Assembly: GCA_934183165.1 (NCBI GenBank)
Contig: CAKPRZ010000001.1
Coordinates: 54,820-118,819, forward strand
DNA from: an uncultured Bacilli bacterium
GTDB taxonomy: Bacteria > Bacillota_I > Bacilli_A > RF39 > UBA660
Reading direction: 5' to 3'
DNA: 64,000 nt
Of the stretch, positions 1 through 64,000 are shown piece by piece. The notes under the pieces were generated by a model. That model worked only from the letters and a program-made list of their open reading frames with translations. It searched no databases and was not told the origin of the DNA. A program made the translations under genes and the position numbers. Each line of letters starts with the position of its first letter. The stretch's first letter is position 1.

Positions 1-19
1 TTTTTAATAAAATTAAAAA

Positions 20-44
20 GAGTATGTCAAGTTGACATACTCTA
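20..44 (-). terminator. Rho-independent terminator downstream of CDS 52..729. A 12-bp palindrome (agagtatgtcaa/ttgacatactct) is followed by a T-run on the minus strand.
   Basis: The palindrome and T-run were read directly from the sequence. Confidence 0.5.
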
Positions 45-51
45 TAATCGC

Positions 52-729
52 TTAATAACAAATTCGATCAACTACATTAATTTGATCTATTGTCAATAAT
101 TTTTGATTTAAAGTCTCTTTCAATGATAGCTTTTTACCATCTTTAAATATAATTTGTATCTTGCTAGCATTATCTTTCAAAAGTTGTTGCTTACAATTAT
201 TAGAATCATCACACATTGTGTTTTTATTACATACCGATTCTGATTTATCTTCTCTAGAGTCATCTATTTGAAAATCATTATCTACTCTATTATCCATTAA
301 TGATTCATCCTCATTTATAATGGATTTTATCAGCAATATATCATTGTAATAAAGTCCCTCAAAATTGTAATTAAGTGTTTTTTCTTTTGTTCCATCTTCA
401 AAAATATGATTTAAAGATTCTTTAATATATTCTTTATGTTTATCACTATATGAGTATTTTTTGTTTTCTTTTGTATCTTCACAACCTGGTATTCCACAAA
501 AATGAACTGAATCAATACTTATATCATAATTGTTATCAAAAACAATAGTATAGGTCGCGCCAGGATCTTCCATATTTTCATATTTTAATGTATAATTCAC
601 TTCTTTATTTTGAGTTTTATTAGTTGGATTATCATTTCTAGCTATCACTTGAATATAAATAATACCTCCAGATAAAACTAGTACTAAAATTGATAAAATT
701 ATTATCAAAATGTTTTTTCTCTTTTCCAT
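52..729 (-). CDS. Hypothetical N-terminally membrane-anchored extracytoplasmic protein (225 aa).
   Basis: Intact ORF with a single N-terminal hydrophobic segment (ILIIILSILVLVLSGGIIYI). I recognise no conserved motif. Confidence 0.55.
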   Translation of the reverse strand: MEKRKNILIIILSILVLVLSGGIIYIQVIARNDNPTNKTQNKEVNYTLKYENMEDPGATYTIVFDNNYDISIDSVHFCGIPGCEDTKENKKYSYSDKHKEYIKESLNHIFEDGTKEKTLNYNFEGLYYNDILLIKSIINEDESLMDNRVDNDFQIDDSREDKSESVCNKNTMCDDSNNCKQQLLKDNASKIQIIFKDGKKLSLKETLNQKLLTIDQINVVDRICY

Positions 730-757
730 AGTTCACCTCTCATAATAAATACTTGTA

Positions 758-1672
758 TTATTTTGTATTTATATATTTTTCTATTATATCTTTTAATTGC
801 TCTTTATCATAAAACCAATGTATTAAATTAGTAAATTCATTAATATCACACCATTTATAATCAGTACTTTCCTCATTTAAAATGATATTTTCATCTTCTA
901 CTTCAGATATAAATAAATGCTCAATACATTTTTTTCCTAATGATTCATATTTAAATACTATTGGTATTCTTTTTATGTTCAATACTTTTAAACCGATTTC
1001 TTCTGAGATTTCTCTCTTAACAGATTGAAATAATGAAACATCTTCTTTTTCAACGGATCCTGTTACTACATACCAAAATGATTTATGAAATTGTGGATCG
1101 GTATCACTGCCTTTTAATAATAAATACTTGTTATCTTTAACAACAAATGATAATATTTTCTGAATGCAATCATCATCAATACATTTTAAATAAATATTTC
1201 TTGTACCTCTAGTAAATTTTTTCACTTCAAACAACTTAAAATCATCTTTTATGAAATTATTTATAGAATATATATTATCAGGATGAATTGTCCCTATGGC
1301 ATACTTATACCCTAATTTAGTACAGTAATTCTTTAATTCTTTTAACATCTGATATTGTAGTCCATTACCAACAAATTTAGGATTTACAAACATCGGACCA
1401 TAGTCAACTACTTTTTTATAATCTAAATCAATTTCAAATCGATCTAAATCTTGCTTAGTACTAGGTATCAACATCATAGAGCATACTGGTTCATTTCTTA
1501 AGTAATAAATCCAAATTATAGAGTTATTATTTAGCATTCTTAATAAGTCTTCTTTAGAAAAATCCCCTAACCATTCGGGATATTTCATTTCAGCTTTTAC
1601 TGATTCTCTAAACTTAATATATTCATCAATATCTATATTTTTACTAACGGATTTCAAATCAGTTAATTTCAT
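758..1672 (-). CDS. GNAT acetyltransferase / Nudix hydrolase fusion protein.
   Basis: The N-terminal half carries GNAT motif A (VNPKFVGNGLQYQML). The C-terminal half carries a Nudix box (GSVEKEDVSLFQSVKREISEEIGLKV, i.e. GX5EX7REUXEEXGU). Confidence 0.7.
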   Translation of the reverse strand: MKLTDLKSVSKNIDIDEYIKFRESVKAEMKYPEWLGDFSKEDLLRMLNNNSIIWIYYLRNEPVCSMMLIPSTKQDLDRFEIDLDYKKVVDYGPMFVNPKFVGNGLQYQMLKELKNYCTKLGYKYAIGTIHPDNIYSINNFIKDDFKLFEVKKFTRGTRNIYLKCIDDDCIQKILSFVVKDNKYLLLKGSDTDPQFHKSFWYVVTGSVEKEDVSLFQSVKREISEEIGLKVLNIKRIPIVFKYESLGKKCIEHLFISEVEDENIILNEESTDYKWCDINEFTNLIHWFYDKEQLKDIIEKYINTK

Positions 1673-1711
1673 AATTTCACCTGTAATTATTTAATTTTGT
1701 GGTATACACTG

Positions 1712-2506
1712 TTAAAATTTATTGATAGTATAGTTTATAAATTTGTAAGTATCTCCTGATTTTTCAAAATTATAAGTATAATATTGATTAACACTATCAT
1801 AAGTTAGAGATGGTCCTGCATCATCTAAGCTATCCATATTTTTTCTGTTTACAGCATCATCATAATTTGTATAAAAATGAGCGATATAATCATATTGATA
1901 ATCACTACCTTCAATTTCTTCCTTTGTTGTAAAAATCTTTTGGACATTTAATTTAATTTTATTTCCTTCTCGTTCATATGAATAAAAATAATTTACAACT
2001 TTCAATCCATTTAGAGCTCTATTTTTATAATAAGCCTCAATAGTATCCATATTTTCTTCACTACAGTTTTCGGTATAATCATACTGTGTGCCATTATATT
2101 TCATATACACTTTGCCACTTTTACATTTTAAATCATCCATTGTTTTGATGCCTAAGTCGCTTTCTAAATATTTGTTTAATGTTTCTTTAACTTTTACTCC
2201 ACCCATATTAATGTCCGCTAATTCTGCTGCAAAATTCACTTTTTCTTCTAAAGAAAGTGTTTTAAAATCATCTACTGTAGTATTTTTATTAAATTCAGGT
2301 ATTGCATCTACAATTCTCATAAGTTCTTTTAATTCTTCTCTTTTAACAATAGCCTTTTGAGTACTATTATTAGAAACCTTAGAATCTTTAGAGATAATAA
2401 ATGTTTCCTTTCCATCTGCACCTAGTTTAGTATAAACAACAAAACCAGATATAGCTACTACTACAACAACTAATATTACTACTAAAATACTTTTTTTATT
2501 TTCCAT
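1712..2506 (-). CDS. Hypothetical membrane-anchored protein. I moved the start to the internal Met (MENKKSIL) because it is preceded by AGGGAGGA.
   Basis: The ORF-track start at 2575 would overlap the thrS terminator hairpin. A strong SD sits upstream of the ATG at 2506, and an N-terminal TM (ILVVILVVVVVAISGFVVY) follows. Confidence 0.55.
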   Translation of the reverse strand: MENKKSILVVILVVVVVAISGFVVYTKLGADGKETFIISKDSKVSNNSTQKAIVKREELKELMRIVDAIPEFNKNTTVDDFKTLSLEEKVNFAAELADINMGGVKVKETLNKYLESDLGIKTMDDLKCKSGKVYMKYNGTQYDYTENCSEENMDTIEAYYKNRALNGLKVVNYFYSYEREGNKIKLNVQKIFTTKEEIEGSDYQYDYIAHFYTNYDDAVNRKNMDSLDDAGPSLTYDSVNQYYTYNFEKSGDTYKFINYTINKF

Positions 2507-2561
2507 TTTATTTCCTCCCTTATTATCTATTCCATTATATCTTCTTATAAAAGGTCTTCGC

Positions 2562-2600
2562 AATAAAAAAACCAAATAAACATTTAGAATTTATTTGGTT
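2562..2600 (-). terminator. Rho-independent terminator of thrS.
   Basis: Hairpin aaccaaataaa-N9-tttatttggtt followed by TTTTTATT on the minus strand, immediately 3' of the thrS stop. Confidence 0.6.
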
Positions 2601-2608
2601 TACGTAAA

Positions 2609-4363
2609 CTATTTTTTACTATTGATAATATCCATTATATATTCAATGAATTCTTTAAATGGTACAGTCGTTGTATTATTATCACCATGCATTCTGTAGC
2701 TAATTAATTCTTCACTTTGTTCTTTATCTCCTAAAATTAAAGTATATGGAATTTTCTTAGTTTGACTTTCTCGCATTCTATAACCAAGTTTTTCATTTCT
2801 ATCATCAAGATTTGCTCTAATATTATGATTATTTAATTCATTAAATACTTTTTTTGCATAATCATTATGAATTTCTGGATTTACTGGTATTATATTAACT
2901 TGTGTTGGAGCTAGCCAAGTTGGAAGAGCTCCTTTAGTTTCTTCTAATATATATGCCATAAATCTATCTAAAGATCCTAATATTGCTCTATGTAATACTA
3001 CTGGTGTTTTCTTAGTTCCATCTTTATCTATATATTTTAAATCAAATTTTGCTGGAAGACAGAAATCTAATTGACATGTTGATAAAGTTATTTCATTTCC
3101 TACAGCTGGTTTTACATTTACATCTAGTTTTGGTCCATAGAATGCAGCTTCGCCTATTTCTTCAGTATACTCTATACCTAATTCGTTTAAAACTTCACGA
3201 AGTTCATTTTCTGCTTTATTCCACATTTCATCATCTTGATGATATTTTTCTTTATCTTCTGGATCTCTTAATGATAATACACATCTATAATTTGTTATAT
3301 TGAAATCTTTGTATACATCAAATATTAAGTCAACAACATTTTTAAATTCTGATTTTATTTGTTCTGGTGTTACAAAAAGATGAGCATCATTTTGACAGAA
3401 ATGTCTACCGCGTTCAATTCCTTTAACCGCACCACTAGCTTCATATCTAAAATCATGAGCAATCTCACCTATTCTTATTGGTAAATCTTTATATGAATGA
3501 AGTTTATTGGAATAAATCATCATATGATGTGGACAGTTCATTGGACGAAGAACAAATGATTCTCCATCTACTTCCATAGCTGGGAACATATTTTCTTTGT
3601 AATGATCCCAGTGTCCTGAAGTTTTATATAAATTAACAGTACCAACGCAAGGAGTTAAAACATGTAAATAGTTTAACTTTCTTTCTTTATCTTTAATATA
3701 ATTTTCTAATTCTTGCCAAATAATATATCCATTTGGTAAAAACATTGGTAGTCCTCTTCCAACTAGATCATCTGACATAAAAATTTCTAAATCTTTACCT
3801 ATCTTTCTATGATCTCTTTCTTTTGCTTCTTCTATTTCTGCAAGATGTTGATTTAAATCCTCTAAGGTTTCAAAACAAACTCCATAAATTCTTTGAAGCA
3901 TTTTATTTTTGGAATCACCTTTCCAGTATGCTCCACTAACTTTTATTAATTTAAAATATTTAAGTTCCTTTGTTGTTTCAACATGTGGTCCACGGCAAAG
4001 ATCAGTAAAATCACCTTGAGTATAACAAGAAATAACAGTATCTTTTTCATCCATTCTAGAAATCAAATCAACTTTGTATGGATCATTCCTAAATTGTTCA
4101 AGGGCTTCTTCCTTACTTAGTTCATGACGAACAATCCTTTTTCCTGCCTTTGCGCATTTTTTCATTTCTTTTTCAATGCGCTCTAAATCTTCTTCTTTTA
4201 TAACTTCATCACCCAAGTCAATATCATAATAGAAACCATCTTCTATTACTGGTCCAACCCAGAAAAGGGCATTTGGATATAAGTGCTTTACTGCTTGTGC
4301 TAATAAATGCGCACATGAGTGGTTCATTATACTTAATTTTTCATTTTCTTTAATATTTATCAT
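2609..4363 (-). CDS. thrS: Threonyl-tRNA synthetase. It has no N-terminal TGS domain and begins at the editing/second additional domain.
   Basis: Class II aaRS motifs and a ThrRS-typical C-terminus (HRAILGSLDRFMAYILEE ... anticodon-binding domain). A T-box leader lies upstream. The start was placed at the ATG preceded by GGAAGGTGA; the ORF track shows a GTG three codons upstream. Confidence 0.9.
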   Translation of the reverse strand: MINIKENEKLSIMNHSCAHLLAQAVKHLYPNALFWVGPVIEDGFYYDIDLGDEVIKEEDLERIEKEMKKCAKAGKRIVRHELSKEEALEQFRNDPYKVDLISRMDEKDTVISCYTQGDFTDLCRGPHVETTKELKYFKLIKVSGAYWKGDSKNKMLQRIYGVCFETLEDLNQHLAEIEEAKERDHRKIGKDLEIFMSDDLVGRGLPMFLPNGYIIWQELENYIKDKERKLNYLHVLTPCVGTVNLYKTSGHWDHYKENMFPAMEVDGESFVLRPMNCPHHMMIYSNKLHSYKDLPIRIGEIAHDFRYEASGAVKGIERGRHFCQNDAHLFVTPEQIKSEFKNVVDLIFDVYKDFNITNYRCVLSLRDPEDKEKYHQDDEMWNKAENELREVLNELGIEYTEEIGEAAFYGPKLDVNVKPAVGNEITLSTCQLDFCLPAKFDLKYIDKDGTKKTPVVLHRAILGSLDRFMAYILEETKGALPTWLAPTQVNIIPVNPEIHNDYAKKVFNELNNHNIRANLDDRNEKLGYRMRESQTKKIPYTLILGDKEQSEELISYRMHGDNNTTTVPFKEFIEYIMDIINSKK

Positions 4364-4368
4364 ATTTA

Positions 4369-4572
4369 TCACCTTCCATATTTTTGACTATTTAATCTTC
4401 TAATTGTTCTTCTTTTTACTAATTTTCTATCTCTAGATTCTTTATTGTAAATTTGACTTTCACTTGCTAATATATCATTAATTTTTGCCATTACAACTGG
4501 TCTATAATCTGTATCACAGGTATTATAAAACTCACATAATTCTCCCATTGTATATTCTTTAACTTTTGACAT
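4369..4572 (-). CDS. Possible small ORF (67 aa, basic C-terminus) between the T-box terminator and thrS. Its stop overlaps the thrS SD.
   Basis: The ATG at 4572 follows the terminator stem, whose GGGAG could serve as its SD, by 7 nt. The stop TGA lies inside the thrS SD (GGAAGGTGA). No recognisable domain. Confidence 0.3.
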   Translation of the reverse strand: MSKVKEYTMGELCEFYNTCDTDYRPVVMAKINDILASESQIYNKESRDRKLVKRRTIRRLNSQKYGR

Positions 4573-4728
4573 AAAAAAACTCCCTTCTAATAACGGGAGT
4601 GAATTACACGGTACCATCCTTGGTTTAACTTAATTTCAATAACGGATACTCCGGGAATCTCTTTCGAGTCCTACTCTAAAGGTAGTAATTATAAATATCT
4701 TTTATTAGTTTTCACCATCCACTAACTC
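4573..4728 (-). promoter_or_regulatory. T-box riboswitch leader (threonine-specific) of thrS.
   Basis: Conserved T-box sequence AACCAAGGATGGTACCGTG (4607..4626, minus). The terminator hairpin actcccgttattagaagggagt plus T7 lies at 4573..4600. The upstream stem region contains AGAGA/AGTA elements and an ACU-ACC (Thr codon) segment. Confidence 0.75.
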
Positions 4729-4735
4729 TCTACAA

Positions 4736-4765
4736 ATCAATATTAATAATCATGTCCTTTGTCAA
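4736..4765 (-). promoter_or_regulatory. Putative sigma-A promoter of the thrS leader (TTGACA -17- TATTGAT).
   Basis: -35 TTGACA (4760..4765), 17-nt spacer, -10-like TATTGA (4736..4742), directly upstream of the T-box leader. Confidence 0.4.
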
Positions 4766-4807
4766 TGTATTTAAGTATATATTAGCACATGTGATTTTAT
4801 TTTTCAA

Positions 4808-5701
4808 TTAATTTCTTAAATTTTTACTTATTAATGAAATGTCATTAGATAATTGTTTTATTCTTTCAATTATTCTTTTTGCTTTCACTTTATCTATTCC
4901 ACTATTGGTAGTAGCAAAATGTTTTTCTAACTCATCTATAGTAAAATTAGAAGTGAAAAAAGTTGGTAATTTTTCATCCATTCGATACTGTAGAATTGGT
5001 TCTATTACTTCATCTCTTCCCCATGGAGTTAAATATTCTGCTCCTATATCATCCAAAAGTAATAAAGGTACTTTTTTTAATAAATCAAATTTAGTTCCAT
5101 AATTACTGGAAAAAGATTCTTTTAAATCTCTTAGTAGTTCAGGTACATGTACTATAACTGATTTAACATTTTGTTTAGCAAGTTCATTAAATAGTGCAGC
5201 TATAAGGTATGTTTTACCACTACCAAAGTTACCATACAAATATATACCTTTTATTTTAGTATCTAATTTATATTCTTCTATAAACTTTTTCATTTCCTTA
5301 ATAATAGGAATTCTATTTTTATCATTAGTATAAATATTTTTCATACTGGCATTTTTAATGGACTTAGGAATATCAAAAGTAGTAAGATTATCTTTATATT
5401 TTTCATTTGATAAATAATTACAAATATTATAAGAAAAATTAATAACTTTATCATTTACATTTGGTACCATACAATATCCCTTAACTGTATTTTTACAACA
5501 GTTTAAGCCTTGACATTCTTTACAATGATCTACTTCAATCGCAGAATCCATAAGTAATGATGTATATTCCATACCAAGTTTTTCTTTTATTTTAAACATA
5601 GTAATAAGATTTTTAAAGCATGGAACTTCTAAACTTTTTATATAATTTTGTTTCAATGAAATGTCATCGTTGGCTTTTATAAATTTATTAATTTTGTCCA
5701 T
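4808..5701 (-). CDS. dnaI: Primosomal protein DnaI (helicase loader, DnaC/IstB AAA+ family).
   Basis: N-terminal zinc-binding module (CKECQGLNCC), Walker A GNFGSGKTYLIAAL, and the conserved dnaI-thrS synteny. The start was moved to MDKINKF to avoid overlap with the upstream gene. Confidence 0.8.
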   Translation of the reverse strand: MDKINKFIKANDDISLKQNYIKSLEVPCFKNLITMFKIKEKLGMEYTSLLMDSAIEVDHCKECQGLNCCKNTVKGYCMVPNVNDKVINFSYNICNYLSNEKYKDNLTTFDIPKSIKNASMKNIYTNDKNRIPIIKEMKKFIEEYKLDTKIKGIYLYGNFGSGKTYLIAALFNELAKQNVKSVIVHVPELLRDLKESFSSNYGTKFDLLKKVPLLLLDDIGAEYLTPWGRDEVIEPILQYRMDEKLPTFFTSNFTIDELEKHFATTNSGIDKVKAKRIIERIKQLSNDISLISKNLRN

Positions 5702-5754
5702 ATCTACCACCACAAAAATTATATCAAATAAAAAAATAAAAGTATATACAACTT

Positions 5755-6975
5755 TTATTTTTTGGTACATTTATATTTCAAAAGACTTAATTTACAGGTT
5801 AATTTATTATTATCAAATGAATCTTTTTTCATAGTTAATGTATTTGGCGTTATTTTTTCTATTTGATTATTAGCAAAAGAATAACTTCCAATACTAATAC
5901 TACTACTCTTACTAAAATCAATCTCAGTCAATTTATTACCTTTAAAAGCATTATCTTCTATTTTTTCTACTTTTTCGCCAATTTTTATTGTTGTTATACC
6001 AGAATTTTCAAAAGCTGATTTACCTATTGTTTTAATATTAGAAACTATAAGTTCATTAATGCTTTTATTTTTAAATGTATTTCCATTAACTGATTTGATA
6101 TTCTTTAATTCTAAAGAATTTAAATTGATATTGTTACTAGTAGAATTTATTTCTTCACTTCCATTACCAATAATTGTTATATTTGATATTTTAGTTGTGT
6201 CATCTAAAATGTTATTAATATATTTATTGTAATTAGAAGCACTTATTCTCAAATTAGTTATTTTACTTCCTTTGAATGCGCCAGAGGAAATACTTGCTAT
6301 ATTATTAGTTAACTCCATATTAGTAATTCGCCTATTATTTACAGAGTTACTACCAAACGATATATCAGGATTTATTTGAAAAGTAGTAATTACATTTGGT
6401 ATTTCTTCACTTCCGTTGTAAGTATAACGGTTAACAACTGGCGTATTGTTTGCTACTGCAACTATGTTAATATCGAAATCTTCTTTTATTTCAGTATGAC
6501 GAAGTTTTATATTAATCGCACATATCTTTCTTGGTATACCATTAACTTTCATAGCTTCTTCACCTGTACCATTTATAGTATCCTGCGTAGAATAAATAAA
6601 ATCGTCTTTTAATTGAATAAATCTATTAGGATATTTATATTTGATGTTCCCATACATAATTTCAGAATTATTGGCGCATAAATCTTTTGCCGTATCATCA
6701 CCAAAAGTTATTTTTATACATTGATTGTAATCTGGATGTGCAGTTGTTACATCTATTCCTTCTATATTTTTGACTGCTTTATCTAAAAAGTCATCTTCTA
6801 TTCTTTTTATAACTTCGTTTTTATAGCTTAATATTTCCTTTTTATATAATTCGTTTTGTTGCTTTTCACGATAAGAATCTACAACCTTTAAAAGTCCTAA
6901 CGATATTACCATTACAATAGAAAAAGTTATTATTAATTCAACTACTGTAAAGGCTTTATTATTTATTTTTTTCAT
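5755..6975 (-). CDS. Prepilin-type (class III signal) minor pilin fused to a BspA-type leucine-rich-repeat domain (406 aa).
   Basis: N-terminus MKKINNKA|FTVVELI (Phe+1, Glu+5) followed by a hydrophobic helix. The C-terminal region has ~22-residue LRR_5-like repeats (NLRISASNY..., ITIIGNGSEEI..., KIGEKVEKIEDNAFKGN). Its start overlaps the stop of the upstream pilin gene by 1 nt. Confidence 0.65.
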   Translation of the reverse strand: MKKINNKAFTVVELIITFSIVMVISLGLLKVVDSYREKQQNELYKKEILSYKNEVIKRIEDDFLDKAVKNIEGIDVTTAHPDYNQCIKITFGDDTAKDLCANNSEIMYGNIKYKYPNRFIQLKDDFIYSTQDTINGTGEEAMKVNGIPRKICAINIKLRHTEIKEDFDINIVAVANNTPVVNRYTYNGSEEIPNVITTFQINPDISFGSNSVNNRRITNMELTNNIASISSGAFKGSKITNLRISASNYNKYINNILDDTTKISNITIIGNGSEEINSTSNNINLNSLELKNIKSVNGNTFKNKSINELIVSNIKTIGKSAFENSGITTIKIGEKVEKIEDNAFKGNKLTEIDFSKSSSISIGSYSFANNQIEKITPNTLTMKKDSFDNNKLTCKLSLLKYKCTKK

Positions 6976-7475
6976 TATTTAGCCTCCAAATAAGCAAACC
7001 TATTATTAGTAAATTGTACTAGATAAATTTGCTTACTACTTGTCTCAAAATCTTCTTTTTTATATATACAGTACTCCCTTAAACCACGAATGTTAATATT
7101 ACTACATTTAATATATAAACCTTTTTCAATATAAATTGACTTGATTTTCAAATAATTAAATATTAAAGTTTTATAATAATTATTAAAAAAAGTGCAGTTT
7201 CCTCCAAACTTTCCTTGACAAGTAATACTTGTACCATTACTATCATTAAAGGTATACAATCCATTTGCTACAGGAGGTTCGCCTGATAATTTAACCTCAT
7301 CATACAACGTGTTAATCAAGTATATTTCTTCAGGATTATCATAATTTATAACTTTATTATACTTAGCTAATAGTGTAAAAAAGTTTGCACCAATAAAAGT
7401 AAATATTCCTAAGATAAATACAGCTACCACGATAGCTTCAGCTAAAACGAATCCCTTTTTATTCATTTTTTTCAT
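6975..7475 (-). CDS. Prepilin-type N-terminal cleavage/methylation domain protein (ComGC/pseudopilin-like, 166 aa).
   Basis: N-terminus MKKMNKKG|FVLAEAIVVAVFILGIF matches the prepilin peptidase motif (G-1, F+1, E+5). Confidence 0.7.
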   Translation of the reverse strand: MKKMNKKGFVLAEAIVVAVFILGIFTFIGANFFTLLAKYNKVINYDNPEEIYLINTLYDEVKLSGEPPVANGLYTFNDSNGTSITCQGKFGGNCTFFNNYYKTLIFNYLKIKSIYIEKGLYIKCSNINIRGLREYCIYKKEDFETSSKQIYLVQFTNNRFAYLEAK

Positions 7476-7580
7476 GAAATATCATTCCTTTATTATTGAT
7501 TATATCTATAAATTATTATATAATAAATTATAGTAAAATACTAGAATAAAAAGATAAAAGAAGATAAAGGGGTCACAAAT

Positions 7581-9170
7581 ATGATTGAATACGATGTTGT
7601 AAACGTACCAATTGTTGATATTGTTAACCAAATTATTTTATATGCGTCAAAGAATCGTGCCAGTGATATTCACATGGACCCTAAAGAGGATTCATTGTTA
7701 ATTAGGATGCGAATTGATGGTGAATTAAAAAATCATACAGTTATTCCTAAAGCATATGAAAGAAATTTAATTACTAGGGTTAAACTAATTTCTAATATGA
7801 ATATTACTGAAACCAGATTACCTCAAGATGGTGCCATCAAAGGTAGAATTGAAGGTAGAGATTTAGATATGCGTGTTTCAGTACTACCTACAAACGAAGG
7901 CGAAAAAGTAGTTATTCGTATTCTTGATTATTCAAAAAGTTTAAGTGGAATTGAATCACTTGGCTTTTCAGAAAAAAACCTAACATTACTTAAAAAAATG
8001 TTAAGTGTACCAAATGGAATTATTTTAGTAACAGGTGCTACTGGATCTGGTAAAAGTACTACTACCTACTCCATGTTACAAGAGTTAAACAAAGAAAACG
8101 TTAATATAATAACAGTCGAAGATCCAATTGAAATGAATATTGAAGGTATCAACCAAGTACAAGTTAATAGTGAAATTGGTCTTACGTTCGCGGCTGTTTT
8201 AAGATCTATTTTAAGACAAGATCCTAATATAATATTAATAGGAGAAATTCGTGATTCTGAAACTGCGCAAATCGCAGTACGTGCATCAATAACTGGTCAC
8301 TTAGTTTTATCTACACTACATACAAATAATTCTTTAAGTACAATTGAAAGACTTTTAGATATGGATGTTGAAAGATATTTACTATCAAGTGCCTTAACCG
8401 GTATTATTTCACAGAAATTAGCGCGTAAGTTATGTCCACATTGCAGAATTCAAAGAGCTGCTACCGAGTATGAGAAAGAAGTATTTAAACTTGTACTAAA
8501 TAGAGATATTGATACAGTTTTTGATGCTGGGAAATGTGATAAATGTACAGATGGGTATTATGGAAGAATTGCAATTGAAGAAGTTTTGTATATTAATGAT
8601 GAATTAAGAAGTGTAATTGCTAATCCAAATACAACAAAAGATGAATTAAAGAAGCTTGTTTATACTAAAGATGTTACTACTCTTCTTGGAGATGGATTAG
8701 AAAAAATAATAAATGGTTATACTACATTTAATGAAATATTCAAATTAATTGAAGTCGACCTAGAGATGAAATCTCTTAGAGAAGCTGCTCAAAATAACAA
8801 TATTATAGAATCTAAAGAAGTAGCTAAGCAAGCACCAACTGAACCAGAAATAATTATTGAAGAACCACAATCAATTAAAAAGCAGGAAGTAAAGATGGAA
8901 CCTCAAGTTGATAGTAGGATTATGCCAAGTCTTGCACCAAACATGAATCCAACTTTTAACCCTAATCCAGGCCCTCCTGTATTAGAACCAAATATTAATA
9001 CTAATATACCTCAAAACAACGTCATTGATATTAATCCTAGTTATAACATTAACACTGTTCAACCAGACAAAATAACGTACAATCCTGTTGATGAATATTT
9101 TAGAGGTGAAAATGTTAAACCTATTGTAGATATATATGATTTAGATAGTGGTGATAAAAGTAACTATTAA
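7581..9170 (+). CDS. Type II secretion/type IV pilus assembly ATPase (GspE/PilB/ComGA family) with a ~130-aa Pro/Asn-rich C-terminal extension.
   Basis: Walker A LVTGATGSGKSTTTY, Asp box TVEDPIE, His box, and a tetracysteine motif (CPHC...CDKC). Divergently oriented from the pilin genes. SD AAAGGGG lies upstream. Confidence 0.85.
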   Translation: MIEYDVVNVPIVDIVNQIILYASKNRASDIHMDPKEDSLLIRMRIDGELKNHTVIPKAYERNLITRVKLISNMNITETRLPQDGAIKGRIEGRDLDMRVSVLPTNEGEKVVIRILDYSKSLSGIESLGFSEKNLTLLKKMLSVPNGIILVTGATGSGKSTTTYSMLQELNKENVNIITVEDPIEMNIEGINQVQVNSEIGLTFAAVLRSILRQDPNIILIGEIRDSETAQIAVRASITGHLVLSTLHTNNSLSTIERLLDMDVERYLLSSALTGIISQKLARKLCPHCRIQRAATEYEKEVFKLVLNRDIDTVFDAGKCDKCTDGYYGRIAIEEVLYINDELRSVIANPNTTKDELKKLVYTKDVTTLLGDGLEKIINGYTTFNEIFKLIEVDLEMKSLREAAQNNNIIESKEVAKQAPTEPEIIIEEPQSIKKQEVKMEPQVDSRIMPSLAPNMNPTFNPNPGPPVLEPNINTNIPQNNVIDINPSYNINTVQPDKITYNPVDEYFRGENVKPIVDIYDLDSGDKSNY

Positions 9171-9223
9171 AAGAGTTATGATTTTATGTTATTATAAATA
9201 TACATAACATGAGGTGATAAATA

Positions 9224-9709
9224 ATGACAGCTAAAAACGACTTAATGAAACTCAAAAATAAATTGATTGAAAAAGAAACATCAAGTAATGATTTATCAAA
9301 ATATGATGAATATCTATCTAAAGCAAGTGAAATTGGTAAAATCATTGTCAATAAATGCTTAGCTCAAGATATTTACATAAACACTCAAAAATTACAAAAA
9401 CTATTAGTACTTGTACAAATAGAATGCATAAAAGATAGTGGATTCCCCCTATTTTCACAAAACATAGAATATTGGGAATGTGGTGTTGCGATTAAAGAAG
9501 TGGACAAGGAATTTAGACAATATGCATTGGGATTTAATAAATATTTAAATGAGAAAATTGTGTTACTATATTCAGAAATGCAATATATTGATAATATTAT
9601 AAATCAATACGCTTCTCTTACACCGTATGATTTAAATGAATTATGTTTATTGAATAAAGATATTCTAATTCCATTTGCTAGTAAACAAAAATGTAAAATT
9701 TATAAATAA
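9224..9709 (+). CDS. Hypothetical cytoplasmic protein (161 aa) downstream of the pilus ATPase.
   Basis: Intact ORF with SD AGGTGA. No TM or known motif recognised. Confidence 0.45.
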   Translation: MTAKNDLMKLKNKLIEKETSSNDLSKYDEYLSKASEIGKIIVNKCLAQDIYINTQKLQKLLVLVQIECIKDSGFPLFSQNIEYWECGVAIKEVDKEFRQYALGFNKYLNEKIVLLYSEMQYIDNIINQYASLTPYDLNELCLLNKDILIPFASKQKCKIYK

Positions 9710-9715
9710 GTACAA

Positions 9716-9745
9716 AAAAGCTATTCATAGCTTTTTATTTTTTCA
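9716..9745. terminator. Bidirectional rho-independent terminator (aaaagcta-ttca-tagctttt plus T-run).
   Basis: Hairpin flanked by A-run and T-run, between convergent genes. Confidence 0.5.
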
Positions 9746-9793
9746 TAAAAAAAGAATGAATCAAAATTCATTCATAAAATCTTATAAAAACAA

Positions 9794-10465
9794 TTATTCT
9801 TTATCTAAAACAATTTTTAGAACATCATTATTAATTGATTCAATAGTTCTTATTCTATTATCTTCAATACAATTAATGTATTTCCAATTATATAATTCTT
9901 TTAGTTCTAGATAACAAGCTTCTGCATGTCTTAAATGGTTTTCATCTTTTTCATGTTCATCTAACGCAGTTCTATTCTTTTTTAATTCTTTCGCATATTC
10001 ATAAGGCATATGTAGAAAAATTGTAACATCTGGTTTTGGTAACTCCAATAGCCAATATTCTAATTTGTCAATCCATTGATACATATTAAATCTTTCATCT
10101 TTATCATTAATTTTACTACCTTGATGAGCCAAATTAGAAGTCGTATAGCGATCCAATATAACATAATAGCCTTTTTCTAAATAATCATTGACAGTTGAAA
10201 TATTATATTTTCTATCAGCTGCATAATATAACGATGCTATCTTAGGATCTACATTCACAGCTCCTTCTGTGAAATATGATTTACATATTTCTGGTTTACC
10301 TAAGTATGGTCCCCCCACTATTTTTCCTGTTGGTGTATCATATCTTGGAAAATCAATCCTAATGCATTGGTAATTAAGCGATTTTAATCTTGCTTCTAAT
10401 AACTCTGTTTGCGTTTGTTTTCCGCTACAATCAGTTCCTTCAATAACTATTAACTTACCTTTCAT
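9794..10465 (-). CDS. tmk: Thymidylate (dTMP) kinase.
   Basis: P-loop IVIEGTDCSGKQTQ and a DRY motif (ILDRYTTSNLAHQG). Confidence 0.8.
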   Translation of the reverse strand: MKGKLIVIEGTDCSGKQTQTELLEARLKSLNYQCIRIDFPRYDTPTGKIVGGPYLGKPEICKSYFTEGAVNVDPKIASLYYAADRKYNISTVNDYLEKGYYVILDRYTTSNLAHQGSKINDKDERFNMYQWIDKLEYWLLELPKPDVTIFLHMPYEYAKELKKNRTALDEHEKDENHLRHAEACYLELKELYNWKYINCIEDNRIRTIESINNDVLKIVLDKE

Positions 10466-10466
10466 A

Positions 10467-10952
10467 TTACATCACCTTTTTTGTATATTCTACATGGCTA
10501 TATTTAATTCCATCATACTCATGTGTTGAAATTATTTTTTTCTGCCAATCATTATGATTAAATTTTGGAAAGAATCTATCCGCATCATTGTATTGTTTAT
10601 CAATTTCAGTTATATACATCTTATCAACATAATTTATAAATAATTTATATATTGCTTCTCCTCCAATTATTACAATTTCCTCTTCTCTGTTAGTCAAATC
10701 ATTTAAAAGTTTATTAAAATCCTTATAGACTATAACTTCTTTAGGAAACTCATAATCATCAAGTGTTAAAACAATATGTTTTCTATTTGGTAATACCTTT
10801 GGCAAAGAATAAAATGTATTACTTCCCATAACAATTGTCTTGTTAAGTGTTTTTTCTTTAAAGAATTGCAAATCCTCGGGAATATTCCAAAGTAAACTAT
10901 TGTTTTTTCCTATTTCATTATTTTTACCTACCGCTACTATAAGTGTTAACAT
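10467..10952 (-). CDS. folA: Dihydrofolate reductase.
   Basis: MLTLIVAVGKNNEIGKNNSLLWNIPEDLQFFKEKT ... IVMG, the typical DHFR N-terminus. Adjacent to thyA. Confidence 0.85.
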   Translation of the reverse strand: MLTLIVAVGKNNEIGKNNSLLWNIPEDLQFFKEKTLNKTIVMGSNTFYSLPKVLPNRKHIVLTLDDYEFPKEVIVYKDFNKLLNDLTNREEEIVIIGGEAIYKLFINYVDKMYITEIDKQYNDADRFFPKFNHNDWQKKIISTHEYDGIKYSHVEYTKKVM

Positions 10953-10954
10953 AT

Positions 10955-11854
10955 TTACCTCGCTATATCAAAGTGAATTGGTCCCATATCTTCATAATCT
11001 TTAACTTTTATATCAAGACAATCCTTTGAATTATCAAATTCAAAGAAATCTTTAATATCTTTATTTATCCATAATGTTGGTGCTTTTAAATGACCTTTTT
11101 CATCAAATCTTTTAATTTGTTCCTCAATCCCAGAAATTTGATTTGTATATATATGAGCATCTTTAATACTCCAATCAATTGTACCTGGTTTTAGTCCAGT
11201 TACTTGTGCAATTAAACATAATAGTGTTGCATATTGAGTAACATTAAAAGGAAGTCCCAAAGGAACATCACAACTTCTTTGATGTACCCAAATATTAATC
11301 TTTCCATCCGTAACATCCCATTCACTACTCCATACACAAGAAGGCAAAACAGCAGTAGACAAATAATCGTTCTGCCAAAGAGACATTACCATTCTACGAT
11401 CACTACTATTATTTTTTAAGGTATCAATCAAGGTTTGAGTCATGTTGAACTTTTTTACAATATATCCATATGCTGTCCCTATAGTATGTGCAAATGATAT
11501 ATCAAATTTTTTCTTAACAAGTTCTTTTTTCTTTTTACCATTTTCAAAAGTTAGTTGTTCTGCTTGCCAATAACCATCTTTATCAATTTCCCATTCATCC
11601 CAAATATGTACATTTCTCTCTTGTAACCATCTAACATCATTTGATTGGGCTTGATATATCCAAAGCATTTCTAAAATTGCTTGCCTAAAATACAATCTTT
11701 TTGTAGTTAAAACCGGGAATTCTTCTGAAAGATCAAAATGTAGATGATATGATGGTATCTTAACGGAGTCAATTCCTGTTCTATTTTCTACTCTTTTTCC
11801 ATCTTTTAATATTTTCTTGCAAAGTTTTATATATTCAACATCCCATTTAGACAT
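10955..11854 (-). CDS. thyA: Thymidylate synthase (ThyA family, long-insert Gram-positive type) with an atypical active-site strand.
   Basis: HQRSCDVPLGLPFNVTQYATL matches the ThyA core and Asn of LPFN is present. The nucleophile region reads LPSCVWSSEWDV instead of the usual (L/A)PPCH(A/T)(F/L)(F/Y)QFYV. Confidence 0.75.
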   Translation of the reverse strand: MSKWDVEYIKLCKKILKDGKRVENRTGIDSVKIPSYHLHFDLSEEFPVLTTKRLYFRQAILEMLWIYQAQSNDVRWLQERNVHIWDEWEIDKDGYWQAEQLTFENGKKKKELVKKKFDISFAHTIGTAYGYIVKKFNMTQTLIDTLKNNSSDRRMVMSLWQNDYLSTAVLPSCVWSSEWDVTDGKINIWVHQRSCDVPLGLPFNVTQYATLLCLIAQVTGLKPGTIDWSIKDAHIYTNQISGIEEQIKRFDEKGHLKAPTLWINKDIKDFFEFDNSKDCLDIKVKDYEDMGPIHFDIAR

Positions 11855-11857
11855 ATT

Positions 11858-12442
11858 TTACTCCTCTACAATATTATTATTTTCATCAAAGTTTAATAAC
11901 AATACTTTTCTACTGGCTAAATAATCACACATATGAACAAAGTTCTGATATTTATTTTTTGGTATTGGTAGAACTTCATTACCATCAAAATCTTTATTCC
12001 AAACACCCATATGTGACACTATGACATTACACATAAAATCTATATTTTCATCATTCATACCTAAATTTTTTCTATTTTCTTTTACATACTGTGCTGCTAG
12101 AAGAGGATGTTCTACTTTTGTATATTTACTCTTTTCTTTTCCTGATTTTAATCCATCATGTATCATAAGAGCCATCAACATTAATTCCTTTTCTTCTTCA
12201 GTATATTTATCACCAATTAAAGGATCACTCAATAATTCATAGGCAATTCTAACTGCTGCTTTAGTATGTCTCAATAATCCACCTTCACCAGTTGCATACT
12301 TAGGGTGATATTTTCCTGTAGATGATGCCGGAACTTCAAAAAAGTAATCTGGTAATCCATCAATTAAATAACAGATGTCTGCTTTTAAGGTTTTATCTTT
12401 TATATATGACAATTCTTTTTCAAACTTTTCTACTTTATTCAT
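11858..12442 (-). CDS. HD-domain phosphohydrolase (194 aa).
   Basis: H...HD metal-binding signature (LLRHTKAAV ... LMIHDGLKSG ... VSHMG). Lies in the dTMP-synthesis gene neighbourhood. Confidence 0.65.
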   Translation of the reverse strand: MNKVEKFEKELSYIKDKTLKADICYLIDGLPDYFFEVPASSTGKYHPKYATGEGGLLRHTKAAVRIAYELLSDPLIGDKYTEEEKELMLMALMIHDGLKSGKEKSKYTKVEHPLLAAQYVKENRKNLGMNDENIDFMCNVIVSHMGVWNKDFDGNEVLPIPKNKYQNFVHMCDYLASRKVLLLNFDENNNIVEE

Positions 12443-12491
12443 ATATCCTCCACTACAACAATATTATATCATATCAAACACTTGTTTGCAA

Positions 12492-13577
12492 TTAAACAAT
12501 AATAAAATTTAACAAAATATTATTAGATACATACAATTTATCTTTTGGAATATAGATATAATCATCATCTTCCATAAGTAATTTTTGTTCTAATAATGAA
12601 TTAATATCGAATACATCTTCTACATTTTTATTAAACTTTAATTTGAACTTTGATTTCGATATACCTTCCATTTTTCTTAAACCACAAATAAGTTCTTCTT
12701 CCATCTTTGTTTTAGTATCTATGTATTCTCTATAAAGTATAGTATCACCTTTAAGATATTTAGTAATACTCCTTGTATTAGTATATCTACTACTATCTAC
12801 ATAACCAGATGCCCCAAGTCCAAAGCCATAATATTCTTCGTTATTCCAGTAATTTAAATTATGTTTAGATGCTTTTCCATCTCTACTAAAATTACTTATT
12901 TCATAGTGATCATATCCCATATTTTCCAATACATCAATTATATGATAATACATTTTATTTTCCAACTCTTCATCTATAGGATGATATTCATCAATATATA
13001 ATTTTGTATTCTTTTCAAGTATTAAAGAATAAATAGAGACATGATCAACATCTAATTTTTTTATTAAATTAAGGTCCTTATCTAAATCATCAATAGTTTC
13101 ACCATTAAAGCCATACATAAGATCAACACTAATATTACTAAAATATCTTTTGCATAAGCGAATTTTATTCATAATATCTATTTCATTATTTTTACGATTT
13201 AATAGTTTAAAATATTTATCATTTATTGTTTCTATTCCTACACTTATTCTATTTATTCCATATGATTTAATTAATTTTAATTTTTCTTCTGTTACATCTT
13301 CTATATTAAATTCCATCGTAAATTCTAAATTCTTACTTAAATTAAAATCTTTTATTATACTAAATAATTCTTTTAATTGATAAATATTGAGTGACGATGG
13401 AGTTCCCCCACCTATATAAATTGTTTCTAATTCATCTTTTTTATAATTATTTATAATTTCCTCTTTAAGTTTTTTTAAATATTTATTAACTGTATTTTCA
13501 TTATAAAAGATTTTACAAAAGTCGCAATAAGAACAAATATTTCTACAAAACGGTATATGTATATACATGCTTTTCAT
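12492..13577 (-). CDS. hemW: Radical SAM heme chaperone HemW (HemN-like, oxygen-independent coproporphyrinogen oxidase family).
   Basis: CxxxCxxC (CRNICSYCDFC), YIGGGTPS, and conserved lepA-hemW synteny. Confidence 0.85.
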   Translation of the reverse strand: MKSMYIHIPFCRNICSYCDFCKIFYNENTVNKYLKKLKEEIINNYKKDELETIYIGGGTPSSLNIYQLKELFSIIKDFNLSKNLEFTMEFNIEDVTEEKLKLIKSYGINRISVGIETINDKYFKLLNRKNNEIDIMNKIRLCKRYFSNISVDLMYGFNGETIDDLDKDLNLIKKLDVDHVSIYSLILEKNTKLYIDEYHPIDEELENKMYYHIIDVLENMGYDHYEISNFSRDGKASKHNLNYWNNEEYYGFGLGASGYVDSSRYTNTRSITKYLKGDTILYREYIDTKTKMEEELICGLRKMEGISKSKFKLKFNKNVEDVFDINSLLEQKLLMEDDDYIYIPKDKLYVSNNILLNFIIV

Positions 13578-14035
13578 TATCTTCTTTTATTTCCTGGTTT
13601 ATGTGAATCAAGTACACAAGATAATTCTTCATACAACTCGTCTCCAATTCTATCTTTTGATAGATTATCTTTTATAGTTGATTTAGGAATACCACTTTTA
13701 TGTTCTAATTGTCTAAGGCTCAAATCTTTATCAATTATATCTCTTGCTAAACTTGCTGCTGTTTCGCTATCAAAGGAAAAAGATTTTCCAATACGCACAT
13801 TACTTATGGTACTTGGTTTACCATTCATTCCACCTTTTATAGCACCTCTAATCAGGTTTTTTTCTTTTTTTTCATTTACCAATTTGTATTTATCTGGACA
13901 TATTTCTTCTAGTTTTTTCATATGTACTTGAAAACTTTTTTTGCATATTCCAAAGTGATTCGCAGCATCACTCATAGTTACATCATTATTTAAATAATAA
14001 TCCGCTTCACTTATTATATTTTCATTTTTTCTCAT
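13577..14035 (-). CDS. Small DNA-binding protein with two HTH-like repeats (SpoIIID-like).
   Basis: Two ~45-aa repeats, each with an HTH-like segment (HFGICKKSFQVHMKKL; KSGIPKSTIKDNL). Resembles SpoIIID (..SKSTVHKDL..). Confidence 0.4.
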   Translation of the reverse strand: MRKNENIISEADYYLNNDVTMSDAANHFGICKKSFQVHMKKLEEICPDKYKLVNEKKEKNLIRGAIKGGMNGKPSTISNVRIGKSFSFDSETAASLARDIIDKDLSLRQLEHKSGIPKSTIKDNLSKDRIGDELYEELSCVLDSHKPGNKRR

Positions 14036-14047
14036 AACTACCTCTAA

Positions 14048-14476
14048 TTATTTTTTGCCTGATTTTTTATTTTGTTCATAATTATTTACAACTTTGTGAT
14101 ATAGTTCACTACCTAATATGTCTTCAGTAAAATTGTTATATATAGTTGCTACTGAAACATTAGTCACCTGTTGTAAATCTCTTAGTGTATAATTGTTTTC
14201 TACCATTTCATTTGCTAATGATATGATTTCGTCTTGTTGTAGTTTTTTATTACCTAAGTTTCCACTTGTTGCTTTACTTTTATACCAGTTTTCCCTTTTC
14301 TTTTCATCAACTAATTTTTGAGCTTTTTCGCCTAATTTAATAGATTTTTCTCCATTAAAATATCTAACTAATGAAGTTTTTGATATGCCATAATCAACTG
14401 CCAACTTTGATAATGGAGTCCCCGTTTGGCAATATATCATTGCCATTTCACTTAATATTTTGTCTGTTACTTTCAT
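14048..14476 (-). CDS. Paralogous small DNA-binding protein with two HTH-like repeats (SpoIIID-like).
   Basis: Same two-repeat architecture (DYGISKTSLVRYF; VTNVSVATIYNNF) as the adjacent gene. Tandem paralogs. Confidence 0.4.
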   Translation of the reverse strand: MKVTDKILSEMAMIYCQTGTPLSKLAVDYGISKTSLVRYFNGEKSIKLGEKAQKLVDEKKRENWYKSKATSGNLGNKKLQQDEIISLANEMVENNYTLRDLQQVTNVSVATIYNNFTEDILGSELYHKVVNNYEQNKKSGKK

Positions 14477-14484
14477 AAACTCTC

Positions 14485-16287
14485 CTACTTCTCATTATCC
14501 ATACTTAATACACTCATGAATGCCTCTTGTGGCAATTCAACACTACCTATTTGTTTCATTTTCTTTTTTCCCTCTTTTTGTTTTTCAAGAAGTTTTCTTT
14601 TTCTAGTAATATCTCCACCATAGCATTTTGCTAAAACATCTTTCCTTAATGCTTTAACAGTTGATCTTGCTATGATATGTGAACCAATTGCTGCCTGTAT
14701 TGGAATTTCAAACATTTGTCTTGGAATTGATTTTTTTAATTGTTCAACAACACTTTTACCTCTTTGATAAGCAAAATCTTTATGTACAATTACACTCAAT
14801 GCATCAATAACTTCTCCATTTAACAAAATATCCATTTTAACAAGCTTACTAGGCCTATTACCAATTAGATCATAATCAAAAGATGCATATCCTTTCGTGT
14901 ATGACTTTAACTTATCAAAAAAGTCATATACTATCTCCGAAAGTGGCAATTCATAATGAATATTAACCCTAGTTGGATCAATATATTCCATACTTACATA
15001 GTTCCCTCTTTTATCTTGACAAAGTTCCATTATTGATCCAATATATTCGCTCGGTGTAAATATATTAGTTTTGATAAATGGTTCTCTAATTTCAGTTATA
15101 TAGCCTGGATCTGGCAATTTACTAGGCGCATCAACCATAACAACATCTTTATTTGTTAACACTACTTCGTATACAACAGATGGCGCTGTGGTAATTAAAT
15201 CTATATTAAATTCCCTAGTAATTCGCTCCTTTATTATATCAAGATGCAATAATCCAAGAAAGCCGCATCTAAATCCAAAGCCTAATGCTGTTGATGTTTC
15301 TGGTTCGAATACTAAAGAAGCATCATTTAATTTTAACTTTCCAAGAGCTTCTCTTAATTCTTCGAATTTTGTTGACTCTATTGGATAAAGTCCGCAAAAA
15401 ACCATTGATTTCATAGGTTTATACCCTGGAAGAGCTAAAGAAGCAGGATTGTTTTCTAGTGTTATTGTATCACCAACTTTTACATCCGAAATATTTTTAA
15501 TACTAGCAACAACAAAACCAACTTCACCAGACTCTAACATATTTTTAGAGACTTCTTTGGGTGTGTTTATTAGAAGTTCTGTAACTTCGTATGTAGCAGA
15601 TGTTTGCATAAATTTAATTTTATCTCCTACTTTTAAGTTACCATTAACAATTCTCGCTGATACTATAACACCTCTATATGCATCAAACACACTATCGAAA
15701 ATTAATGCTTGGAGTTTATCTTTATTATTTCCTTTAGGTGCCGGTACTCTTTCTACAATAGCATTAACTAATTTCTTAATACCTACTCCTGTTTTTGCAC
15801 TAGTAAGAATAATTTCATCCTCATCAAAACCAATAACATCCATAAGCTCTTTTTTTACTTTTTCTATATCAGCATTTGGCAAATCTATTTTATTAATAAC
15901 AGGAATTATGGTTAAGTTATTTTCCATGGCTAAATAAAGATTTGCTAAAGTTTGAGCCTCTATTCCCTGTGCTGCATCTACAACTAAAATAGCACCTTCA
16001 CATGCTGCCAAGCTTCTAGATACTTCATAAGAAAAATCAACATGTCCTGGAGTATCAATTAAATTAAGCAAATAATCTTCATTATTATAATTGTACTTTA
16101 ATGATGCTGTATTTAATTTTATTGTAATACCTCTTTCTCTTTCAATATCCATGCTGTCCAAGAATTGATCTTTTGCTTCTCTCTTACTAAGAGCATTAGT
16201 AACCTCTAAAATTCTATCGGCAATAGTACTTTTACCATGATCTATATGTGCTATAATACAAAAATTTCTAATATTTTCCTGTTTCAT
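14485..16287 (-). CDS. lepA: Elongation factor 4 (LepA).
   Basis: [36 protein letters not shown], and the LepA-specific C-terminal domain. Confidence 0.95.
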
Positions 16288-16330
16288 TTTACCACCTTGA
16301 TTTATTTTATCATAAATTTATAAAAGAAAA

Positions 16331-16358
16331 AAGGTTATAGAAAAAATCTATAACCTTA
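16331..16358 (-). terminator. Rho-independent terminator of the 842-aa gene (aaggttatag-N7-ctataacctt plus T-run on minus).
   Basis: Read from sequence. Confidence 0.5.
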
Positions 16359-16365
16359 ATTGAAT

Positions 16366-18894
16366 TTATTTTCTTAAAACAGGTCCTTCGTATTCTTGCT
16401 CTTGTGCTTCAAATAATTCTTTTAACGCTTCTTTTGCAAGTTCTTCATAATAACTTGTATTTACATGTGGTGTTGCATATGATTCTGATTGAGAATTAAC
16501 ACCGGATCTAGTTTCATATCCATCATAATTTTCATCATATATATCATCGCCAAAATCAGAGTCTTCTGGTCCAGCTAAATTTGGATCATCAATAACATTA
16601 TCAGATGGCTTTTCTGATTCTATTGGTGTATCATCTTTAAAATCATTTTTATTGTCGTTATTATTATTGTTGTTATTATTATTGTTGTTATTATTATTGT
16701 TGCTATTATTGTTATTACTATTGTTATTTTTATTATTATTTTTGCTTTCTGCTTGTTTTTGAGCTTCTTTATATAAGTCTTCTGCTTCTTTTCTAGTAAT
16801 AGCACCTTGACTAACTGCTGAATTTAACTTTTGATTAATACCATTTAGCCATCCACTCTTGTATGCTTCAGCCATTTCTCCAGTATAACCTCTTTTTGAT
16901 AAATCTTTCGAAAGTCTTGCTTGAATTTGAGAATCTGAAGATGTAATTCTTTCATTATTAAATGCATATGCTGCTTGAGCTATATCAGATAAAGTACCTT
17001 GTGTTGGAACCTTACTAACTGCATTTGGATTAATTCTATTATATATATCAGCATGACTATATGCACCTTTTTCTTCTGCATAATTAGTTGCATCTGTCCA
17101 TCCAGCCTTAGCTGCAGTCGCTTTATCTCCTTTGTAGGTATTCTTATCTATTTGAACTTCATTAAAATCCTTTTCTTGTTTTTCTGCTTCTTTTCTTTCG
17201 CTTGGAGTTAAATCAGATTTATTAACTTTCTTAGAAGTTGTTGTTGTTGTATTACTGATAACCTTACCGTTTTTCTTTGCAAAATCAAGCTTTTGCTCAG
17301 CACTCATCTTGTCCCATTCATCTTTTGAAACGGAAGTGCCAGTATATGTTTCTATTTTTTCTACTCCTCTAATTCTATTGTTATATAAGATATCATCTTT
17401 AACTTCAATATAAGGTCCAAGTTCTCTATCAGCAGCATTTTTAACTTGATTATATACAGGAACATTATTTTCTTTATTTTCTAATTCTACATACTCTTCA
17501 TATGTCATTTGCCCTGATAGTATCTTTTCTGATGATTTTACATCTTTTTTATCTAAAGCTGTTGATGCTAGTGCAACCTTAGTAACCATTTGTTGATTAG
17601 CTAATGGAGTAATTATATCAGAAGATATATGTTCTCTCATGGCTGCTATTGTACAACTACCTTTCTCGGCAGTGTCTAACATATCTTTTAATTTTTCACC
17701 ACTTTGAATTTGTGATGCTTTATTATCACGATACTCTTCATCTAAAGTACCAGGTTCTGAAGTTACTTTTAAATAATGACTGTATTTTTCTTCAACATTG
17801 GCATCATAATAACCTCTAACCATATTTAACATTAAATGTTTAACATATTTTTCAGTAGATTTATCCATTTTTGAATCATTGGCACCATTAATACCATGAA
17901 TATAAGAGTATCCAAATGTTCTAATTAATCTATCAGCAGCATCAGTAGTTTGATTTTTATTAAATTCTACTAACTTGCCTTCCAAATCTTCAAACCAAGT
18001 TCTGTTTTCTTTGTCTGTTATCAATGTAGAAACAGTGCTAGGCGCTTTTCCATTCATAGCATACAAACTCATTTTAGATACAAAGTTGTAATAATTTTCT
18101 TCAATAGCCTGTGCATCTAATTCTTGAAGCCCAAAGATTGAGAATAATTCTTCACCACTATAGTTATTTAATACTAACATAGCTGACGATACTTCATCAT
18201 AAGTAAATTGTAATACTGCATTATCCTTTTTATCTGCTTCTAATGCAAATACAGATTCATCTTTTGCCAACTTATTCAATTGTTCTGTAACATCATATGC
18301 AGTTTGTGAGAACTTTCTTAATTCACTATCTTCAGGTAAAGCTTTCATAAGTTCATCAAATGATGCTGTATTAAAATCTATGTTTTTATTTGTTGACTTT
18401 CCATTACGTTTAGAACATTGTGAAAGCGTTACAGCTAATGCACCGGTTACACCAGCTACAGCTGCTGTAGTAACTGCAATTGTTTTAATAGTTTTTCTCT
18501 TATTTTTATCTTTACGTATAGAATTAATGTCTTCATCATCTTTTTCTTCTTCATCATCAAATGTTGGTTCAGTATCAGGAGAAATATCAGCTATTGAATC
18601 AATATCCGAAGGGAATTTTACAATTAAACTATCCCTAGTAAATTCTGTTTCTAAATTTTCTGCTTCTTTACTGTTTTCAGGAACAATCTCTAAATGTCCC
18701 ATTGCTATTAACTGATTTAAGAAATCAGGAGATGAAGTATCAAGACCAAATTCATTTGCAAAATCTATAATCATTTGATCATGGACTTTAAAGTCATATG
18801 GTACCTTTTTTAGACCATCATCAGTATGAACATATGCATATTTTGGATTATTAGATTCATTATTTACAATTGAAATTTTATTTATTTTATCCAT
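16366..18894 (-). CDS. Large membrane protein (842 aa): ~135-aa cytoplasmic N-domain, one TM, ~700-aa extracytoplasmic region with a poly-Asn tract and an acidic C-terminus.
   Basis: TM IKTIAVTTAAVAGVTGALAVTL. Low-complexity NNNKNNNSNNNNSNNNNNNNNNNNNNNNDNKND. No known catalytic motif. Confidence 0.65.
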   Translation of the reverse strand: MDKINKISIVNNESNNPKYAYVHTDDGLKKVPYDFKVHDQMIIDFANEFGLDTSSPDFLNQLIAMGHLEIVPENSKEAENLETEFTRDSLIVKFPSDIDSIADISPDTEPTFDDEEEKDDEDINSIRKDKNKRKTIKTIAVTTAAVAGVTGALAVTLSQCSKRNGKSTNKNIDFNTASFDELMKALPEDSELRKFSQTAYDVTEQLNKLAKDESVFALEADKKDNAVLQFTYDEVSSAMLVLNNYSGEELFSIFGLQELDAQAIEENYYNFVSKMSLYAMNGKAPSTVSTLITDKENRTWFEDLEGKLVEFNKNQTTDAADRLIRTFGYSYIHGINGANDSKMDKSTEKYVKHLMLNMVRGYYDANVEEKYSHYLKVTSEPGTLDEEYRDNKASQIQSGEKLKDMLDTAEKGSCTIAAMREHISSDIITPLANQQMVTKVALASTALDKKDVKSSEKILSGQMTYEEYVELENKENNVPVYNQVKNAADRELGPYIEVKDDILYNNRIRGVEKIETYTGTSVSKDEWDKMSAEQKLDFAKKNGKVISNTTTTTSKKVNKSDLTPSERKEAEKQEKDFNEVQIDKNTYKGDKATAAKAGWTDATNYAEEKGAYSHADIYNRINPNAVSKVPTQGTLSDIAQAAYAFNNERITSSDSQIQARLSKDLSKRGYTGEMAEAYKSGWLNGINQKLNSAVSQGAITRKEAEDLYKEAQKQAESKNNNKNNNSNNNNSNNNNNNNNNNNNNNNDNKNDFKDDTPIESEKPSDNVIDDPNLAGPEDSDFGDDIYDENYDGYETRSGVNSQSESYATPHVNTSYYEELAKEALKELFEAQEQEYEGPVLRK
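16652..16742. repeat. Coding trinucleotide (AAT/AAC)n-type microsatellite (~90 nt) encoding the poly-Asn tract.
   Basis: gttattattattgttgttattattattgttgttattattattgttgctattattgttattactattgttatt (plus strand). Confidence 0.8.
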
Positions 18895-18911
18895 ATATTA
18901 TCACTTCACTC

Positions 18912-21239
18912 CTAACCTTTTACTCTTTTATTACCAGTCATTTTATATCCTTGGCTTATTAATGAAGAATCATTTTGAATTGTACTCCATTTTGTAGATG
19001 AGCCAGCTTTCTTAATTAATGTACGAGTTTTATATCTATAACTATATACATCTTTGAATTTCTCTTTTCTTGTTTCCTCATAACCGATTACCTTAGTATA
19101 AGTACTGAATGAATATGTTTTCTTTGTTTCATATCCAGTACATGTTACTTTAACACCTGTTGATAAAGTAATTGTATCAGTAGCAGTTACAGTACCAGCA
19201 GTTCTTGTATATACTTTAAATAATTTATAAGGAGTTGAATTACATTCGCTACCACATGCATTCCAATTCATTCCTGCATATACGTATTTAGTAGTTAAAG
19301 TGTCAGCTGGTTTTTCTTTTTTAGATATAGTTTTTAAATATGTCCATCCATCGTTAGATCCAACCTTAACAGCATATGTAATATTTTTGTTTGTTGTTGT
19401 ACGATAATAATTATATCCTTTACATACTTTTTCTGTTAATGATGCTGATTCTTTTATAACAGTACCATAAATTGGAGCCCCAACATTATATTCATATCCA
19501 TCGGATACTTGTTTCTTTCCTAAATCTTCTGTTATTTTAGTATCTGTTTTTCCAAACTTAGGTGGATTTGATGGATTATATGTTTTTGTTGTCCATCCAC
19601 TCCAATTACTATATTCATTATCCCAAGTTTTTAAATACTCATATTCATAAGTTATATCTTTTTTAATTACTTTAATACTACATACATTTGTATTTCCAGC
19701 ATTATCTTTTACATATCCATAGATTGTATGAGTTCCATTTGCAGTAATCTTGTATGTTGCATTATTTTTATATGTAGTTGATTTTCCAAGTCCAAACGAA
19801 TTCATTCCACTTGTTGCATCATATTTTGACTTAAAGCCAATTACTACATTACTTGTATAATGTCCATCATTATATGTACCCCTTTGAACATCCAAACTAC
19901 AATTTGGCTTTGTAGCATCTCTCTTTACTGAAATACTACATACTGCTGTATTTCCTTTCGAATCTTTTACATATCCATATACATTTTTTGATCCGTCTTG
20001 ACTTATTGTATAAGTATTTTTACCATTATAATTTGTACTAGTACCTATTCCATAAGCTGTTATCCTAGCTCCATTTGTTGTTTTCTTAGAAGCAAAGCTA
20101 ATTCCAACATTACTTACATACCAGTTATTATCACCTTTTTTACCTGATGATATTGTTAAACTACAAGATGGTTCAGAGTATTTACTTGGCTCTGTTTTTT
20201 CTTTAGTAACACTTAAGTCACATACAGCTTTATTACCAGCTCTATCTATAACATAACCATACACTTTTGTTGTTCCATTTTTAGTTACTACATAACTTGT
20301 TGATTTGTTATAAAGTGGTTTTGTTGCTGTTGTTACTCCATAATTTGAAATACCACTAGTTGCATCAACTCTACTATTAAATCCAACTTTTACATTTGAT
20401 ATATAATTGCCATTTGAATTCTTAGTTCCTGATAATACAGCTAAGCTACAACTTGGTTTTTTAGTATCTCTTTTAACTGCAACACTACATACAGCTGTTT
20501 TTCCTTTTGAATCTTTTACATATCCATATACTTTTGTCGTTCCATCAGATGTAACTTTGTAACTTGTTTTTCCATTATAATTTTTACTAGTACCTATTCC
20601 ATAAGATGTTATCTTGGCACCTTTTGTTGTTGATTTTGATTTAAATCTTACTGTTACATCACCAACATACCAACCATTTTCTCCACGTTTACCATCACTA
20701 ATTTCTAGAACACATGAAGGTCCTCCTGATGAAGTTGGTTTTGGTGTTGGATTTGATTTTCCACCACCTGTACCTTTTGAAGGTGTAGTTGGTTCTTCTT
20801 CTTTTTCACAAATTGCTGACTCACAATATGAATAGCATCCTAAGTGTACTATAATGTAATCTTCCTCTTCACTACATTTTAAATACACTTTCATCTCATA
20901 TTCATTTTCCATTTTAGTTAGTTTTACATATGAGTTTCTTGTATCACATGATTTACCATTTTTATCTTTAAATGGTAAAAGTAATTTCATATCAAGCATT
21001 TCTTGCAATGTTAAAGTAACAGAATCTCCCACATTCTGTGGTAACCTTTCTGTTGTAAAATAGCTTATTGCAGCATCTTTCATTTCTCCAACATTAGCAC
21101 TAAATATTTTACTATTTAAACCCGTTAAATCTGGTATTGGTAATAACCATACCAATAATAATACAAAGACAATTATTAAAATTAATTTTAATAAGAATTC
21201 CTTTAAAGGAAAGCTTCTTCTTTCTTCTTCTTCGTACAT
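18912..21239 (-). CDS. Large membrane-anchored cell-surface protein (775 aa) with four tandem ~90-aa Ig-like repeats.
   Basis: N-terminal TM (LILIIVFVLLLVWLL), a Pro/Thr/Gly linker, and repeats of the form PSC(V/S)L.IS.GK.G.N.WY...V...F.SK.TT.GA.IT.YGIGTS.NYNGK..Y........VYGYVKD..G..AVCS..V. Confidence 0.7.
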   Translation of the reverse strand: MYEEEERRSFPLKEFLLKLILIIVFVLLLVWLLPIPDLTGLNSKIFSANVGEMKDAAISYFTTERLPQNVGDSVTLTLQEMLDMKLLLPFKDKNGKSCDTRNSYVKLTKMENEYEMKVYLKCSEEEDYIIVHLGCYSYCESAICEKEEEPTTPSKGTGGGKSNPTPKPTSSGGPSCVLEISDGKRGENGWYVGDVTVRFKSKSTTKGAKITSYGIGTSKNYNGKTSYKVTSDGTTKVYGYVKDSKGKTAVCSVAVKRDTKKPSCSLAVLSGTKNSNGNYISNVKVGFNSRVDATSGISNYGVTTATKPLYNKSTSYVVTKNGTTKVYGYVIDRAGNKAVCDLSVTKEKTEPSKYSEPSCSLTISSGKKGDNNWYVSNVGISFASKKTTNGARITAYGIGTSTNYNGKNTYTISQDGSKNVYGYVKDSKGNTAVCSISVKRDATKPNCSLDVQRGTYNDGHYTSNVVIGFKSKYDATSGMNSFGLGKSTTYKNNATYKITANGTHTIYGYVKDNAGNTNVCSIKVIKKDITYEYEYLKTWDNEYSNWSGWTTKTYNPSNPPKFGKTDTKITEDLGKKQVSDGYEYNVGAPIYGTVIKESASLTEKVCKGYNYYRTTTNKNITYAVKVGSNDGWTYLKTISKKEKPADTLTTKYVYAGMNWNACGSECNSTPYKLFKVYTRTAGTVTATDTITLSTGVKVTCTGYETKKTYSFSTYTKVIGYEETRKEKFKDVYSYRYKTRTLIKKAGSSTKWSTIQNDSSLISQGYKMTGNKRVKG
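19607..20717. repeat. Four tandem ~280-bp intragenic direct repeats encoding the Ig-like modules (approximate bounds).
   Basis: The repeated protein modules derive from nucleotide-level repeats (e.g. recurring ...ccatatac...ttgtaccat... blocks). Confidence 0.55.
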
Positions 21240-21240
21240 A

Positions 21241-21546
21241 TCAGTATCCCCCTCTCACTTGTGGTGTATTATAACACTTTTTATTATTTTTGTCAATCGA
21301 ATTATTAATTTCAACTACTGTGCATCCTACATTAAAATTATCTAAATAAAATTTACTCACTAATCTATTTCTTTTCAATTCATTATGCACTTCCTTTTTT
21401 AATATACCTTGACCAATTCCATGAACAATAAGAACTTTTTTATTTTTCATGCGATAATTATCAGTAATAAAATCTTTTACTAATATTCTTGCAACATCTT
21501 TTGTTTCACCATGTAAATCAAGGCTAGGAATATTATCACTAAACAT
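21241..21546 (-). CDS. Smr (small MutS-related) domain protein.
   Basis: LDLHGETKDVARILVKDFI ... VLIVHGIGQGILKKEVHNELK matches the Smr LDLHG...HGKG signature. Its stop abuts the start of the 775-aa gene. Confidence 0.6.
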   Translation of the reverse strand: MFSDNIPSLDLHGETKDVARILVKDFITDNYRMKNKKVLIVHGIGQGILKKEVHNELKRNRLVSKFYLDNFNVGCTVVEINNSIDKNNKKCYNTPQVRGGY

Positions 21547-21766
21547 TATACTATTCCACCCTGTTTAATTATATCAAAAATATTAAATAGTTAAAAGATG
21601 TTTTTAGAAAAAATATAAAGGAATATAAAAAATCATATTCACTACTAAAGAATAAAAAAAGAGATGATTTTAGCAGTTAAACATTTAAAATCATTCTTAT
21701 TTTGATATTTTGCTTCTACTTTGAATCTGCTGAAAATTGTATTTTTTAACTATTTAATTTATATTA

Positions 21767-22801
21767 TTATTTATTTTTATCTTTTTTATACTTTTTATTT
21801 ATCCACTCAACAGTATCCCTTATTGTATCTTTCATATTTCTATTTTTAAATTCTAACTTTTCTTTAGCTTTTTCATTACTAAAATTAGCATTAGAAGATA
21901 ATGTATATAGTGAATACTTTGTAAAAAGTGGAGTTTGTTTCTTTAAATTATAATATACTTCAAATAAAGGTGCTATTAATTTTGCAAGACCTATTGGTAA
22001 TACAATTTTAATCTTTTTTCTTCCTTGCACATCACAAATTAAATCACATAATTCCTTAATTGTTATATATCTATTTGATAAGATATAGCATTCACCATTA
22101 GTACCATTTTTACAAGCACTAATAACACCATCTGCTACATCTCTTACATCGACAAAATCATATCCACCTTTTACACAAGCAAATAACTTGCCATTTGTAA
22201 CTTCTTTTACTAGTTGTGTTAAGTGACTATTGCCAAAATCATTTGGACCTATAATACCAGATGGATGAATTATACAAGCGTTTAAATTTTTGCTCTTTAC
22301 TGCATCAATTACATACCTTGCAGCTTTTGCTTTTGTTTTTGCATATAACCCCTCGACATTATCAGGATTAAAATTAGTTATCTCTGTTATTAATCCATTG
22401 TTAGGTTGTTCTGGGATTGCATGAACACTACTAATATAGATAAGTTTTGCTTTTGACTCTATTACCTTATCTACTATATTTTTAGTTCCATTAACATTAA
22501 CATTATAAACAAGTGGATTGTATTTTGATTTTATATATACTACTGCAGCACAATGAATTACAAAAACTTCTTTTCCATCAGTGTTTTCAAAAATTGATGA
22601 TAAAGTTTCTTTTTTAGTTACATCACCATAGTATATTTTACATTTTAATTTTTCTAGTGATTTAATAGAATCACCTTTTAATACAAAAGCCCTAATTTCA
22701 TTATCAGCATCTTGCTCTAGCTTTCTTATAATGTTATTACCTAAAAAACCATTTGCTCCTGTTATTATATAGATCTTTTTCACAATATTTATCATAACCA
22801 C
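21767..22801 (-). CDS. NAD-dependent epimerase/dehydratase (extended SDR family).
   Basis: Rossmann motif ITGANGFLGNNIIRKL and a YxxxK region (YAKTKAKAARYV). Confidence 0.8.
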   Translation of the reverse strand: MVMINIVKKIYIITGANGFLGNNIIRKLEQDADNEIRAFVLKGDSIKSLEKLKCKIYYGDVTKKETLSSIFENTDGKEVFVIHCAAVVYIKSKYNPLVYNVNVNGTKNIVDKVIESKAKLIYISSVHAIPEQPNNGLITEITNFNPDNVEGLYAKTKAKAARYVIDAVKSKNLNACIIHPSGIIGPNDFGNSHLTQLVKEVTNGKLFACVKGGYDFVDVRDVADGVISACKNGTNGECYILSNRYITIKELCDLICDVQGRKKIKIVLPIGLAKLIAPLFEVYYNLKKQTPLFTKYSLYTLSSNANFSNEKAKEKLEFKNRNMKDTIRDTVEWINKKYKKDKNK

Positions 22802-23133
22802 CCCATTCTAAAAAATAAATCTAATATCTCTTTTATATAATTATACCACAAGTTCACGATTGTTTTTTAAGAAGTATATGGATAGCAAAATAAAAAAGAT
22901 ATTTCTTTAGTTGAAATACCTTTTGGCCTTCCCATTTTATCATCTCCCTAATCTAAATTATAACAAGAAAAGTAGATCACATCTTTTTTATATGTCTACT
23001 TTTAATTTACCACTTCATCAAAATAATTTAATCCTCTTTTTTTATTTTTAACAATATAGAAGCTTAACTAATCCTGAACTTGTACATCCACATAAATTCT
23101 ACTATATAATCTTCAATACTTTTTATAAAATTA

Positions 23134-23604
23134 TTATTCTGTAAATGAACTAGGATGATATGCTGTAATTCCTAATTCTTCTGCTTTTCTCAAAACATCC
23201 AATCTATCATCTACAAATACTGTTTGTTTTATATTAATGTTATAATGTTTACAGCATTCAATTATGACTTCTGGTTTCAATAATGTAGAACATATAAAAA
23301 ACACATTTTCTCTTTTTATATTTGGATAGTATTCAGATAACCATTTATATTTTTGCTCTATTTCATTATTAGTAACAAATGAACCCAATACAAAGATTTT
23401 ATTACTATCCAAATTTTCTATAACTTTTTGCATTGTTTTTAGTGGTCTAGCTTTATAAAATAAATCATTAAACAATAAATCTTCAAGTGATTGACATCCT
23501 AGTTCAGAACATCCACCACCATATAGTCTATTTTTATATCTATACTCAGATAGTGTTCCATCAATATCAAAAAACACATATTTTTCTTTTAACTTTTCAA
23601 TCAT
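23134..23604 (-). CDS. HAD-superfamily hydrolase (small, nucleotidase-like).
   Basis: Motif I FFDIDGTL (DxDxT). Confidence 0.55.
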   Translation of the reverse strand: MIEKLKEKYVFFDIDGTLSEYRYKNRLYGGGCSELGCQSLEDLLFNDLFYKARPLKTMQKVIENLDSNKIFVLGSFVTNNEIEQKYKWLSEYYPNIKRENVFFICSTLLKPEVIIECCKHYNINIKQTVFVDDRLDVLRKAEELGITAYHPSSFTE

Positions 23605-23852
23605 ACTTACTACTCCTAACGTTATATTAAAACCAATATAGTTGTGCTACATTTTCAAAAATTTTATAAACTTTCATTGAGTAAAAATTAACAACATTAT
23701 CTTTATTACTATATAATTATTTTAATTTTAACATACATAAATTTTTATTGCAAAGGTTTCATACAAAAAGCAAAAAAGGGAAAATTATCAAAACACTTTA
23801 ATAATTTTCCACTACTTTTTTAAGGCTATCAAATATATGAAGTATTCTAATT

Positions 23853-24197
23853 TTACTTTTTACTAATTAATGATATTTCAATACCTAAAACTCCATATTC
23901 TTTTTCTTTTTCGGGAGAATAGTATTGATGCATTGCTTCAGTTTTTCTCTTTATTTCTTCTTCATTAGAAATTAACTTTCTAAACAAATTTTCAAATGTA
24001 TCTTCCCTATATAATTCAACAACATCTACCAATAATTTTTCCTTTAAATCTGGTAATTTTGAAAATTCGATTTTGTCTTCAATTTTTATTTGTTGTCTTT
24101 TTTCATCATACAATCTAAATTCGATTGTTTTTGTTCCATTTTTAATTCTTTCAAATGGGCTTTCATTCAATTTCATTTTGTGTAGCATATATACCAT
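23853..24197 (-). CDS. ASCH-domain protein.
   Basis: N-terminal pattern F..I..GTKTIEFRLYDEKR..I..GD.IEF, typical of ASCH/PUA-like domains. Confidence 0.5.
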   Translation of the reverse strand: MVYMLHKMKLNESPFERIKNGTKTIEFRLYDEKRQQIKIEDKIEFSKLPDLKEKLLVDVVELYREDTFENLFRKLISNEEEIKRKTEAMHQYYSPEKEKEYGVLGIEISLISKK

Positions 24198-24445
24198 ACC
24201 TCCTACATTTATTTACAAAATAACCTTTACTTTTAAATTTGGCAAAAAGTCAAAGCCATTAAATAATTTAGTAATTAAACCAATATAATTGTACTATAAA
24301 ATATTAAGTCATTCAATACTTCATCAAGATTCATCATTGGGTTATAAACTTATTTTCAAATGATATATCTTATGATATTATAAAAGTAATGAGGAGACAA
24401 TAAATCAAATCAGTTAAAAAATTATTGTTAAGGAGATGCTAATTT

Positions 24446-25420
24446 ATGGAAAAAAATATCGACAAAATCTATTATGATATGGAAAACTTTGAAAATAATG
24501 CAGCTATTGATACATTAAACAGAATGTATTTTGATAAAATAATTAATCCATATAAAAGCAGTGAAAAAATAATTGATATGCATACCCATACTAATTACTC
24601 AGATGGCGATTTATCACCTCAAGAATTAATAAGATTGGCAATAGACAAAAGAGTTGGAACTCTAGCTATAACTGATCATGATACTATTGAAGGAGTTAAA
24701 AAAATTAATAGAAATGAAAAGTTAATTGTAGATAGTGGAATAGAAATTATTAACGGTATTGAATTATCTACAAAAACCAATAAAGGGGTTATGCATATCT
24801 TAGGTTATGATATTGATCTAAATAGCCAAGAATTAAATAGAAAAATGATAGAATTGAAAGATAACAGCATTGATTCAGTGTTATCAATAATGGAACAAAT
24901 AAAAAGAGATTATGGAATTAGGTTTAGCTATGAAGATATAAAAGAATTAGTTAATGCTAACCATAATTTAGGTCGTCCAGATTTAGCTAAGCTTTGTGTT
25001 AAATATGGATATGCAGCAACATCACAAGAAGCATTTTCCAAATATTTAATAGAAGCTTATAACAAAACAAGGCAAATTAGTAAATATTTACAGTATCAAG
25101 AATGTTTAGAACTAATAAATAATAGTGGTGGTATCCCAGTCCTAGCCCATCCAAAATCATTAGAATTATCAGAAAAAGAATTTTTAATTACACTAAAAGA
25201 TATGATTGATTGTGGATTAAAAGGTATTGAGGTATATCACTCAAGTCATTCACAAGAAGAAATGTCTTATTATTTAGAAATAGCAAATAGATACAACCTA
25301 TTAATAAGTGGTGGTAGCGATTTTCATGGTAAAACAATTAAACCTAATATTGACCTAGGTACAGGAAAAGACAATAATATCAAAATTAAAAAATTATCAT
25401 TGCTTGATGCATTACATTAA
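24446..25420 (+). CDS. PHP-domain (polymerase/histidinol-phosphatase-like) metal-dependent phosphoesterase.
   Basis: IDMHTHTNYSDGDLSPQELIRLA ... ITDHDT ... HPKS ... GGSDFHG. Confidence 0.8.
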   Translation: MEKNIDKIYYDMENFENNAAIDTLNRMYFDKIINPYKSSEKIIDMHTHTNYSDGDLSPQELIRLAIDKRVGTLAITDHDTIEGVKKINRNEKLIVDSGIEIINGIELSTKTNKGVMHILGYDIDLNSQELNRKMIELKDNSIDSVLSIMEQIKRDYGIRFSYEDIKELVNANHNLGRPDLAKLCVKYGYAATSQEAFSKYLIEAYNKTRQISKYLQYQECLELINNSGGIPVLAHPKSLELSEKEFLITLKDMIDCGLKGIEVYHSSHSQEEMSYYLEIANRYNLLISGGSDFHGKTIKPNIDLGTGKDNNIKIKKLSLLDALH

Positions 25421-25438
25421 TAATATTTAAGAAAACAA

Positions 25439-25469
25439 AAACAATCTAAATCATAATCTTAGATTGTTT
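25439..25469. terminator. Bidirectional terminator (aaacaatctaa-N9-ttagattgttt) between the PHP gene and the Cys-rich peptide gene.
   Basis: Perfect 11-bp inverted repeat flanked by A- and T-runs. Confidence 0.5.
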
Positions 25470-25504
25470 TTTAGTGGAAAATATTTTGAGTTTACTAAAT
25501 ACTA

Positions 25505-25687
25505 TTATTTACAACATTCACATTTTGATTTGTTATCTTGACAACCGCATGTACAATCATCGTCGCAAGTGCAGTTTCCTTCTTCACATCCACAAGTACA
25601 TTTTACATCTTCACAGGTACATTCCATACCTTCTTGGCATCCGCATGTACAAGTATCCATGCAAGTATTCTTTTCTTCTTCTTTCAT
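25505..25687 (-). CDS. Cys-rich metallothionein-like peptide (60 aa, ~17 Cys) with three tandem (T/K/D)CTCGC(Q/E)(E/D) repeats.
   Basis: MKEEEKNTCMDTCTCGCQEGMECTCEDVKCTCGCEEGNCTCDDDCTCGCQDNKSKCECCK. SD AGGAGGG lies 6 nt upstream of the internal ATG at 25687. It follows the CsoR-like gene by 10 nt. Confidence 0.6.
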   Translation of the reverse strand: MKEEEKNTCMDTCTCGCQEGMECTCEDVKCTCGCEEGNCTCDDDCTCGCQDNKSKCECCK

Positions 25688-25697
25688 TATATCCCTC

Positions 25698-25982
25698 CTA
25701 ATCATTAAATCTTTTAAATAAACTTGTTAATTCATCAATGACTTCTTCATTTTTTATATCATCTGAAATACACCTATAAATATGGTTTTCAAACATAAGA
25801 TTAGCTAAACTCTTTAAAGATTTTTCACAAGCAACTATTTGAATTAATATATCATTACAATATCCATCTTCTTCTATCATTTTTTTAATTCCAGAAAGTT
25901 GCCCACTAATTCTATTAATCCTACTTAATAACTGTCTTTTTTCTTCATCATTTCTTTCAGTTTTTTTACAACCTTCACTCAT
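25698..25982 (-). CDS. csoR: CsoR/RcnR-family metal-sensing transcriptional repressor.
   Basis: RINRISGQLSGIKKMIEEDGYCNDILIQIVACEKSLKSLANLMFENHIYRCIS carries the CsoR signature (R..G..Q...M......C.D.L.Q..A) with Cys and His ligand positions. The start may be 25997 or 25982. Confidence 0.75.
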   Translation of the reverse strand: MSEGCKKTERNDEEKRQLLSRINRISGQLSGIKKMIEEDGYCNDILIQIVACEKSLKSLANLMFENHIYRCISDDIKNEEVIDELTSLFKRFND

Positions 25983-26052
25983 ATTTTCCACCACCAATCC
26001 AATTATATTTTAAAACATATTAAAAAGTAAATGAGGGGGTATATTTATTAAA

Positions 26053-26892
26053 TCATTTTAAATCCAAAGCATTTTTAGGACACTTTCTAATACAATTACA
26101 ACATAATATACATTCAGTACCATTTTTCCTTTTTCTTGAATCAGTTAACATATCAACATTCATTGGACAACTCCTTATACATTTTTTACAATTAATACAT
26201 TTATCATGATTACATTTAATGCGTAAATAAGAAAAATAACTAGCTGGTTTTAGAAAAATAGTTATAGGACAAATATATTTACAAAAAGCCCTATTATCTT
26301 TATAAATATATGCCAAGGCAATTCCTAAAACATAATATACGATATTTCCAATTATAAATGACCAAAACATTATATTATCTAAATTATCTACTTTAAATAT
26401 AAATAGTGAGATAACAAAAGTTAATGATAATAAGAATACTATATATCTAATCCACCCTAACTTTTTTCTATTAGATTTTGGTATTTTATATGGAAGTAAA
26501 TCTAGTATCATTCCAGTCCAACAAGCATACCCACACCATCCTCTACCAAAAAATAAAGGTCCAGCTATTTTAGCTACAAAATAATGTATAGTTGCCGCTT
26601 CAAACACCCCTAAAAATAGATAATACCAAAATCCTTCAATCTGCATATTTTCTCTACATATAACTCCCAAATATATAAGCATATATAATCCAACTGCAAA
26701 TTGAACAAAGCTTCTTGCATATTTTACTTTATGTGATACTAAATAAAGTCCAACTGAAACACATATTCCTATATAGTTAAAATTTAATAAATAGAAAATC
26801 TTTTTAGTTGATATGAATAACGATATTGCAACAACCTCAAATATTAACATCATTATTAAAACAATTTTATTTTCTCTAAACCATTTAAACAT
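26053..26892 (-). CDS. NapH/MauN/CcoG-superfamily membrane polyferredoxin (4 TM, two CX3CP loops, 2x[4Fe-4S] C-terminal domain).
   Basis: FFGRGWCGYACWTG and FCKYICPIT loop motifs. C-terminal CINCKKCIRSCP ... CILCCNCIRKCP ferredoxin motifs. Confidence 0.7.
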   Translation of the reverse strand: MFKWFRENKIVLIMMLIFEVVAISLFISTKKIFYLLNFNYIGICVSVGLYLVSHKVKYARSFVQFAVGLYMLIYLGVICRENMQIEGFWYYLFLGVFEAATIHYFVAKIAGPLFFGRGWCGYACWTGMILDLLPYKIPKSNRKKLGWIRYIVFLLSLTFVISLFIFKVDNLDNIMFWSFIIGNIVYYVLGIALAYIYKDNRAFCKYICPITIFLKPASYFSYLRIKCNHDKCINCKKCIRSCPMNVDMLTDSRKRKNGTECILCCNCIRKCPKNALDLK

Positions 26893-26929
26893 TTATTATT
26901 TACCTCATATAACTAATATTTTTATAATG

Positions 26930-27124
26930 TTATTTATTATTTTTTGACATATAAGTAACTGTTAGAATTATACCAATAAAGTTACATCCTATCGATAATC
27001 CTACTAACAACCCACTACTAAAATCACTAAAAGAGCTTGAACTATTACCATTAAAATACATATATGCCAAATATAACAAATTTCCTAATATAATTAATGA
27101 TATTCCTGTTTTTAATTTTTTCAT
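26930..27124 (-). CDS. Small two-TM membrane protein (64 aa).
   Basis: Two hydrophobic helices. Sits upstream, on the minus strand, of the ferredoxin gene. Confidence 0.4.
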   Translation of the reverse strand: MKKLKTGISLIILGNLLYLAYMYFNGNSSSSFSDFSSGLLVGLSIGCNFIGIILTVTYMSKNNK

Positions 27125-27217
27125 AAATTAACCTCCTTAATTATTTTAATTCTTATAATTTAGTAATTCTAATTTTAGCTTATCATATACTTTAGTTTCA
27201 AGTTTTGATTTTTTCTT

Positions 27218-28720
27218 TCATTTTTCTTTTATTAAACCATTTGGTGTTAAAATATATAAATTATTTATTACCTCACTAATATATTTTCGATCATGAGATA
27301 CACTTATAATTGTTCCTTTATATTCACTTAATACCTTTCTAATAATTGGATTAGATAAAGGACTAACATTTCTTGTAGGTTCATCCAGTATTAAAACATT
27401 GCATTTATCTAATACCAATTTAACAAGGAATAATTTTGCTTTCGTCCCATTACTCAAAGTTTTTATTTTACCTAGCATTTCTTCTTTAGTAAATTTCATG
27501 TTTCCCAAAAAAATTCTTGCTTTAGTAATTGCTTCTTTATTAGCATTTAAAGAAAGAAATTCCAATACATATTCATAATTATTTAGAATATCATCATATG
27601 TTTGAGGCATATAGCCAACTTTAATATCTGCTCTATCTTTTAGCTCATTATAAATTGCTTTTATTAATGTTGATTTCCCAACACCATTTTTGCCAATAAT
27701 ACATAGATGAGTATTACCAACTATATCTAATTTTATATTCTTAGATAAAATTTTATCATGTACTTTTAATTGATCTATATTTAAATTAATTATATTCTTT
27801 GTTTTTGGAACATCTAATTCTTCAAAAAAGAAATTAATACTTTCTTCAACATCTGGCATTTCAGTTAATTCAATACTGTCCATTTTTCTTTCTTGTGATT
27901 TTAAAGAATGCATTTTCTTTTTTAAGACCTTCGCACCATGTGGATCTTTTCTTGAAATCGTATTTTGTTGATATTCAACCTTTTGCATTATTCTTTGTAA
28001 TTTTTCTTGTTGTTTGTTTAATTCTCTTTTTTCAGTTTTTGCAATTTGCATTTGATGTTCTAATCTTCTAATTCTTTGTTCAACATATGTATCATAATCA
28101 ATTTTTAAAAGAGTATGTTTACAATCCTTTTTCTTTTTAACTTGTTCTAAATGTAAAATCATATTTGCAGTATTAGATAATAATGTCTCATCATGAGAAA
28201 CATAAATAATTGGTTTGTCCGTACTATTAATGAAGTCTTCCAACCACTCTAAAGTTTCGATATCTAAATCATTGGTAGGTTCATCTAAAAATAAAATATC
28301 ATATTCATTCAATAATAGTTTTAAAATACTGATTTTTACTTTTTCACCACCAGATAATGTTTTTATTCTCTGCTTCAATATTTCATCACTTAAATGAATT
28401 AAATTTAAATATTTATATAAATTATTAAGATTATTGTAATAATCGATTTCATTTATAAATAAAAAATCATAACCATTCTTATCCAAATCTTTTTCATTTA
28501 TTGATTGTTCTAAATAACCAATTCTATTATTTTTAAAGTTAATACTTCCACTTACTTCTATGTATTCACCCTTTCCTAGAATAGTTTTTAATAAAGTAGA
28601 CTTTCCATTTCCTTCTTCACCAATAATGGCAAGTTTATCTCCACGATTCAATACTAAATTTAAATTTTTAACTAAATATCTACCATTAATAGATATACTT
28701 AAATCTTTTATCTCTAACAT
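27218..28720 (-). CDS. ABC-F family ATPase (two ABC domains, no TMD).
   Basis: Walker A GEEGNGKSTLLK and GKNGVGKSTLIK. Signatures LSGGEKVKISI and LSNGTKAKLFL. A charged ~80-aa inter-domain linker. SD AAAGGAGG. Confidence 0.85.
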   Translation of the reverse strand: MLEIKDLSISINGRYLVKNLNLVLNRGDKLAIIGEEGNGKSTLLKTILGKGEYIEVSGSINFKNNRIGYLEQSINEKDLDKNGYDFLFINEIDYYNNLNNLYKYLNLIHLSDEILKQRIKTLSGGEKVKISILKLLLNEYDILFLDEPTNDLDIETLEWLEDFINSTDKPIIYVSHDETLLSNTANMILHLEQVKKKKDCKHTLLKIDYDTYVEQRIRRLEHQMQIAKTEKRELNKQQEKLQRIMQKVEYQQNTISRKDPHGAKVLKKKMHSLKSQERKMDSIELTEMPDVEESINFFFEELDVPKTKNIINLNIDQLKVHDKILSKNIKLDIVGNTHLCIIGKNGVGKSTLIKAIYNELKDRADIKVGYMPQTYDDILNNYEYVLEFLSLNANKEAITKARIFLGNMKFTKEEMLGKIKTLSNGTKAKLFLVKLVLDKCNVLILDEPTRNVSPLSNPIIRKVLSEYKGTIISVSHDRKYISEVINNLYILTPNGLIKEK

Positions 28721-29197
28721 ATTATGCCTCCTTTTTTGGCATAATCAAAGTTTATACCTAACTTATATCATTGATATTACCATATTATCACCTCTACAAA
28801 TATTAGTTTTCCATCATTTCTACAGATAATTATACCATACATTAATCTATATTTATTTTAAACCACAGATAATCTTAACTTTATTATCATATGAATTTTT
28901 CAAATTTTTTCAATAATGAAATTTATGAAAAATTTATATTTATAAAACATTATTGCAATAGAAAATATTCCAAAGTACAATGACCAAACTATTCATATTT
29001 TATTATTTAAATACCTATAATATTTACTTATTTATTCTTTTTAATAGTTGATCCTATCATCTCACCAAGTAACATTCCTTCAGATATATAATTTTCTTTA
29101 TTTTTTTACTATTAACAACTATAACTATAATTGAAATGCCCATAATCACAAATGGAAATGCCGCTAATATAAAATCTTTCATAATCAATCATCCTTT

Positions 29198-30112
29198 CTA
29201 CTTTTTATTTTTCATATACTCTTTTATCTTACCAAGTCTAATGCAAATTGACGTGAATTTAACTCTTTTTTTGTTTAAAATCTTATCAATTTCATTCGCA
29301 ACTGATTCAAACTTAACATTCATAAAATGTGTAAAAATATATTCAGCGTCATTTATATCTTTAGCATACTTATAACAAAATCCTCTAATAGGTGCTGAAA
29401 TGCTAAATACCCAAATCGGAGATGCAATTATTACCTTTTTATATTCTTTTAGATTAATATCAATTTTTTCTATATCCATATTCCATTTATGCATACCATA
29501 TCTACCACACCACCAAAAGCCACTGGTACCATCAACTTTTTCTTTAGCATTTATTTCAATAATATCAGCACCAATTTTGTTTGCTTTTTCATATGCTACT
29601 TTTCTTGTATATCCCATTCTTGAAAAATACACAACTACACAATTTTTACTTTTACCAATATTATTATATTTTTTAATATCAAAATCAAACTTTTCTTGTT
29701 TATAAAATACATAAGTCATATATCCAGTTATTAACTGTAGTAATCCAATGATAAAATAAAGTATTGATAATATATTAATCGGAAAAATAACAAATTGAAT
29801 AGTAATCCAAAGCATTAAAGTAAATCCAAATATAGTTCCTAATATAATACCAATTTTTTTGTTTTTTATAAGCAGATAAGCCGCTAGCAAATTTGATAAA
29901 CCATTAACAATTAGTAATGAAATTCCTGAAAATATATAATTTTGAAATAATAAATCACTAAAAGGTAAAACATCAAAATAAGGTAACATCTCATTCATTT
30001 CCAATAAATTTCCAGTGGGATCTATAAACATTCCTATACTTCCAAATATGGCACATATTCCTACAAATAAGCACAAAAAGATAAGAACTTTTCTAGTTTT
30101 TTTGTATCTCAT
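29198..30112 (-). CDS. Membrane protein (4 TM) fused to a C-terminal flavodoxin-like domain.
   Basis: Hydrophobic N-terminal half. C-terminal VVVYFSRMGYTRKVAYEKANKIGADIIEI ... IIASPIW resembles flavodoxin_4-type domains. Confidence 0.55.
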   Translation of the reverse strand: MRYKKTRKVLIFLCLFVGICAIFGSIGMFIDPTGNLLEMNEMLPYFDVLPFSDLLFQNYIFSGISLLIVNGLSNLLAAYLLIKNKKIGIILGTIFGFTLMLWITIQFVIFPINILSILYFIIGLLQLITGYMTYVFYKQEKFDFDIKKYNNIGKSKNCVVVYFSRMGYTRKVAYEKANKIGADIIEINAKEKVDGTSGFWWCGRYGMHKWNMDIEKIDINLKEYKKVIIASPIWVFSISAPIRGFCYKYAKDINDAEYIFTHFMNVKFESVANEIDKILNKKRVKFTSICIRLGKIKEYMKNKK

Positions 30113-30176
30113 TTTATACCTCTTTCAATACATATAATTCTATCAAACGAATTATCATTTAAAATCATTTTAACTA

Positions 30177-31391
30177 CTAAATCTTAAAATATTTTATTAT
30201 AAATATTGTACCCTTTTCTTTTTTCGATTCAACAACAATTTGACCATTATCTTTTTCTATAATTGCCTTTGATAAAGATAGGCCTATTCCTATACTATCT
30301 TTATCAGCATTTTTACCTTTATAAAACCTTTTAAATATATTAATTGTATCTTCTGCACTCATACCCTTACCAAAATCTTTTATTCTAAATTCAGTATATA
30401 AATTATTGTCATTACACTCAATAATTACTTTATTATCATTATATGAATATTCAATGGCATTTTTTAAAATATTAGTTAAAGCCTCAACTTGCCATTTAAA
30501 ATCACATTTAATTTTGTTTTTACATCTATTATCAACTACAATACAAATATTTTTCAAATCACTTAAATTAGATACATTACTAATTACCGCATCAATTATT
30601 TTTTGAGCAGAGACCTCTTCTGAATAAAAAGTTATAGTATTAGATTCAAATTTAGATAATTTAAGTATTGCTTGAACTAAAAAAGTTATATTAGCCATTT
30701 CCCTTTTAATATGTCTTATAAATTCTTCTCTTACTTCTAATTTCATATTAGGATCATCACTTATATTATCAAGCATTATATTAATTGATGTTAAAGGAGT
30801 CTTCAATTGATGAGAAATATCCTGTAAAGAATTCTTTAAATTTATTTTATCTTTTAAAGAATTATCCGCATTCTCTTTTAACATAATAGTTGTTTTATAT
30901 ATTTCTTCTCTTAGTATTGATAATTTATCTTCAGATAGTTCATCAATATTTAGTTCATAATCCTTATGATTAATTTTTTCTAACAACCGAATTATTTTAT
31001 CTATTTCCTTATCACTTTCTAGGTGTGAGGTAACAAACAAATATATTAAAGCCACTAAACATAATCCAATAATTACTACTTTATATATATTATACCTAAC
31101 ATTAAGCTTATCATTTTGAACAAGTAATGAATCAATTTCTACATCATAACCATATTCTTTTAAAATATTAGTTTTAGAGTTATCTGAATTTAATATTTCT
31201 ATTAAATCTTCTTTTTTTATATCAGGATATTTCTCCTGTAAAAATAGAAATATACCGTTTATTTTATAATTAAAATTCTTTTTATATTCATTATATTCTA
31301 ACTTACTAATAAATATAAAACTTGTTAAAAAGACAATCACAACAATTAAAATTTGTACTAAATACTTTTTTAAATATTCCCTATTTTTCAT
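30177..31391 (-). CDS. Sensor histidine kinase (2 TM flanking a ~70-aa loop).
   Basis: H-box SHQLKTPLTSI. N/G boxes NAIEYS, DFGKGM, GIGLSLSKAII. Confidence 0.85.
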   Translation of the reverse strand: MKNREYLKKYLVQILIVVIVFLTSFIFISKLEYNEYKKNFNYKINGIFLFLQEKYPDIKKEDLIEILNSDNSKTNILKEYGYDVEIDSLLVQNDKLNVRYNIYKVVIIGLCLVALIYLFVTSHLESDKEIDKIIRLLEKINHKDYELNIDELSEDKLSILREEIYKTTIMLKENADNSLKDKINLKNSLQDISHQLKTPLTSINIMLDNISDDPNMKLEVREEFIRHIKREMANITFLVQAILKLSKFESNTITFYSEEVSAQKIIDAVISNVSNLSDLKNICIVVDNRCKNKIKCDFKWQVEALTNILKNAIEYSYNDNKVIIECNDNNLYTEFRIKDFGKGMSAEDTINIFKRFYKGKNADKDSIGIGLSLSKAIIEKDNGQIVVESKKEKGTIFIIKYFKI

Positions 31392-32034
31392 CTATTCTAT
31401 ACCCTATACCTTTTATTGTTATAATTATATCAGTACCTAGTTTTTCCCTAATTCTTTTTAAATAAACAGTTATGGTATGATCATCAACTTCATTACCAGT
31501 CCATTCCCAAATTTTTTCTAAAATAGTATTTCTACTTACAACACTACCGATATTTATAAATAATAAATGTAGTATTTTTAATTCCAAACTCGATAATTCT
31601 ACCTTTATATTGTTCTTACTAACTACCATCTTATCTAAATCAAAGCTAATGTCCTTAACCTTAATTACTGATGATTTCTTATTTCTTAAAATAATTTTAT
31701 TTACTCTTGCTAGTAATTCTCTTGTAGAAAAAGGTTTTGTTATATAATCCTCTGCACCAAGATCAAGTCCTTTTATAATGTCATCCTCATCATCTCTAGC
31801 TGTTAAAAATATAACTGGTATTTGACTTTTTTTTATACTATCTTCATATAAGTTAAAGCCATCTCCATCAGGAAGTGAAACATCTAAAATTATAAGTTCT
31901 GGAGTATTATTATTCAAATATTCTATCGCGTCTTTCATAGTGGTTTTATAATCTAAGTGATAATTATTAATTTTAAATGTATAAACCAAGCTTTCTGCAA
32001 TACTTTCATTATCTTCAACCAATAATATATTCAT
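31381..32034 (-). CDS. OmpR-family response regulator.
   Basis: Receiver domain (LLVEDN...DVSLPDGDGF...KPF) plus a winged-helix C-terminus. SD AGGAGG 7 nt upstream of MNILLV. Confidence 0.85.
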   Translation of the reverse strand: MNILLVEDNESIAESLVYTFKINNYHLDYKTTMKDAIEYLNNNTPELIILDVSLPDGDGFNLYEDSIKKSQIPVIFLTARDDEDDIIKGLDLGAEDYITKPFSTRELLARVNKIILRNKKSSVIKVKDISFDLDKMVVSKNNIKVELSSLELKILHLLFINIGSVVSRNTILEKIWEWTGNEVDDHTITVYLKRIREKLGTDIIITIKGIGYRIDEK

Positions 32035-32101
32035 AATTTTTCCTCCTATCAATAATTATACCATAATAAACAAAGGGATATGTTAAATATCCCATAGCTT
32101 A

Positions 32102-34645
32102 CTATATATTTTCTTTTCTGATTGTTTCAATCATATTTTGCCTATTAATTTTATTTATCGAATATTTCATTATCATATAAACCACTATAAAGACAAATAA
32201 AACACAAATAAGAATTGCTTTATAAGGTAAAACAAACTGTGTATCAAGTTTGCCATCAAAAGCTCTATGAACAAAGTATGATCCAATTATACCTAGAATA
32301 CTACCATATATTAATGATTTAGAAGAATAAAATAGTGTTTCCAAATTAATCATATGATTAAACTCTTTTTTAGTCATACCAACACTTTTTAACATTGCAA
32401 ATTCTTTTTGCCTTAACTCCATATTTGAAGTAATTGTGTTAAAGATATTAGTAACACCAATTAATGTAATAACACCAATAAATCCATATAAGAATATACT
32501 AATTACAATTACAATAGATTTTTCTGCTTTTGCTTCTTCATCCATATCATAATAATTTAGTTCACTATCTATATTTAAAATATCATTAGTTAACTGCTCA
32601 GTATTTAGTGAATCTATCATTAAATCACAACCATAATAATCAATATTATTAAAGTATTTATTATTTAATACTATATAGCCACCATTTGAATAAACATTTT
32701 CAAATCCATAAGGCATTATATTACTGATCATACCAACACCAACACTTATATTATTTCCATTAAGTTTAGAAGTTATTGTGTCACCTGATTTATAAGTATA
32801 TATTCTATCTTCATATTCTTTTTTACTTTTATTATCATAAAATCTATCCATATCTGTTAAGATACCCTTATCTTTTAAATGATCATAATTTCCCTTAACT
32901 CTTTTTACATAGGACTTAAAAGTACTATCATCCAATAATATAATATTTAGACGTGCATATTTTTTAATACATTTATCATTTTTGTCATATTCACATTCCA
33001 AAGATTCTTTTGGATTAATTTTAGAAATATCATCAATTAAAATACTTGATTTAGCATAATATACTAAATAACTTGCATTTACACTATCTAAATTTCTTAT
33101 TTCATTTATTTTTTCTTTCGAATTATTCTTATTAAAAGTTATTCTATAATTGTAATCATAATCCTGATAATAATTACCAGATTGCTTAAAACCTTCATTT
33201 ATGAAAGTAAACATTGAAATAAATACAAATATACTTACTGTTAAGGAAACAACTGTTGTACGATATTTTTTCTTACTTCTTTTTAAATTTTTATACGCTA
33301 AAACTCCACCTGTTTTAAATACTTTTTTTATTAATTTGGGGTACTTAAGTTTTTTTGAGTTCATTTTAATGTCATTAGTATTTCTCAAATTATCAATTGG
33401 ACTTACTTTTGATGCTTTCTTTGCTGAAGATATTGCAGAGAAATAAATTGTAACAAAACCAAGTATTATAGAAATTATAATTGCTATAAATGATACTTTA
33501 AATACCATTCCATCAATATTATTAAATAGATACTCTCCTAAAAGTAAATTCACTATTTTTAAAAGTACAAATACAGCAATAATCCCACATATAATACCTA
33601 TTGGAATAGCAATCAAGCCTAAGATAAATCCCTCAGTTAAAACACTTTTTTTAATTTGCTTTTTAGTTGCACCTACACTAGATAACATTCCATACATTCT
33701 CATTTTCTCAGTTGTAGAAATAGCAAATGAGTTTCTTATACAAAATACACTTGTAAAAATAATAATAAATATTACAACTTCAGCAATAGATAACAACATA
33801 CTAAATGTTGAATCAGAAAACTTTAATGCTTCCCATCTTAACAATTCATTATTAAGTGTATAATCATATCGAGTATTATTAATTCCCATATTAACAACTT
33901 CATCATAATTTCTAGCACCTAATAATTCTACAAATGAATTTTTATCTCTAGGATTCTTTAAAGAAATAAAAGCACTAAAATTATCTTCATTAGTTGAAGT
34001 TGTTATTGTTGTATAAGCAGGTGCCGAAGTAGGTTCAAAACTAACATCTGGTCTTTTTATAATACCAACAATTCTATATTTTTTTGTATTAGAATTTTTA
34101 ATTATTTCATTACCTTTATCAAATGGATTACTATCATTTAATACATAGCCATCTTCAAGTGTTACTCTATCTCCCACATTAACGGTAATTTCATCGCCAA
34201 TCTTTAAATTAGCTTTACCATTTTTATTAAGATGTTCACTAATTATTATTTCACTATCATTTTTAGGAAATCTGCCTTTAATTAATTTTAATTTTAAATT
34301 ATTAAAAGCCTCTTTATTCATTCCATAAAACTTTAGATATGGTTTATACTCATTTTTAATTGTATCTAACTTTGCATATCCATCCTCAGATATTATATCA
34401 ACACTATTAATATCTTTATTTAATTTTAACTTTTTAAGTTTATCATTAGATACATGATATAATCTAACATGCCAATAACCAGATTCATTAATTGCATTTT
34501 GAATTAGCGTTTCTCTAAAACTTGATACCATATTACTAACAGCACATATTAAAGCAACTGATAGGATAATACCTATTATTGTTCCTAGGCTTCTTTTTTT
34601 ATTTAATTTCAAATTTTTTATAGTTAATTTATTAAGGATATTCAT
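32102..34645 (-). CDS. ABC transporter permease with two FtsX-like domains and two large extracytoplasmic domains (847 aa).
   Basis: TM1, ~230-aa ECD, three TM; second TM, ~220-aa ECD, three TM. The FtsX-type architecture is duplicated. Confidence 0.8.
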   Translation of the reverse strand: MNILNKLTIKNLKLNKKRSLGTIIGIILSVALICAVSNMVSSFRETLIQNAINESGYWHVRLYHVSNDKLKKLKLNKDINSVDIISEDGYAKLDTIKNEYKPYLKFYGMNKEAFNNLKLKLIKGRFPKNDSEIIISEHLNKNGKANLKIGDEITVNVGDRVTLEDGYVLNDSNPFDKGNEIIKNSNTKKYRIVGIIKRPDVSFEPTSAPAYTTITTSTNEDNFSAFISLKNPRDKNSFVELLGARNYDEVVNMGINNTRYDYTLNNELLRWEALKFSDSTFSMLLSIAEVVIFIIIFTSVFCIRNSFAISTTEKMRMYGMLSSVGATKKQIKKSVLTEGFILGLIAIPIGIICGIIAVFVLLKIVNLLLGEYLFNNIDGMVFKVSFIAIIISIILGFVTIYFSAISSAKKASKVSPIDNLRNTNDIKMNSKKLKYPKLIKKVFKTGGVLAYKNLKRSKKKYRTTVVSLTVSIFVFISMFTFINEGFKQSGNYYQDYDYNYRITFNKNNSKEKINEIRNLDSVNASYLVYYAKSSILIDDISKINPKESLECEYDKNDKCIKKYARLNIILLDDSTFKSYVKRVKGNYDHLKDKGILTDMDRFYDNKSKKEYEDRIYTYKSGDTITSKLNGNNISVGVGMISNIMPYGFENVYSNGGYIVLNNKYFNNIDYYGCDLMIDSLNTEQLTNDILNIDSELNYYDMDEEAKAEKSIVIVISIFLYGFIGVITLIGVTNIFNTITSNMELRQKEFAMLKSVGMTKKEFNHMINLETLFYSSKSLIYGSILGIIGSYFVHRAFDGKLDTQFVLPYKAILICVLFVFIVVYMIMKYSINKINRQNMIETIRKENI

Positions 34646-34648
34646 ATT

Positions 34649-35320
34649 CTACATCTCCTTAACAATTCTTCCATCTTCAATTTGAATTATTCTATCAGCA
34701 CATTTAGCAATTTCCATATTATGAGTAATCATTATAATAGTTTGTTTATACTCTTTATTAGATTTTTTAAGCAACTCTATAATTTCATCACTTGACTTTG
34801 AATCCAAATTTCCTGTTGGCTCATCCGCAAGAATGATAGTTGGATTAGTTATCAAAGCCCTACCTATTGATGTTCTTTGTTGTTGACCACCTGATAATTC
34901 ATTTGGTAAATGGTCTTTTCTATTTTCTAATCCTAGTAATTTTATTAATTGATTTAAATACTTACTATCTGGTTTTCTATTATCTAAATCAAGAGGTAAT
35001 GTAATATTTTCTACTACATTAAGTATAGGTATTAGATTATAAAATTGATAAATTAAACCTACTTGTCTTCTTCTAAATATAGCTAGTTTATCATCATCAT
35101 AATTGTAAATGTTTTTTCCATCAATAAAAACCTTACCAGAAGTTGGTCGATCTACTCCTCCAATTAAATGAAGCAATGTAGACTTTCCTGAACCGGATGT
35201 CCCAACTATTGCGACAAATTCGCCTTTTTCTACTGAAAATGATACATCATCAAGCGCAATAACTTTAGTTGTACCACTGCCATAAACTTTTGTAAGATTC
35301 TCTACTTTCAAAATTTCCAT
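34649..35320 (-). CDS. ABC transporter ATP-binding protein (MacB/LolD-like).
   Basis: GTSGSGKSTLLHLIGG, LSGGQQQRTSIGRAL, ILADEPTGNLD. Confidence 0.9.
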   Translation of the reverse strand: MEILKVENLTKVYGSGTTKVIALDDVSFSVEKGEFVAIVGTSGSGKSTLLHLIGGVDRPTSGKVFIDGKNIYNYDDDKLAIFRRRQVGLIYQFYNLIPILNVVENITLPLDLDNRKPDSKYLNQLIKLLGLENRKDHLPNELSGGQQQRTSIGRALITNPTIILADEPTGNLDSKSSDEIIELLKKSNKEYKQTIIMITHNMEIAKCADRIIQIEDGRIVKEM

Positions 35321-35482
35321 ACATATTTCTCCCTTCTTACAACTAAATTATATACTTTCAAAGTTACATCTAAGTTACAAAGGGAAAAGTTTTTAAAAGA
35401 ATTAGCCGAGTTATTAAATACGCGTGGCCCATCTTTATCTTTTTCCAAAGTATCAAGTCTTATACAATTCTATCCATATGTA

Positions 35483-35821
35483 TTAAAAGTAATCTTCATC
35501 AATTAAAGGAATAATATCTATCGCAGGTTCTTCATAAGGATGTATTTTTCTTAATACTGATACAACTTCTCTTACTTTATTAACATTACAAACTACTTCT
35601 AATTTTTCTTCATTTACAAATTCCAAATTGTCCTTTTTTCCAATATATGGATTAGCTTTATCAGTCGGTTTAAATGTTCCTATACATTTTGTAGACATTG
35701 AACAATACATATAATTGCCAATAACTCCGGCACCTGCTTCACATACAGCATTTCTTACTTCTTCTACATTTTCCAAAGGAACAGTAACAATAATTTTTAC
35801 TCTATTAACATTTATATTCAT
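35483..35821 (-). CDS. Small PII-fold protein, CutA-like (divalent cation tolerance family), tentative.
   Basis: KIIVTVPLENVEEVRNAV ... HPYEEPAIDIIPL resembles the CutA1 beta-alpha-beta pattern and C-terminal HPYEVPE motif. Confidence 0.35.
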   Translation of the reverse strand: MNINVNRVKIIVTVPLENVEEVRNAVCEAGAGVIGNYMYCSMSTKCIGTFKPTDKANPYIGKKDNLEFVNEEKLEVVCNVNKVREVVSVLRKIHPYEEPAIDIIPLIDEDYF

Positions 35822-36391
35822 TTACAATATCCTCCCATCACTTACTTTATCATTATTCTTATACAAAAAACATCCCATATCGTGTGAATAAATAAAACCA
35901 ATTGCCTGCAAATAAGAATAAATGATAGTAGATCCAACAAATTTCATACCTCTTCTAATCAAATCTTTAGAAATAGCATCGGACAAATTATTAGTGACTT
36001 TATCAAACTCATAAAGTACTTCATTATTCGTATATTGCCTTAGATAATTATAAAAGCTTCCATATTCTTTTTGAATATTTTGAAATATTTTAGCATTATT
36101 AATACTCGCTTTTATCTTTAACTTATTTCTTATAATTTTATCATTAGATAATAATTCATTTACTTTGTTTTGATCATAACCAACTATTTTATCTATATCA
36201 AAATTATCATAAGCATTTCTAAAATATTCTCTTTTATTTAAAACACATTCCCAAGATAAACCAGCTTGAAATGATTCTAATATTAACATTTCAAATAGGT
36301 ATTGATCATTAGTATTTAGTACTCCCCATTCTTTATCATGATACTCTACATATAAAGGATTATTTTCATTGCACCATTTACATCTTTTCAT
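35822..36391 (-). CDS. tag: DNA-3-methyladenine glycosylase I.
   Basis: CKWCNENNPLYVEYHDKEWGV ... ESFQAGLSW, the Tag zinc snap and HhH motifs. Confidence 0.85.
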   Translation of the reverse strand: MKRCKWCNENNPLYVEYHDKEWGVLNTNDQYLFEMLILESFQAGLSWECVLNKREYFRNAYDNFDIDKIVGYDQNKVNELLSNDKIIRNKLKIKASINNAKIFQNIQKEYGSFYNYLRQYTNNEVLYEFDKVTNNLSDAISKDLIRRGMKFVGSTIIYSYLQAIGFIYSHDMGCFLYKNNDKVSDGRIL

Positions 36392-36981
36392 AATGCTGTA
36401 CCCTTTTTCGGAACAAAGAATTTACTCATATCATTTTTTTCATGTTTTAAAAGAGCAATTTTATTTTTAAGCCCTCCACCATACCCAGTCAAACTACCAT
36501 TAGATCCCACAACTCTATGACAAGGAATTATAACACAAATAGGATTCCATCCAACAGCTCCTCCAACAGCTTGACTAGACATCTTTTTGATTTTTCTCCT
36601 TTTAGCAATAATTTTTGATATATCGTTATATGTAATTGTACTACCAAAAGGAATTGAATTCATTATATCTGATACCTCTTTTCTAAATAATGTTAAGTTT
36701 TTAATTTTATATTTAGGAATAAAGCTAGGATTTTTCCCACTAAAATATATATCTAACCATTTACTTGTTTCTTTAAATATAGGAAGTAGTTTCTCCTCAC
36801 AATTTATAATATGCTTAGAAGCATCTCTAGAACCTATAAACCATAATCCTGTTAGATATTCTTCATCACTATTCATAAGCATATCATCAAAACTATCAGG
36901 TGTTTTATATATCCATTTATAAGTCATAAAATTCCTCCAACTAGTCAATATTTTAACTTCAATCTTATAATCTTTATACAT
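36388..36981 (-). CDS. ogt: Methylated-DNA--protein-cysteine methyltransferase.
   Basis: Active site IPCHRVVGSNGSLTGYGGGL. Overlaps tag by 4 nt. Confidence 0.85.
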   Translation of the reverse strand: MYKDYKIEVKILTSWRNFMTYKWIYKTPDSFDDMLMNSDEEYLTGLWFIGSRDASKHIINCEEKLLPIFKETSKWLDIYFSGKNPSFIPKYKIKNLTLFRKEVSDIMNSIPFGSTITYNDISKIIAKRRKIKKMSSQAVGGAVGWNPICVIIPCHRVVGSNGSLTGYGGGLKNKIALLKHEKNDMSKFFVPKKGTAL

Positions 36982-37098
36982 AATTTAGTAATATTATATA
37001 TTAATTCAAGTAAATTTGAAAGGAAAATAAAAATAGCAAAAATTCAAATAAAAAATACCAAATATAAACATATATTTGGCAACAAATAATAACTTTCA

Positions 37099-37603
37099 TC
37101 ATCTTAAAACCATTTCAGCACAATCCCAGTTTTCATTGTAGAACTGATATACATTTTTATCCACACGAACTTTTTCAAATCCAACTGATTCATAACATTT
37201 ATATGCACTTTCATTATTAGTAAAAACTCCTAGATTTATTACTTTAGCACCTGGTTGTTCTTTAGCATATTTTATCCCTTCATTTATCAAAATTTTGCCA
37301 TAGTCTTTTCCTCTTATATTATTATTTACTATAATAAAACCAAGCCTTACTACATCCTTATTTTGATCTGGATTTCTTAATATTAAATGTCCTATTATTT
37401 TACCTTTATCTTCTATATGTTAACGCATAAAAATGCGATGATTTTGCACTTTCTACATAATTAGAGGTTATATCTTCAGGTTTAATTGGATAATCTTTAT
37501 ACCTATCAGCACTCCATAATCTAAATTCTCTTTCATCTTTAATCCAACTTAGTATTTCTTTAGCATCATTATTTTTATATATTCTTAAATTCATATTAAT
37601 CAA
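37099..37603 (-). pseudogene. GNAT N-acetyltransferase disrupted by a frameshift at ~37406..37421, within an (AT)n tract.
   Basis: The two ORFs 37406..37603 and 37099..37290 are in different frames (the 505-nt span is not divisible by 3). The downstream frame is open back to 37421 and reads HIEDKGKIIGHLILRNPD..., which continues the upstream ...SSHFYALTY. The junction sequence is acatatagaagat. Confidence 0.55.
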
Positions 37604-37613
37604 TACCTCTTAT

Positions 37614-38630
37614 CTATTCTTTTTTAGCTGTTACAACACTGCCATCAACACTAAAATTAAATGGATATATTATAGTTTTTTCATTAATTAAATCAGTTTG
37701 TTTTATATCAATTATTCTTTCAATAGTAGGACTGGTATTAATAGTTACTATTTTAGATTTTACTTCTTTAATAAATTTAGATGCATTTTGTGTTGATGAC
37801 GTAAATATTGCTGAACTATATCTATTACCAGTGTAATTTATTTGAGCAATCGCTTCATCAACATCACTTACTATTATAGTATTTGGAAAATTAACATCAA
37901 TATCACTATTTACATACACTTGAACATTTAAGCCTAAATTTAATATTTTATTTAAAAATTCAATATTTGAGTCATCTTCAATATACAAATCAAAATTCTC
38001 GTATCCGCTTATGATAGTTTTATTTCTTGATTTTTTTAAAATCATACTTTGTAAATTATGATCACCAATACACACAACTAAATCGATATTAGCAAAATTT
38101 GACAGTACTTCATCAAAATTTTCAGATACATATATTTGAACCAAATACTTAGATATATTAAATTGTTCTAGAACACTTTGTATTATTTTAATTATTAATT
38201 GATTAGTTCCAAACATAAACCCATTATTAGAAAATATTGCTGTATTCCCAGCCATTATATTTCTAAGTGCCATTTCAATAATAATATAAGGATTACCATC
38301 ATTTATAACGACAACATTACCACAATCTAAAATTTCTTTACCATATATTAGTTTATTTTCATTATCCTTTTGTGAAAGACTAACATTCCCATACAATATA
38401 GTTTCTTTTTCTATATTAGAAAATATATTATCAATAACATTAAAATCAATATTAAAACCATTATTATTTTTTATATCAATGATATTTGCTTGTCTTATTG
38501 TTTCTTTATTATCCTTTAAACTTTTTTCAATTTGAATAATTACTGATTTTATTTGTTTAACTAAAATACTTTTATCCATATATAACGCATTTGATATTAT
38601 TTCATTAATAGTATTTTCTTGCATAGACAA
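37614..38630 (-). CDS. Glutamate-5-semialdehyde dehydrogenase (ProA)-like protein. It is short and I could not find the catalytic Cys at the expected position.
   Basis: ALRNIMAGNTAIFSNNG aligns with ProA TLSLKTGNAVVLRGSS. YSSAIFTSSTQNASKFIKEVKSKIVTINTS aligns with ProA HSDAIVTENQETAERFLLEVDSAAVYVNAS. The region matching PSVCNAIESLL reads LGLNVQVYVNS. Confidence 0.5.
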   Translation of the reverse strand: MSMQENTINEIISNALYMDKSILVKQIKSVIIQIEKSLKDNKETIRQANIIDIKNNNGFNIDFNVIDNIFSNIEKETILYGNVSLSQKDNENKLIYGKEILDCGNVVVINDGNPYIIIEMALRNIMAGNTAIFSNNGFMFGTNQLIIKIIQSVLEQFNISKYLVQIYVSENFDEVLSNFANIDLVVCIGDHNLQSMILKKSRNKTIISGYENFDLYIEDDSNIEFLNKILNLGLNVQVYVNSDIDVNFPNTIIVSDVDEAIAQINYTGNRYSSAIFTSSTQNASKFIKEVKSKIVTINTSPTIERIIDIKQTDLINEKTIIYPFNFSVDGSVVTAKKE

Positions 38631-38693
38631 TACCTCTTTCCGTAGTATTATATAAATATATTATCATTATATTTTTACATTGTCATTACTTCA

Positions 38694-39098
38694 TCAATTA
38701 TAATTATCTAAATCAAACGAAAATTCTATAACTCCAGCATAATCTTCTGTATTAAATGTTAAATGTATAATAAATTTATTTTCTAAATATCTATTGGCTT
38801 TTATTTCAAATTGAGGATTAATAATGCTTACTCCTTTTACATTGAATTCTGTTGAACCATTAAGAATCCATTTTTTAAAATTTATAGTCTCATTAATAGG
38901 TATTTCTAATAGCTTTTCTAACCTGCAGCATAAATCAAAGGAAAATGAATAATCATCACCAGAGATAGTAAATGATAAAGTTTTATAATTATCAAAAGAT
39001 ATTTTTTTACCATCTTGATATGAAGTTTTATCTTGTTTTAATAATTGAATATTAAGTCTTTCATTACCGACGGAATTTAACTTTGCCACTTTAAACAT
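38694..39098 (-). CDS. Hypothetical protein (134 aa).
   Basis: Intact ORF, no recognised motif. Confidence 0.4.
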   Translation of the reverse strand: MFKVAKLNSVGNERLNIQLLKQDKTSYQDGKKISFDNYKTLSFTISGDDYSFSFDLCCRLEKLLEIPINETINFKKWILNGSTEFNVKGVSIINPQFEIKANRYLENKFIIHLTFNTEDYAGVIEFSFDLDNYN

Positions 39099-39543
39099 AA
39101 CAACTCACCTTTCATATTAATTTTAACACAATATTATCTATTCAAAATATAATTATTTATTTAAACATTTTATTGATTAATGCAAGTTCAAATAAAAATG
39201 GCATTACAAATCGTATCGCAGAAGAATTATTAAAATGTAAAAGTTATATTTCTTTGTTAAAAGATATAGCCCATATGAAGAAACAGAAAAATCTGTTTAT
39301 CACTTTATTCCTAAATCATCACAATATATACAAACTGATTTAAAAAAGGTTGTAACTGATAATTCAATAGGGAAAAAATACTTTCAGAAATAAATATAGA
39401 AGAATAGAAATAATGAATAAAGATGATTAAACAAACTGCAGGAAAAGATCAATTAGGAGAATTTGCTCCTAACTTTGCTCACTATAATGATATAAAAAAA
39501 TTCACAGACAATATCAAATAGTAACACAACCTTCATTTTTTTA

Positions 39544-40170
39544 TTAATTTATACATCTATCTTTTAAATCAGAGAATATATATTTAACACTTGTATCTAT
39601 AAATTTTTTTATTACTTTCATATCAAATACATATGCTTTACTCTCTTTTGTATTTTCTATTATTATACCTGTTTTATCTATTATAAGATTTATTTTATTC
39701 ATAGGTATTTCCGTTATAATCTCATCAAAAGAAGGTATTTCTTCATAAAATATACTTAAATCCAAATCATACTCATCTATAAGTTTTATATTTAAATTAG
39801 TATAGTCATTATAAAAATAATATAACTTTTTATCGTCATCAACAAACTCTTTAGTACCGTCAAGTTTATATAATGAACCATTTTCACAAAAATCAGGTAC
39901 AAAGTATTTAAACCATAAGTAATCAGTATATAAATGAATATAATAACCTAAAACGAAATCATCATCTAATCTATTTCCATACTTTTTAATAAATTTATTT
40001 AAATTAGGAATATCATTAGTGCTATCCTGAAAGTGAGATTTTACTTTATTATCTCCAAGTAATTTTGAAATATCTGGTGCAATGCTACCTATTAAAATAC
40101 TTTTTTTATCTTTTTTTAAAACTTTATTTAATTCATTTGCTACTGCAATATGTATTACAGAACTTGCCAT
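39544..40170 (-). CDS. Putative metal-dependent hydrolase with a phospholipase C/P1-nuclease-like fold (tentative).
   Basis: N-terminal SVIHIAVA ... SIAPD and a HLYTDYLWF motif, reminiscent of zinc-dependent PLC-like proteins. Confidence 0.35.
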   Translation of the reverse strand: MASSVIHIAVANELNKVLKKDKKSILIGSIAPDISKLLGDNKVKSHFQDSTNDIPNLNKFIKKYGNRLDDDFVLGYYIHLYTDYLWFKYFVPDFCENGSLYKLDGTKEFVDDDKKLYYFYNDYTNLNIKLIDEYDLDLSIFYEEIPSFDEIITEIPMNKINLIIDKTGIIIENTKESKAYVFDMKVIKKFIDTSVKYIFSDLKDRCIN

Positions 40171-40253
40171 ATATAAATTTCTCCCTATTATATTTTATTA
40201 TCTTTATAATTTTTATAAAAATGCATTATCCATTATAAGATAATGCATTTTAA

Positions 40254-41336
40254 TTATTTATTCTCAGTACAATTAATTGTTTCTGTTTTTACACATTTAC
40301 CATCTTTTTCTTTATATCCACTTGGACATGATTTTGATTTTTTTGTAGTAGATGTTGGAACACACCACATAAAAGCTCCACCCATACCATCTTCTTCAGT
40401 ATACATGTAATCAGATTTGTTTTGGCATTTCCAATTTCCATAATCGTTAGTAGCATGATATTTTTTACTATAATTCAAACATTTGCCATTTTTTAAGGTT
40501 AATCCACTTGAACATGTATTACGTGTAGTTAAATCAGTTGTAATATTTTTGGTACAAGTTTTATTATCACTACTTGGAGTACAATCTTTTGGACATACAT
40601 ACAAATCCTTCCAAATTGCAATAATTGTTACATTGCTATCTATTTTTGTATCTTTTGTTATAGTTGTACCATCACTTAATTTCCATCCACCAAAGATATA
40701 TCCTTTTTTCGTTGGATTTTGAGGCAACTTTATTTTATCACCCTTAGCAATAATAATATTATCAATAATATTTCCACCATCACTGTTAACAGTTATCGTA
40801 ATTTTTTCATCTTTCTGTGATATCCATCTTGGCTTTATAATCATTCCACTGTTGACTACATTATTACCATCAATTACCTCACCACCATCCAAAATCCAAC
40901 CAGCGAACACATATCCGCTCTTTGTAGGCGGAGAAATAAATTGTATTTTTTCTCCATCTATTTCATTTACATCAAGCTTTTTACCATTATCTAAAACAAA
41001 TGTTACATTAACTATAGTTTTTGTCTTATCTAACCATATTGCTTTTAGTTTAATATCGTTAGTTATAATCAAATCATCAGTCGCAATACTACCATCAGTT
41101 AGTTCAAAGCCTCCAAAAACATAACCATCTTTAACTGGATCTTTAGGTAATTTTAACTTACTATTCTCCGCCACCTCAAGATCACTTATACTACTACCGC
41201 CAACAGTATCAAAGCTAACTATATATTTTTTAGAATTATTCTTAAAATTTAAACCTAGCAACAATCCTATTATTAATAGTAAAAATAGAATTAATATCAA
41301 AAGCCATTTTTTCTTTTTTTTCTTACTTTCTTCCAT
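40254..41336 (-). CDS. Membrane-anchored surface protein with three Listeria-Bacteroides-type (Flg_new) repeats and a Cys-rich C-terminal domain.
   Basis: Repeats GYVFGGFELTDGS...IW, GYVFAGWILDGGE...RW, GYIFGGWKLSDGT...IW. N-terminal TM. C-terminal region with ~14 Cys. Confidence 0.7.
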   Translation of the reverse strand: MEESKKKKKKWLLILILFLLLIIGLLLGLNFKNNSKKYIVSFDTVGGSSISDLEVAENSKLKLPKDPVKDGYVFGGFELTDGSIATDDLIITNDIKLKAIWLDKTKTIVNVTFVLDNGKKLDVNEIDGEKIQFISPPTKSGYVFAGWILDGGEVIDGNNVVNSGMIIKPRWISQKDEKITITVNSDGGNIIDNIIIAKGDKIKLPQNPTKKGYIFGGWKLSDGTTITKDTKIDSNVTIIAIWKDLYVCPKDCTPSSDNKTCTKNITTDLTTRNTCSSGLTLKNGKCLNYSKKYHATNDYGNWKCQNKSDYMYTEEDGMGGAFMWCVPTSTTKKSKSCPSGYKEKDGKCVKTETINCTENK

Positions 41337-41347
41337 CGATATACCTC

Positions 41348-41713
41348 CTACCTATTATTATTATTATTGTTATTATTGTTGTTGTTATTTGATGATCCAC
41401 CACTAAATGAACTGCCACTATAACTACCACCAGATGATTCATAATGTGGAAGGATTCTAAATTCTTTGTTACTCATAATAACTCCATCTACACTACTATC
41501 AGTACACCTTGAATTTATAATAACAGCATTTGATGTATCCCTATTTACAACAAGAGAAAGATTTGAAGCTCCTATTACTTGTCCTGTTGGATTATCAACT
41601 AGAAACTTATATATTTGTTCTAAATCAGCCATAGATAATTCATAGTATTTAGTCAAATCAATACATCTTTTTTTTCTTATTAACTCTTCATATGTTTCGG
41701 GATCTTTATTCAT
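41348..41713 (-). CDS. Small protein (121 aa) with a conserved N-domain, a Gly/Ser/aromatic-rich tail and a poly-Asn C-terminus. Paralog of 47470..47868.
   Basis: TYEELIRKKRCIDLTKYYE... N-domain. Tail SSGGSYSGSSFSGGSSNNNNNNNNNNNNNR. Confidence 0.6.
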   Translation of the reverse strand: MNKDPETYEELIRKKRCIDLTKYYELSMADLEQIYKFLVDNPTGQVIGASNLSLVVNRDTSNAVIINSRCTDSSVDGVIMSNKEFRILPHYESSGGSYSGSSFSGGSSNNNNNNNNNNNNR

Positions 41714-41855
41714 AAATTCAACTCCTTATTAATCTACTACTATAAGTATCATATCACATTTTTAGTTAATAATATATACTTGTTATTCTATTCAATTAAT
41801 TATAAACTCTTGTTTTCGCTTATATATTTAATAAAAAAAGACTTTTAAAGTCTTA

Positions 41856-42623
41856 TTAATATTTAAAAGATTTACTAGAATCGTGTAAAAGCACAAGTTC
41901 TTTAGGTCTTTCATCAATAAAAAATGTTTCTTGATTTTTAAATTTATCTCCTTTAATAACAACCGGTTTGATATTAGAATTATTACTTTCTATTAAATTT
42001 CTTGCTTCTTCAGAAAATAAAGATACATCATATTTTGTATTCAACATCTGTTCAATAAACTCTTTTGATAAATATTGAGCATTGGTTGCAAAAGTAATTT
42101 GATCATCATTTGCTTGATAAGTACCATTATAAAATCTTTTATCAATAGTTCTTTTACTAAATGAAATATCACTTGGTGTTAGTGAATCAAGTCCATTTCT
42201 AATAGCGTTTTCCTTATCATTAAATACTCTAATATAGGAATAATTTAATATTTCATCTAATAGCATATTAAATTCTTCTGTATTATTTTTATCTACGTGA
42301 ACAGGGAAACTTTTTTTGCTATTACCTCTTATTACTGATATAACATAATTATTATCGGATTCTTTTTCAATAACAGCTGAATAACTATAGCGATTACTAA
42401 CTAAATGTTTTAACATTCCCATAATTGTAGATCTAGGTGTTGACTCATAAATATTTAATTGGATTTTACTACTACTTCCTACCATAAATGAAGGTTGAAC
42501 TTCATAATTATCACGATTATATGATAATAGTCTTTTTAACTTTTCTAAATCAACTGCTGATTTCAACAATTCATTTCTTAATCCAAAAACAATTTCTTTC
42601 GCAGTATATTTACTATTTTTCAT
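41856..42623 (-). CDS. Hypothetical cytoplasmic protein (start moved to MKNSKYT, preceded by AGGAGGG).
   Basis: Intact ORF, strong SD, no known motif. Confidence 0.5.
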   Translation of the reverse strand: MKNSKYTAKEIVFGLRNELLKSAVDLEKLKRLLSYNRDNYEVQPSFMVGSSSKIQLNIYESTPRSTIMGMLKHLVSNRYSYSAVIEKESDNNYVISVIRGNSKKSFPVHVDKNNTEEFNMLLDEILNYSYIRVFNDKENAIRNGLDSLTPSDISFSKRTIDKRFYNGTYQANDDQITFATNAQYLSKEFIEQMLNTKYDVSLFSEEARNLIESNNSNIKPVVIKGDKFKNQETFFIDERPKELVLLHDSSKSFKY

Positions 42624-42766
42624 ATACCATACCCTCCTAAACATTATTATATATACAAAACAAAATAAAAGCAATTATCTTTTAAGTTGCATAGTTAATA
42701 AATTATATGATATATTCAAATTGAAGTAGAACTTCAAAAGAATTTATAATTTATAAGGGAGATTTT

Positions 42767-43282
42767 ATGAAAAAGAAAATTTTGCTGTTGATTTTTATAG
42801 TAGGAACTAGTATTATTTTTACATTAACAGGCTGTGGTAAAAAACTTAAAACTATTACTTATACAGATAAGGAAAAAACAAAGGCATCAATAAATATTAA
42901 AGTACCAGAAAAATCCGATTTTACTTTGTCAGAAAACAAAAAAGATTTAAAAACATCAAGAGAAAACGCAATAATAAAAGGAGAAAAATTCGACATTGCC
43001 ATTCAATTTGATAAATTTTATACAAAAAGTAACATGGATACTTTAAAGAAAATATATAAAAATTATAATGATTTTAGAGAAGTAACCTATAATAAAACAA
43101 AAGGTTTTGTATATTATTATCCACTTTATATAAGATATGTAGTTGTATTACCTATTAATGAAAAAAGTTATGTATCGCTTCACATTTATTCAAAAGAATC
43201 AAGTACTAAAGAAGCTGGTATGAAAGAGTTATTTGATTCACAAGAAGTTCAAGATATTTTAAAAACAGTATCTTTTAACTAA
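42767..43282 (+). CDS. Lipoprotein (171 aa).
   Basis: Signal peptide with lipobox LTGC|GKK. Terminator immediately downstream. Confidence 0.65.
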   Translation: MKKKILLLIFIVGTSIIFTLTGCGKKLKTITYTDKEKTKASINIKVPEKSDFTLSENKKDLKTSRENAIIKGEKFDIAIQFDKFYTKSNMDTLKKIYKNYNDFREVTYNKTKGFVYYYPLYIRYVVVLPINEKSYVSLHIYSKESSTKEAGMKELFDSQEVQDILKTVSFN

Positions 43283-43289
43283 AGAAAGA

Positions 43290-43316
43290 GCCAAGAAATT
43301 AATTCTTGGCTTTTTT
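43290..43316. terminator. Bidirectional rho-independent terminator (gccaagaa-attaa-ttcttggc plus T6).
   Basis: Read from sequence. Lies between convergent genes. Confidence 0.5.
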
Positions 43317-43317
43317 A

Positions 43318-44028
43318 TTACATTATTTTATTTATTAAAGATGAAACATTAGCTGTATAGTTTTTAGCTACCTTTTTTATTTGAGGAAGAGCGTTATCCA
43401 TTGCATAGCCATTAAATTCTTTAATCATCTCATAATCACTGCTTCCATCCCCAACTACATAAATATCATTTTTATCCAAATTTAAATGTTTTAACAGTTT
43501 TTTTATTGCTACTGCTTTATTTGCTTTACTAGAAATAATTTCAATAGTTGTTTTACCAATACGATATAAATTTAAAAAATCACTATAATTACGTTTTACT
43601 TTACTAATTGCAGCAACAGTATATGATTCCAAACCATATTCAACATGAATCTTAGTTAATTCGGTTTGTTTAAAATTTAACCTACTCTTTAACTTACTAC
43701 AACAAAAACATTTAGTTGCTTTTTTAAGTTCCAAGGCCTCTTCTAAATTATTTAATATATCATTATTTATAAAAATATTATCAATAATATTATCATCGTT
43801 ATCTAATATTGTAGTTCCGTGATTTAAAATTGCATAATCATAAGATAGATTATATTTATCAACAATACGTTTAAAATCCAAATAGCTTCTACCAGTAGCA
43901 AATATAAAAATATTTCCCTGTTTTCTAAAGTCATCAACAGCTATTTTGTTAAGTTGAATATCTATATCATTTAGATAAAAAGTTTGATCATAATCACTTA
44001 TCAATATTTTTTTGTTCATTACTATCAC
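43318..44028 (-). CDS. Cof-type HAD-IIB phosphatase.
   Basis: MNKKILISDYDQTFY (DxD motif) ... GDGSSDYEMI (motif IV). Confidence 0.75.
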   Translation of the reverse strand: MIVMNKKILISDYDQTFYLNDIDIQLNKIAVDDFRKQGNIFIFATGRSYLDFKRIVDKYNLSYDYAILNHGTTILDNDDNIIDNIFINNDILNNLEEALELKKATKCFCCSKLKSRLNFKQTELTKIHVEYGLESYTVAAISKVKRNYSDFLNLYRIGKTTIEIISSKANKAVAIKKLLKHLNLDKNDIYVVGDGSSDYEMIKEFNGYAMDNALPQIKKVAKNYTANVSSLINKIM

Positions 44029-44090
44029 CCTTACTGCTTATACCACATCAAGTATATCAAAATCATACCAAATATACAAATATTTATGTT

Positions 44091-45212
44091 TTACTTATCT
44101 AGAGTCCAAGTTAGACCCTTATCACGACTAGTAAATGTCAATAACTTGTTTTCATAACCATCTCCTGAACTTTTAGCTTCATAAACAGAATACTGTACTT
44201 TCAAAACATCTTGATAGTAATATGGTATTTTTTCTAAAGTAATAAATTCAACATTTTTATTATCATAATTTATCTTTGATTCATCAAAAGTTAATCCTCC
44301 ATCATTAGTAACAAAAAAATAATTCGAAGTATTCTTATCTAAATATATTTTAGAAGGAACTGTAAAAGCTTGATTTTCATTTAAAAAGACAAATTTATTA
44401 TCACTTTTTACTTCTAATACATCTTTTGATACAGTATAAAAGTTTTTACCATTATCATCACTTTTCACAACATTGACAAGTATTTTCGATGCTAAAGTAC
44501 TATCTACTTTTCCAAATCTTAATATTTTATTATTAAATTTTTTTTCACATAAAACTTCTAGTTGTTCTGGCAGTACAAAATTTTCATTTTGATTGAATCT
44601 CGTAGCATTACTACTATCTTCTATAACATTTTTATCTATTACCTTTTTATTGATATCTTTAATGTACTGGATTTTTTGTTTTCTTTCTACCTTACCACTG
44701 TCGTCATAATAAGTATATTCTACTTCCTCCACATTTTCTTCATTAACAAATGGATCATATCCACCTTTACCAAAGTATCCAAAAACTTTCACCTTATTAC
44801 CCATTAATATTGGTCCATAATAATCATAATAATATACATTTACATGAAGAAATGATTCTACTCTTGCCACATACTTTTTATTATTTAATACTACAATATG
44901 TTCTGGTTGATATAAAAATGCAGATAGTAAAAATACAAAGTAAATAATTGGTAATAATATCAATATAATTAATAAAAATAAAATCATGAACACTATTCTA
45001 GCTTTCTTACTATCTTCGGTAAACTTTAATATCAATTGAATAACTCCAGAAATAAAACTAACTGCGCTAATTATAATGATACCAATGATAATCACATTTC
45101 TAAATCTAATATTAAATAAATATAAAATAAAATTAATTATAATACTAAGCACTATAAAAAAAGTACTATAAGTAAGAATATATCTTTTACTATTTGTTAA
45201 TAATTTTTTCAT
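44091..45212 (-). CDS. Membrane protein (3 TM) with an extracytoplasmic domain carrying BNR/Asp-box-like motifs.
   Basis: N-terminal hydrophobic helices. VTNDGGLTF and SRDKGLTWT resemble SxDxGxTW Asp-boxes. Confidence 0.5.
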   Translation of the reverse strand: MKKLLTNSKRYILTYSTFFIVLSIIINFILYLFNIRFRNVIIIGIIIISAVSFISGVIQLILKFTEDSKKARIVFMILFLLIILILLPIIYFVFLLSAFLYQPEHIVVLNNKKYVARVESFLHVNVYYYDYYGPILMGNKVKVFGYFGKGGYDPFVNEENVEEVEYTYYDDSGKVERKQKIQYIKDINKKVIDKNVIEDSSNATRFNQNENFVLPEQLEVLCEKKFNNKILRFGKVDSTLASKILVNVVKSDDNGKNFYTVSKDVLEVKSDNKFVFLNENQAFTVPSKIYLDKNTSNYFFVTNDGGLTFDESKINYDNKNVEFITLEKIPYYYQDVLKVQYSVYEAKSSGDGYENKLLTFTSRDKGLTWTLDK

Positions 45213-45220
45213 AAATTCAC

Positions 45221-46225
45221 CTACTTTAAGATAATACCTTTTTCGTATTTAGATAAATAGTTTTCTTTTAAAATTAACTTATTGTTTTTTATTACAAATA
45301 CTGAAACATTAGGTATATTAATATCTTTATCTTTATTGGATATTTCAGTTCTATAATAAATTAACTCATCATTTTCTATCTTAAATGTTCCTTTTGATAC
45401 TTCAAGTACTTTTGAATTATAATAAATATTCATACTAGCTTCAAATAGATAATCTTTTTGATTCTTCTTTATTTCTGGTAAGAAATGAACTACTAATTGC
45501 TTGTTTTCTGAATATAAAGTACGAAAAGTATTTAGTGTTCCTAATTTTTCTTTATATTCTTTTAAAAGCATTGTATTACAATAGTTACCCATTCTTATAT
45601 TATAAGAAATAGTATTGTATAGGAATCTATTTTTTACCTTATAATCAATTATTGTTACATCTGCATCTTTATCAAAAAAATATGTAGTATTATTACATGA
45701 TATATGCTCTAAAGAATTAAGATAATTTCTTACTTCACTAATTAGTACACTATTTCCTCTAAAATTCTTATATGAATAGCTATTTTCATTATTTTTCATA
45801 TTAAATGAAAACTTTGGCACCCCTAAACTAATCACTTTATTAGTGTTGTTATTAGTATAATGTATTGGTTTAATTATATATCCAAAAGGTAATAGTTTAA
45901 AAAGAATTATTATTATAATCAATGTAATAGGAAGTAAAATACAAATGTTTTTCTTTAACAATTGTTTTCTTATTTTTTTTCTTTCTTGTTTTAGTACTTC
46001 ACTAACATCTATTTTATTTTTGTTTTCTATCTGTAAAATTTCATATATATCTGTATCGAGTTCATTAGCTAACTTTTTTAACATAGTAACATCTGGAAGA
46101 CTTAATCCTCTTTCCCACTTACTGATAGCTTTATCTGTTATGAACAATCTATTGCCAAGTTCTTGTTGTGTTAGTTTTTTTTCTTTTCTTTTCGACGCTA
46201 TAAATTTTCCAATATTATTATTCAT
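45221..46225 (-). CDS. Membrane-anchored XRE-family HTH regulator (HTH, TM, extracytoplasmic domain).
   Basis: N-terminal KKLTQQELGNRLFITDKAISKWERGLSLPD (XRE HTH). TM LLPITLIIIIILFKLL. ~220-aa C-terminal domain. Confidence 0.7.
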   Translation of the reverse strand: MNNNIGKFIASKRKEKKLTQQELGNRLFITDKAISKWERGLSLPDVTMLKKLANELDTDIYEILQIENKNKIDVSEVLKQERKKIRKQLLKKNICILLPITLIIIIILFKLLPFGYIIKPIHYTNNNTNKVISLGVPKFSFNMKNNENSYSYKNFRGNSVLISEVRNYLNSLEHISCNNTTYFFDKDADVTIIDYKVKNRFLYNTISYNIRMGNYCNTMLLKEYKEKLGTLNTFRTLYSENKQLVVHFLPEIKKNQKDYLFEASMNIYYNSKVLEVSKGTFKIENDELIYYRTEISNKDKDINIPNVSVFVIKNNKLILKENYLSKYEKGIILK

Positions 46226-46382
46226 AATTTATCTCACCTCACACCAATCATATCACAAATTAGTTAAAATAATTCTCTACTATTAGTTTAGTTTGAATTT
46301 ATTACATTTTTTAGGCGTTACATCACAATTTTATATTTTATTAAACTATTGTGCATCAATAATTATTTTAAAAACATGATAT

Positions 46383-46409
46383 ATAAAAAAGTATGTTTTA
46401 ATCATACTC
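46383..46409 (-). terminator. Rho-independent terminator ending the rSAM operon (agtatg-ttttaat-catact plus T-run on minus).
   Basis: Read from sequence. Lies 20 nt downstream of the stop at 46429. Confidence 0.5.
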
Positions 46410-46428
46410 TTACATTAAAATTATATAT

Positions 46429-47454
46429 TTAAGAATCACTATTATTAATCATGATCCATTCTTGTAAGTATTTAATTGGTTTTCTACAATAACTACAAGA
46501 ATCCTTTGTGACATCTATTAAACCTCCACAATTATGACATTTGATCATATTTATACCATCATGAACCTCAATTGTTCCTTTTTCATGTCTTTCTAAAACA
46601 TATTTATCGTCACAATACTTAGATACAATTTTATTGTTTTTATAATAAACGATTCTTACTTCAGCTGTAACTTCAACAACTAATTTATTATTAACAGTTG
46701 ATTCCTTGAAGTCAATGTAATCAAGTACATCATAATCAATAATATCGTCCTGTTTATAATACTTTTTTCTTACTTCATAATTTAAATTATTAAAGAATAC
46801 TTTTTTATCTATTTCAGTCCTATTCCAAAATTCTATTTGTTTTTGATTTTGAGCATCTTTATATGCTTTTATAGGTCCTAAAATAATATAGGCATCCAAG
46901 ATGTAAAAGAAATAATATAGAATCAAAGATAAAATTCCACCATAAATAAATATTTTAGCTATATCATATTCATTAAATGTTCTAGATGTAGTACTTATAA
47001 AAATATATGTTAAAAATAAACTAACAATTAAATCAATAAATGCTGTAATAATTCTATAACTAGTATTTCTTAAAACCCTATCGTAATGATATTTACTACC
47101 TAAATCTTTATCAGTATAATCTATATTATATTTTGATCTACAATATGGACATCCATCTATAAAATTTTTTACTTTCCCGGGCATGCCACAATTTGGACAA
47201 GAAAAATCTTTATTTTCTTCTTCTTTAGATATAAAAGTATATTCTATTCTAGTATCAAATAATTTTTCTGTTTTTAAAAGTTTATTACCTATATAATAAT
47301 CCTTTTCACATCTTACACCATTTTTTATATCATCATTTACTATTCCATTAGTATTTCTTTCTAATATATTATTACCAACAATATACTTCGTTTTAATATT
47401 TATATTATATTTTTTTAATTTTTTATCATGAAAAGTATCCGAAACTAACGACAC
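46429..47454 (-). CDS. Membrane protein with two zinc-ribbon motifs and two TM helices (341 aa).
   Basis: CPNCG...CPYC (N-terminal region) and CHNCGG...CSYC (C-terminus). Two hydrophobic helices at ~aa 140-200. Confidence 0.6.
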   Translation of the reverse strand: MSLVSDTFHDKKLKKYNINIKTKYIVGNNILERNTNGIVNDDIKNGVRCEKDYYIGNKLLKTEKLFDTRIEYTFISKEEENKDFSCPNCGMPGKVKNFIDGCPYCRSKYNIDYTDKDLGSKYHYDRVLRNTSYRIITAFIDLIVSLFLTYIFISTTSRTFNEYDIAKIFIYGGILSLILYYFFYILDAYIILGPIKAYKDAQNQKQIEFWNRTEIDKKVFFNNLNYEVRKKYYKQDDIIDYDVLDYIDFKESTVNNKLVVEVTAEVRIVYYKNNKIVSKYCDDKYVLERHEKGTIEVHDGINMIKCHNCGGLIDVTKDSCSYCRKPIKYLQEWIMINNSDS

Positions 47455-47469
47455 AAAACCACTTCCTTT

Positions 47470-47868
47470 TTATCTATTATTATTGTTATTAGATGATCCG
47501 CCACTAAAAGAACTACCGCCAAAAAAACTACCACCAAACGATCCACCATAAAATGATGATCCACCTGAATAGGATGATCCTGAATAAGCCTTTGGTACAT
47601 AATGAGGAATAATTCTAAATTCAGTATTACTCACAATAACACCATCAATTTTTGAATCTTTTTTTCTAGCCATAATAACCGACTTAACATCATTATCAAT
47701 GATAAGTGATAGTTTAAGAAAATAACCTACAATTACTCCATTAACATTATTAGCTAGAAAATTATAAACTTCTTTCAAATCGTTATCATTAATTTCATAA
47801 TATTTAGTTAAATCAAAGCATCTTTTATTTCTAATAATTTCTGCATATGTTTGAGCATCATCTTTCAT
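47470..47868 (-). CDS. Small protein (132 aa) with a conserved N-domain, a Gly/Ser/Tyr/Phe repeat tail and poly-Asn. Immediately downstream of, and overlapping, the rSAM gene.
   Basis: TYAEIIRNKRCFDLTKYYE... N-domain. Tail AYSGSSYSGGSSFYGGSFGGSFFGGSSFSGGSSNNNNNR. The start overlaps the rSAM stop by 11 nt. Confidence 0.6.
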   Translation of the reverse strand: MKDDAQTYAEIIRNKRCFDLTKYYEINDNDLKEVYNFLANNVNGVIVGYFLKLSLIIDNDVKSVIMARKKDSKIDGVIVSNTEFRIIPHYVPKAYSGSSYSGGSSFYGGSFGGSFFGGSSFSGGSSNNNNNR

Positions 47869-49609
47869 TTTTTCCCTCCAAATTTAAATAATAAAATTCA
47901 ATATTTTGAAATGGTAAATTTATAGCTTGAATATGATAATAAGCATTATTTTTTTGTTTTAGGTAATGATAATCCCTTAAAGCTGATGTCGTAAAGAAAA
48001 TATTATTAGAATTATCGATAGAATATTGACTATGGTACTCTTTAATTAAATTAGTTATATCATATTCATAGTAATATTCATTATTTGTATTAACACTATC
48101 TAAAACTCCTTTGTAAATTTGATGAGTTACAACATGTCGCTGTTTTGTTCTTTCTTCATCACCATAAGTAACTAAATTCCCACTAAGAATCATAATGTAT
48201 AAAGAATTATTTTCAGGATAATCACATTCTTCTTTAATTAAATTCTTTTTCATACAAATAACAATCTTACTTTGAGGCGTTATGTATATAATTTCTCTTG
48301 ATTTCTTTATTATTTGAGAAGAAAGCGGATATTTGATATCATCAACCTTTAATATAAAAGAATTATCATCATATATATATTTAAGTCTAGGATCACTATC
48401 AATAATGTCTTCTAATAAGGGATATGGACTATTAGTATCTTTTTTTATATATTTAGTAGCGTCTCCTATTCTCATTTTGGTTGCATATTGATATGTGAAT
48501 TCATTAAATTTATCTTCTAAATAGTTTCTATCTTTATACATTTGTTTTTGTAAAAGACAAGTATAACTTTTGTTTTGATTATATGTATTTTTTACAAATG
48601 GGCATCCTGTTTTGCATAAATATAAATAACTACAGTTAGCGCAATCCTCATTAAATGGTAGTTTATTATGATTGATAAAAATCTTCTTATAAGCTTCTTT
48701 TAATATATCATCAACCGTATTTGTATAAATATTTCCATAGTAATAATCAGGATTTTTTTGTCCTCTTACACAAGAATAAATATCTCCATTTCTTTCTAGT
48801 AAAAAGAATTTTTCACCACAATTGTCACAATTAGAGCAATAATCCGGTCCAAATTCATCAAACCATGCACCATTAACTCCACTATCTAAATCAGTCCCAT
48901 CAAATTCTTGATGCATTTTTATGTAGAAATCGACTTGTTCTTCTTCTGCTAAATGATGTAATAATCCATTTGAATTATAATCAAAACCTATCATAAAGTT
49001 AAAATCATTCATATCTAAACATGTATTTTTATTTAAAAATTTTATATCTTCAATAATCTCATCTATGTGTGAATAATGTTCTTTGAATATGGTAGATGAA
49101 ACTTTCTTCTTGTTTGGAATATTTTCTAATAGCTTTATATTATCTAAGATTCTTTCCAATGTCTTAGCTCCACCTTTAGTAACTCTGTATTCATTATGAA
49201 GCGATAAAGGTAAATCAAGACTTCCCGATATTGAAACATTAAATTCTTTAATAGTATCAATATGTTTTTCTATATCAAATAAATTTGTCTTTATATGTGG
49301 ATTACCGATTTTAAAGCCACCTTCATTTATAACTTGTTGATTTTCTTTATAATAATCACTTATAAATTTTATAACGTCATGAAAATCATCTTTACTTAAT
49401 GTTGTAACTTCTCCTCCATGAAGTGAAATATTAAATGGTATAACATTATTCTCTTTAAATTTTGAAATAGCATATTCTAATGTATCTAATGGTTTATATT
49501 TAGTTTTTAATTCTTTTGTATTATCCTCTAAATAGCAATATTTACATCCCATATTACATGCCATTGTTGGAACATACAATAAATGAATATATTTATAATT
49601 TTTTTCCAT
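47858..49609 (-). CDS. Radical SAM / SPASM-domain enzyme with a ~230-aa C-terminal extension (583 aa).
   Basis: CNMGCKYC (Cx3Cx2C) at aa 18-25. SPASM-type clusters CSNCDNCG ... C...CANCSYLYLCKTGCP...C. Confidence 0.85.
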   Translation of the reverse strand: MEKNYKYIHLLYVPTMACNMGCKYCYLEDNTKELKTKYKPLDTLEYAISKFKENNVIPFNISLHGGEVTTLSKDDFHDVIKFISDYYKENQQVINEGGFKIGNPHIKTNLFDIEKHIDTIKEFNVSISGSLDLPLSLHNEYRVTKGGAKTLERILDNIKLLENIPNKKKVSSTIFKEHYSHIDEIIEDIKFLNKNTCLDMNDFNFMIGFDYNSNGLLHHLAEEEQVDFYIKMHQEFDGTDLDSGVNGAWFDEFGPDYCSNCDNCGEKFFLLERNGDIYSCVRGQKNPDYYYGNIYTNTVDDILKEAYKKIFINHNKLPFNEDCANCSYLYLCKTGCPFVKNTYNQNKSYTCLLQKQMYKDRNYLEDKFNEFTYQYATKMRIGDATKYIKKDTNSPYPLLEDIIDSDPRLKYIYDDNSFILKVDDIKYPLSSQIIKKSREIIYITPQSKIVICMKKNLIKEECDYPENNSLYIMILSGNLVTYGDEERTKQRHVVTHQIYKGVLDSVNTNNEYYYEYDITNLIKEYHSQYSIDNSNNIFFTTSALRDYHYLKQKNNAYYHIQAINLPFQNIEFYYLNLEGKNER

Positions 49610-49618
49610 ATTATCCCC

Positions 49619-50611
49619 CTATTTATTGAAATATACAATTGTTGTTGGGCTTTCCTTAAAAGCGTTCTCATTAATATATACATCAAATGGAATTCTTATT
49701 TCATACAAATTATCACATTTTCTAAATGCTGATGACCCGATAGTTTGTAGATTCGAATCAGGACCAATTTCAACTAATTCTAAAGATTTATTCTTATAAA
49801 ATGCACGTCCTCCTATTCTAACTACACTATCAGGAATAGTAATACTTTGTAGTGAAGTGCATCCTTCAAAAGTACTTCCTTTTATTTCTCTAAGACTCTT
49901 AGGTAATTTAATACTACCTAGACGAACATCATTTTTAAATGTTTCACCTCTTATTTCTGTAATTGTATCCGGTAAAGTTACTTCTTTTAAAAATCTCATG
50001 TTAGAAAATGTATTACCTCTTAAACTTACTATATTTTTTCCTTTATAAGTAGCTGGAATTGTTGCAGTTTTAAAATTAGTAATTCCCGATATGTAGAACC
50101 TAACACCATATCCACCTTCCATTTTCTCATACAATATTATTGGTTTATAAAAAATTACTAAAGCAATAAAAACAGAAATCAAATTTATAATTATGAATCT
50201 TAATGAAGTATTATCCTTAGTTATAGATAGTTTACAATTCATAATAATATTAGAAATCTTTTCATTTGGTCTTGACATAATTTCTTTTTTTAAATATTTA
50301 ATCAAATCATATTTTGTATAATAATTAAGAAAAAAAAGTAAAATTATTATTCCTATCACATAAGAATAAGTTGGAAAATGAAAGAAAATCATTGCAATAA
50401 AAACAAATAAAAGTAATGCAAAAATGCTAGCCAATATTGTTTTTCTCTTTAACAATTCCGATGTTATTCCCGGATTATTAATATCCCACTCTATATTTTT
50501 CATTTCCCTTTTAATAAATTCTTCTATTAATTTGTCTTCATCATTCTCATATATTGGATCGACATTATTAGAAATTACTTTGACATTATCATCTAAACTT
50601 TCATTATTCAT
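49619..50611 (-). CDS. Membrane protein with a C-terminal BspA-type leucine-rich-repeat domain (330 aa).
   Basis: Three hydrophobic helices, then LRR_5-like repeats (LKEVTLPDTITEIRGETFKN / LGSIKLPKSLREIKGSTFEGC / LQSITIPDSVVRIGGRAFYKN). Confidence 0.65.
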   Translation of the reverse strand: MNNESLDDNVKVISNNVDPIYENDEDKLIEEFIKREMKNIEWDINNPGITSELLKRKTILASIFALLLFVFIAMIFFHFPTYSYVIGIIILLFFLNYYTKYDLIKYLKKEIMSRPNEKISNIIMNCKLSITKDNTSLRFIIINLISVFIALVIFYKPIILYEKMEGGYGVRFYISGITNFKTATIPATYKGKNIVSLRGNTFSNMRFLKEVTLPDTITEIRGETFKNDVRLGSIKLPKSLREIKGSTFEGCTSLQSITIPDSVVRIGGRAFYKNKSLELVEIGPDSNLQTIGSSAFRKCDNLYEIRIPFDVYINENAFKESPTTIVYFNK

Positions 50612-50726
50612 AACACAATACCCAACTTAATACCTTTCTACTTATATAAACATTATAACATATCAGCAATAGTTTTTCGACAATATATTATGTTTACTAA
50701 CATTTTATTTTTGAATAAAAACAATT

Positions 50727-51656
50727 TCATTTTCTAAAAAGAATTGTTATCCTAGCTAAAATATATGTAAAGGTATCATTTAAATAATTTTCTACATTCG
50801 TATTAAATTCAAGTTGCTCCTTTAAGCTAATAAAAGCATTTTTTATTTTATTGTCATAAAATCCTTTATCAAAATCATTATGTAATGTATCAATATCAAT
50901 ATCAATATTGGAAACCTTCAAGCTAAATATATCTTGATTTGAATATTTTAATAGTAAAGAAACTAAAAATACTTCTTCAAAGATATTAATTGATAAATCA
51001 GTACTATTGTTATATAAGTCTTTTAATAAAGCATTAATATTTAGAGCATTAAATCTTTTACAAAATATATTTTCAAAATTAATATAATTTAAATAGTTAC
51101 TGATAAGTTCTATGCCAATGTAATTACCTTTTTTCTTTAAAGGCATATAATCAAGAGTAATTTTAATGTCTTCTGGATTATTCATCTTATATACTTTAAA
51201 AAAAGCTTCCATTCCATCTTTTAATGTAGAATTATAAAAATAATTATTTACTTTTATAAGATTATGTTTAAAAACAGTTTCATAAAAAAACTTAGTTTTA
51301 CTAAATAATTCACCTATATATTTCAAACTCAATTGATATAAATTAGTGATATTTTCTTTTAAAAGAATTTCTATTATTTCATAAGAAGAATATTTTTTCA
51401 AATAAACTCCCATTGTCCATATCATGGATTTATAAATAACTTCTACTTCTTTCACAGGAATAGTATTTATTTTGTTTTTAAATTGCTCTTTTAATTGGTC
51501 TTTTAAAGCATTAAACATTTTATAATTAATTACCACGAATTCTTCTTTTGATATAATTTGATATTGAAAAAAGCAATTTATTATTTGTTCTAAATAATAA
51601 TTATTCTTTTCAATTTTAGGAATTTTAGGAACAATACTATTCATAAAATTTATCAC
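50727..51656 (-). CDS. Hypothetical cytoplasmic protein (309 aa).
   Basis: Intact ORF. Overlaps the upstream 142-aa gene by 20 nt. Confidence 0.5.
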   Translation of the reverse strand: MINFMNSIVPKIPKIEKNNYYLEQIINCFFQYQIISKEEFVVINYKMFNALKDQLKEQFKNKINTIPVKEVEVIYKSMIWTMGVYLKKYSSYEIIEILLKENITNLYQLSLKYIGELFSKTKFFYETVFKHNLIKVNNYFYNSTLKDGMEAFFKVYKMNNPEDIKITLDYMPLKKKGNYIGIELISNYLNYINFENIFCKRFNALNINALLKDLYNNSTDLSINIFEEVFLVSLLLKYSNQDIFSLKVSNIDIDIDTLHNDFDKGFYDNKIKNAFISLKEQLEFNTNVENYLNDTFTYILARITILFRK

Positions 51657-52065
51657 TTTCTAATTTATTTTTTAATTCATTCAAGCAAAAATCCTGTAGT
51701 ATTTCAATAGATCCTTCACAAACTCCATCAAAACTATTTTTAATATAATCAATAATCTCATCATCGTTTAAAAAGTTATCAAATTCTGATTGATATAAAT
51801 AAAAGGTTTCTATCAAGGCATTGACTATCTCATAATAATTATCACAATCAATAAAAGAAGATTCATAAAAGTTTTGAATCAAATAATTTACATTATTATA
51901 TATTTCAAATCTATTTAATTGCTTTAATAAAAGATTTTTATTTTCAATTAGTTGTATAGCTTGTTTCTTTGTTAATACCAAATTTCTTTCAGAGGTAATA
52001 TCATTAACACTAAGAACTTTTTTTATCTCTAAATCTAGATTCATATTATCAATTGATTTTATCAT
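51637..52065 (-). CDS. Hypothetical acidic cytoplasmic protein (142 aa).
   Basis: SD GAAGGGAGAA upstream. Lies downstream of the sigma gene terminator. Confidence 0.5.
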   Translation of the reverse strand: MIKSIDNMNLDLEIKKVLSVNDITSERNLVLTKKQAIQLIENKNLLLKQLNRFEIYNNVNYLIQNFYESSFIDCDNYYEIVNALIETFYLYQSEFDNFLNDDEIIDYIKNSFDGVCEGSIEILQDFCLNELKNKLESDKFYE

Positions 52066-52157
52066 GTATTTTCTCCCTTCGTTATTCTTAATATAATAAT
52101 TTCATTCAAAATACAAGTCTTGTAAACTAATTAAAATTATGTTAATGTGATAATAAG

Positions 52158-52188
52158 AAAACCAGTAATTTTAACATTTACTGGTTTA
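52158..52188 (-). terminator. Rho-independent terminator of the sigma-factor gene (accagtaa-N9-ttactggt plus T-rich run on minus). It overlaps the stop codon.
   Basis: Read from sequence. Confidence 0.45.
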
Positions 52189-53344
52189 TTTTTATATCAG
52201 TACTTTTTAAATACTTCTTCAATTTTTTTAAAGCTTTTTGTTCAGAATTTCTTACCCATTCGTGAGAACAACCCATTTTTTTAGAAATACTACGATATGA
52301 TAGTTGTTCATATCCATTGAATCCAAAACGATAATTTATTATTTCTCTTTCATTATAGGGAAGTTTGTCTACAATAAAATCTATTTGATCTAAAAAAATA
52401 TTCTTAGTTGCTTCCTCTTCAACATCATCATCGGAAGGTACAATTTCATGATATGATGTATCATCATCCAGTTTAATAGATGAATCAAGCCTGATTGGGG
52501 TAATTGAAATTAAATAAGACTCATAAAATTTATATTCCTTACTAGACAAATTAAACCTAGTCATAATTTCATTTGGTGTTAATTTTCTACAAAGCTCTTG
52601 TTCTAAGTCTTCAACTTGTTTTCTTATACTATTATATTTTAAATATGCCACCATATTTTTCTTTTTTGTTTTTTCATACACAGTGACTCTTCTTAATTCT
52701 CTTACAATACCTGTAGTCGCATATGTAGAAAAACGACAATTAAAATCTTTACTATAACCATCTACAGCTTTTAATAAAACGATATTTCCTTCACCTATCA
52801 AATCTAAAATATCTACTGTACTAATACTAGCATACTTCTTCGCTAAAGATACAACTAATCTTAAATTAGAATTAACCATATTATTAAAGGCATTTTTATA
52901 TACTAAATAATTTTTTACTTGACTTAAAATCTCTTTGTCGTCTAGTTGATTAGCTAAATCACTATCAACATCAAAGTCATTTTTCAAAGTTTCTATATCA
53001 GGCGCTTTGCTGTTTTTCTTACAATAATTCTGGTATTTAACAAGTTGTTCTAAATTTTTTTTATCTAAAGACATATTACTATTTTTATAAAAATCTATTA
53101 ATAATGAAATTACATCTGAATATACTGAGGAATTTACTAAATATAAAAATAATTTTTGTAAATCGATTCCTCTTATTTGAGTAGATCCAACTTTTATATT
53201 TTTTATAAAGGAAATGTTATCAACAAGCCCTAATTCATCAGTCAATTGCTTCTCTTCATCTTCATTCAATAAAGGATAATCTTCAATTTCTTTTAAATAA
53301 AGATGTAATGCATCAATATTTTCATAATCATTATTTTTTGACAT
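52178..53344 (-). CDS. Divergent sigma-70 family sigma factor (388 aa) with a non-canonical region 2.4.
   Basis: Region 1.2-like LHLYLKEIEDYPLL. Region 2 NLRLVVSLAKKY...LIGEGNIVLLKAVDGY...FSTYATTGIVRELRRV. Region 4 LSYRSISKKMGCSHEWVRNSEQKALKKL. Confidence 0.75.
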   Translation of the reverse strand: MSKNNDYENIDALHLYLKEIEDYPLLNEDEEKQLTDELGLVDNISFIKNIKVGSTQIRGIDLQKLFLYLVNSSVYSDVISLLIDFYKNSNMSLDKKNLEQLVKYQNYCKKNSKAPDIETLKNDFDVDSDLANQLDDKEILSQVKNYLVYKNAFNNMVNSNLRLVVSLAKKYASISTVDILDLIGEGNIVLLKAVDGYSKDFNCRFSTYATTGIVRELRRVTVYEKTKKKNMVAYLKYNSIRKQVEDLEQELCRKLTPNEIMTRFNLSSKEYKFYESYLISITPIRLDSSIKLDDDTSYHEIVPSDDDVEEEATKNIFLDQIDFIVDKLPYNEREIINYRFGFNGYEQLSYRSISKKMGCSHEWVRNSEQKALKKLKKYLKSTDIKINQ

Positions 53345-53423
53345 AAAAAGCCACTCCTTTTATAGCCTAATATTATAACATAATTTTATTAAATATAAAG
53401 AAAAAGAAGAAATTAAATTCCCT

Positions 53424-55037
53424 CTATTTTAATACATATGTATATTTTTTGTTTCGAATAGTTATATCCAAGTAAATATTATCAGCTTCTGCAACATCTT
53501 CATATACTTCAATATACTTATATTCTGAATCTATAGTTGTTTCTATCTCATTTATTCTAAATGGATTTGTATATTCTTTTTTATTCTTGACATATCTTAT
53601 TTGACCAAATTTACCAATAAATCTAGTAGAAACTTTTTCATTTGAAATGTTACTAAAATTAATATTTGCTTTTAGTCTCATTACTTTTTTACCATAATAG
53701 TCACTATAATCCGGTTGAACTATACCAGTAAATTTAGTGTCTTGCTCATTTATTTTTTCTTGATATTCATACTCATAGAAATTAGCAAAGTCTATTTCAC
53801 TAATCATAAGATTAAAATTACCAGCAATAGTATCTTTCATTTCAAGTGTTTTACCTAAACTTGCTTTATCAAGCAATTTGACTTTACCAACATTTTTAGG
53901 TTTAACTCTTATTTTGGCATAATTAAATGTTGTTTCTCCATTACCACTAGTGATACTTTTTAATATCTCAAAACGTTTTCTACTTTTCTTATATTGGTTA
54001 TCAACTTTAAAGACAAATATATATGTTTCTTGTTTTGATGGTTCTATTTTTTGTTTACTATACCCAACACCAAAATCAAGAAAGCTACTATAATTATTTG
54101 TATCTATTTCATATGATGCCTCATTACCCACTACTAGTTTAATATTATTGGTATTAAAAGCCTTAGCCTTATCACTATTATTCTTTAACTGAGCTTTAAT
54201 TATATAATATGTATACTTGTTTTTTGAAATATCAACATGTTTATAATTAGTAGTAGTTTGATAACTGTCTAAAACTTTAATTGAAAAGTCCCCAAGTTTA
54301 ACATTTGAGCCTTCTGAATAAACTCTATTATATACAAAGAAATTTAAAAACAATGATATAACTATATAAGATGACAATGCGATTGCAACAATTGTAAGGA
54401 TAACTTTATTTTCGTTTATTATGTATTTTGTAATTCTTAAACCTCGTCTAAATTTAGTTTTTACATCATTAGCGTCTAATTCAACAGCCAATTCAAATTC
54501 TTCACTATCAGCCGCAGTAATATCCATATCTTTTAGATCACTTTTAAAATCGAATTTCTTTATATTAAAACCTAGGCCTCTGATTAAGCAAATAATGATA
54601 AAAGGAAATTGAGCTAAATAGACCATAAATAGTAAATCACGTACTAAATTAACCAATTTTATAGTAGATGAATTTTGAACAAGACTATATATTTGTGAAT
54701 TTACAAAAACAAAGAAAATTAATAATATAGCGTAAAATATTATTGAAAAGACATAATACTTAGTTGGTTTCTTCTTTTTGTTCATCAATACAAATATTGC
54801 AATTAAAATACCAAGAACCGCCAAAAGAGCTAAAAAAGTAATCCAACCAACAGACTTTATACTTGGTTCTACATAAATTCTTAAATATTTACTAAGTTTA
54901 ATATACTCTTTAAAAAATTTAAAAATTCTATTTGTTTCATATCCAATTAAAATCAATAAAGTTGCCAAAGCTATATGAATTGCTCTAAAATGTTTAATTA
55001 AAAAAGCATAAGGTTTTCTTAAAATCACAACTATCAC
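53424..55037 (-). CDS. Polytopic membrane protein (~6 TM) with a large C-terminal extracytoplasmic beta-rich domain.
   Basis: N-terminal 230 aa are hydrophobic. The C-terminal 300 aa are polar with alternating beta-strand-like patterns. No catalytic motif. Confidence 0.55.
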   Translation of the reverse strand: MIVVILRKPYAFLIKHFRAIHIALATLLILIGYETNRIFKFFKEYIKLSKYLRIYVEPSIKSVGWITFLALLAVLGILIAIFVLMNKKKKPTKYYVFSIIFYAILLIFFVFVNSQIYSLVQNSSTIKLVNLVRDLLFMVYLAQFPFIIICLIRGLGFNIKKFDFKSDLKDMDITAADSEEFELAVELDANDVKTKFRRGLRITKYIINENKVILTIVAIALSSYIVISLFLNFFVYNRVYSEGSNVKLGDFSIKVLDSYQTTTNYKHVDISKNKYTYYIIKAQLKNNSDKAKAFNTNNIKLVVGNEASYEIDTNNYSSFLDFGVGYSKQKIEPSKQETYIFVFKVDNQYKKSRKRFEILKSITSGNGETTFNYAKIRVKPKNVGKVKLLDKASLGKTLEMKDTIAGNFNLMISEIDFANFYEYEYQEKINEQDTKFTGIVQPDYSDYYGKKVMRLKANINFSNISNEKVSTRFIGKFGQIRYVKNKKEYTNPFRINEIETTIDSEYKYIEVYEDVAEADNIYLDITIRNKKYTYVLK

Positions 55038-55092
55038 CTATCCTATCATATACTAGATATATTATACAAAATTTTTAGCAAAAAAAAAAGAG

Positions 55093-55539
55093 TTATTGTC
55101 GATAAGATAATAACTGTTCAGGTAAAAGATAAATATTTAGGTTATCTTTAATAAATATTTCTGGTGTTGTTCCTTCTTTAATTGCAACACTTTCTAATGT
55201 ATCACCAAGTTTCGTTACATAAAATTTAACACCTGGAAGAGGAACTAACAAAATTTGATTAGGATATAAGTAATCATAAACTTTAATTCCATTAATTTCA
55301 GCAAGTAGCTCACTATCTATATCATATTTTGTTGCTATCCCATACAAAGTATCACCTTTTTTTACTTGATAATACTCAAACCTATCTGTTGCCCTTACTG
55401 GAATTTTAATAACTTGGCCATCTTTTAAACTCATCAAATCAATTGTATTAACTCTTTCAATATCACTAACATCAATATTAAACTTTTTAGCAATATCTCC
55501 TATATTTTCTCCTGAAGAAACAGTATATTCAATAATCAT
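55093..55539 (-). CDS. Protein with three LysM domains (no signal peptide).
   Basis: YTVSSGENIGDIAKKFNIDVSDIERVN; YQVKKGDTLYGIATKYDIDSELLAEIN; YVTKLGDTLESVAIKEGTTPEIFIKDN. SD AGGAGTGA. Confidence 0.75.
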   Translation of the reverse strand: MIIEYTVSSGENIGDIAKKFNIDVSDIERVNTIDLMSLKDGQVIKIPVRATDRFEYYQVKKGDTLYGIATKYDIDSELLAEINGIKVYDYLYPNQILLVPLPGVKFYVTKLGDTLESVAIKEGTTPEIFIKDNLNIYLLPEQLLSYRQ

Positions 55540-55589
55540 ATAATCACTCCTAATTAAATATATGATTTTATTTTATTTATAAAACAAAA

Positions 55590-55612
55590 AAGAGCTTCAA
55601 AATTAAGCTCTT
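55590..55612 (-). terminator. Rho-independent terminator of the thioredoxin-like gene (aagagctt-caaaatt-aagctctt plus T6).
   Basis: Read from sequence. Confidence 0.5.
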
Positions 55613-56114
55613 ATTTAATAAGTCCATTATTTGTTAGGAATGTAACGAACTCATCTGATTGCGTAAGACCAACTACAGAATCAACAATTTTGCCTTGTTT
55701 TACTATTAATGTTGTTGGAGTACCAAATTCACTACCATCTTCTCCAAACAATTTTTCATCAAGTTTGAAAATTGATGACATCTCACTGCTACTTAAATTA
55801 TCTGTATTCAAATAATGGAATACTAAATTATATTGTGTAGCTAGAGCCTGAACAATTGGCTTTTGACGTTGACAGAAAGTACATCCAGGTCTTGCAATAT
55901 AAATAATCGAAGGTTCATCTCCATTTAATAATGTTGTAAATTCTGTCATGCCTATTTCAGGTAAATCTGTAGAACTATTACTTGTTGTTTTATTACAATA
56001 TTTTAATTCAGAAGCAAAATATGCAAATCCTACAACTATAATAAGTGCTAGTACTGCTACTACAACAGTTAAAATATTTTCTTTTTTAGTTCCTTTCATA
56101 AAAAACCTCCCCAT
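55611..56114 (-). CDS. Membrane-anchored thioredoxin-family thiol-disulfide oxidoreductase.
   Basis: N-terminal TM. CxxC active site in PGCTFCQRQKP. Confidence 0.7.
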   Translation of the reverse strand: MGRFFMKGTKKENILTVVVAVLALIIVVGFAYFASELKYCNKTTSNSSTDLPEIGMTEFTTLLNGDEPSIIYIARPGCTFCQRQKPIVQALATQYNLVFHYLNTDNLSSSEMSSIFKLDEKLFGEDGSEFGTPTTLIVKQGKIVDSVVGLTQSDEFVTFLTNNGLIK

Positions 56115-56127
56115 AAATATAGTCTAA

Positions 56128-56772
56128 TTATACCATATCAGTTACAAATTTTAACAAATTTTGGACAATTTTTTCCAAAATTTCACATAAAGCATTAATT
56201 ATTTGATCAATTATACTGTCTTTGTTCTTTTTCTTTTTACTAGTTTTTGTTGATTTAGTATTTTTACTACTACTTTTATTGTCTTCTGTAGTTTGCTGTA
56301 CACTCCAAATGCCTTTTTTGCTTTCTTTAGCAATACTTTCTACTTTCTTAAGGTCATCTGTATATTGATATTTACCATAAAGATACGCAACTTTGGCATA
56401 TCCTTGTTCTATTAAATCCTCTTGTAACAACTTATTATCAACATATACCCATACTAAATGACGTTTATATTTATCTGTTTTATCACTACCGGGATCATAT
56501 TCAATCATGATTTCTTTGGCATTTTTAAGCTTATTACATGTATATTCACTAGCTTCCTTTCCAAAAGGTTGTACTTCCTTTGTAGGATGAACTGATTCTG
56601 GCGTATCTATTGCTAAAAACCTAGCCTTTATTTCTTCTTTTTTTAAAATAAATCGTGCAGTATCACCATCAACACACTTTGATAATTTAACATTATACTT
56701 TTCAGAAGCATAAATATCATTACAAGTAAAAAATAATATAATTGCCAAAATTAAATAACCAAACTTTTTCAT
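56128..56772 (-). CDS. Secreted thermonuclease (staphylococcal nuclease/SNase family) with a Lys/Ser-rich C-terminal tail.
   Basis: Signal peptide. SKCVDGDTARF ... RFLAIDTPES ... GKYQYTDD SNase motifs. Confidence 0.8.
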   Translation of the reverse strand: MKKFGYLILAIILFFTCNDIYASEKYNVKLSKCVDGDTARFILKKEEIKARFLAIDTPESVHPTKEVQPFGKEASEYTCNKLKNAKEIMIEYDPGSDKTDKYKRHLVWVYVDNKLLQEDLIEQGYAKVAYLYGKYQYTDDLKKVESIAKESKKGIWSVQQTTEDNKSSSKNTKSTKTSKKKKNKDSIIDQIINALCEILEKIVQNLLKFVTDMV

Positions 56773-56781
56773 AAAACACCT

Positions 56782-56805
56782 CTAAAAAAAGACTTATTAA
56801 GTCTT
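56782..56805 (-). terminator. Rho-independent terminator of the small zinc-ribbon gene (aagactt-att-aagtctt plus T7).
   Basis: Read from sequence. Confidence 0.5.
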
Positions 56806-56977
56806 ATTTGTTCATATTTGCGTTTCTTTCAGCTTTTCTCTTATCACGACAAGCTTTGCATCTTTTTGGTTCATTATTAAATCCTTTTTCTGCATAAAAA
56901 GCTTGATCTCTTGCTGTAAATGTAAATTCTTCGCCACAGTCGACACATTTTATTGTCTTGTCTTTATATTCGTTCAT
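56804..56977 (-). CDS. Small zinc-ribbon protein (57 aa). It is not in the supplied ORF track.
   Basis: MNEYKDKTIKCVDCGEEFTFTARDQAFYAEKGFNNEPKRCKACRDKRKAERNANMNK. A perfect SD AGGAGG lies 6 nt upstream. CxxC...CxxC motifs. Terminator downstream. Confidence 0.5.
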   Translation of the reverse strand: MNEYKDKTIKCVDCGEEFTFTARDQAFYAEKGFNNEPKRCKACRDKRKAERNANMNK

Positions 56978-57194
56978 CTTACTACCTCCTTAACTAATAT
57001 TTGGATCCATTTAGACTATTTATTTTCTTCAATATTACTTAAAGGATAATAAGTGTCAAATAAATCTGTGATATCATCACAATATAAATTGTACCATATC
57101 AATTAATCATATGCAAACAAATATAATTAATATTATTTTTTTGTTGTCATTTATAAAGATTTAGTATAATATATTTAAAAAAAGTGGTGATAAT

Positions 57195-57674
57195 ATGGAA
57201 AGTATAAATCCATACAAAACTTTTGCAGAATTTGTAAAGACAAACTTTCATAGCGAACAACAAATTTTAGATGTTGGATGTGGTTCAGGAGAATTATGCA
57301 CTATATTATATAAATATGGATATAAAGTAACAGGAATGGATAGAGAAAATTATTCAAAGATTTTTTTAGACAATAATATTACCTTTATAAATAATCAATT
57401 TACTCTTTCAACTGATATAACTCTCTATGATTTAATTATCGGTTTTCATCCTTGCGAAGCTGCAGAACTAATTATAAGAAATTCATTAAAAAATGATAAA
57501 GAATGCATAGTTACATTGTGTGAAATTCATCAAGGATTAGAAAAAAAAGATATAAGAAGTAGAAAAGAATATATTAATTATCTTATGAATATTAGTGAAA
57601 AATTAAAAATGGTTAAACTTCCAATTCACGGTGATAATGACCTTTGGAATGAAACAATTTATTATAAGAAATAA
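57195..57674 (+). CDS. Small class I SAM-dependent methyltransferase (159 aa).
   Basis: Motif I ILDVGCGSGELCTIL. An acidic residue follows the beta2-like strand (VTGMDRE). Confidence 0.6.
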   Translation: MESINPYKTFAEFVKTNFHSEQQILDVGCGSGELCTILYKYGYKVTGMDRENYSKIFLDNNITFINNQFTLSTDITLYDLIIGFHPCEAAELIIRNSLKNDKECIVTLCEIHQGLEKKDIRSRKEYINYLMNISEKLKMVKLPIHGDNDLWNETIYYKK

Positions 57675-57678
57675 AAAA

Positions 57679-57700
57679 ACTCAAGCCATATGACTTGAGT
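57679..57700 (-). terminator. Terminator hairpin downstream of tRNA-Ala (actcaag-N8-cttgagt plus T-run on minus).
   Basis: Read from sequence. Confidence 0.45.
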
Positions 57701-57711
57701 AACTTTCATTA

Positions 57712-57787
57712 TGGTGGAGCATAGCGGGATCGAACCGCTGACCTCCACGGTGCAAACGTGGCGCTCTCCCAGCTGAGCTAATGCCCC
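57712..57787 (-). tRNA. tRNA-Ala (anticodon UGC), CCA-encoded.
   Basis: The minus-strand sequence is GGGGCATTAGCTCAGCTGGGAGAGCGCCACGTTTGCACCGTGGAGGTCAGCGGTTCGATCCCGCTATGCTCCACCA. It has the G3:U70 Ala identity pair, an anticodon loop TT-TGC-AC, and a T-arm GGTTCGATCC. Confidence 0.9.
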
Positions 57788-57806
57788 AAAACAACTCAGT
57801 GAATTA

Positions 57807-57835
57807 ATAATATCACTTAGTTATTTTATTGTCAA
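57807..57835 (-). promoter_or_regulatory. Near-consensus sigma-A promoter for tRNA-Ala (TTGACA -17- TATTAT).
   Basis: -35 TTGACA at 57830..57835 and -10 TATTAT at 57807..57812 (minus-strand reading), ~19 nt upstream of the tRNA 5' end. Confidence 0.5.
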
Positions 57836-57851
57836 GCATTTTTAATCCAAT

Positions 57852-58361
57852 TTAATCCAAATTGATAAAATCTTTATCTTTGTGTGGTTCTTCAAATAAC
57901 AAATCACCATAATTTTGTTGTCTTAAAACTTCATAAAGAACAATAGCACAACAATTTGATAAATTTAATGATCTAACATTTTTAGTCATTGGAATACGCA
58001 TACATCTATCAAGATTAGGTCTTAAAATACTTTTAGGAATACCTGTTGATTCTTTTCCAAAAACTAAATATATATTTTTATCAGAATCACTATAATCAAA
58101 ACTTGAATGTGGTTTATGACCATATCTTGTAAAGAAATAAAATTCACCATCATTCTTACTCTTAAAATCTTCCCAATTTTTATAAACAGTGTATTCTAAT
58201 TTATCAATATAATTTACTCCACTTCTTTTAATACTTTTCTCATCAAGCGAGAAACCAAGCGGTTCAATCAAGTGCAACTTAGTACCTGTTGCAACACATG
58301 TACGCATAATATTCCCTGTGTTAGTAGGTATTTCCGGTTCAAACAAAACAATATTAAGCAT
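57852..58361 (-). CDS. trmL: tRNA (cytidine/uridine-2'-O)-methyltransferase TrmL (SpoU family).
   Basis: MLNIVLFEPEIPTNTGNIMRTCVATG ... SLNLSNCCAIVLYE (SPOUT knot motifs). Confidence 0.85.
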   Translation of the reverse strand: MLNIVLFEPEIPTNTGNIMRTCVATGTKLHLIEPLGFSLDEKSIKRSGVNYIDKLEYTVYKNWEDFKSKNDGEFYFFTRYGHKPHSSFDYSDSDKNIYLVFGKESTGIPKSILRPNLDRCMRIPMTKNVRSLNLSNCCAIVLYEVLRQQNYGDLLFEEPHKDKDFINLD

Positions 58362-58364
58362 CTA

Positions 58365-58916
58365 CTACTCACCTATTTCATATTCATCTAACAATTTTTC
58401 AATTGAATCTATTGTTAGCTTGTTACCAGTATCTTGTGTATAAGCGTTTATCTTTCTATCATTAAAAATTATTAATGTAGGTATTTCAACCTGCTTTTTT
58501 TGTGGATATCCATATTTAGCAAGAATATCACTTAATCTATTACTAATATCTTTTTCACCACTCATATTTAAATATATGGTGCTTCCTTTAACATTTCTTT
58601 TATTAAGAACATTTACTAAATCCTTTTCTATATTACGACATGTCTCATTGCTTGCGGTTCCAATATATAAAATAAAATTATCATGTTCTGTAACATAATC
58701 ATTAAATTCATTAATAGTTATTTCATTTACTTTTCCACTTATAACAGGAATTGTTAATTTATAATCTTGATATGATCTATACCAAGCTCTAAGACCTAAC
58801 ACAATAGCTACTGTTAATATAAACATAATTAAAACTATAATATAATTTTTTGCAGGTATCTTTTTTACTTCCTTCTTACTTAATTTTTGTGCCATGTACA
58901 CCACTCTCTCTTCCAT
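58365..58916 (-). CDS. Membrane-anchored protein, possibly with a thioredoxin-like fold and a single Cys (tentative).
   Basis: N-terminal TM (YIIVLIMFILTVAIVLGL). No CxxC motif. Overall alpha/beta pattern only. Confidence 0.35.
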   Translation of the reverse strand: MEERVVYMAQKLSKKEVKKIPAKNYIIVLIMFILTVAIVLGLRAWYRSYQDYKLTIPVISGKVNEITINEFNDYVTEHDNFILYIGTASNETCRNIEKDLVNVLNKRNVKGSTIYLNMSGEKDISNRLSDILAKYGYPQKKQVEIPTLIIFNDRKINAYTQDTGNKLTIDSIEKLLDEYEIGE

Positions 58917-58961
58917 TTTAATTATACATCAGTTTACAATAAAAATAAATTTATTTTTCCA

Positions 58962-59651
58962 TCACTTTATACTAAGTTTATCTTTAAGATGATTTATTTG
59001 ATTAAAGAAAACACTATCCTTTAATCTTGGGAAAGCATTTAATAAACGCTTTTTAAAGTAATTATTTTTAACACTAGCATTGATTTGTCTTCTTATTTCC
59101 TCCGTTGAATCTTTCCTTAATAATATTGAATTTTTTCTTAACTTATATGTTGTTGTAATGGAGATAAAAGTATCTGTTTCATATATAAGAAAGAAAAAGA
59201 TTCCTAAAACTATAATTAAAGTACTACTCATATGATTAAGTATATTAGTAAAAAATGGGTTTATAACATACATAATAATTAGACCACCAATTCCAAAAAG
59301 TGCGCCATTACTAAGACAAACTCTTCCATTAATATTGAACTTACGATTCGAATAGTCCCACCATCTTGCTTTAAATATTTTTTCCATTAAATAACTAGCA
59401 ATATATTCTAATATTATAGCTATTATTGACGCCATAATAAAAAGTGCAACTGGGTCATTTAAGTATTTTTTAAGCAAAATTATTATACAAATTGCTCCTT
59501 TACCATAAATTGGTAAATATGGTCCTACAAGGAAGCCTCTATTTAAAACTATTTTTTTATCACATATTGAACAAAAAGAGCATTCTAAAATGTATCCTAA
59601 TACACAGTACATAAAATAAAGTAAAAAATAATAACAACAAATTTTTAACAT
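58962..59651 (-). CDS. Polytopic membrane protein (229 aa, DUF-type).
   Basis: Five to six hydrophobic helices. No catalytic motif recognised. Confidence 0.5.
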   Translation of the reverse strand: MLKICCYYFLLYFMYCVLGYILECSFCSICDKKIVLNRGFLVGPYLPIYGKGAICIIILLKKYLNDPVALFIMASIIAIILEYIASYLMEKIFKARWWDYSNRKFNINGRVCLSNGALFGIGGLIIMYVINPFFTNILNHMSSTLIIVLGIFFFLIYETDTFISITTTYKLRKNSILLRKDSTEEIRRQINASVKNNYFKKRLLNAFPRLKDSVFFNQINHLKDKLSIK

Positions 59652-59747
59652 ATGATCTTCTCCTACTAATTAGTATAGCACAACTGTTAATTTAAAAAAA
59701 CAATGGAGAGTTATAAATTTAATTATTTCTACATTGTTTTACAATTT

Positions 59748-61583
59748 TTACATATTTTTAGCATCAAATTTTTTTCTTTCAACTGAATCAAGTATTTTTT
59801 TACGAAGTCTTATATTATGTGGTGTTACTTCAACTAGTTCATCACTATTTATATAATCAAGTGCATATTCAAGTGTTATAGGTCTAGGCCTTTTTAACAC
59901 AACTGTATGATCTGAACCAGAAGCTCTTACATTAGTTAAGTTTTTGCCCTTAACAACATTAACAGCAAGATCATTTCCTCTAGTATGTTCTCCCACTATC
60001 ATACCTTCATAAACCTCAACACCAGGTTCAATAAACATAATACCTCTATCTTCAAGACCACCTAATGCATAGGCTGTTGCTTTACCATTTTCCATTGAAA
60101 CAAGGACTCCTAATGGGCGTTCTCCAACATCAACTGTTGCCATTGGACAATATTCTTTAAATGAATGGTTTATAATTCCATATCCTTTAGTTAATGTCAT
60201 AAAATTTGTTGTGAATCCAATTAATCCACGAGATGGAATAGTATAAATTAACTTTGTTTGACCATTAAGATTTGACATAGATTCCATTATAGCCCCACGA
60301 GTTCCTAATTGTTCTATGACATTACCTACTGTGTCATCAGGACACTCTATTTGTAATTCTTCATATGGCTCCATTTTTACATTATTTATTTCTTTAATTA
60401 TAACAGCTGGTTTACTTACTTGAAGTTCAAAACCTTCGCGACGCATATTTTCTATTAATATAGATAAATGAAGCTCACCACGACCTGACACAATCCAAGA
60501 TTCACTATCATTAGGTTCAACTCTTAAACTAACATCTTTTTGTAATTCTTTATTTAATCTTTCTTCTATTTTTCTAGCAGTAAGAAGTTTACCATCTTTT
60601 CCTACAAACGGAGAAGTATTAACACCAATTGTCATTTGTAGAGTTGGTTCATCAACATGTAAAATTGGAAGTGGTTCTCTCTTGTTAGGATTACATAAAG
60701 TTTCACCTACTGATATATCAGCAAGACCAGCAACTGCGCAAATATCTCCGGCTTCTGCTTCTTCTATTTCAATTCTCTTAAGTCCAAGGTATCCAAATAA
60801 TTTTTGTACTCTAAATTGTTTTACAGATCCATCTAATCTTATACAATCAACCATTTGTCCAACTTTTATTTTTCCATTATGTACACGGCCAACACCAATT
60901 CTACCAACGTACTCGTTATAATCTAACAAAGCAGGTTGAAATTGTAGATCAGCATTAGGATCTCCGCTAGGTGCTGGTATTTCATCTATTATTAAATCTA
61001 ACAAGCCTTTAAATCCTTTTGTTTGAGTTGAAAGATCAGGATCAAGACTTGAAGTACCATTAAGTGCTGATGCATAAACAACCTTAAAATCTAGCCAGTC
61101 TTCTTCAGCTCCAAGTTCAATAAACAAATCAAGAACTTCATCCACTACTTCTAAACATCTTGCACTTGGTTTATCAACTTTGTTAACAACGACAATTGGC
61201 TTTACATGAGCTTCTAGCGCTTTTTTTAATACAAATCTAGTTTGAGGCATAGTTCCCTCATAAGCATCAACAACAAGTAAAACACCATCAACCATATTCA
61301 TAATTCTTTCTACTTCCCCACCGAAATCGGCATGTCCTGGAGTATCAAGAATATTTATTCTATAACCATTATAATTAATAGCCGTAGTCTTAGCTAAAAT
61401 GGTAATTCCTCTTTCTTTTTCAAGTTGGTTAGAATCCATTGATACATTGCTTACATCTTCATTTTCTCTAAATGTTCCACTTGATTTTAATATTTCATCA
61501 ACCAAAGTTGTTTTACCATGGTCTACATGTGCAATAATTGCAATATTTCTTTTTTTCATAAAATACGTCACTTCCTTAAACAA
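59748..61583 (-). CDS. typA: Translational GTPase TypA/BipA.
   Basis: [32 protein letters not shown], and the BipA-specific C-terminal domain. Confidence 0.95.
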
Positions 61584-61619
61584 ACTTCATAATTATACCA
61601 CATTTTGATATAAACTCAA

Positions 61620-62525
61620 TTACTTTTTACGTAAATATTCAAAAACTTTATAACTTCCTCTTCCAATATCATCGGGTATTTCATCTATAAAATTCATAGG
61701 ATTGGTATTATCTTCATTAGAATATAATCTATTAAAAGATTCTAGTAAGTTTAAACCAACTCCACATTTTTTCAAATATTCTAAATAATTATAAAATTCT
61801 TTTGTTGATAAATCATATACTTCACAATTTGCAATATAATTTAAAATCATCATATGATAACACAACAAATCAGTATTTTCACTTGGCATAGTAATATCAT
61901 TGTTTTCTTCATATACAGGATATTTGTCAGGCATATTCCAAATTTCCTTGTTCAAAAACAGGAACTTAGATTGGCATGGTTTATTATCCAATAGTTTTGA
62001 GCTATCTAAATCAACTACCCTAACTAAATCACTACTATCTTCTACAATAAAGTTTTTCTCATGCATATCTCCTAAGAAAAAATCACCATTTAAGTTTTCT
62101 CTAGCAGTTTTCATTTTTCTCAAAATATTACCTACTTGCTTTAAATAAGATTTTTTGACAGTTGAAGATGTATTAAAATCGTTTAAAACAGAATCTAATC
62201 TTTTACCATTTATTACTTCAGATATAAATCCAACTGGTATTGTGTCAATAGAAAAAGTATCAACTGGCATTACCAGTTCTGGTATATTTATTATAGATTT
62301 ATTTTTCATTAATAGATTTACTGTATGAAAAAAATTATCATTCTCTTCACTCTCAAGTTCATATTCACTATCAGGATAAGTAAAATGAAATTTTTTTAAG
62401 GCATAATTTTCTCCATTTAATCCACGATATAAATAAATTGTTCCACCAGCATAATATTCACTATTATTATTTAGCTTTTCTAAGTTAAAAAAATCATTAC
62501 TAGTAATATCAACCACACAACCCAC
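61620..62525 (-). CDS. Protein-kinase-like fold protein (APH/choline-kinase-like phosphotransferase), tentative.
   Basis: Lys-containing YALKKF strand, catalytic-loop-like GDMHEKNFIV (D..H..N), and a DFG-like VVDLDSS. Confidence 0.4.
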   Translation of the reverse strand: MGCVVDITSNDFFNLEKLNNNSEYYAGGTIYLYRGLNGENYALKKFHFTYPDSEYELESEENDNFFHTVNLLMKNKSIINIPELVMPVDTFSIDTIPVGFISEVINGKRLDSVLNDFNTSSTVKKSYLKQVGNILRKMKTARENLNGDFFLGDMHEKNFIVEDSSDLVRVVDLDSSKLLDNKPCQSKFLFLNKEIWNMPDKYPVYEENNDITMPSENTDLLCYHMMILNYIANCEVYDLSTKEFYNYLEYLKKCGVGLNLLESFNRLYSNEDNTNPMNFIDEIPDDIGRGSYKVFEYLRKK

Positions 62526-62729
62526 CTCTTTGTTTTCGGTGGTATTATACTACATTTTTACAAATTTTGCAATTGTTTTGTAAACTGCTTTATAAAACAG
62601 CACTCGTTATAAAGATACTTATTATTTATTAAAGACCACTTTTATGACTATTATTCTGACTATTTACAATAAACATTCAATAAGTTGTTTAAAAATAACT
62701 ATTATTTTTCATAATATAATGGTGATATA

Positions 62730-64000
62730 ATGATAAACAAAAGCATATGGCTTAAAGGAATAAAATGGAAAAAAAGTAATCAGTTAAAAGAAAATATTAA
62801 TACTGATGTTTTAATAATCGGAGGCGGTATAACAGGAATAACTACTGCTTATTTTTTAAAAGAGTCAAATTTAAACGTTACATTAGTAGATCAAAATAAG
62901 ATAGCATCAGGGCAAAGTTCACTTGCAACTGGAAAATTAACATATCTTCAGGGGCTAATTAGTAATAAAATAGCAAACATATATGATAAAGAAACTGCAA
63001 CAAAATATATTGAATCTCAAAAAGACGCAATTGAAATAGTTAAAGATATTATTATTGATAATAACATAAAGTGTGATTTTGAAAGTAATAATTCTTACGT
63101 TTTTACTAATAAAAATTTCAATATCTATAAATTAGTCAAGCTAGAGGAAATATTAAAATTAAGTAATTGTTCATATAAAACAGTCAAATCATTACCTATT
63201 AAATTTCCAACCACCTATGCTGTAAAAATAAGTGATTCAGCTGTTTTTAACCCCGTAAAATATCTATTAGAATTAGAGAGGATAATTGAAAAAAACATTT
63301 CAATATATGAAAATACAAAAATTATATCATTAGAGAAAGGGAAAGATTGTTACATTGCCAAAACAGACAGGTATCAAATATCAGCTAAAAAGGTGGTTTT
63401 AGCTTGTCACTATCCATTCTTTTTAAATCCATACTTTTTTCCCTTTAAAACATCTATAAAAAAAGGCTATTTATGTGCTGGAATAGTTGAAAAAAGCAAA
63501 AGATTCAATGCTATCAATGAAGAAGATAATGTACATTCTATAAGATATCATTCAGACTATAAAAGTTATATTATCTATGCTAGTGAAGAAAGAAATATAG
63601 GTAGTAATATTGATAATGAAAAAAACTATAATAATCTATTTTGGAAAATGAAGGCAAATTTAAGTGATGACATTAAATATCATTGGTTTAACTTTGATAT
63701 AGTAACAAACGATTCGTTACCTATAATTGGATATTTAGAAAAAGACAACCCAGATCTTTTGATAGGAACTGGTTATAATTTATGGGGAATGACTAATGGC
63801 ACAATAGCTGGAAAAATAATAAGTGATTTAATACTTGGAATTAATAATAAATATGCTACACTTTTTGATCCTAATAGACTCTTTAACATTAATAAATTGA
63901 TTAATTATTTTAATTTCAATATGCGAAATGGTTATAACTTCTTATCATCAAAAATAAACAATAATTATTCTTTTTATAAAGATAAAGTAACCGTTAAAAA
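62730..64000 (+). CDS. FAD-dependent oxidoreductase (DAO/glycine-oxidase-like), 3'-truncated by the window end.
   Basis: DVLIIGGGITGITTAYFL (GxGxxG) beginning 15 aa after the ATG at 62730. The frame stays open to position 64000. It is not in the ORF track because no stop lies within the window. Confidence 0.7.
   Translation, partial: MINKSIWLKGIKWKKSNQLKENINTDVLIIGGGITGITTAYFLKESNLNVTLVDQNKIASGQSSLATGKLTYLQGLISNKIANIYDKETATKYIESQKDAIEIVKDIIIDNNIKCDFESNNSYVFTNKNFNIYKLVKLEEILKLSNCSYKTVKSLPIKFPTTYAVKISDSAVFNPVKYLLELERIIEKNISIYENTKIISLEKGKDCYIAKTDRYQISAKKVVLACHYPFFLNPYFFPFKTSIKKGYLCAGIVEKSKRFNAINEEDNVHSIRYHSDYKSYIIYASEERNIGSNIDNEKNYNNLFWKMKANLSDDIKYHWFNFDIVTNDSLPIIGYLEKDNPDLLIGTGYNLWGMTNGTIAGKIISDLILGINNKYATLFDPNRLFNINKLINYFNFNMRNGYNFLSSKINNNYSFYKDKVTVK

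Follow-up and report, generated by a model that had tools for sequence, protein, structure and literature searches.

The four-gene cassette

In the window (the whole 64-kb stretch of DNA that was analysed; GC ~25%), four ORFs on the minus strand form a cassette in the order 330 aa, 583 aa, 132 aa, and 341 aa (genes 1 to 4; Table 1). Genes 1 and 2 are 9 nt apart, genes 2 and 3 overlap by 11 nt, and genes 3 and 4 are 15 nt apart; these coordinates and spacings bear out the sequence-only reading of the locus as four tightly packed minus-strand genes. The four-gene cassette is seen again in many genomes, with differing flanking genes, and the gene cluster is thus a non-chance arrangement. Ahead of gene 1 lies a promoter-like site with 10/12 consensus matches in a consensus scan; the site is only a candidate, because such sites are no more numerous than expected from shuffled sequence. 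Of the terminator that had been claimed after gene 4, a hairpin (9-bp stem rich in A/U, with a U run after it; 46387-46411) is present, but the hairpin is weak (10/200 shuffles fold equally well) and is not reported by a stricter scan of the window.

Table 1. Features of the cassette and of the second tailed-protein gene, in window coordinates.
Feature	Position	Strand	Detail
Promoter-like site	50652..50680	-	TCGAAA-17-TATAAT, TG upstream; 115-nt gap ahead of gene 1
Gene 1, membrane protein with C-terminal BspA-type LRR domain	49619..50611	-	330 aa; LRR_5 E 2.6e-28
Gene 2, radical SAM/SPASM enzyme with fused C-terminal domain	47858..49609	-	583 aa; core enzyme
CX3CX2C motif (C18, C22, C25), radical SAM [4Fe-4S] binding	49535..49558	-	invariant in alignment
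SPASM region, residues 258-351, eight invariant Cys	48557..48838	-	alignment; TIGR04085
C-terminal β-sandwich, residues ~395-578	47876..48427	-	~190 residues; 13 invariant residues
Gene 3, tailed protein	47470..47868	-	132 aa
Gene 3 N-terminal domain, residues 1-92	47593..47868	-	ends ...IIPHY; conserved across 42 gut-Firmicute loci
Gene 3 Gly/Ser/aromatic linker, residues 93-126	47491..47592	-	imperfect tandem repeats, 15 and 18 nt
Gene 3 tail end, Asn5 then Arg, directly after Ser126	47473..47490	-	family-wide Ser/Thr/Cys-(Asn)n-X signature
Gene 4, Zn-ribbon membrane protein	46429..47454	-	341 aa; CPNC...CPYC and CHNC...CSYC
Weak terminator-like hairpin then U run	46384..46411	-	dG -8.6 kcal/mol; z -1.8
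Second tailed-protein copy	41348..41713	-	121 aa; ends ...GGSS-N12-R

The outer genes encode membrane proteins of the kinds previously described. Gene 1 has three hydrophobic segments (near residues 53-97 and 134-162) preceding its LRR domain, which is presumably extracellular, and its homologues lie immediately upstream of the enzyme gene in 39 loci. Gene 4, which was correctly read as a membrane protein with two zinc ribbons, has the order Zn ribbon, two hydrophobic segments, soluble domain, second Zn ribbon; it has homologues in 29 loci (mean column identity 66%) and has no match in Pfam, NCBIfam, or PDB. The LRR and Zn-ribbon membrane proteins are confined to one lineage, the gut-Firmicute form. 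Other lineages have membrane partners unrelated to these proteins, and because the membrane partners of different lineages have no detectable relationship to one another, the downstream biology may differ among lineages.

Gene 3 encodes a protein that ends, as claimed, in a repeat tail followed by NNNNNR (...AYSGSSYSGGSSFYGGSFGGSFFGGSSFSGGSS-NNNNN-R), and that has, also as claimed, a large N-terminal domain, of about 92 aa, rather than a short leader; only a weak profile link connects this domain to the N-terminal domains of the proteobacterial proteins. A search for the template repeat or reverse transcriptase of a diversity-generating retroelement, the targets of which have a C-terminal variable region rich in AAY codons, found, as the sole repeats within 13 kb, both copies of the tailed-protein gene, and no reverse-transcriptase family among the called genes of annotated loci. 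The second copy is 49% identical to gene 3 over the N-terminal domain (E 1e-31) and is probably a further substrate of the same enzyme.

The sequence-only reading took the (Y/F)-x-(G/S) repeat of the gene 3 tail for a triceptide/GRRM substrate, that is, for the target of a three-residue-cyclophane maturase that cross-links aromatics. The tail in the window is indeed rich in Tyr and Phe, and the enzyme has sub-threshold matches to AmcB (57-80 bits), GrrM (51-63 bits), YhhB, and XyeB. However, the repeat proves to be a local linker expansion that is missing from most orthologues, in which linkers comprise about 10-15 residues with few aromatics; many orthologous tails have one aromatic at most, the last 25 or so residues of the betaproteobacterial tails contain no aromatic at all, and the conserved aromatic-x-x of a triceptide-type substrate is thus missing. 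The match to GrrM (TIGR04261) scores 51.4 bits vs. a cut-off of 310 and covers the radical SAM core only (residues 14-196), with proteobacterial and phage members scoring 54.7-63 bits, and the alternative leaves unexplained the Asn run that is found universally at the end of the tail. The proposal that the enzyme is a triceptide/GrrM-OscB maturase is therefore very improbable.

The radical SAM/SPASM enzyme and its C-terminal domain

The claim that gene 2 encodes a 583-aa radical SAM enzyme with a SPASM-type Cys cluster was upheld in an alignment of 12 sequences with identities down to 28%. The enzyme belongs to the radical SAM superfamily by its Cys motif, by its match to PF04055 (Radical_SAM; 43.7 bits vs. 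a cut-off of 29.5), and by the superposition of its AlphaFold2 model on radical SAM structures. It belongs to the SPASM subgroup, with two auxiliary clusters, by its full Cys/Gly pattern, which is invariant in the alignment: C258, C264-x10-G275-x4-C280, C323-x2-C326-x5-C332-x3-C336, and C351. The eight invariant SPASM Cys residues would suffice to bind two auxiliary [4Fe-4S] clusters, and the enzyme exceeds the cut-offs of both TIGR04085 (42.3 bits vs. 27) and PF13186 (SPASM; 24.9 vs. 21.5). Profile searches of the kind proposed with the sequence-only reading thus passed for SPASM but fell short for anSME (TIGR03942; 93.7 bits vs. 349.45) and for GrrM; indeed, the enzyme reaches the cut-off of no curated family-level model, in line with the earlier failure to match a known RiPP family by eye. 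Below the cut-offs, the sequence models that score best are anSME, DynA, PapB, and DarE/W, and the best solved structural matches are anSMEcpe (E 8e-13), CteB, SuiB, and ChlB, all of which are peptide/protein-modifying SPASM enzymes. The assignment to the peptide/protein-maturase type accordingly holds, with anSME, CteB, SuiB, and DynA nearest by sequence and fold.

The C-terminal extension of ~230 aa that had been noted in the enzyme is present (residues ~365-583) and contains a conserved β-sandwich. Its invariant residues (N468, Y482, G483, K489, H492, T541, H548, N555, Y558, H559, Q561, N564, and P566) are mostly polar, its signature is YGDExRTKQxH ... TTSxLRDYHY ... NAYYHIQAxNLPF, and the domain is kept from phage to Firmicute members. 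We propose that the β-sandwich may dock the tail or the substrate protein; this role is a guess, because the domain has no close solved relative and no characterised relative.

Pairing of the enzyme with an Asn-run tail

The results of a comparison of about 90 related loci establish a strict genomic pairing. An Asn-run-terminated protein adjoins the enzyme gene in 78 of the 84 loci over which pairing was counted, and each of the other six is truncated by a contig end, carries a frameshift, or lies outside the family. The paired loci span Firmicutes, Beta-, Gamma-, and Deltaproteobacteria, Myxococcota, Actinobacteria-like, and Campylobacterota genomes. Conversely, of the 71 Asn-run-terminated ORFs (at least four Asn among the last eight residues) in 846 kb scanned, 70 adjoin an enzyme gene, the lone exception being the second tailed-protein copy in the window, which has no adjacent enzyme gene; no Asn-run-terminated ORF was present at 13 viral loci whose radical SAM genes are not of the family. 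The co-occurrence check proposed with the sequence-only reading is thus strongly positive. The constant core, present in the window and at these 78 loci, is a SPASM enzyme with a fused β-sandwich together with an adjacent protein ending in Ser/Thr/Cys-(Asn)n-X. We found neither a paper on this enzyme/Asn-tail pairing nor a model for it in Pfam, NCBIfam, or PADLOC.

The Asn run comprises 5 residues in the window and 3-6 in phages; elsewhere 10-20 residues are usual, and the longest runs have about 30. Immediately ahead of the run stands Ser at 66 of the 78 loci, Thr at 6, and Cys at 2. After the run there is usually one last residue, which is not fixed (G, R, S, H, Y, and F occur), and sometimes there is none. 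Because Asn codons are AT-rich and the GC content of the window is low, the run could be viewed as a functionless compositional or slippage artefact of AT-rich DNA. This view is contradicted by the occurrence of the same tails at 58-70% GC, with runs of 14-18 persisting at 64-70% GC, by the mixture of AAT and AAC codons, and by the near-exclusive occurrence of Asn tails beside the enzyme gene, and it is almost certainly wrong. Judged from these sequences, the Asn run is shown to be under protein-level selection.

In Campylobacter and Helicobacter phages the enzyme gene lies in the tail-fibre module, whose fibre protein terminates in ...STNNNNY. The gene order in the Campylobacter phage CAM-P21 and related prophages is baseplate, ...STNNNNY tail fibre, 211-aa protein, enzyme, tail assembly chaperone. 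This placement bears on the hypothesis that the substrate of the enzyme is, as for viperin, a small molecule or nucleotide, and that the cassette serves phage defence or counter-defence, the tailed protein being its regulator and the membrane protein its effector. A patchy distribution (single C. jejuni strains, prophages, one locus beside PIN/Phd toxin-antitoxin genes), the presence throughout of a membrane partner, and weak viperin-model matches over the cluster-binding N-terminus are as expected for such a cassette. However, the phage gene is inside the tail-fibre module and not among early or anti-defence genes; the gut-Firmicute enzymes are 65-84% identical across many species and lie among housekeeping genes; a full SPASM region with two auxiliary clusters is typical of peptide/protein maturases, and all the close structural matches are enzymes of this type; and comparison with known anti-phage defence systems (PADLOC-DB 2.0) yielded just a 70-residue pVip match on the short cluster motif (E 1.3e-6) and one chance-level match. 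We consider a role in defence improbable.

According to another hypothesis, the Asn run serves only as a handle for docking or has a physical role (e.g., as a polar zipper for self-association), and the enzyme modifies something else. The actual substrate could then be the membrane partner, a third protein, or a different site in the tailed protein. The variable run length and unfixed last residue suit binding or assembly better than a precise reaction site, the range from 3-6 residues in phages to ~30 elsewhere being odd for a single defined site, and the enzyme's dedicated extra domain could read such a handle. Against this stand the conservation of Ser/Thr/Cys right before the run (74/78 loci) and the fact that all partners have nothing but the tail in common: N-terminal domains and membrane partners vary, and phage fibres share only the tail with the other partner proteins. 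We regard a purely docking or physical role for the run as unlikely.

The reading that we favour, with a probability somewhat below 60%, is that the locus in the window represents, in its gut-Firmicute form, a widespread and hitherto undescribed system in which the enzyme modifies the tail. The likely target is the Asn run, rather than the Gly/Ser/aromatic repeat. Co-occurrence does not prove an enzyme-substrate relation, and both the tail as substrate and any particular chemistry are put forward on that understanding. The enzyme would act in the cytoplasm, with the substrate protein docked, probably via the polar invariant face of the β-sandwich, and with the C-terminal tail threaded into the radical SAM barrel. 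The 5'-deoxyadenosyl radical would take a hydrogen atom from the tail, either from Asn Cβ or Cα or from the Ser/Thr/Cys ahead of the run, and this step may be repeated at several positions in the run. The electron would be handled by the two auxiliary clusters, and the product would be a tail that is cross-linked, oxidised, or otherwise altered. The modified protein would then work with the lineage-specific membrane protein (here, the LRR and Zn-ribbon proteins) or, in phages, would be the tip of the tail fibre.

Comparison with known systems

A full-length match is found among phage sequence clusters: PHROG phrog_1802 ('radical SAM domain-containing protein'), to which the CAM-P21 enzyme belongs, aligns with residues 13-576 of the enzyme (E 1.4e-39), C-terminal domain included. 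The cluster is unannotated and records no function, no substrate, and no link to tail fibres or Asn tails.

The system is not a classical RiPP pathway, because none of the four architectures includes a conserved protease or exporter; the size of the N-terminal domain of the tailed protein likewise sets it apart. A sactipeptide or ranthipeptide maturase was rejected on several grounds: the tail in the window has no Cys, Cys precedes the run in only 2/78 loci, the enzyme has no N-terminal RRE, its radical SAM motif coming already at residue 18, and the PapB model scores 62.7 bits vs. 340.

The best match by both sequence model and fold is anSME (TIGR03942; PDB 4K36-4K39). The build of the enzyme is anSME-like, with no N-terminal RiPP recognition domain, a barrel from near residue 10, and an eight-Cys SPASM region. 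The substrate of anSME is a folded protein, not a short peptide, as we propose for the enzyme here, and anSME oxidises Ser or Cys, residues found here at the conserved position ahead of the Asn run. In anSMEcpe the Asp that follows the second-cluster Cys is the base, whereas the enzyme here has C280-V-R, as well as the extra ~190-residue β-sandwich. Membership of the anSME family is rejected by the score given above, by the absence of a sulfatase gene from the cassette at every locus, and by the absence of (C/S)-x-(P/A)-x-R from partner tails.

The dynobactin and darobactin maturases DynA and DarE, and the thioether-forming PapB and QhpD, are SPASM maturases that take hydrogen from side-chain carbons, and they occupy places two to six in the ranking of sub-threshold models (60-87 bits vs. 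cut-offs of 340-650). DynA joins Trp to the Asn β-carbon; PapB and QhpD join Cys to Asp or Glu carbons. These enzymes need Trp or Cys, residues that the partners here are without, and, in contrast to their systems, there is here no short leader-core peptide, exporter, or protease.

EpeE, a radical SAM epimerase (YydG/EpeE; cf. PoyD-type epimerases of proteusins), is among the weaker structural matches. Epimerases act on numerous residues of a single peptide, Asn residues of polytheonamide among them, and a long Asn run would make sense as an iterative substrate of this kind. In EpeE and PoyD a conserved non-cluster Cys donates the hydrogen atom; in the 12-sequence alignment all 11 invariant Cys residues are cluster ligands, which argues against membership.

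Finally, the repeat-targeting systems, namely GrrM/OscB (Gly-rich), HxsB/HxsC (His-Xaa-Ser), CXXX-repeat, and Cys-every-fifth, differ from the system described here, which has an Asn homopolymer at the very C-terminus and another extra domain, and whose enzyme scores far below the cut-offs of their models. The concept is shared: a SPASM enzyme is encoded beside a low-complexity, C-terminal, multi-site substrate.

The operon in the window

The window sequence, which has a GC content of ~25% and is identical to a contig of a Hadza gut metagenome, contains four minus-strand genes separated, from gene 1 to gene 4, by a 9-nt gap, an 11-nt overlap, and a 15-nt gap. The sequence-only reading had described this tight packing, and its descriptions of gene 1 as a 3-TM protein with BspA-type LRRs, of gene 2 as a radical SAM enzyme with a SPASM-type Cys cluster, and of gene 4 as a membrane protein with two zinc ribbons are borne out by the features in the table. 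A sequence scan finds a candidate promoter-like site within the 115-nt gap 5' of gene 1. The terminator proposed to follow gene 4 stands in part: a hairpin of nine A/U-rich pairs and a subsequent U run are present, but the hairpin is weak (dG -8.6 kcal/mol, z -1.8), and a stricter scan detects no terminator there.

Features of the window, in order of coordinates
Feature	Coordinates	Strand	Characteristics
360-aa protein, directly after second tailed-protein copy	40254-41336	-	N-terminal membrane anchor; Flg_new repeats
Second tailed-protein copy, 121 aa	41348-41713	-	Ends ...GGSS-N12-R; N-domain 49% identical to that of gene 3; ~6 kb from operon
HTH_3 (XRE-type) protein with hydrophobic segment, then 373-aa membrane protein	44091-46225	-	Downstream of operon; weak BNR/Asp-box match in 373-aa protein
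Gene 4, Zn-ribbon membrane protein	46429-47454	-	Two CxxC...CxxC ribbons on either side of two hydrophobic segments
Gene 3, tailed protein	47470-47868	-	C-terminus ...GGSSFSGGSS-NNNNN-R
Gene 2, radical SAM/SPASM enzyme	47858-49609	-	CX3CX2C and complete SPASM Cys set
Gene 1, BspA-type LRR membrane protein	49619-50611	-	LRR_5 E 2.6e-28; three hydrophobic segments N-terminal to LRR domain
Sigma-70-family gene (388 aa), DUF6323 gene, DUF6179 gene	50727-53344	-	Upstream of operon
tRNA gene	57715-57787	-	Sole Rfam match in window

The DUF6323 and DUF6179 genes again lie upstream of the LRR gene in a locus from a same-species relative (L110), which ends before the sigma-factor gene; since the arrangement is absent in more distant genomes, this neighbourhood is probably outside the system. 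There is no sign of a diversity-generating retroelement near the operon, the repeats within 13 kb being the two tailed-protein gene copies. Both copies cluster with an anchored, repeat-containing protein, the LRR protein in the operon and the Flg_new protein beside the second copy, and these anchored proteins are probably at the cell surface.

A SPASM enzyme family with a fused C-terminal domain

Profile searches with the enzyme score over cut-off for Pfam Radical_SAM, Pfam SPASM, and TIGR04085, and reach the cut-off of no curated NCBIfam family. The best sub-cut-off scores are for anSME (94 bits; cut-off 349) and for DynA (87 bits; cut-off 450); other sub-cut-off matches are a methanogen peptide maturase, PapB, DarW/DarE, HxsB, AmcB, YhhB, and GrrM. 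Proteobacterial and phage relatives give a like picture, with no family cut-off reached. In an alignment of 12 enzyme sequences with identities down to 28%, C18, C22, and C25 are invariant, as are eight more Cys that fit the SPASM pattern, and no other Cys is conserved. Searches of PDB sequences with the enzyme, with the Zn-ribbon protein profile, and with the N-domain profile of the tailed protein return nothing significant. An AlphaFold2 model of the enzyme (mean pLDDT 85) has as its top structural match anSMEcpe (E 8e-13), with CteB, SuiB, and ChlB next, all of which act on peptides or proteins. The fused C-terminal domain, a predicted β-sandwich at residues ~395-583, has H492, H548, Y558, H559, and Q561 among its invariant residues. 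Beside these matches of the predicted structure, we consider a small-molecule or defence function of the enzyme or cassette quite unlikely.

Close relatives of the enzyme, with at least 75% identity over the full length, number in the thousands in gut metagenomes. Searched against 1.84 billion cluster representatives, the enzyme yields ~10 full-length clusters that carry the C-terminal domain, at 30-50% identity, and beyond these only generic anSME-like proteins. Scanning a single genome for each species yields at least 342 relatives; with at most 80 loci taken per scan, 79 loci were compared by clustering all ORFs, called in six frames. Identity to the window enzyme is 61-84% in gut 'Bacilli/Clostridia/Tenericutes' MAGs, 54-58% in Lachnospiraceae and Acutalibacteraceae, 50% in Slackia, 35-45% in many Beta-, Gamma-, and Deltaproteobacteria and in Archangium, and 30-34% in C. 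jejuni 414, a Helicobacter MAG, and one high-GC record labelled Staphylococcus. The family spans gut Firmicutes, cable bacteria, Pseudoalteromonas, Archangium, and Campylobacter phages; plasmid carriage was considered and is limited to a single Campylobacter record.

The clustering resolves four architectures: LRR membrane protein, enzyme, tailed protein, and Zn-ribbon membrane protein in gut Firmicutes (type A); a ~155-aa two-segment membrane protein, enzyme, and tailed protein, mainly in Betaproteobacteria (type B); tailed protein, ~270-aa membrane protein, and enzyme, or enzyme first, in Gammaproteobacteria and cable bacteria (type C); and, in phages and prophages, the enzyme in a tail-fibre module (type D). 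Because flanking genes vary between genomes, we take the cassette as the conserved unit. No homology is detected among the LRR protein, the Zn-ribbon protein, the ~155-aa Beta type, and the ~270-aa Gamma type; we infer both the topology and the function of these membrane partners. The tailed protein, the Zn-ribbon protein, the proteobacterial membrane partners, and a phage 211-aa protein have no family-level match in Pfam, NCBIfam, PADLOC, or PHROGs.

Three loci have features of their own. The contig labelled Staphylococcus chromogenes M79.2 (L085; JAUDUO010000003.1) has ~59% GC and actinobacterial-looking proteins, and is probably contamination or mislabelled; its module is complete, with a membrane protein, a 77-aa protein ending ...GGS-N13-G, the enzyme, and another membrane protein. 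In Clostridium sp. CAG:465 (L017; FR891236.1, 4200-6256) the enzyme gene is broken into two ORFs and that of the tailed protein ends immediately before the Asn run, the cassette being either pseudogenised or misassembled at a low-complexity stretch. On a high-GC betaproteobacterial contig (L008, 3969-5408) the three-gene module adjoins PIN-domain and Phd/YefM toxin-antitoxin genes, which hints that some copies lie in mobile or defence-island-like regions.

The asparagine-ended partner

The sequence-only reading had proposed triceptide/GRRM-type action on the Gly/Ser/aromatic repeat of the tailed protein. That proposal fails on two counts: the GrrM model scores the enzyme at 51 bits against an NCBIfam cut-off of 310, and the aromatic motif is not conserved, tails of orthologues whose enzymes are 75-79% identical having, for example, the form ...PSSSSGYSGGSSS-N15-R. 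A cyclophane maturase is therefore very improbable.

What every partner has in common is a C-terminal end of the form Ser/Thr/Cys-(Asn)n-X. Ser precedes the Asn run in 66 of 78 loci, Thr in 6, Cys in 2, and some other residue in 4. Run length is mostly 10-20 residues (range 3 to ~30), and the protein ends after the run with Gly (35 loci), Arg (22), Ser (6), or other residue(s) (4), or with Asn itself (11). Type C tails end S-N11-G-NNN-G. ORFs with four or more Asn among the final eight residues number 71 in 83 loci (846 kb), and 70 of these lie on the same strand as an enzyme gene and no more than 1.5 kb away, confirming the expected linkage of tailed proteins to enzyme genes; the one remaining is the second copy in the window. 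Six loci without an Asn-tailed partner represent contig-end cuts, frameshifts, or non-family enzymes. At viral loci with unrelated radical SAM genes, an Asn-ended ORF occurs in 0 of 13. Both AAT and AAC codons are used within the Asn runs, also where genome GC is 64-70%, and that the run is a compositional artefact is hardly conceivable. The linker in the window shows imperfect tandem repetition with units of 15 and 18 nt, and a same-species strain has the same linker length and N5-R ending; the mixed codons and this shared tail speak against microsatellite slippage as the origin of the run.

A first profile comparison gave N-domain homology across lineages at 97-99% probability; these values were too high because the Asn tails were included. 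With tails removed, type B and type C N-domains are homologous (98% probability), the type A (Firmicute) vs. Gamma comparison is weak (23%, E 9e-4), and Firmicute vs. Beta is not significant. A homology search with the N-domain alone finds two near-identical proteins only, owing to the word-index limit of the search. As judged from sequence, the Asn tail is the sole feature common to all partners. Such a tail might instead be a docking handle or polar zipper, with modification elsewhere, an alternative that we regard as unlikely.

In type B tailed proteins (e.g. L056 6807-7241 and L047 6810-7253) a conserved hydrophobic stretch, ...LVMLGTAGLLLTMPG..., and then a basic patch precede the Ser-Asn run, a layout reminiscent of C-terminal sorting signals; an N-terminal signal peptide is absent.

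The window enzyme matches phrog_1802 end to end (E 1.4e-39). Campylobacter phage CAM-P21 (MW462221) encodes, in this order, baseplate proteins, a tail fibre (phrog_1162) ending ...SGSTNNNNY, the 211-aa protein, the enzyme (phrog_1802, at 28053-29810), a chaperone for tail assembly, another fibre-like protein, and sheath and tube. The same type of arrangement occurs in C. jejuni 414 (...GSSNNNNY), in a Helicobacter prophage (...SYSCNNNNGG), and in three of the six IMG/VR family loci; in two further IMG/VR loci a large fibre-like protein is followed by a small protein with the end ...FSNNNNNNLAGNV or ...RNNNGNNNNSCSGGW, and the sixth has no clear Asn run. In a Mu-like phage, a protein ending ...GSGPNNNF lies two genes upstream of the enzyme, and the gene between them encodes a ~205-aa-family protein of the same family as the CAM-P21 211-aa protein.

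Proposed modification and known systems

The strongest reading is that the enzyme would be a radical SAM/SPASM protein maturase with the Ser-(Asn)n-X tail as its substrate. By analogy with the nearest families, the enzyme would be expected to take hydrogen from a side-chain or α-carbon inside the Ser-Asn stretch, and abstraction may recur along the run. Among those families, anSME oxidises Ser or Cys, and the attack is on the β-carbon of an Asn for DynA and on Asp or Glu carbons for PapB and QhpD; an EpeE/PoyD-type epimerase is disfavoured because the family has no spare conserved Cys. We give a chance of roughly one in three to the fuller proposal: that the enzyme moves along a homopolymeric C-terminal Asn tract, building a new post-translational structure, for example cross-linked or stereo-inverted poly-Asn, used by phage fibre tips and bacterial membrane-associated systems across many phyla.

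SPASM radical SAM enzymes are a rich source of new peptide chemistry, and remodelling of an Asn tract, if true, would represent a novel class of protein modification that follows a novel substrate logic. The phage link suggests a radical-SAM-made modification at the tip of some tail fibres, and such a modification would matter for receptor binding and host range. Species of the uncultured, small-genome gut lineage to which the window belongs share the cassette at 65-84% identity, a level that suggests an important role at the cell envelope.

Literature searches on radical SAM/SPASM enzymes with poly-, consecutive, or rich asparagine found no paper on a pairing of enzyme and Asn tail; searches on radical SAM and phage tail fibres found nothing relevant, the one match followed being about virulent Campylobacter phages and their unrelated radical SAM genes; and the pairing is covered by no model in Pfam, NCBIfam (June 2026), or PADLOC. 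As far as we could find, a homopolymeric Asn tract as conserved partner of a SPASM enzyme is unreported. We class as known the SPASM maturase with an adjacent substrate, and as new the type of substrate, the extra domain, and the place in phage tail-fibre modules.

Follow-up and report, generated by a model that had tools for sequence, protein, structure and literature searches.

A putative alternative sigma factor with divergent promoter-reading residues belongs to a small, previously unnamed, insertion-defined subfamily of low-GC gut and rumen bacteria

Introduction

Sigma factors of group 2 are defined by the presence of regions 1.2, 2, 3 and 4 and by the absence of region 1.1 (Paget 2015, PMC4598750), and some primary sigma factors carry a non-conserved region between regions 1.2 and 2.1 (PMC4598750). 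Group 2 factors such as E. coli RpoS, Streptomyces HrdA-D and the cyanobacterial SigB-E keep the DNA-reading residues of group 1 nearly unchanged and read near-consensus promoters. Within group 3, SigB, SigF and SigG lack the Trp pair of region 2.4 and show an E-[IL]-R-R pattern, and region 2.4 of SigF and SigG reads FSTYAVPMIIGEIRRY. Alternative sigma factors with an altered region 2.4 are common, so that a single gene of this kind is unsurprising.

Here, we analyse a sigma-70-family gene located in a 64,000-nucleotide stretch of DNA from an uncultured Bacilli bacterium; the whole of this stretch is referred to as the window and the gene product as the window protein. The gene is of an ordinary kind, encoding an alternative sigma factor, and the subfamily to which it belongs is unusual and had no name so far. 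The novelty lies in this family, whose members derive from RpoD, share a conserved insertion that lacks a structural match, and are unusually variable in the residues that read the promoter.

Results

Domain architecture and comparison with known sigma factor classes

The gene and the regions of its product, all encoded on the minus strand, are as follows:

52178..53344, minus strand: sigma-70-family coding sequence, 388 amino acids, identical to database protein P0121
53243..53314, minus strand: region 1.2, residues 11-34, DALHLYLKEIEDYPLLNEDEEKQL (Pfam PF00140, Sigma70_r1_2, 23.5 bits, cutoff 22; alignment)
52895..53239, minus strand: insertion at the position of the non-conserved region, residues 36-150, between regions 1.2 and 2.1
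52691..52879, minus strand: region 2, residues 156-218 (Pfam PF04542, Sigma70_r2, E 2e-10)
52685..52732, minus strand: region 2.3/2.4 string FSTYATTGIVRELRRV (exact encoding confirmed; alignment with RpoD/SigA)
52412..52633, minus strand: region 3, residues 238-311 (Pfam PF04539, Sigma70_r3, 19.1 bits, below the threshold of 25.3)
52214..52369, minus strand: region 4, residues 326-377, with recognition helix CSHEWVRNSEQKALKKL (Pfam PF04545, Sigma70_r4, E 1.2e-10)

The preliminary description of this DNA had assigned regions 1.2, 2 and 4 to the 388-residue reading frame and had noted divergence from housekeeping sigma factors in region 2.4, with both Trp residues and the Gln replaced, as well as in the recognition helix of region 4.2. 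The Pfam profiles recognise the three regions and the alignment confirms the divergence at both sites, as detailed below. The sigma-70 superfamily model TIGR02937 is passed clearly (94.1 bits, cutoff 42.9). Region 1.1 is absent, the N-terminus lying only 10 residues ahead of region 1.2 and PF03979 giving no match, and an insertion of about 100 residues separates regions 1.2 and 2.1, at the same site as the non-conserved region of primary sigma factors such as Thermus SigA and E. coli sigma-70. Its predicted fold consists of a beta-hairpin and four helices, in an AlphaFold2 model with a mean pLDDT of 90.4 whose confidence is high for regions 2 and 4. The lack of region 1.1 and the insertion are two features that had been overlooked in the preliminary description.

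The best sequence and fold matches of the window protein are group 1 factors, i.e. RpoD/SigA, while its architecture is that of group 2; by this likeness it is presumably non-essential and acts alongside a primary sigma factor. It does not share the closeness of group 2 to group 1, however, being only about 30% identical to SigA over regions 2-4 and reaching 121 bits with the RpoS model (cutoff 379), nor does it keep the group 1 DNA-reading residues as group 2 factors do. The window protein is of group 2 type by architecture and not by its recognition residues. With the group 3 factors SigB, SigF and SigG it has in common the pattern FSTYA-x-x-x-I-x-x-E-[IL]-R-R, as seen in FSTYATTGIVRELRRV, and the Trp pair is present in neither. 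Unlike these factors, the window protein contains region 1.2 and the insertion, it is closer to RpoD in overall similarity, and its score with the SigBFG model TIGR02980 (74.7 bits) is far below the cutoff of 234.35. Nor does the window protein qualify as MzaA, the sigma factor of about 700 residues from the MZA anti-phage system: it reaches 105 bits with the NCBIfam model, whose cutoff is 800, and the PADLOC match is confined to the sigma domains.

The gene is real and under purifying selection

Compared with the window protein, the 14 full-length strain variants carry 0-17 exchanges, none of them in residues 205-220 (region 2.4), and regions 2.4 and 4.2 hardly vary across strains. Using two diverged strains, we obtained pN/pS values for the sigma gene of 0.10 against L096 (37.5 synonymous and 16.5 non-synonymous changes) and of 0.25 against L098, similar to most of the neighbouring genes, for which values mostly range from 0.02 to 0.22 with one at 0.46. 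With region 2.4 unchanged among the variants and pN/pS low, the gene is functional and constrained. It is a real gene rather than a chance open reading frame and it is under purifying selection.

Identical or near-identical genes are found on contigs of up to 289 kb, nearly all of those listed coming from Hadza human gut metagenomes. The window has a GC content of 25% and carries ordinary chromosomal genes, namely thrS, lepA, hemW-like, thyA, folA, tmk, bipA and one tRNA gene. A phage origin of the sigma gene was considered and dismissed: a scan of viral contigs returned only sigma factors of 41-55% GC, all of them without the insertion, and PHROGs and PADLOC matched the window protein only as a generic sigma factor. 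Relatives of the source organism carry SigK-like and SigE-like genes.

Residues predicted to contact the promoter are replaced

Residue changes were derived by alignment with canonical RpoD/SigA and are given in the numbering of E. coli sigma-70. In region 2.4, the window protein carries W433T, W434G, R436V, Q437R and T440R. In region 3.0, K-KKNMVAY replaces RTIRIPVH, so that NMVAY stands in place of RIPVH and H455 and E458, which contact the TG of the extended -10 element from within the RTIRIPVH segment, are lost. Region 4.2 reads CSHEWVRNSEQKA in place of the canonical VTRERIRQIEAKA, with SHEWVRN standing for TRERIRQ; R584H, R586W and Q589N are exchanged here, E585 and R588 being kept. The FSTYA melting motif and the core-binding residues are retained. 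The alignment shows replacement of the residues that in canonical factors contact the -12 position, the TG of the extended -10 element and part of the -35 element. The Arg residues at positions 437 and 440 suggest that G is preferred at the upstream end of the -10 element.

The extent of these exchanges, comprising W433, W434, Q437, T440, H455, E458, R584, R586 and Q589, would also be compatible with a sigma-like protein that does not recognise promoters at all, i.e. a core-binding competitor or decoy acting on SigA, or a slowly decaying paralogue, and our search for promoter motifs around the operons of the window yielded no candidate motif. We consider this quite unlikely, as the whole gene is under purifying selection with regions 2.4 and 4.2 almost invariant between strains, FSTYA, E585 and R588 are retained, and regions 2 and 4 are confidently modelled; moreover, SigB, SigF and SigG do without the Trp pair as well and carry the E-[IL]-R-R pattern, as is well established. 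A functional alternative sigma factor is the reading that we prefer.

An insertion-defined subfamily with variable promoter-reading residues

A word-indexed homology search returned two full-length relatives, P0002 (34% identical) and P0003 (31% identical), both with the insertion. Such a search misses most members of the family, unlike an exhaustive profile search, since its word filter fails on them; run with the insertion profile, it yielded no match. We defined the family by a homologous insertion of about 95-115 residues between regions 1.2 and 2.1 in a full-length sigma factor of 360-445 residues, and an exhaustive search of 1.84 billion proteins with a profile of the insertion only resulted in 75 cluster representatives, 48 of them at E<=1e-10 and most of them 360-445 residues in length. 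P0001, the representative of the same species differing from the window protein by two substitutions, matches the profile at E 1.7e-48 and thereby belongs to the family. The clusters are rare, with one to few members each, and come mostly from short gut and rumen metagenome contigs. These data show a small, previously unnamed and fast-diversifying subfamily of low-GC gut and rumen bacteria.

Across the family, N160, L161, V164, G186, L190, A193 and FSTYA are nearly invariant. At the promoter-reading positions, the 53 aligned members vary: position 433 is Trp in 22, Tyr in 11 and another residue in 20; position 434 is Trp in 41, Gly occurring in the window protein only; position 437 is Gln in 34; and position 440 is scattered. 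The motifs of regions 3.0 and 4.2 range from canonical (P0002, P0141, P0142 and P0210) to unrecognisable. The window protein is the most extreme member of the family.

A first step of a comparable change, WW to YW in region 2.4, is found outside the family in P0004, a SigA-derived paralogue from another low-GC bacterium encoded in the gene order glyS-dnaG-P0004-sigA-trmK (locus L094). P0004 differs from the window protein in keeping region 1.1, in lying in a dnaG operon and in lacking the family insertion, its score with the insertion HMM (34 bits) being that of the adjacent, insertion-less canonical SigA.

Canonical promoters in the window point to a separate housekeeping sigma factor

We analysed the promoter content of the window using TGNTATAAT, which occurs 11 times in the 6,559 nt of non-coding DNA compared with 1.8 +/- 1.3 expected from dinucleotide shuffles (maximum of 6 in 300 shuffles), and 14 times in coding DNA compared with 13 expected. 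TGnTATAAT is thereby enriched about six-fold in the non-coding DNA of the window. All but one of the 11 non-coding sites are in gene-sense orientation, and nine are located 3-156 nt upstream of a start codon. Canonical promoters precede both a tRNA gene and the sigma gene itself:

57712..57835, minus strand: tRNA-Ala gene with promoter TTGACA-17-TGnTATTAT, followed by a terminator
53372..53399, minus strand: promoter of SigA type for the sigma gene (TTTATA-16-TGtTATAAT), 28 nt before the ATG

Other sigma genes of the family have canonical promoters as well, e.g. TTGACA-17-TATAAT at the gene encoding P0150. Since canonical promoters require residues that are absent from the window protein, a separate canonical SigA would have to operate in this organism, and we infer its presence in the genome from the promoter content of the window. 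Two candidates for this housekeeping factor, the hits P0004 and L028, were discarded as they originate from other organisms (30% and 34% GC).

The retained region 1.2 and the best database matches, RpoD/SigA, would fit the window protein being a highly divergent housekeeping sigma factor of this organism, an explanation that the preliminary description had named among the possible refutations of its proposal of an alternative factor. We regard it as highly improbable. The canonical -35/extended -10 promoters enriched six-fold in the window drive the tRNA gene and the sigma gene, and the bulk of promoters, which a group 1 factor would read alone, is of the TGnTATAAT and TTGACA types. The group 1 DNA-reading residues (W433, W434, Q437, T440, RIPVH and TRERIRQ) are not kept, region 1.1 is missing, the identity to SigA over regions 2-4 is about 30%, and the scores with all RpoD models are far below the cutoffs (TIGR02393, 126.8 bits, cutoff 354; NF006666, 113.6 bits, cutoff 572; TIGR02997, 137.1 bits, cutoff 384.5). 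Linkage to dnaG is not seen either: dnaG is among the called neighbours of none of the eight family members examined, including the window gene, the contig of one of these loci (L100) being short with unannotated neighbours. The absence of region 1.1 and of dnaG linkage, the low RpoD scores and the canonical promoters of the window jointly support the earlier classification as an alternative rather than a housekeeping factor.

The adjacent genes carry mostly canonical promoters

Downstream of the sigma gene, the window contains the following features:

52149..52187, minus strand: intrinsic terminator, 10-bp hairpin overlapping the stop codon of the sigma gene, followed by the U-rich tail UUUUCUUAUU (dG -9.8 kcal/mol, z -3.15)
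50727..52065, minus strand: overlapping genes for DUF6323 (142 amino acids) and DUF6179 (309 amino acids), directly downstream of the sigma gene (Pfam)
50652..50680, minus strand: cassette promoter TCGAAA-17-TGtTATAAT; among 64 related loci, 49 have TGnTATAAT ahead of the LRR gene
46429..50611, minus strand: cassette of four genes encoding an LRR_5 protein, a radical SAM/SPASM protein, a 132-residue protein and a Zn-ribbon protein

The preliminary description had assigned to the sigma gene a terminator of its own, followed by two genes for proteins of 142 and 309 residues and by the radical SAM operon. The terminator is present, though weak (dG -9.8 kcal/mol), none of 200 shuffles being as stable and the hairpin being conserved in other strains. 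The two genes encode DUF6323 and DUF6179 and are followed by the LRR_5 gene and the radical SAM/SPASM operon. A homology search with DUF6323 gave matches in the same species only, and we found no mention of DUF6323 or DUF6179 in a literature search. Strain L098 carries disrupting indels in its DUF6323 region, where no gene is called, and has lost DUF6179 by deletion, its sigma gene being intact. We rejected the idea that the two proteins are anti-sigma partners, since they are absent from all other family contexts and dispensable in strain L098.

A central proposal of the preliminary description, i.e. that the sigma factor drives this neighbouring block from non-canonical promoters, found no support. 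The starts at 50.6, 46.2 and 41.7 kb carry canonical or extended -10 elements. No non-canonical motif common to these operons emerged from their upstream regions; the one element in common, TGTGATATGAT at 46.2 and 41.7 kb, is an extended -10 element (TGaTATGAT). Canonical promoters throughout the neighbourhood had been named beforehand as an observation that would speak against the proposal, and this is largely what we find, DUF6323/DUF6179 being the exception as the only neighbouring unit that lacks a recognisable canonical promoter. A candidate for this unit, TTTACA-N17-GAAATT before DUF6323, occurs once in the window and was dismissed as not significant, as it is also found in 24 of 100 shuffles. 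Intergenic DNA is more than 95% identical between strains, giving no power for promoter footprinting.

In the metagenome scan with the radical SAM protein, we identified 80 cassette loci at 67-77% identity, and the four-gene order LRR_5-radical SAM/SPASM-small-Zn-ribbon is kept in nearly all of those that are sufficiently long. A family sigma gene within 10 kb was found at none of these 80 related loci. One family member, P0149, which is 31% identical to the window protein, immediately follows the same cassette both on a rumen contig and in one unrelated assembly, at a site bounded by ftsW and murG. The cassette proteins next to P0149 share 43-71% identity with those of the window, and the genes on either side (ftsW, murG) are different. 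As P0149 lies on the other side of the cassette and the flanks differ, the adjacency of sigma gene and cassette has survived a rearrangement. Of the seven informative family contexts, two show this adjacency, each in an arrangement of its own; this exceeds chance placement and gives a weak hint at a connection, though shared ancestry could also account for it. The remaining contexts are ftsW-sigma-clpB, murG-murB-ftsQ-sigK-sigma, sigma-glyS and two stand-alone positions.

Could the window sigma factor nevertheless be a dedicated regulator of DUF6323-DUF6179 and/or of the LRR_5-radical SAM-small-Zn-ribbon cassette? Its gene is located directly upstream on the same strand, P0149 lies beside the same cassette despite its 31% identity, and no canonical promoter can be recognised at the DUF6323 gene. 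We nonetheless judge such a role unlikely. The cassette promoter of the window is a canonical TGtTATAAT, as is the rule among the related loci including that of P0149, the 80 cassette loci of the scan are devoid of a family sigma gene within 10 kb, the cassette is missing from the five other informative family contexts, and DUF6323/DUF6179 have been lost in strain L098 with the sigma gene remaining intact and constrained. Our data do not support placing the LRR-radical SAM cassette in the regulon of the sigma factor.

Discussion

We favour, with moderate confidence, a model in which the window protein is a functional alternative sigma factor of group 2-like architecture, equipped with a lineage-specific folded insertion, belonging to a small unnamed subfamily and acting at non-consensus promoters, with a regulon that is probably located elsewhere than in the neighbouring operon. 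According to this model, a separate canonical SigA would transcribe the sigma gene from its TGtTATAAT promoter, and the product would compete for core RNA polymerase and guide it to promoters that depart from TTGACA/TATAAT in their -10 and -35 elements. The LRR-radical SAM operon would not be part of its regulon, which would rather lie elsewhere in the genome. The gene contexts of three or four distant relatives, with ftsW, murG-murB-ftsQ and sigK, weakly suggest a role in the cell envelope, in division or in sporulation.

Taken together, a more far-reaching interpretation is conceivable, which we put forward tentatively and consider doubtful as a whole. It describes an as yet undescribed, fast-diversifying, group 2-like sigma family of probably spore-forming low-GC gut and rumen Bacillota, in which the scaffold, i.e. 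core binding, FSTYA and the new insertion fold, stays fixed and the promoter-reading residues of regions 2.4, 3.0 and 4.2 have been rewired again and again. The window protein, as the extreme case, may read a -10 element starting with G rather than T, e.g. the GAAATT located 17 nt downstream of TTTACA before DUF6323, and may be functionally tied to the LRR-radical SAM cassette.

So far, all known members of the insertion family come from uncultured low-GC bacteria of gut and rumen, and the family represents a natural series on the rewiring of -10/-35 specificity on a group 1/2 scaffold. The LRR-radical SAM cassette, in turn, is a widespread, strictly conserved four-gene unit and may be the more rewarding target.

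A conserved LRR-radical SAM cassette downstream of the sigma gene

The window contains a cassette of four genes:

46429-50611, minus strand: four-gene cassette encoding an LRR_5 protein, a radical SAM/SPASM enzyme, a 132-aa protein and a double Zn-ribbon protein

The radical SAM/SPASM enzyme carries a C-terminal extension of approximately 220 aa, and the cassette as such is named by no curated family. A metagenome scan with this enzyme returned at least 389 confirmed matches, and among the best 80 metagenome loci, in which the radical SAM identity is 67-77%, the cassette is kept whole in nearly all loci of sufficient length. These loci originate from human gut and rumen and have a GC content of mostly 22-31%, with a subgroup at 41-49%. 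We identified a paralogue of one cassette component elsewhere in the window:

41348-41713, minus strand: 121-aa ORF, 49% identical to the 132-aa cassette protein

The gene following this ORF (40254-41336) is unrelated to the cassette Zn-ribbon protein, with which we compared it.

At two metagenome loci the cassette lies downstream of a gene for a giant sigma-containing protein, either directly or one gene away:

L117:3018-8171: 1717-aa protein with a complete sigma-70 (regions 1.2-4) at its N-terminus
L120:2775-5360: 861-aa protein with a complete sigma-70 (regions 1.2-4) beginning after approximately 200 aa

The long C-terminal extensions of both proteins gave no confident domain assignment.

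The gene pair DUF6323/DUF6179, located directly downstream of the sigma gene in the window (50727-52065, minus strand), is disrupted in strain L098 (from SRR29134006). At the counterpart site (L098:5557-6161) indels break the DUF6323 region, in which no gene is called, and DUF6179 is deleted, the sigma and LRR genes on either side being intact.

Further sigma genes in related loci

Another low-GC organism encodes two SigA proteins side by side:

L094:2761-9063: gene order glyS-dnaG-P0004-sigA-trmK, with the two SigA genes in tandem and both full-length

The copy next to dnaG (P0004) shows YW in region 2.4 instead of the canonical Trp pair WW, the second being canonical throughout; the pair arose by recent duplication of sigA. 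Sporulation sigmas resembling SigK and SigE are encoded at a locus with a sigma of the window protein's insertion-bearing subfamily (L101:9001-9705) and at a related cassette locus (L162:3150-3875), one of these genes being located directly after ftsQ and adjoining a sigma of that subfamily. The lineage probably forms endospores.

Other features of the window

Three further regions were recorded:

16366-18894 and 18912-21239, minus strand: two large ORFs (842 aa and 775 aa) lying side by side downstream of lepA, both having no Pfam match
7581-9709, plus strand: type II/IV secretion ATPase (T2SSE, E 7e-121); the next gene is antitoxin-like and has a SocA/Panacea domain
57679-57835, minus strand: tRNA-Ala(UGC) gene region with the near-perfect promoter TTGACA-17-TGnTATTAT

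The ATPase and SocA/Panacea genes are encoded on the strand opposite to almost all other genes of the window. After the tRNA gene comes a hairpin resembling a terminator; it was called on both strands and is shared with the convergent methyltransferase gene.
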